Below, in pieces: positions 1 through 20,000 of a stretch of DNA of 20,000 nt (positions are counted from its first letter, which is position 1; the number at the start of each line of letters is the position of its first letter). The stretch lies in IMG/VR virus record IMGVR_UViG_3300031566_000024, one strand, 5' to 3'. The position numbers were made by a program, and so were the translations under genes. The notes under the pieces are model-generated. The model was given only the letters and a program-made list of their open reading frames with translations. It made no database searches and was not told where the DNA came from. The DNA is from an uncultured virus (IMG/VR IMGVR_UViG_3300031566_000024) (taxonomy: Duplodnaviria; Heunggongvirae; Uroviricota; Caudoviricetes).

Positions 1-1
1 G

Positions 2-796
2 TCCGGCATCCTGTGCGCGTTTGTAGGTTTGTCTTAATACCGATACCGCTTTGAACAGTAATAATACTTTTCTATTCATTAATTTACAAAGGGCGAGAAA
101 TATTTCAGATTTTCCGCCGCTTGTCGGAAGCTTAATTACCACGTTTACTTTTTTAAGACAGACCTTAACGGCCTTTATTTGGTAATCATATAATGACAAG
201 TAACCGAGACAATCCTTAATTTCACTGTTTGTAAACTTGTACTTAGTTTTGTTTCTTTTATCGTTAGTTTTGACCTTGTTATTATCTAGTTTTAATCTAG
301 CTACAAGCCCTTTTTTGAACCCTATACCCATTTTTACATAAGGGTTAGTTTTGTTTTTTTCTAAACTAGCAAACTCTACTATTTGGCGTTTGCTTGCGTC
401 ATATGATCCCGATAAGTAACACATACTATAATCATACGTTTGATATACAATCAATAATCTATTGAGAAAATCAGTATCTTTTGATTCTACCGTCAAATGG
501 TTGTTATACAATTGAACGGTAATCGGCTTATTGCTAATTAGTTTGTCTGAGTTAGTTTCTTTGCAGCCTGGTTTGAAAGTTATATCGAAACCTAATTTTC
601 TAATTATCTTCAATGTTTCCGGGCGGTTATGTACTATCCATTGTTTGTTATAGTCTGTGTATTTTCTGTATTTACTTGGAATTGTTCTTATTGCAGCAAT
701 GATTTTAATAAATTCCGGACGTGGTAGATATTTTATTTTCAGTGTGAATTTGTCATCAACGCAAATCGCCTCAAGCACGATTTCTTTACTAATCAA
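2..796 (-). CDS. SF2 (UvsW/DEAD-box-like) DNA helicase, N-terminal 265 aa, truncated by window start
   Basis: Absent from ORF track (no stop in window). Manual translation from TTG at 796 (AGGAG upstream) is open to the edge and shows Q-motif LYDYQ and Walker A LPTSGGKS. The N-terminal IAAIRTIPSKYRKYTDYNKQWIV segment resembles a HARP-like domain. Confidence 0.85.
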   Translation of the reverse strand, partial: MISKEIVLEAICVDDKFTLKIKYLPRPEFIKIIAAIRTIPSKYRKYTDYNKQWIVHNRPETLKIIRKLGFDITFKPGCKETNSDKLISNKPITVQLYNNHLTVESKDTDFLNRLLIVYQTYDYSMCYLSGSYDASKRQIVEFASLEKNKTNPYVKMGIGFKKGLVARLKLDNNKVKTNDKRNKTKYKFTNSEIKDCLGYLSLYDYQIKAVKVCLKKVNVVIKLPTSGGKSEIFLALCKLMNRKVLLLFKAVSVLRQTYKRAQDAG

Positions 797-823
797 TTTG
801 AGCTCCTATTTTTTGTTTTTATA

Positions 824-852
824 TTATTACCATATCCATAGATTTTTGTCAA
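824..852 (-). promoter_or_regulatory. sigma70/sigmaA-type promoter for the SF2 helicase
   Basis: Minus-strand TTGACA (852-847), 17-nt spacer, TAATAA (829-824) preceded by TGn. Confidence 0.5.
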
Positions 853-1080
853 GTAATTTGTATTCTTGTAATCAATTGATGTACAAAACTGTAACTAAAA
901 GTATTGATATGTTGTGTAATACGAGAGGTCAATTATAACCAAAATTATACAAAAGTGTAACGCATAATGAATGAAAATGTTTAAAATATAAGAAATATGT
1001 TTATAAACTTTGTAGAATCAAAAGTATAAAACATACAAGACTACTACATAAATGTATAGTAAAAATAGTTAAAATATATG

Positions 1081-1109
1081 TTGACAGCTTTAACCTATTA
1101 TAGTAGACT
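1081..1109 (+). promoter_or_regulatory. sigma70/sigmaA-type promoter
   Basis: TTGACA (1081-1086), 17-nt spacer, TAGACT (1104-1109). Confidence 0.6.
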
Positions 1110-1165
1110 CTTTTAACCTATTTAGGTTAAAGTAATAAGCATATATGGTAAACGTCATTAATCTA
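1089..1165. repeat. TTTAACCTA direct and inverted repeats (operator- or iteron-like)
   Basis: TTTAACCTATT at 1089-1099 and 1112-1122; palindrome TTTAACCTA-TT-TAGGTTAAA at 1112-1131; variant TTAATCTA at 1158-1165. Confidence 0.6.
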
Positions 1166-1236
1166 TATAGTAAAAACCATGTACTATTATTTATAGTTTT
1201 TATAAGAAAAATCTGAGATTATAGGAGAAAAATAGC

Positions 1237-2640
1237 ATGAACGATATTGAAACTGTGGCAAGTGCTGACACGTGGTATTTGTATGGCGATGGATTGCTTT
1301 TGGAATTAGGCATGGATACCACTTTACTTTTGTCACGAATAATAAATATATACACCCAATTGAATTTTACAACCGATTACTTTGAGTGTAGTGTTGTATC
1401 TATAAGAAGAGAGATTGAAATGTCTGCTCATAGACAACGGATTTCAATAGAAAAACTAACAAAGTTGGGAATAATAAAGACTAAAAATAGCGATTTGCCT
1501 GCAACACGAAAAGTAAAACTTTGTAACACAAACATTATCAATACTGTAAAGGATGTTTATGGTGGTGAAGAGGGGGGTGGTTTTGAGCAAAACAAAAGTG
1601 TCGAATTTGAGTTGATTTTTCCAAAAACACAGTTATATATTACATATATAACATTATATTCTCTTTATTATTTATTAATAATAAATAATAGAGTTATCAA
1701 AAATGATAACTCCTATTTGTCCACTTTAAATTTTTTTTCAAATAGGAAAATACTTTCTTTTGAAGAGAGAGAAAAAAAAACAAAAGAAAAAAACAATGAA
1801 CTAAAAAACAAAATTTTATCCGATGAAAATTTCTTGGAAATTATAAGAACATTTTCAGATTTTCCGGCCCCGGCAGTTACACACAATGTGAACAAAATAA
1901 CGAACACACTTGCAGAAGCGTACAGTCTATACCAGCACTTGCTTAACGGTACATTTTTCGATAATTGTAAACAAATCACAGAGCCGTGGATCGTTGCCAA
2001 TAAAGGCGATTGGAGTAAATTAAAGGAAAAAAAATGGAAACACAAGAAAATTATGAAAGTACTGAAAGAGGCCGGAAAACCATATTTACCAGACTATTAC
2101 CCATTTTCAAAAGATGACAAAAAAAAGATTTTGCCGAAGAGCTTGCCACAATTATTTTATAATCCCTTCGTAAAAAAATGCCCGTCTTCTTTTATTCGTG
2201 CCTATTTACAGCCGCCGAAACTATCTCCGGTACAAGAAATCACAGACAAGTACCCGGGAATTACTACTGAAATTTCGCAGATGTGCGACGTAACACCTCG
2301 GATAATTATACGTGCTATCACATATTTAGAGCCCTTCTACAATGAAATTTGTAACAAGTCGATTATTTTTGAAGATGGTAAAAAATACACCCGGTTATCC
2401 CTTGACATGGAGTTTTCGCGCCATTTGGGAACGTTTGTAAAGTTTTTAGGCGTGTATGTCGAGTGGTTAGGGTCTTTATCGGAAAAATGGCGCAACCAGC
2501 AATCAGTAAGGCTCGCGGGTGTTACGCGTGGTTGGTTCGACGAGTACTTGAAAAAAAATTATGATATTATTTTAGAGCCTAATGACAGCTATTTACAACG
2601 GTTGGCGCGAGATTTGAAAAGAATGAAATCCGGTTATTGA
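1237..2640 (+). CDS. Putative replication initiator / origin-binding protein with N-terminal winged HTH
   Basis: AGGAG SD. N-terminal IRREIEMSAHRQRISIEKLTKLGIIKTKNSDLPATRKVKL resembles wHTH domains of phage replication proteins. It is followed by an AT-rich linker and lies upstream of the helicase. Confidence 0.55.
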   Translation: MNDIETVASADTWYLYGDGLLLELGMDTTLLLSRIINIYTQLNFTTDYFECSVVSIRREIEMSAHRQRISIEKLTKLGIIKTKNSDLPATRKVKLCNTNIINTVKDVYGGEEGGGFEQNKSVEFELIFPKTQLYITYITLYSLYYLLIINNRVIKNDNSYLSTLNFFSNRKILSFEEREKKTKEKNNELKNKILSDENFLEIIRTFSDFPAPAVTHNVNKITNTLAEAYSLYQHLLNGTFFDNCKQITEPWIVANKGDWSKLKEKKWKHKKIMKVLKEAGKPYLPDYYPFSKDDKKKILPKSLPQLFYNPFVKKCPSSFIRAYLQPPKLSPVQEITDKYPGITTEISQMCDVTPRIIIRAITYLEPFYNEICNKSIIFEDGKKYTRLSLDMEFSRHLGTFVKFLGVYVEWLGSLSEKWRNQQSVRLAGVTRGWFDEYLKKNYDIILEPNDSYLQRLARDLKRMKSGY

Positions 2641-2660
2641 AAAAAAATTAAAAAAATATC

Positions 2661-2689
2661 TTGACATGTTAAAAAAAATAGGTTATTAT
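2661..2689 (+). promoter_or_regulatory. sigma70/sigmaA-type promoter upstream of the ncRNA/tRNA island
   Basis: TTGACA (2661-2666), 17-nt spacer, TATTAT (2684-2689), with an A-rich UP-like tract upstream. Confidence 0.7.
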
Positions 2690-2741
2690 GGCGAACAATT
2701 AACGATGACAAGGGAAACCAGGGAGACGGCAAGATGAAAAA

Positions 2742-3172
2742 CTTAGTGAAAATTATTTTTATAACGATCGTGAATAATCTCACTAAGAAAAATAATTTTG
2801 TAATAAAATCCTTTACGACACGTGTGCTTACAGTTTATGATGGTTTATGGCCTGTAAAAAACACTACTTCGGAAGCAGGAACGGTGACAAGGCTGATAAC
2901 CGTAAACCGTGATAGCAAAAGGATTGCTAATACCATTCGTATCAATGGTCTACCTGGTTATGGTTAATTGAGGTTTAGCATGGTCTGTGATTTTGGATCA
3001 GTTCGGTGGGTGTCATACACTTTCCGGAAGGCAAAATCTAGAATCGGATTGACTTCTGTTGTGTTTGTGCAACGTGCAACGTCGCATGATAAACATGATG
3101 GGAAAAATCAGGATCTTGTTGAAGGGGTTCGGGGTGGTGCTGCCAGGTCTCACCCCGAAAAACCTTTAACGA
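2742..3172 (+). ncRNA. Large structured, probably pseudoknotted ncRNA candidate (family unassigned)
   Basis: Many hand-paired nested helices, e.g. 2905-2913/2957-2965, 2932-2937/2944-2949, 2988-2994/3104-3110, 3118-3125/3163-3170 and 3128-3136/3151-3159. The loop at 3137-3148 is complementary to 2976-2981 and 2952-2957. Confidence 0.55.
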
Positions 3173-3200
3173 ATGATTATTTTTTTTGTAGGGTGGTCAT

Positions 3201-3386
3201 GTGTCTAATATTTGGAATGATGGGATTTGTAATGCGTGTGGTGCAGTAGTTGAAGAAATGTCAAGTGCAAGACTTGGTCAAGGTTTTGATTATCAAAATA
3301 GGTGTACCAATTGCAAATGTGTTAACCATTGCTGGCATCATTGCGGAGATATGGAAGAACTTGATTATTACAAGCATAATCAATAA
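3201..3386 (+). CDS. Small Cys/His-rich (zinc-ribbon-like) protein
   Basis: GTG start with AGGGTGG upstream; CNAC ... CTNCKCVNHC motifs; sits in the unstructured gap between RNA elements. Confidence 0.6.
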   Translation: MSNIWNDGICNACGAVVEEMSSARLGQGFDYQNRCTNCKCVNHCWHHCGDMEELDYYKHNQ

Positions 3387-3481
3387 GTGTATTGACAGAG
3401 TAGTATGGTACTAACGCTACCGTTCAGGCCTTACAAGCTTGGTAAATCGGATGGTTTGTACTGTACTCTGTGAATGCACTT
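3385..3481 (+). ncRNA. Rod-shaped hairpin RNA candidate
   Basis: AAGTGTATT-G-ACAGAGTA (3385-3402) pairs with TACTCTGT-G-AATGCACTT (3464-3481); inner ACCGTTC/GGATGGT and TTAC/GTAA helices. Confidence 0.45.
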
Positions 3482-3500
3482 GTATTTAAAGCCTGTTAAA

Positions 3501-3574
3501 CGGGGTATATGTATGATTTGGTGTAATAAACAGGTCGTACCTGTTTATCGGAGGTTCAAGTCCTCCCGCCCCGA
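3501..3574 (+). tRNA. Atypical tRNA-like element, anticodon CGT (Thr), weak D arm
   Basis: Acceptor CGGGGTA/CGCCCCG (one mismatch); T arm GGAGG-TTCAAGT-CCTCC; anticodon arm AACAG-GTCGTAC-CTGTT; D stem barely pairs; no encoded CCA. Confidence 0.55.
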
Positions 3575-3627
3575 ATACATACAGTCTGCCAGGTAGGCAG
3601 ACTGTATAATCTAAAGTTTTTTTCAAA

Positions 3628-3720
3628 CGGGCTGTGGTCTAATTGGGAGCGGCTATCTGATCCATAGCAGTAAGACAAGGGCAAACGCCTTTATTGTGAG
3701 TTCGAATCTTACCGGTCCGA
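3628..3720 (+). tRNA. Aberrant 93-nt tRNA-like element (isotype undetermined)
   Basis: Acceptor CGGGCTG/CGGTCCG; T arm GTGAG-TTCGAAT-CTTAC; D stem GTCT/AGAC with an inserted hairpin; anticodon-position arm AGGGC-AAAC-GCCTT has only a 4-nt loop. Confidence 0.55.
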
Positions 3721-3789
3721 TTGAAAAAACAGTATTGCTAATTTTTAATTTCATTAATACTTATGGGGTGTCACTCTCATAAGTATTAT

Positions 3790-3860
3790 GGCCTAATAAT
3801 CTAATGGTAGGATATTAGATTTTCGATCTAAGTACCGGGGTTCGACTCCCTGTTAGGCTA
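3790..3860 (+). tRNA. tRNA-Glu(TTC)
   Basis: Full cloverleaf: GGCCTAA/TTAGGCT, D stem ATCT/GGAT, TTAGA-TTTTCGA-TCTAA, CGGGG-TTCGACT-CCCTG; CCA not encoded. Confidence 0.9.
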
Positions 3861-3862
3861 AT

Positions 3863-4075
3863 GAACAAGCACGAACTGAGCAATAGGAATTATGATAAAC
3901 GACACACTTTAAGTTTTTAATTCCTCCCTTTTGAGCTATACGAGAACAAGGTAGACACAAAAGGGCAGCGTGTTACGTGGGTGGCGAAGGAAAGTCGATG
4001 ACTAAACCCGTTTACCGCTAGACGAACAAGCGGAAATCTAATTAGTACAAAGCAGGATTATACCCGCGCCTGTTG
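3863..4075 (+). ncRNA. Second structured RNA candidate downstream of tRNA-Glu
   Basis: Abutting helices AGGAATTA/TAATTCCT (3885-3925) and CCCTTTTG/CAAAAGGG (3926-3965), then CGTGGGT/ACCCGCG (3976-4068) enclosing ACTAA/TTAGT and CCGCT/AGCGG; GAACAAG occurs three times. Confidence 0.45.
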
Positions 4076-4098
4076 AAATAATGGCGGGTACATTTTTT
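4061..4098 (+). terminator. Intrinsic terminator candidate
   Basis: TACCCGC/GCGGGTA stem followed by CATTTTTT. Confidence 0.55.
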
Positions 4099-4141
4099 AA
4101 AAATTATATTTATATATGGCTACTCCTTTTAATTTATTTTA

Positions 4142-4180
4142 CCGGTTACATATATTGATAATATGTAACCGGGTTATTTT
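4142..4180 (+). terminator. Terminator-like perfect inverted repeat
   Basis: 12-bp CCGGTTACATAT/ATATGTAACCGG followed by GTTATTTT. Confidence 0.5.
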
Positions 4181-4238
4181 ACACGCAATCTCTTTTTGAG
4201 ATCATTATATATATTCCATTTTAGTCAGTTCTTTTTTG

Positions 4239-4281
4239 CCGGTTGTTATTTATCCTTTTTGTAATAACCGGTTATTTTTTT
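4239..4281 (+). terminator. Terminator-like inverted repeat
   Basis: CCGGTTGTTA/TAATAACCGG followed by TTATTTTTTT. Confidence 0.5.
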
Positions 4282-4298
4282 CTTAAAGTGAGACGTTA

Positions 4299-5771
4299 AT
4301 GAATTTTACGATTGATAGAGTTGACAATAAAAAATTAAAAATGCTTGTTATATCAATGATAGTGTCAACAAAAGTGTGCAGTGAAATTATACCTGTACTG
4401 AGAGTTAATCTTGATTTATTTTACGAGGTGTTCGAAAGTTTCTATAAGCCGGTTGTAACCTGGATCATTGAATTTTACGAACTTACAGAGAAAGCACCAG
4501 AAAAACATATACAAAATATATTTGACGACAAATCAGAAAAACTTGAAGGTACTGAGAAAAGTTTAATTCAGACTTTTCTGAAAACTCTTAATGATGAATA
4601 TGTGAAATATGAAAAATACAATGAAGATTACGCAATTGATCAGGCAAAAATATACTTGCGTGAAGCGAATCTGGCATTACTCACAAAAAAAATAAGTGCT
4701 GCAACAAAAGCAGGGAAACTAGATGATGCTGAAAATTATATTGCAACATATAACCAGATCGAAGCCAAAACACAGATATGCCAAGAGACGTCTATTGTGT
4801 ATGGTAAAGAATTTTGGGATGATGATCCGGATAACAATCCCGATTCACTTTTTATAATGCCTGGTGCACTGGGCGACATTGCAGGCCCATTTGCACGCGG
4901 TGATTTTGTAGCGTTTAACGGCCCCAAAAAGCGCGGGAAATCATTCTGGCTCAAGCAAATAGCAATATGGGCGATGGAAAGTAATCTCAATGTAATCTAT
5001 TTCAATATGGAAATGGCACATAAGAAATGCATACGCAGATTTAGACAATATTTCAGTGCCGAAACTCTACGATTGAAAGATAAAAAAACTGGATATGATG
5101 AAATCAGAATTCCGAAATTCATTGAAGCGGGTGACGAGTCTGGACAATGGGAAATGTCATACACAATGAAAAAGAAAAAGGGTGTAACAAAAGAGAAATC
5201 TAAAAATAAACAAAAACAATTACAAATCAAATACAGGGGCGATATCCGATTCATTACGTATGCAGCAAACTCATTAACGCTGTCTATTGCTGATAAGAAA
5301 ATTGACGAGTATTTCAACAATGGCTTTGTTGCAGACGTGATAATATTTGACTCAATGGATTTGTTGAAATCTGGAAAACGGGACCAGGTACGGCAGGAAA
5401 TCAATGAAAAATGGGGTGTAGGTCGAGAACTCGCACAAAAAAAACACGCGTTAATTGTTACAGTATCGCATACAAACAAGGAAACTAATAAAAGAGCTAT
5501 TACAGGTTCGGACTTTCAAGAGGATGATAGAAAAGGCAATTGGTTAACTGCTGGATTTGGGCTTAACCAAACAGAGGATGAAAAAGAGACCGGTATTATG
5601 CGCGTGAATTGTTTAGTGAGTCGTGACAATTTTTTCACATCAAAAAATTTTGTATATGTTTTGGAGTGTCGAGATATTGGGAAAATTTATCTGGATTCAA
5701 GACATCAATGGGAAATAAAAAATAATGAGAGGAGTAGCAATGAAAATAAGCAAAAGCCAGCTTATCAGTAA
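4299..5771 (+). CDS. dnaB: Replicative SF4 (DnaB/gp41-like) helicase
   Basis: Walker A GPKKRGKS, H1a YFNMEM, Walker B IIFDSMDL, H3 VTVSH, helical N-terminal domain. Confidence 0.88.
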   Translation: MNFTIDRVDNKKLKMLVISMIVSTKVCSEIIPVLRVNLDLFYEVFESFYKPVVTWIIEFYELTEKAPEKHIQNIFDDKSEKLEGTEKSLIQTFLKTLNDEYVKYEKYNEDYAIDQAKIYLREANLALLTKKISAATKAGKLDDAENYIATYNQIEAKTQICQETSIVYGKEFWDDDPDNNPDSLFIMPGALGDIAGPFARGDFVAFNGPKKRGKSFWLKQIAIWAMESNLNVIYFNMEMAHKKCIRRFRQYFSAETLRLKDKKTGYDEIRIPKFIEAGDESGQWEMSYTMKKKKGVTKEKSKNKQKQLQIKYRGDIRFITYAANSLTLSIADKKIDEYFNNGFVADVIIFDSMDLLKSGKRDQVRQEINEKWGVGRELAQKKHALIVTVSHTNKETNKRAITGSDFQEDDRKGNWLTAGFGLNQTEDEKETGIMRVNCLVSRDNFFTSKNFVYVLECRDIGKIYLDSRHQWEIKNNERSSNENKQKPAYQ

Positions 5772-6801
5772 GATAGGCTTTTTTAAAAAACTAAAAAACC
5801 AGGCGGATGATAACCGTATATACATAGATGGTTCTGCTATGTACAAAGACGGTAGAATTTCTTTTTTGGTTGTACAGTTAGAAACTGAAAATTTAAAAAA
5901 ATATGTAATACCATACGCAGAATTTGTGAAGTTTCTTGACCGGGTGAAGGCCGACAAAGGCGATGAGATTACAATCGAGTATAACGAAGAAGGTACACAA
6001 TTACAAATCAAATGTGGGCGGAAATGCTGTAATTTACCGGTTCTTAAATGGGATGAGAAAAACGATAAAAAGATTGAAACATTTTACGATATACAACAAG
6101 GAAACGAGCTGTCTGTTGATTTTGTACAGGCGTTACAGCACTGTAAGGGCACAATTGACAAACAACGCGGCACGCCTAATAATAATATTGTAGTCGAAAA
6201 AGATTACACATGGTCATTCAACAGATACGCTTTTGCTAGGATGAAAAATAATATAAGTTGTTTGGACACTTTGTACATTCCCGTTGAATATGTAGATATC
6301 TTAACGGTTTTGGGGCCCGTTAAAATTAGTCAAACAAAAAATGGCTTATTTTTTGCAAGTGCTGGTAATGATATATTACAAATACACCAACCTGCATATC
6401 AAAGCCAGCATACCCCGAAAGATTTTTTCGATAAAATCACCATGTCGCCGGACATCTTCGACAGTAAAGCGTTGTTAGATGGAATTAGAACAGCCGAAAT
6501 ACTTGTTGAAAAAGAAGAAATTAAGCGTAGGAAGGTACTACTCAATTTTCAATTGGAAAAAATAACAATTACCGCTGAAAATGATAGCAGTAGTATTCTG
6601 TGTGAAATTTCACACAAGAGCCGGACGCTACAAAAAATTATTATAGACCCTGTAAATTTCACAAAGGGCATAAGTTTGTGTGAAAAAAATAATGTAATCA
6701 ATATAATTTTTCATGATATTAACGAAAAAGCCGGATACGTGTTGTTTACCAATGATAACAAAGAATATTTGGCAACTTATGAGAGAGTTATTAATGAATG
6801 A
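5740..6801 (+). CDS. Divergent beta-type sliding clamp
   Basis: GAGGAG SD before ATG 5740; ~353 aa with three-domain beta-clamp-like periodicity (e.g. TWSFNRYAFARM); lies between helicase and polymerase with a clamp loader nearby. Confidence 0.65.
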   Translation: MKISKSQLISKIGFFKKLKNQADDNRIYIDGSAMYKDGRISFLVVQLETENLKKYVIPYAEFVKFLDRVKADKGDEITIEYNEEGTQLQIKCGRKCCNLPVLKWDEKNDKKIETFYDIQQGNELSVDFVQALQHCKGTIDKQRGTPNNNIVVEKDYTWSFNRYAFARMKNNISCLDTLYIPVEYVDILTVLGPVKISQTKNGLFFASAGNDILQIHQPAYQSQHTPKDFFDKITMSPDIFDSKALLDGIRTAEILVEKEEIKRRKVLLNFQLEKITITAENDSSSILCEISHKSRTLQKIIIDPVNFTKGISLCEKNNVINIIFHDINEKAGYVLFTNDNKEYLATYERVINE

Positions 6802-9355
6802 AGGGTTTTTTGATTTTGAAAAAGCACAAGCGGAAATAAAGGAGCTTTCCTCCATACGCTCGGATACTCTAAAAAAAAGTGTCTGTGAAAAATGTAAACT
6901 TTGTAAAAATCAAATTCCAAAAATGGACGCAATCGGGAAAGGGAAAAAAAAGATTCTTATTGTAACTAATAATCCCGAATGTATTGATGGTCAGATAGAA
7001 AAAGAAAAGCTTAGAAACATTCTAAAAGCAGAAAATATTGATTTGAATAAAGATTGTTGGTACGCATACGCGGTAAAGTGTTACACCGATACTGTATCAA
7101 TTGCGCGGGTTAAGCACTGCAAACAATTTCTAATTGATCAAATAGAAGAACTTAAACCCCATAAGATACTTATACTCGGTAAGGCCAGTATGCAGGCATT
7201 GTATTGTGATGAAATCACTATTAGCGATATGGAAAGATATTACCAGGCTGAAATTCCTTGTCAAAAATACAAAGCTTTTGTATATCCGTTCTATTCAATT
7301 GAATATATGGATTACCAGAAAAATACGATACTATGGGGCCGCTTCAAAAAAACAATACACAGGTTAGCAGTAAGAAAAATTGAAGATTTTAAAGATTATG
7401 GTGATTTAAAAAAAGATTACAATCATTTACTGTCAACTGATCTAGTCAAAATCAAAAAGTTTTTGGCTAAAATCATTCCAAATCAAGACCCTCTGTTTTT
7501 TGATTACGAGACAACCGGATTAAAGCCGCACGCACCAGGGCATGAAATAATCTGTGTATCTATGCAGCAGGGTAAAAACGCGCTGGCATTTCCAATGTAT
7601 GATGAGTTAAAGCCAATAATAGCCGAAATTTTATTCGATAAAAAGATTAAAAAAGTGGCGCACAACATGGCTTTTGAAGATGATTGGAGTTATTTCATTT
7701 TGAATACCAATGTAAATGGGTGGTTTTGGGATACACAATTAACTGCACATGTTATAGACAACCGGCAATATTTTACCAGTCTCAAACATCAAGTGTTTTT
7801 GAATTGCGGTGTTTTGGGATATGAAAAAGAAGTATCCACACACATAAAGTCTACGAACGGTACTGCCAATGGGTTCAATCGCATGAAAGAGCTTGATATT
7901 GAAAAAGTATTACTTTATTGTTTCTTTGATACTATGTTTATGGCGGATTTATACCCCTATCAAAAAGCCATTATAAAAAAAGACAAACATCTTGCAAAAG
8001 GAAATAAATTTTTATTACGTTCCATGAGAGGTTTAAATTGTGTACAAAAAGCGGGAATTTGTGTGGACATGGTACAAATACTTAAAAATGAAGAATCGTT
8101 AAATAAGCGGTTGTTTTCGATCAATGAGAGTATACAAAAATGTAAGGAAGTCAAAAAGCTTAATTTGCCGCCTGGTCAAAAGTTCGACCATACTAGCAAT
8201 AATAAATTGAAAGACCTATTATACTGTGTGCTAGGCTATGAGACAGAAAATGCTACTACCGGTGGGGCGAAGTCAGTAGAAAAAGAAGCACTTGAAAAGA
8301 TCAATTCTGAATTGTGTAAGTTGGTGTTGGAGTACAGACGATTATTCAAAGCATTGTCTTACGTATTACAGCTCAAAAGGGAGGCAGTAGAGATTGAAGG
8401 ACTTTGGAAAATATTCCCGATGTACAGGCTGTCGGGTGTAGTAACATATCGCGGTAGTGCAAGTAATCCCAGTTGGCAGAATATACCGGTTCGAGATCCG
8501 GAAATTAAGAAACTCATTAGAGGTTGCGTAATTCCGAGTCCTAACAATCAAATAGCGGAAGCGGATTACTCAGCCATTGAGGTTGCCGCAAGTGCCTGCT
8601 ACAACGAAGATCCAAAATTGATAGAGTATGTAACTGATCCCACAAAAGATATGCATAGAGACGTTGCATCGTTGGTTTTTGGTTGCAAGCCGGAAGAGGT
8701 TTCAAAACCAATGAGGCAAATGGTTAAGGGCGGTTTTGTATTCAGTCAATTCTACGGTGATTGGTGGAAACAATGTGCGGAAAATATGTGGATTGAAATG
8801 ACATCGGAATTTAAGAAAATTTTAAAAGCCAATACGGGAATTTCAACACTCGGAAAATTAAAATATAATGATCGTGGGTACATTGATAAGGCGGCCGGAT
8901 TTTATAATCATATTCAAGAAATTGAATATGATTTTTGGTACAAAAGATTTAGGGTGTATAACCAATGGAAAAAGGATAATTGGACGGCTTACCAGAAAAA
9001 TGGATATGTAGAATTAAAAACCGGTTTTCGAATGACCACTATTCAAAAACGAACTAAAGTTAATAATGGATGTATACAAGGAAGTGCCTTTCATATATTA
9101 TTATGGAGCCTTTACGAAATTGTAAAGTATCTAAAAAAAGGAAATTATAAGACTTGTATAATTGGACAAATACATGACTCACTAATTTTTGATTTTGCGC
9201 CGGGTGAGCGGGAAGAGCTTTTACCTGCGATAAAATATATAATGGAAAAAAAAATTAAAAAACATTGGAAATGGATTATTATACCGCTGCGTGTAGAGTT
9301 TGAAATTACACCGGTAAATGGTTCATGGGATCAAAAAAAGGAGATAACAGAATGA
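6794..9355 (+). CDS. polA: Family A DNA polymerase with N-terminal family-4 UDG-like domain and 3'-5' exonuclease
   Basis: CEKCKLC..AVKC..HC..ELKPHKILILG (UDG-4 fold); Exo I FFDYETTG, Exo II AHNMAFED, Exo III YCFFD; motif A EADYSAIE, motif B RQMVKGGFVFSQFYG, motif C QIHDSL. Start placed at ATG 6794, overlapping the clamp gene end. Confidence 0.93.
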   Translation: MNEGFFDFEKAQAEIKELSSIRSDTLKKSVCEKCKLCKNQIPKMDAIGKGKKKILIVTNNPECIDGQIEKEKLRNILKAENIDLNKDCWYAYAVKCYTDTVSIARVKHCKQFLIDQIEELKPHKILILGKASMQALYCDEITISDMERYYQAEIPCQKYKAFVYPFYSIEYMDYQKNTILWGRFKKTIHRLAVRKIEDFKDYGDLKKDYNHLLSTDLVKIKKFLAKIIPNQDPLFFDYETTGLKPHAPGHEIICVSMQQGKNALAFPMYDELKPIIAEILFDKKIKKVAHNMAFEDDWSYFILNTNVNGWFWDTQLTAHVIDNRQYFTSLKHQVFLNCGVLGYEKEVSTHIKSTNGTANGFNRMKELDIEKVLLYCFFDTMFMADLYPYQKAIIKKDKHLAKGNKFLLRSMRGLNCVQKAGICVDMVQILKNEESLNKRLFSINESIQKCKEVKKLNLPPGQKFDHTSNNKLKDLLYCVLGYETENATTGGAKSVEKEALEKINSELCKLVLEYRRLFKALSYVLQLKREAVEIEGLWKIFPMYRLSGVVTYRGSASNPSWQNIPVRDPEIKKLIRGCVIPSPNNQIAEADYSAIEVAASACYNEDPKLIEYVTDPTKDMHRDVASLVFGCKPEEVSKPMRQMVKGGFVFSQFYGDWWKQCAENMWIEMTSEFKKILKANTGISTLGKLKYNDRGYIDKAAGFYNHIQEIEYDFWYKRFRVYNQWKKDNWTAYQKNGYVELKTGFRMTTIQKRTKVNNGCIQGSAFHILLWSLYEIVKYLKKGNYKTCIIGQIHDSLIFDFAPGEREELLPAIKYIMEKKIKKHWKWIIIPLRVEFEITPVNGSWDQKKEITE

Positions 9356-10275
9356 ATTTTGCAGTAGAAAACAGGCCGGATAATCTTGATGATTATTGGG
9401 GAAATGAAAAGACAAAAAAGATTATAACAAAAATGGCAGAAGCGGAAACGCGTCCAACTACATACTTATTTCACGGCCCGCACGGAAGCGGTAAGACTAC
9501 ACTTGCAAGAATTTTCTCTAAAATGGTTAATTGTCCGGAAGACAATATTTTTGAGATTAACGCGGGTCTTGATAAGGGTATTGGTGCTGTACGAGATATG
9601 ACAGACAGTGTCGCAGTTCCCACATTCGCGGGTGCAAAAAAAGTATACATTCTTGATGAGGCGCACAATTTTACCACACAAGCCGAAGAAGGTCTATTAA
9701 AGCTATTGGAGGAGCCCCCAAAAGATGTGTATTTTGTTCTTTGTTCGACCAATCCACAAAAAATTGTTAAGACTGTGATAAGTCGGTGTACAAAGTTTGA
9801 GATTGAAAGATTACAGGTAAAGGAGCTTACAAAGTGTTTGTTTTCTTTTGCTGAAAAAAACAATATACAGGTAACAAAAAAAATATGTAAGGCGATTGTG
9901 AAACGGGTTAATAGACATAATAGGGACGCAATCATATTACTGGAAAAGCTGTCACATCTGGAAAGCGAAGACGAACAGCAAGCGATGATTGACCAGGTAA
10001 TTATTGAACTCGATGAAAAGGAAGCGATTGATTTGTGTAGAATTTTGCTTACTGGTGGTTGGAAAGATGTTGCAGAAGTGCTCGCAGCCATACCGGATAC
10101 TGCAAATGTTGAAACAATAAGACTAACCATTTGTGGTTACATGCAAAAAGTGTTGCTGTATGGGGAAAAAAACACAAGAGCAGCTAATGTTTTGAATGCG
10201 TGTAAGAATGATTTTTTTAGGTCCGGTTTTTCTGGTCTCGTACATGCATGTTATCAGGCTGTTAATGCAAAATAG
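9352..10275 (+). CDS. dnaX: Clamp loader AAA+ ATPase, DnaX gamma/RFC-like
   Basis: RPDNLDDYWGN, Walker A GPHGSGKTT, Walker B YILDEAH, LLKLLEEPP, SRC motif; ATGA coupling with polA stop. Confidence 0.9.
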   Translation: MNFAVENRPDNLDDYWGNEKTKKIITKMAEAETRPTTYLFHGPHGSGKTTLARIFSKMVNCPEDNIFEINAGLDKGIGAVRDMTDSVAVPTFAGAKKVYILDEAHNFTTQAEEGLLKLLEEPPKDVYFVLCSTNPQKIVKTVISRCTKFEIERLQVKELTKCLFSFAEKNNIQVTKKICKAIVKRVNRHNRDAIILLEKLSHLESEDEQQAMIDQVIIELDEKEAIDLCRILLTGGWKDVAEVLAAIPDTANVETIRLTICGYMQKVLLYGEKNTRAANVLNACKNDFFRSGFSGLVHACYQAVNAK

Positions 10276-10278
10276 TTA

Positions 10279-10307
10279 TTGACATCAACAAAAATAACGG
10301 GTATAAT
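10279..10307 (+). promoter_or_regulatory. Consensus sigma70/sigmaA promoter for the SSB/recombination genes
   Basis: TTGACA (10279-10284), 17-nt spacer, TATAAT (10302-10307). Confidence 0.85.
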
Positions 10308-10324
10308 TAGTATGGGAGTTGAAA

Positions 10325-10819
10325 ATGAATGATAGAGAGATTGACATAATAGTTAATCCAGACCAGCTTGATGAGCTTTTTGAACGTCAAGCTTTGTTGA
10401 CACTACGTTATAGGGATCTTGCAGACGATTTTCTTGATGAGGTGCAGCGGTGTAAGTTGATTGTTGATAAGAAAAAAGAAGAATTAGGAATATTGGAAAA
10501 TAAAATGTTTGCGCAGTTCAAAACAACTATAAAGTTGGATGGAAAAACGCCGACCGATTCATATGTTAACGCGCTGGTCAAATCCGATCCTGCACGAAAA
10601 ACAATTATAGATAATCTGTATACGTTACGTGAAGAGTTGGACAAAGCGTATTCTGATCATAGAAAAGCCGAAACAATGGTATTTGCTTTACAGGTCCGGA
10701 AAAACAGCGCCGAGCGTATCAATTCACGAATCGAACAAGGGTTATACATTCGCGGATCTGCAAAAAAAACACAAAAAAAAATAACAAACAAAAAATTAAA
10801 TAAACATTTTGAAAAATAA
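10325..10819 (+). CDS. UvsY-like recombination mediator (coiled-coil)
   Basis: GGGAG SD; helical protein with KTPTDSYVNALVKSDP segment resembling UvsY-like proteins; directly upstream of SSB and RecA. Confidence 0.5.
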   Translation: MNDREIDIIVNPDQLDELFERQALLTLRYRDLADDFLDEVQRCKLIVDKKKEELGILENKMFAQFKTTIKLDGKTPTDSYVNALVKSDPARKTIIDNLYTLREELDKAYSDHRKAETMVFALQVRKNSAERINSRIEQGLYIRGSAKKTQKKITNKKLNKHFEK

Positions 10820-10832
10820 AGGAGATTGTGAA

Positions 10833-11681
10833 ATGAAAAAAAAAGATTTGAATAAAAAAAGAAAAGAGAACCGTATAAATGATCAAAATAGTAGATTCGG
10901 TGCGAACTTTTACGATTACGAGGTGTTGAGTGATAAAGGTTTTGACAGGTTCAATCCCAAGGATGCGAAGTACACGATAACATTAGTACCGTTCTTAATC
11001 GGCAAGAACCCCTTTAAGGGAGAAACTACCGGCAGCCCTGCTTATGCTGTGTATCCTTATGTACATTACGGGCAAGGTGTGAACGGTAAAGACTCCGTCG
11101 TGTGTCTAATGGACACCTACGGGGAGCCTTGTCCTATTTGTGATCACATCAATAAATCAGATTTGACAGAAGAAGAACGTAAACCATTAAAAGCAAAAAA
11201 AAGAATGTTCTGTCTAGTTTTAGAAAAAGGTGAAAAAAAAGTAAAGTTTTTTGCAGTGTCCGCGCCTTTGTTTGATATACCTCTTGATAGAGCTGTCACA
11301 GCTTTTACGCAGAAAGCTGAAGAAGCGCCTGCACCTTATTACATAGAAGGTGGATCGTATTTTACTTTTTTTGACCAAATATCACAGAAAAAAGGGTTGG
11401 ACCGGTTCCATTCGTTCATTATCCACTCCGAAGAGTCAAAGTTGTTTGGAAAGATTAATAAAAAAATTACTGAACAGGTTTTTTCATTAGATGAGTTGGT
11501 GTATAAACCCACACATGCAGAAGTGCAGAAAGCTATGTATTTTGATATGGATGAATTAGATGATTCAGAGACAGATGAAAACGAAGAGCCGTTAGAAGCA
11601 TATGTTGAACATTTGCCAAAAGAAAAGAAAAAGAAAAAGAAAAAGAAAGATAAAAAGAAGAAGGATAAGGATAAGGATTAA
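10833..11681 (+). CDS. T4 gp32-like single-stranded DNA-binding protein
   Basis: AAGGAG SD; zinc motif YVHY...VVCL...PCPICD; acidic stretch near the C-terminus followed by a Lys-rich tail. Confidence 0.75.
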   Translation: MKKKDLNKKRKENRINDQNSRFGANFYDYEVLSDKGFDRFNPKDAKYTITLVPFLIGKNPFKGETTGSPAYAVYPYVHYGQGVNGKDSVVCLMDTYGEPCPICDHINKSDLTEEERKPLKAKKRMFCLVLEKGEKKVKFFAVSAPLFDIPLDRAVTAFTQKAEEAPAPYYIEGGSYFTFFDQISQKKGLDRFHSFIIHSEESKLFGKINKKITEQVFSLDELVYKPTHAEVQKAMYFDMDELDDSETDENEEPLEAYVEHLPKEKKKKKKKKDKKKKDKDKD

Positions 11682-11683
11682 TC

Positions 11684-11953
11684 ATGAATACAGAAGACCA
11701 TGAATTTATTAATGGCCTTTGCAATCTTGCAGGGGCCATTGCATATTTGAAAAAAAACAAAAAGCCCATGAATTCCGGGACATTCAAAAACTGGTTTCAG
11801 CAAATTGGATGGTCAGACCAAATAGGATATATGCGAATATACAAAAAAAGTGATTTGGATAAAATAATTAAAGGTGTTGTAAAATATGGAGAATGGAAAG
11901 CCGAAGACCACAGGAAAAAAATTAAAAGTAACAAAGATAGAAAAAATAATTAA
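11684..11953 (+). CDS. Small MerR/Xis-like HTH DNA-binding protein
   Basis: LCNLAGAIAYL...MNSGTFKNW...MRIYKKSDLDKII pattern. Confidence 0.55.
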   Translation: MNTEDHEFINGLCNLAGAIAYLKKNKKPMNSGTFKNWFQQIGWSDQIGYMRIYKKSDLDKIIKGVVKYGEWKAEDHRKKIKSNKDRKNN

Positions 11954-12944
11954 AAAAGCAATGAGGCGAAAGCCATTAGTTGAATTTATCACAACCGGCT
12001 GTGATATGTATGATCTGGTGTTGGGCGGGGGTTACATTCAGGGTGGGCTCATAAACATCGTAGGTGATAAATCAACATGCAAGTCATTACTGGCTACTGA
12101 GTGTGTAGCGGCCAACAGGGATGTGCCGCACCAATATTTTGATGAGGAATCCGGCGCAAAATTTGACACACAAGCTGTATACGGTATGGACATATATGCC
12201 GAAGTGGTGCCAGAAACATTAGAAGAATTTGCATATTCGACCTTCCCTGTTTTTTATAGAGACAAACAACAGTCACTAACTGTTGTAGACAGTTATGATG
12301 CATTACAAAGCAAAGCTGCACGGATACGACAGCAGGAAGAGGAACAGCGGTACAAAAAAAATCAAGACCCTGATCCGGAAAATAAAGGTTCTTACAAACT
12401 TGAAAAGCCCAAATTACTGAAAGAATTTCTGGGCTCCCATATTGTGGCTATGCAAAAGAAAAAAGCGACGTTAATTTTTATATCCCAGTTGATAGCGAAC
12501 CTGGACAATCTTATGTACAAACCTAAGCACAAGAGAACGGGTGGTAAAGCACTCGATTTCTATTCAAGTCAAATAATCTGGCTAAGAGAGGTAGAAAAGC
12601 ACTTCAAAAAAGGGCGGGCAATAGGCGTTACTGTCGAGATCCGAACCGAAAAATGTAGAAGCGCGACACCTTTTCGAAGTTGTTATATACAAGTATTGTT
12701 TGGCTATGGTGTTGATAATGTCACAACTAATCTTTTATTTCTGTATGACATGTATACAGCGAAAGAGGGGAAATTAAAAAAAAGCGCAACTGTTGTATGG
12801 GATGGTGTGGAGATGACATTAGATCAGGCTGTCGAGCATATCGAAGTGAATAACCAGGAAGCGGAATTAAAAAAAAGAATCGTTGAAAAGTGGCATAAGA
12901 TAGAAAACGAGATTGGACCTGGCAAGCGGAAAAGGAAATATTAA
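11886..12944 (+). CDS. recA: RecA/UvsX-family recombinase (true start may be ATG 11961)
   Basis: ITTGCDMYDLVLGGG, P-loop GDKSTCKS, FDEE, VVDSYDAL, LIFISQ, TGGKALDFYSS. Confidence 0.92.
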   Translation: MENGKPKTTGKKLKVTKIEKIIKKAMRRKPLVEFITTGCDMYDLVLGGGYIQGGLINIVGDKSTCKSLLATECVAANRDVPHQYFDEESGAKFDTQAVYGMDIYAEVVPETLEEFAYSTFPVFYRDKQQSLTVVDSYDALQSKAARIRQQEEEQRYKKNQDPDPENKGSYKLEKPKLLKEFLGSHIVAMQKKKATLIFISQLIANLDNLMYKPKHKRTGGKALDFYSSQIIWLREVEKHFKKGRAIGVTVEIRTEKCRSATPFRSCYIQVLFGYGVDNVTTNLLFLYDMYTAKEGKLKKSATVVWDGVEMTLDQAVEHIEVNNQEAELKKRIVEKWHKIENEIGPGKRKRKY

Positions 12945-12945
12945 A

Positions 12946-13536
12946 ATGAAGAAGGGTGGGAGTAAAAATAAAGGTAATGCTTTTGAAAGAGAGGTAGCAA
13001 AAAAACTTAGTTTGTGGCTAACAGATAATGTATTATCTGATGCCGTATGGCGGTCGGACACATCCGGCGGACGTTCTACTTTGCGCATAAAGAAAGGTGA
13101 GAAAAAAACACAGAACATGATTGATAATGCCGGAGATTTGAAATCAGTTATACCGCAAGGACAATATGACAATCTTGATAGATTTTTTAATCAGTTTTGT
13201 GTCGAGCTTAAATTTTATAAAGAAATTAATATGCGTATACCATTAAAAGGGCATCTGGTCAAGTTTTTTGACCAGTGTTTACAGCAGCAAGCACAAACAC
13301 AGAAAGACATATTTTTAGTTGTAAAATCTAATCGTAAAAAAACACTTATTTTTACAAGTATATACATTAAATGTGGTAATCGTTTATCTTTGTATATATA
13401 TAAAGATAAGGGTTTTCACTGCTATCTTTTAGACGATTTTTTTGTAGACACAAAAGATTGTGATTGTAGTAGTAGGATACCTGGTACTTTTTGCTTTTTG
13501 GATGGATCTTTATATGTTAACAAAACTGATAATTGA
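12946..13536 (+). CDS. PD-(D/E)xK Holliday junction resolvase (Hjc-like)
   Basis: KGNAFEREVAKKLS, WRSDTSGG, AGDL, CVELK motifs; follows recA. Confidence 0.82.
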   Translation: MKKGGSKNKGNAFEREVAKKLSLWLTDNVLSDAVWRSDTSGGRSTLRIKKGEKKTQNMIDNAGDLKSVIPQGQYDNLDRFFNQFCVELKFYKEINMRIPLKGHLVKFFDQCLQQQAQTQKDIFLVVKSNRKKTLIFTSIYIKCGNRLSLYIYKDKGFHCYLLDDFFVDTKDCDCSSRIPGTFCFLDGSLYVNKTDN

Positions 13537-14398
13537 AAATATACAGAGTCATAAGCACACTGTAACAAATTTCAAGTCTGGAATCAATGCCATTATAGGC
13601 CCATCTGGAACGGGGAAAAGTGCGCTGGTGAGGTCGATAATAATAAACCTCACCAACCAGCCGGCGCAAATGCAATCACAGTTAATCAGACATGGCGAGA
13701 AAGGTTATTGTATAACCACAGAAGATGATAGAAACAACAGCATAACCCGTAAAAAAGCACCCGGTATAAATCAATATATTGTGAATGATAATGTATTGGA
13801 AGCGGTTAATAAATCCGTACCTGTTGACGTGCAGGATATATTTAATTTTACAGAAATTAATTATTCCAGTCAATTATCAGGTGCTTTTTTATTTCATTTT
13901 ACTTCGGGTGAGATTGGAAAATACATTAATAGCATTGTGGACCTTGACATAATGACCAACTGTCTATCAAACATAGAAAAGCGAAAAAATAAAGAAAGTA
14001 GAAATATAGAGCAGCTTGAAAAAGAGCTTACAGAAAAAGAGACAGAGTTAGAAAGGTATGCCGGGTTATCAGACATGGTGAAAGACATCAAAAAACTTAA
14101 AAAATTAGATAATAAAAAGAATACAATAATAAAGCTTATAAGCAATCTAAAAAAATTGTATGGTCAATATATTGAATGTAAGCAAAAACATACTGTTGGT
14201 ATACCGACAATGCCTGAAAAGTTATTGGCTGAGTACCAGGCGATTGACCAGAAGATTGTTCTGTTATCAGAGTATAGTGATTTGAAAGATCTGTATGATA
14301 ATGGAAATAAGCACTTACAGCAAATGGAGAAAGAGCTCAAAAGACTTACACCCGATAATATTTGCCCTTTATGCGGGAAAGAAGGAATTAACAGATGA
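13514..14398 (+). CDS. Rad50/SbcC/gp46-like ATPase, N-terminal half ending in zinc hook
   Basis: MLTKLIIENIQSH, Walker A GPSGTGKS, Q-loop SSQL, coiled coil, terminal CPLCG; no Walker B. Confidence 0.88.
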   Translation: MLTKLIIENIQSHKHTVTNFKSGINAIIGPSGTGKSALVRSIIINLTNQPAQMQSQLIRHGEKGYCITTEDDRNNSITRKKAPGINQYIVNDNVLEAVNKSVPVDVQDIFNFTEINYSSQLSGAFLFHFTSGEIGKYINSIVDLDIMTNCLSNIEKRKNKESRNIEQLEKELTEKETELERYAGLSDMVKDIKKLKKLDNKKNTIIKLISNLKKLYGQYIECKQKHTVGIPTMPEKLLAEYQAIDQKIVLLSEYSDLKDLYDNGNKHLQQMEKELKRLTPDNICPLCGKEGINR

Positions 14399-14529
14399 AA
14401 TTAGCAATAGTAGGATCAAGAGGTTTCTACAACGTTAACGATTATAACAAGGTGCAGGATGCTATACATAGATTTTTTATTGATACAGCTATCAAGTTAC
14501 AGAAACTGGTAATAATAATGCCAATATAA
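14395..14529 (+). pseudogene. 44-aa truncated SLOG (YspA/DUF2493-like) ORF
   Basis: ATGA-coupled ORF MKLAIVGSRGFYNVNDYNKVQDAI... matches the SLOG N-terminal GSR motif but stops before the GGAxGAD motif. Confidence 0.55.
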
Positions 14530-14541
14530 AGGAAGGCAAAA

Positions 14542-15330
14542 ATGAAATTATTATTTACAGCTGATTGGCACATTAGAACCACACAGCCCGTAAATCGAAT
14601 TGACGATTTTTTACTGCTACAAAAAGAAACTGTAAAATTCATATACGATACTGCATTTGATAATCATGTTGATTATGTAGTTATTGCTGGTGATCTTTTC
14701 CATTGCGCAAGGGACCGATATCCACAGGAAATGTTAATCTTTCTTAATGATAGCATGTTACAGTTTTCTACTGTGTACATACCGGGTAATCACGATCTGT
14801 TATACCATGCAGACACTAAGGAATATATGTCAAATATAGGATTGCTTAATCGTATGTCTGACAGATCAGACATACCGAACAATATTGATGTCTATCATCA
14901 ATATTGTTCAATTGTGGTACCACCATATATCGAAAAAGGCACCACTGCAAAAGATCTATGCGAACAGTCAATCAAAGACGTTATATTAGTTGGTGATAAT
15001 CACCAATCATTTGTGTATCGGCACCCGGAAACTATGCAATTATTAGTTAATCCTGGTTGTATCACGCGCCAAAAGCTATCAGAGAAAGATTACAAACCCT
15101 CAATATATATTTATGATTTTGATAATAAAAGCGCACAGCGTGTGTATCTCTTAGATAAGAGAGATAACGTGTTTGCAGAAAATAGAGCAAAAAACTTGAA
15201 ATCAATAGAATCATATCGACGCATTGACGGTGTTGAAGGTCTTGATTTTGAAGAAAAAATATTAAATTATAATAAAAAAATGATGGTAAAAGAACCTGTC
15301 AAGGCAATAATCATGGAGTGTTTGTCATGA
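14542..15330 (+). CDS. sbcD: Mre11/SbcD/gp47-like metallophosphoesterase nuclease
   Basis: TADWH, AGDLF, PGNHD, GDNH and NPGC motifs. Confidence 0.9.
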   Translation: MKLLFTADWHIRTTQPVNRIDDFLLLQKETVKFIYDTAFDNHVDYVVIAGDLFHCARDRYPQEMLIFLNDSMLQFSTVYIPGNHDLLYHADTKEYMSNIGLLNRMSDRSDIPNNIDVYHQYCSIVVPPYIEKGTTAKDLCEQSIKDVILVGDNHQSFVYRHPETMQLLVNPGCITRQKLSEKDYKPSIYIYDFDNKSAQRVYLLDKRDNVFAENRAKNLKSIESYRRIDGVEGLDFEEKILNYNKKMMVKEPVKAIIMECLS

Positions 15331-15563
15331 ATGACATTGTTGTAGCGTATACAGCACTTACAAAAAGAATAGAAAGAAATAATACAAAGCAGGCCGAATT
15401 AGCAGGGCAGCTAAAAGCACTACAAAAAGAGTTAACCGGTGCAGGGCTTACGGCATTTGAATCGGTCCCAGAAGAGTTGAAAATATTGGAAGCGAAGAAA
15501 CAAAAAATCGCAAAAAAATTAAATAAGATACTTGACAAAATAGGTAGAGTATTGAATGATTGA
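15327..15563 (+). CDS. Small coiled-coil protein, possible third piece of the split Rad50
   Basis: 78 aa of heptad-rich sequence, overlapping the stop of sbcD and the start of the C-terminal ATPase half. Confidence 0.65.
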   Translation: MNDIVVAYTALTKRIERNNTKQAELAGQLKALQKELTGAGLTAFESVPEELKILEAKKQKIAKKLNKILDKIGRVLND

Positions 15564-16161
15564 CTGTATTATAGAGAAAGTGAATGAGAGAAAAGGTGCG
15601 TACAAACTCTTACAGCAGCAAAAGAATAAAATAAAAGAAAGCCTTACAATTGAACGACAACAAAACAATTACACCTGCGAGGCCTTGGAAATAATTCAAA
15701 AATTAGCATTGGAAACACAAGAGCAGTTAACTTTTCATATAACGGACATGGTTAATTTTGCCGTTAGTCAGATTCCGTTTCAGGCGGCATACACATTCGA
15801 AGCAAAATTTCTTATTAAGAATAATAAGCCAGCCTGTGAATTTTTTTATGTTCGGGACGGGCAAAAGATGCAGCCCAAATTTGATAGCGGTGGTCTACTT
15901 GACGTGGTGTCATTGGCTTTACGGTTATCGCTGTGGAGTTTAAAAAAGGGTAAGAAGTCCAATATATTTATACTGGACGAGCCTTTCAAACATCTATCAG
16001 ATGATTTACTTCCATACGCTTGTGATATGCTAAGAGTGTTAACGGACAAATTACAATTACAAGTGATCTTGATTACACAAAAAAGAGATTTTGAAAATAT
16101 AGCGGACAACATACTACACACAATATTAGAAGATACAGAAACCACAATTAAGGCTTTATGA
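15556..16161 (+). CDS. Rad50/SbcC/gp46-like ATPase, C-terminal half
   Basis: N-terminal coiled coil, ABC signature DSGG, SLALR, Walker B IFILDEPF, switch region VILITQ; no Walker A. Confidence 0.88.
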   Translation: MIDCIIEKVNERKGAYKLLQQQKNKIKESLTIERQQNNYTCEALEIIQKLALETQEQLTFHITDMVNFAVSQIPFQAAYTFEAKFLIKNNKPACEFFYVRDGQKMQPKFDSGGLLDVVSLALRLSLWSLKKGKKSNIFILDEPFKHLSDDLLPYACDMLRVLTDKLQLQVILITQKRDFENIADNILHTILEDTETTIKAL

Positions 16162-16806
16162 ATGATTGAAAAGAAAAAAAGAGTGACACGAAAAGAAACC
16201 AAAGTCAGATCCTTACAAATATGTAAGGATCTTATTGGTGATAAGGTATACAAAGAGTTAAAGGCTGCAGGTTTAGAACCGCGAGAAATTAAATTTTGTG
16301 CAATATATACACATACACTTGATGTTGTAGAGGCGTACCAGCAGTATAGTTTGCGGGGTGTGACAGAAAAAACAGCGTATCAATCGGGTAATGCATTATT
16401 ACAGATACAGCATATTAAGAAAGCAATTAACATGTTAATTAATAGAGCGTTTGATGCACTGAAACCAATATTGAAAAAAGAAATTATCGAAACTCTTCGA
16501 CTACGCGCCTTTTATGACGTCGCTGCATTTGTGAATGAGGATGGTACAGCAAAGAAAATCAATGAAATAGACAAGTCATTAAGGAAGTCTGTCATTGACG
16601 GTGTAGAGCGCAAGCATTACGGAAAAGATGGTAACGAGATCGAAACTGTGTTGAAGCTGGCAAATAGAGATAAGGCACTGACTGAGATCATAGCCATTAT
16701 AAATTTGATAAATAAAGTAGAAAATAACACTGTAATAGGCATTAACGCAGAAGCACAAAAGACATTAATAAATATTTTCAGTGCGCGGAAAGATAATAAT
16801 GAATGA
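16162..16806 (+). CDS. terS: Terminase small subunit
   Basis: LEPREIKFCAIY...AYQ...TAYQSGNALL HTH-like N-terminus and LKLANRDKAL segment; directly upstream of terL. Confidence 0.78.
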   Translation: MIEKKKRVTRKETKVRSLQICKDLIGDKVYKELKAAGLEPREIKFCAIYTHTLDVVEAYQQYSLRGVTEKTAYQSGNALLQIQHIKKAINMLINRAFDALKPILKKEIIETLRLRAFYDVAAFVNEDGTAKKINEIDKSLRKSVIDGVERKHYGKDGNEIETVLKLANRDKALTEIIAIINLINKVENNTVIGINAEAQKTLINIFSARKDNNE

Positions 16807-18103
16807 TGATGTACTTGAAGCAATAGACCTTGAATACATTCGAGATAATCCATATGTATTAGGCCATTTGGCAGGGTTCACAAAACTTACACCCCTACAT
16901 TCGGAGTGGATTAAGTATATTTGGAATCCTCAACAAGAAAAAAGAGCTTTACAGGCCCACCGCTATAGTTACAAAACCACAGCGATAATAGTAATTGGTG
17001 TAATATATTGGCTTCTTTTTCATCCTAACGCTACAATAGGTATTGTTAGAAAAACCGTGACAGACGCGCAAGAATGTCTTAGAAATATATCCACACTGAT
17101 GCAAAAGGACGAATTCAAAGCAATTTTTTTGAAAGCACACGGCATAACGCCCCGACTGGAAGAGGATAACGCCAACACATTAAGATTTAATTTCAAAGAA
17201 ACCGTCACCAGGGAAGGCTCTGTAAATGCCTACGGCATCAAGACAGGCGCAACCGGGAAACATGTCGATGCCGCTATATGTGATGATTTTGTAACGATCG
17301 ATGATAAAATTAGTGTGGCAGAAAGAAAAAGAACTGCTGCAATGATGGAAGAATTGATTATCAATGTACTTAATCCGGCAGGTCTTATAGGGTTCATTGG
17401 TACGCCCTGGCATCGTAACGACTGTTGGAGTTTGAAAGCCATACCGGAACCGAAACAATGGGATGTGAACAGTACAGACATATTGACAGAAGTGGAAAAA
17501 GCGGATAAACGAAAAAACACAACGGCTATCACATGGGCGGCTAATTACCTATTGAAGCACGTATCCAGCGAAGACGCGTTGTTTAAAAATCCTCATTATG
17601 CAAAATGGCAATACCAGCACAAAAAAGCAATAGGGCATATAGACAAAGCGTATAGCGGCAATGACACAACGGCTATTACATTTTGTGAGAAGAAACCAGA
17701 TGGTAGATACCAGGTTATAGGGCTGGTGTTTACTGCAAATATAAAAGATAAATGGGATTTTATCTTACAGAAATACAAACAGTTTTATGTAGGCACTGTG
17801 CACACTGAGAACAATGATGATAAAGGTTTTGCAACCGATGAACTACGAAAGAAAGGAATTCTTGCAAGCGACTATCACGAGCACATGAACAAGCATGTCA
17901 AAATACAAACCTACTTACTTGAAAATGGCTTCTTTGATTTGATTGATTTTGATATTGAATTATCAGATCCGGAATATATCACACAGGTACTTGATTATGT
18001 AGAGAATTCCACACCTGATGACGCGCCGGATTCGCTTGCATGCATTGGCCGTATTCTAATAGGCAAAGATGCACAGTTTATTGAGCGTTGGAAAAATAAA
18101 TAA
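16799..18103 (+). CDS. terL: Terminase large subunit
   Basis: Walker A-like AHRYSYKTT, TGKHVDAAICDD (Walker B), IGTPWH coupling motif, RNase H-fold nuclease GHIDKA...DDAPDS. Confidence 0.9.
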   Translation: MNDDVLEAIDLEYIRDNPYVLGHLAGFTKLTPLHSEWIKYIWNPQQEKRALQAHRYSYKTTAIIVIGVIYWLLFHPNATIGIVRKTVTDAQECLRNISTLMQKDEFKAIFLKAHGITPRLEEDNANTLRFNFKETVTREGSVNAYGIKTGATGKHVDAAICDDFVTIDDKISVAERKRTAAMMEELIINVLNPAGLIGFIGTPWHRNDCWSLKAIPEPKQWDVNSTDILTEVEKADKRKNTTAITWAANYLLKHVSSEDALFKNPHYAKWQYQHKKAIGHIDKAYSGNDTTAITFCEKKPDGRYQVIGLVFTANIKDKWDFILQKYKQFYVGTVHTENNDDKGFATDELRKKGILASDYHEHMNKHVKIQTYLLENGFFDLIDFDIELSDPEYITQVLDYVENSTPDDAPDSLACIGRILIGKDAQFIERWKNK

Positions 18104-18111
18104 AGTTTTTG

Positions 18112-18140
18112 TTGACAAGGATAAGAAAATATAGTATCAA
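18112..18140 (+). promoter_or_regulatory. sigma70-type promoter candidate
   Basis: TTGACA (18112-18117), 17-nt spacer, TATCAA, in the intergenic gap after terL. Confidence 0.5.
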
Positions 18141-18158
18141 TATAGAAAAGGAAAGCGG

Positions 18159-18440
18159 ATGAATAGAAACGAAAAATTGTTAAAAATATTAAAGTATAAA
18201 GGTACAGCCACACAAATTTTAAAATTTTGTGAAGAGGCTGCCGAAGCCATACAGGCAGTAGCAAAGGCGGACCGGGAAAAGATTATTGAAGAATTTGCCG
18301 ACTTGGAAAACCTAAAAGCACAAATACAAATTATGTATACAATTACAAGTAAAGAGATCCGAGACATGCAAGACAAAAAAATAACCCGGCAATTGGACCG
18401 GATCAAAAAAGAAAAGGATGGTAGGAATGAAAAAAGATAA
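18159..18440 (+). CDS. MazG-like nucleotide pyrophosphohydrolase
   Basis: QILKFCEEAAEAIQAVAK...IIEEFADL (EExxE...EExxD) all-alpha motif. Confidence 0.78.
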   Translation: MNRNEKLLKILKYKGTATQILKFCEEAAEAIQAVAKADREKIIEEFADLENLKAQIQIMYTITSKEIRDMQDKKITRQLDRIKKEKDGRNEKR

Positions 18441-18711
18441 GTTTGAAAAAAAATGTAATGATTGGTTTAAACGATGTACAGATGATTTGGGGATTAATTC
18501 GCAATATGTGGCTTTAATACAAAATCCTGATTTTTTATACGCTGCATATGTGGAAGAGATTAAAAAAGGATTAAAAGATTTTACTGTGCACATGGAAAAA
18601 GAAGTCGGAGCAGCAATAACACGAGCCGCGGCTATACATGATTCTAAGGAGCAGATAAATATTTTAATAAAAAAACTGATAAAATCAAAAAGGAAAGAAG
18701 GTGCAAAATGA
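18427..18711 (+). CDS. Hypothetical protein
   Basis: Overlaps both neighbours and has phage-like composition; start may be 18418 or 18427. Confidence 0.6.
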   Translation: MKKDKFEKKCNDWFKRCTDDLGINSQYVALIQNPDFLYAAYVEEIKKGLKDFTVHMEKEVGAAITRAAAIHDSKEQINILIKKLIKSKRKEGAK

Positions 18712-20000
18712 ATACAGTACGGCATATATATTTTCAAAATATAGAAATTGCGGTGAGTAGTTCAGATGTATGTTCTTATACGTGTGGTGGTTCTAAGTGG
18801 GTATCCTATGATATATGGCTGGCTGTGAAGAACATTAGAAAGATTACTTATTGTCAAACCGAAAGAGATAGAGCGTGGTTATCATACAAAGGATATAATT
18901 TTTTAGCTGTGGAAGCTGCTACACAGTCTAACAATATTGTACGTTACAAAAATGACATTGGTATTTACCACAAAGAGTGGATCACTCTAAAAGGTTGTTT
19001 GGACTATATAGACATGGTAGAAAAGAAAAAACAGGAGAATAGAATATTACCCACTACTGTAAGAATAGACGGTGCCATAAAATGCAATATAAAAGCTTCT
19101 GTATCGAAAGACGTAAAAGAAAAACTAGAAGATCTTAAATCATATGTAACAACTTATTGTGGATATGTAATAAGAGATTGTGATCCCGCATTACATAATG
19201 GAAATAATTTTTATGTTGATGGTACAGAGTGTACAGACGATGTTAAGCCGTATTTGGGTACCATCTATTATGAAAAGATGATCGATGTAAAAAATAGCAT
19301 TGATCAGCGCAGAAAGTTACAGGAAGAGATGAAAAAAGAACATACTGACAAAACGAATACAGTACGGCATATATATTTTCAAAATATAGAAATTGCAGTG
19401 GATTGTTTAGGTCGTTGTAGGTATAAGAATGATGGTATATATCATGCCTCTTATAATATATTGGCGGCTATAAAAATTATTAAAAGTTTGGATCTTATGC
19501 CCTGGGCTGGTCCTAGAAATTTTATAACGTATAAAGGTTATACATGTACAATTAAGAATTTTCGATTTGTATATCAAGATGATGCAGGTATACTTTGGAA
19601 AGAGTGGGATAATATAAATGATTTTTTGGACTATATAGACATGGTAGAAAAGGAAAAACAAGAAAAAAGAACAGTAAACGAACATACTACCGTATACAAA
19701 AAAGAGGCCCTAAGAAAATCAAGACCTTCACCAGATGTTTTTGTGTTCAAAACATCTGGTGAAGGCAATATAAGAATGTATAAGGGACGTGTGATAAGTA
19801 AAGCCAGACGCGACGACACAACAGGATATTACCAAGTCAAATGTTTTCATAGGAAGACAAAAAATGCAAAAATGTTTACGCTAATTACTACGGAAAAAGT
19901 ATATCCATCTACCCCGGAACTTGAAAAAGAGTATAATTTCTATTTGGAACGTGTATGTTATATGCAGGAACAAATTAACCGATTAATTAAAAAACTAAAT
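18708..20000 (+). CDS. Hypothetical protein with internal ~100-aa duplication, truncated by window end (>431 aa)
   Basis: Absent from ORF track. ATG 18708 (ATGA overlap) is open to the edge; NTVRHIYFQNIEIAV...LDYIDMVEK occurs twice. Confidence 0.8.
   Translation, partial: MNTVRHIYFQNIEIAVSSSDVCSYTCGGSKWVSYDIWLAVKNIRKITYCQTERDRAWLSYKGYNFLAVEAATQSNNIVRYKNDIGIYHKEWITLKGCLDYIDMVEKKKQENRILPTTVRIDGAIKCNIKASVSKDVKEKLEDLKSYVTTYCGYVIRDCDPALHNGNNFYVDGTECTDDVKPYLGTIYYEKMIDVKNSIDQRRKLQEEMKKEHTDKTNTVRHIYFQNIEIAVDCLGRCRYKNDGIYHASYNILAAIKIIKSLDLMPWAGPRNFITYKGYTCTIKNFRFVYQDDAGILWKEWDNINDFLDYIDMVEKEKQEKRTVNEHTTVYKKEALRKSRPSPDVFVFKTSGEGNIRMYKGRVISKARRDDTTGYYQVKCFHRKTKNAKMFTLITTEKVYPSTPELEKEYNFYLERVCYMQEQINRLIKKLN
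18710..19652 (+). repeat. Two pairs of exact direct repeats bounding diverged domains
   Basis: 42 bp identical at 18710-18751 and 19355-19396; 28 bp identical at 18998-19025 and 19625-19652. Confidence 0.9.

Follow-up and report, generated by a model that had tools for sequence, protein, structure and literature searches.

Phage tRNA clusters are now viewed as counter-defence loci besides being suppliers of codons, and tRNA-like folds also serve as processing signals, as is the case for the mascRNA of MALAT1. The tRNA region of phage T4 is described as yielding one precursor of about 1.75 kb, from which an ORF, eight tRNAs and two stable RNAs (species I and II) are obtained, with segB lying in the cluster (PMC2330249). 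Non-decoding mimics of the acceptor stem and T arm, at which cuts by RNase P and RNase Z could set the ends of neighbouring RNAs, are reported as the t-elements of plant mitochondria (PMC1920247). Bacterial Y RNAs such as YrlA do not decode but have a tRNA-like domain in which T arm, D arm and elbow persist; for YrlA of M. smegmatis, cleavage by RNase P and addition of CCA are described (PMC4201824). Described phage tRNAs that evade host defence have their unusual features centred on the anticodon loop (PMC10264068, PMC11464382), and GOLLD and ROOL are structured RNAs associated with phages and found near tRNA genes (PMC12286853).

The locus analysed here is a 1.6-kb unit in the complete 64,757-bp (64.8 kb) genome of a soil phage. 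It is contained in a stretch of 20,000 nt, referred to as the window, whose numbering is used throughout. Its contents are three small genes, a normal glutamate tRNA and a pair of tRNA look-alikes without anticodon loops, and the unit resembles the classic T4 tRNA operon more closely than it does a new RNA machine. As in the T4 region (PMC2330249), a single transcript of about 1.5 kb, here predicted from the sequence, would run from one upstream promoter through ORFs, tRNAs and additional structured RNAs to a downstream terminator, all parts being on the same strand (the + strand, as judged from the ORF list and from ARAGORN). Unlike T4, the phage has only one decoding tRNA in its unit, the extra RNAs are recognisable ex-tRNAs deprived of anticodon loops, a homing-endonuclease gene is lacking and the whole is placed inside the replication module. 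The t-elements and mascRNA belong to organellar or nuclear systems, whereas processing of the phage unit is something that we infer. The comparison with Y RNAs ends at the tRNA-like parts: the unit has no Rfam Y-RNA match, no Ro-binding stem motif was identified in it, and a Ro60/TROVE gene is absent among the 79 + 10 ORFs scanned in the genome. While the defence-evading tRNAs are described as still decoding (PMC10264068, PMC11464382), the anticodon loop is abolished here and the tRNA-like elements therefore cannot replace cleaved host tRNAs. With respect to GOLLD and ROOL, no covariance model finds a match, and the structured part of the unit consists of tRNA-sized modules, hairpins and a probable mRNA. 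We modestly favour reading the locus as an early transcription unit, moron-like and specific to its lineage, that belongs to a virulent-looking tailed phage and is built in the manner of the T4 tRNA region.

Position and coding content of the unit

The unit lies between the gene for a 467-aa protein and a helicase gene starting at position 4299, at the head of a block of co-oriented replication genes. The first-pass annotation had named the 467-aa protein a replication initiator, a label that nothing in Pfam or PHROG backs, as neither collection returned a match. Scanning of 79 + 10 ORFs revealed no integrase, and the phage looks virulent. The unit has its own predicted promoter and terminator, and the same place is without it in relatives (11 related loci mapped); a lineage-specific, moron-like insertion is thus the best reading of its origin.

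One of the three genes is ORF61 (3201-3386, + strand), which begins with GTG and encodes a small Cys/His-rich phage protein of 61 aa, presumed to bind zinc. Its family comprises 73 representatives at E ≤0.001, with W5, D7, G8, C10, C13, C35, C40, H46 and H59 invariant. The Pfam family PF23895 (Phage_zn_bind) is matched by 8 of the 32 family members aligned (best E 7.5e-06), ORF61 itself having no Pfam match at E ≤0.01. Membership of ORF61 in a conserved phage protein family, as deduced from these alignments, is solid.

The two other genes are orphans located upstream. ORF77 (2734-2967, + strand) has the sequence GGGAGA 8 nt 5' of its ATG and a codon score of 0.224, as compared with 0.069 ± 0.078 for an open-frame null. 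No homologs were found in the protein collection searched and the ESM Atlas model is weak (pLDDT 0.39); its ribosome-binding site and codon score suggest that ORF77 is probably translated. ORF89 (2980-3249, + strand) can start from the ATG at 2980 or from an in-frame TTG at 2968, with GAGG 7 nt upstream, and scores 0.160 against the same null. In the other haplotype of the locus (see below) it stops about 20 codons sooner, and this 68-aa form is all that the protein collection contains, homologs being absent from it. Three of the five haplotype differences in ORF89 fall at third codon positions, and only 4% of shuffled sequences yield a pair of open frames with 65 codons or more. The region had been taken as ORF-poor, with only one convincing small ORF. 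Since ORF61 belongs to a real family and both orphans have ribosome-binding sites and coding-like codon scores, this view is no longer tenable and about 45% of the region is probably coding.

Predicted promoter and folding of the 5' portion

A sigma-70-type promoter is found at 2661-2689 (+ strand), where TTGACA and TATTAT are separated by 17 nt and preceded by an A-rich tract. It agrees with the consensus at 11 of 12 positions, in line with the near-consensus promoter of the annotation, is intergenic and ranks second among the matches in the 20-kb window. The window also contains a 12/12 promoter at 10279, likewise intergenic. From the promoter at 2661-2689, transcription would start near 2696.

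The segment that follows is strongly structured. Nucleotides 2690-3200 fold with a z-score of -5.26, equalled by none of 100 shuffles, which bears out the earlier description of a large folded RNA; z-scores in 15 other windows of 511 nt range from +1.0 to -2.6, with one exception at -4.87. Within this segment, nucleotides 2696-2970 form a closed, highly structured 5' domain (z -4.81, 0 of 200 shuffles) in which the predicted 5' end pairs with 2946-2970, with all of ORF77 inside (closing-helix probability 0.98-1.0 in a fold of the 1403-nt transcript). Further down, a strong GC-rich hairpin made of two 10-bp helices (3116-3172; pair probability 0.94-0.95) occupies the 3' end of ORF89; the surrounding interval 3100-3200 has a z-score of -3.90, and the G3137A haplotype change leaves the pair intact. 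Because the z-score of 2690-3200 is about -5, the 5' part, rather than being an mRNA, could represent a structured non-coding RNA. The exceptional control window (14800-15310) lies inside an ordinary gene, however, so strong folding does not exclude coding in this phage.

The same data bear on the notion that a single large, ornate non-coding RNA of the GOLLD/ROOL type makes up the whole island, its ORFs being spurious. The high z-score of 2690-3200 would suit such an RNA, as would the mean fold z-score of 150-nt windows, which is -1.9 in the island and -0.41 elsewhere. Against it, Rfam families other than tRNA gave no match, either at the gathering score over the window or at E up to 10 over positions 2500-4400, so that the proposed likeness to GOLLD and ROOL fell away. 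Nucleotides 3862-4098, put down in the annotation as a second folded RNA, fold no better than shuffles (z -1.29, equalled by 21 of 200), and a comparably strong fold occurs at 14800-15310 in an ordinary gene, as noted above. Furthermore, the first 700 nt contain the conserved gene for ORF61 and two probable ORFs, which does not support the idea of one composite RNA. We regard this explanation as scarcely credible.

The tRNA array and its hairpins

Between ORF61 and the tRNA array, nucleotides 3383-3483 (+ strand) form the long irregular hairpin previously recorded as a rod RNA (z -3.24, with 3387-3479 as its narrower limits), whose outer helices have pair probabilities of 0.89-0.98 in the 1403-nt transcript fold. 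Six haplotype changes affect paired sites; four of them keep the pair and two break it. This hairpin is a candidate processing site of the RNase III type. The perfect spacer hairpins of the annotation were also recovered: one of 12 bp with a 5-nt loop at 3579-3607 (z -6.58, probability 0.99), the other of 14 bp, 11 of them perfect, at 3755-3788 (z -3.5, probability 0.91), both on the + strand. The latter ends at position -1 of the tRNA-Glu.

ARAGORN and Rfam agree on the normal tRNA-Glu(UUC) at 3789-3861 (+ strand), which matches the tRNA model RF00005 with 64 bits, the gathering score being 29. It is a canonical cloverleaf with a 7-nt anticodon loop on a 5-bp stem, and its CCA is not encoded. 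GAA is the second most used codon of the phage (43.6 per 1000). In the other haplotype, position 3791 of the acceptor stem forms an A.C mismatch.

Three tRNA-model matches exist in the whole 64,757-bp genome and all are in the island; the remaining two correspond to the abnormal tRNA-like elements that had been noticed upstream of the tRNA-Glu. They are identified as tRNA homologs with E values of 0.00018 and 0.0052 in a search of 1.9 kb. Both span the full length of a tRNA, and neither is a copy of the adjacent tRNA-Glu. Alignments to the Rfam and ARAGORN models indicate that both keep a 7-bp acceptor stem, a T arm with canonical T loop and the GG of the D loop. No tmRNA was detected, ARAGORN reporting tRNA genes only.

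tRNA-like 1 (3501-3574, + strand) scores 27.3 bits, just under the gathering score. Its T arm is intact and its acceptor stem has 6-7 bp with an A7.C66 mismatch; the D stem is weak and degraded, with 3 bp made of AU pairs only. The anticodon arm (3526-3548) can close into a perfect 10-bp helix with a 3-nt loop. ARAGORN makes no call by default and reads the element as tRNA-Thr(cgt) only at a relaxed threshold (-ps90). The last 26 nt are identical to the 3' end of a tRNA-Pro(UGG) in two unrelated viral contigs; the idea that this end represents an att site was set aside, as no integrase was found in the genome ORFs scanned.

tRNA-like 2 (3628-3720, or 3618-3729 with leader and trailer, + strand) scores 32.7 bits, above the gathering score. 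In the Rfam alignment the D loop contains 26 inserted nucleotides, and the anticodon loop is reduced to 4 nt as against 7 in the model. In the minimum free energy fold this becomes a cloverleaf with four intact stems, with a 24-nt hairpin in the D loop after the GG, a site at which natural tRNAs differ in length, and a 6-bp anticodon arm topped by an AAAC tetraloop. Leader and trailer pair over 9 bp, lengthening the acceptor stem, and the helices have pair probabilities of 0.74-0.96 in the 1403-nt transcript fold. ARAGORN reports "tRNA-???", with at best an 8-nt loop on a 3-bp stem, so no decodable anticodon arm is present. An ancestry from tRNA-Pro, suggested by C1-G72, was dropped since many phage tRNAs in two of the loci fetched (L304 and L346) start with C.

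As acceptor stem, T arm and elbow are kept, both ex-tRNAs are probably still substrates for RNase P and RNase Z; the leader-trailer helix of tRNA-like 2, as modelled, might hinder one or the other enzyme. A decoy or other active role is possible. The two elements could have been selected as mimics instead of being leftovers, either mopping up, as decoys or sponges, those host factors or defence nucleases that hold on to the tRNA elbow and acceptor stem, or serving as stable scaffolds after release by RNase P and RNase Z. Phage tRNAs are described as counter-defence tools (PMC10264068, PMC11464382, PMC11555353). In tRNA-like 2 all helices are intact and the insert folds into a clean hairpin. 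All three haplotype changes within the elements keep pairing, both of those in tRNA-like 2 turning G.U into Watson-Crick pairs, and differences amount to 3 in 167 positions as opposed to 30 in 714 four-fold sites of the flanking genes. This conservation argument is weak, though, because there are two haplotypes only and recombination makes local divergence uneven. Moreover, one would expect the anticodon loop to be retained in a decoy directed at an anticodon nuclease, tRNA-like 1 has the degraded D stem and the mismatch described above, and homologs of either element were found neither in phage records nor in a further 379 loci or representative bacterial genomes. We consider selection for mimicry quite unlikely.

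Alternatively, tRNA-like elements and perfect palindromes might be neutral relics at the DNA level, either decaying tRNA genes in which template-switch repair has zipped up the quasi-palindromic arms or scars left by a small homing-nuclease cassette that targeted tRNA genes, without any function as RNA. Palindromes are indeed concentrated here: the 64.8-kb genome has 18 perfect hairpins of 10 bp or more, and 4 of these lie in the interval 3526-4172. In the anticodon arm of tRNA-like 1 the 10-bp palindrome is perfect and its loop minimal, and the T4 cluster is described as including SegB (PMC2330249). As to the cassette version, no nuclease family was found in the ORFs of the island, with E values as high as 10 allowed, or among the genome ORFs scanned. 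As to decay, the elements are neither partial nor copied from the tRNA-Glu, and random damage is absent from all helices of tRNA-like 2. This history is unlikely, if worth weighing.

Trailer and terminator-like hairpins

The 3' trailer (3862-4060, + strand) has no ORF of at least 40 aa and no significant fold. Over the 236 nt from 3862 to 4097 the two haplotypes differ at just 2 positions. A possible pairing between 3903-3913 in the trailer and the ribosome-binding site of the helicase gene was discarded; it is at about chance level, and A4285T in the other haplotype breaks it with no compensation.

The terminator-like hairpins announced by the annotation are present, three in number, on the + strand. 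The first (4061-4098; core 4068-4089) is of the intrinsic-terminator type and is followed by a run of six Ts, its stem 4061-4067/4084-4090 having a pair probability of 0.78 in the 1403-nt transcript fold. Two more hairpins (4142-4282) just precede the helicase start, a perfect one of 12 bp at 4142-4172 and another at 4238-4272, with z-scores of -3.2 and -4.8. Both terminate in TAACCGG(G)TTATTTT, and a shared 15-nt motif near these positions gives 3 matches where 0.26 are expected. They may be terminators or attenuators, or else palindromes that bind a protein or belong to an origin. A consensus scan revealed no obvious promoter between the three hairpins and the helicase gene. As the helicase is thereby left without one, the replication operon may have a regulated leader in this unit, which would then not be a closed moron.

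This possibility can be extended to the proposal that the unit is a regulatory leader or a replication-origin region, in which a structured transcript from a strong promoter passes through attenuators, or serves in priming, into AT-rich palindromes at 4100-4298, and the tRNAs are passengers. Several features fit: the location between the 467-aa gene and the helicase at the head of the replication block, the three hairpin-plus-T-run elements with no good promoter after them, the repeated TAACCGG palindromes and a GC content of 0.31 at 4001-4500. Relatives do without such a region, however. A repeat scan and profile searches identified neither iterons nor an initiator family at the locus, cumulative GC skew shows no turning point at the island and nothing connects the transcript to priming. 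We hold this proposal to be highly improbable.

Search for relatives

The island is known in two haplotypes only, to which contigs from four DNA runs add just recombinants of both; no RNA run was listed as containing the stretch. No DNA homolog of the whole island was found in phage records, where the single tRNA-like elements gave nothing other than generic T-arm matches at E up to 10. Comparison of the island with 161 fetched loci by blastn yielded nothing, and nhmmer searches that set eight segments of the island against a further 379 loci, 1.57 Mb in all, returned generic tRNA likeness only, the nearest to tRNA-like 2 being a 74-nt phage tRNA(UAA) with an E value of 0.0014. The six other viral loci carrying ORF61 relatives have no tRNA or Rfam match.

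Every helicase relative fetched lacks the island. In closer ones, an ORF of 400-550 aa adjoins the helicase gene directly or through one small ORF (11 related loci mapped), and in the closest (L090 and L091) the sole tRNA is a tRNA-Met upstream of the initiator-like ORF. The exact 3' halves of tRNA-like 1 and tRNA-like 2 had 0 matches each in representative bacterial genomes and therefore give no clue to host or donor. Pattern searches of viral contigs were made for the D arm with its insertion and for the T arm with acceptor stem. The former overlaps a tRNA call in 2 of 111 loci, neither resembling tRNA-like 2. The latter matches about 20 types of tRNA as well as 18 uncalled places, of which the 14 examined were all partial or unrelated tRNA 3' pieces.

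Proposed expression of the unit and its implications

The earlier proposal of a single unit cut by tRNA-type processing stands as far as its parts are concerned, since a predicted promoter, a terminator and three acceptor/T-arm modules are there; the cutting itself stays a prediction. From this arrangement we infer co-transcription, each processing step and any role of the tRNA-like elements. In the moron-like reading that we favour, host RNA polymerase would initiate at the sigma-70 promoter (2661-2689) and produce a highly structured precursor of about 1.4 kb ending at the terminator near 4098. The 5' half of this precursor would be the mRNA for the orphan 77-aa and 89-aa ORFs and the conserved 61-aa zinc-binding protein, and the 3' half the tRNA array, in which perfect hairpins lie between tRNA-like 1, tRNA-like 2 and tRNA-Glu(UUC). 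The hairpin at 3383-3483 may be the RNase III-type site that splits mRNA from array. Host RNase P, together with RNase Z (or 3' trimming) and the CCA-adding enzyme, would excise the three acceptor/T-arm modules, and the spacer hairpins could shield the new 3' ends. The tRNA-Glu would then serve the heavily used GAA codon. The tRNA-like elements would be former tRNAs that no longer decode and, because they keep the parts recognised by processing enzymes, would act at least as processing punctuation.

A more active version has one early promoter expressing anticodon-less tRNA mimics, one of them with a D-loop hairpin arm and a leader-trailer helix, which host tRNA enzymes would release as decoys or sponges for tRNA-binding defence or translation factors; the mimics may also punctuate the precursor, freeing hairpin-capped small RNAs and a closed, structured 5' RNA of about 275 nt (2696-2970). 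Such molecules would constitute a new class of regulatory RNAs derived from phage tRNAs. We judge this combination distinctly improbable.

Taken on sequence alone, the locus is a curiosity of one lineage. If the tRNA-like elements are relics, it illustrates a course of decay of phage tRNA genes in which anticodon arms are zipped up and a D loop gains an insertion. If they are functional, it would add to what is known in bacteria non-decoding tRNA mimics and the release of small RNAs by tRNA punctuation, two of the three cluster members having kept only the half that enzymes recognise. The locus also illustrates the entry of a moron into a replication module.

Genomic setting and promoter of the island

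The phage is tailed and AT-rich (36% GC). A complete genome record, G001 (64,757 bp, rated 100% complete), has all sampled words in common with the window and is circularly permuted relative to it. Pfam matches comprised portal, major capsid, tape measure, baseplate and terminase small subunit, as well as RecA-like, clamp-loader-like and UDG-PolA proteins; no integrase was found by Pfam in the 79 + 10 ORFs scanned. The 880-aa ORF at 6713-9355 is a family A DNA polymerase with a fused N-terminal uracil-DNA-glycosylase-superfamily domain (PF03167, PF01612 and PF00476 all in one ORF). Five leucine-rich-repeat protein genes lie in tandem on the minus strand of G001 (35798-39429; PF12799, E down to 2e-48).

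The island (2661-4290) separates the gene for a 467-aa protein (1237-2640), for which no family match was found, from that of a DnaB-like helicase starting at 4299 (phrog_19, E 1e-31). It opens with an intergenic sigma-70-type promoter (2661-2689, TTGACA-17-TATTAT) preceded by an A-rich tract; its 11/12 consensus score ranks second in the 20 kb window. A sigma-70 promoter with a 12/12 consensus score (10279-10307) lies between the clamp-loader-like gene and the ORF that follows it. Host-type promoters appear to be used within the replication block. The promoter stretch (2645-2689) is matched at about 80% identity by short, high-depth contigs of other sequences (50-83x) in all four DNA runs, which probably reflects low-complexity, A-rich promoter likeness.

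The structured 5' part and its open reading frames

The segment from 2690 to 3200 folds with an energy of -157.8 kcal/mol, compared to -123.9 ± 6.4 for shuffled sequences (z -5.26, 0/100 as good), and its first 286 nt retain a z of -4.81 when folded alone. For fifteen further 511-nt windows of this phage, z lay between +1.0 and -2.6, with the exception of 14800-15310 (-4.87). Very strong local RNA/DNA structure is found at 14776-15000 (z -6.0 and -5.3), where adjacent perfect hairpins (14852 and 14877) lie inside a 262-aa Metallophos-like gene (14542-15330). When the complete predicted transcript (2696-4098) is folded in silico, its 5' end pairs with 2946-2970 at a probability of 0.98-1.0, enclosing ORF77 (2734-2967, GGGAGA 5' of the start). 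ORF89 begins with an ATG at 2980, preceded by GAGG. Codon scores are 0.224 for ORF77 and 0.160 for ORF89, as against 0.181 for the proven protein ORF61 and 0.069 ± 0.078 for open frames of shuffled sequences; only 4% of shuffles contain, on this strand, a pair of open frames with 65 or more codons each. Searches found no homologs of either ORF, and the Atlas model for ORF77 is of low quality (pLDDT 0.39). We consider ORF77 probably coding, and the balance tips slightly towards a coding role for ORF89. Fold, codon and ribosome-binding-site data are compatible with a structured mRNA whose ribosome-binding site is partly buried. Changes between the two island haplotypes give only hints here, fitting either a paired RNA or a coding reading: three of the six in 2975-3180 convert G.U to Watson-Crick pairs, and three of the five in ORF89 affect the third base of a codon.

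ORF61 (3201-3386) is certainly a gene and belongs to a conserved phage protein family that is probably zinc-binding. Cluster representatives matching it number 73 at E up to 0.001, of which 15 reach E up to 1e-10. Invariant positions in the family alignment are W, DG, CxxC, C, C, H and YY-H, and 8 of the 32 aligned members match PF23895 (phage zinc-binding domain).

tRNA-related elements

Downstream of a long, irregular hairpin that spans 3383-3483 (z -3.24; pairing probability of the outer helices 0.89-0.98), three elements constitute the only tRNA-model matches in the whole genome. With 27.3 bits, tRNA-like 1 (3501-3574) falls short of the cut-off of 29, and ARAGORN calls it tRNA-Thr(cgt) only at a relaxed setting; its anticodon arm can pair perfectly over 10 bp, leaving a loop of 3 nt. 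Next comes a perfect hairpin of 12 bp (3579-3607, z -6.58). tRNA-like 2 (3628-3720, 32.7 bits) has a clean cloverleaf as its minimum-energy fold. Its D stem, GUCU/AGAC, surrounds a 24-nt hairpin inserted 3' of the GG, its "anticodon" arm has 6 bp capped by AAAC, and nine bases of its leader and trailer are mutually paired. A further hairpin (3755-3788) ends at position -1 of a canonical tRNA-Glu(UUC) (3789-3861, 64 bits). None of the three elements encodes CCA. Among the phage's codons, GAA ranks second in use (43.6 per 1000), and ACG is the rarest of those for Thr.

Both tRNA-likes keep the acceptor stem, the T arm and the D-loop GG, parts recognised by RNase P, RNase Z and the CCA-adding enzyme, and should therefore be excised from a precursor by tRNA-processing enzymes; having lost the anticodon loop, they would be unable to decode. 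An additional role as a decoy, a sponge or a stabiliser is possible. In tRNA-like 1 the D arm is degraded, and perfect palindromes are locally in excess (3526-4172 holds 4 of the 18 perfect hairpins of 10 bp or more in the genome); both points argue for DNA-level relics. The helices of tRNA-like 2 are intact, which speaks against plain decay. No nuclease gene was found among the island and genome ORFs scanned, and neither tRNA-like is a copy of tRNA-Glu. The first-pass interpretation gained partial support, at the level of prediction, for a single unit that tRNA-type processing could cut into pieces. Apart from tRNA, no Rfam family matched the island, even at E up to 10.

Loop-altered tRNAs are present in other viral contigs too, such as one in L283 (276-346, minus strand) with a 6-nt anticodon loop, called "tRNA-?(Ile|Tyr)(at)" by ARAGORN. 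The nearest relative of tRNA-like 2 is a tRNA(UAA) from arrays in viral contigs L304, L346 and L327. These comprise six or seven close-packed tRNAs of 74-85 nt, mostly called tRNA-Leu with five different anticodons, several with C1.

Trailer and terminator-like hairpins

The trailer (3862-4060) contains no ORF of at least 40 aa and no fold signal (z -1.29, 21/200 shuffles equally good). The first-pass description is partly confirmed: it stands for the promoter, tRNA-Glu, tRNA-likes, hairpins and 5' fold, but not for the 3' fold, nor for a single convincing small ORF, given the ORF61 gene and the probable ORF77 and ORF89. A terminator-like hairpin with a six-T run (4061-4098) is followed by two more (4142-4172 and 4238-4272), both with TAACCGG(G)TTATTTT at the 3' end. 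Since these three lie directly 5' of the helicase gene, 4100-4298 may be a regulatory leader or origin region. Mean z of 150-nt windows is -1.9 in the island versus -0.41 elsewhere. The genome's longest perfect hairpin (15 bp, z -5.5; window 19651-19875, G001 1357-1397) resembles a minus-strand terminator-like site within a plus-strand ORF.

Distribution and variation

Four DNA runs contained only two island haplotypes (96.6% identity), one represented by the window, L084 and G001 and the other by contigs L001, L083 and L085, together with their recombinants; recombinant island contigs are present in run X4. The 467-aa protein (1237-2640 versus L001 2933-4309) is only 77% identical between haplotypes, the flanks 97-99%; this stretch is a mosaic recombination tract. 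Differences number 30/714 at four-fold sites of five flanking genes, 3/167 in the tRNA-likes and 2/236 in the trailer, a comparison made unsafe by recombination tracts. On our interpretation, all three tRNA-like changes keep pairing (one G-C to G.U, two G.U to Watson-Crick); in tRNA-Glu, one improves a pair, one is in a loop and one makes an A.C mismatch. Such differences amount to hints only.

Viral and metagenome contigs supplied helicase relatives with identities of at most 41%. In the 11 loci mapped, an ORF of 400-550 aa lies 5' of the helicase, adjoining it or with one small ORF between; none of the fetched loci has island DNA, its small ORFs or tRNAs at the island site. Phage records, viral contigs (pattern search) and representative bacterial genomes yielded generic T-arm similarity only. 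A helicase relative sampled in the same campaign (L090/L091) carries a tRNA-Met (4361-4434/4492-4565) 5' of its initiator-like ORF. Genes for tRNAs seem to land repeatedly at the head of the replication module.

Altogether, the reading best supported by the sequence is that the island is a private, moron-like early operon. Its predicted architecture matches that of the phage T4 tRNA region. It would be of an already known kind, the phage operon that combines tRNAs with additional stable RNAs, this version being limited to one lineage.
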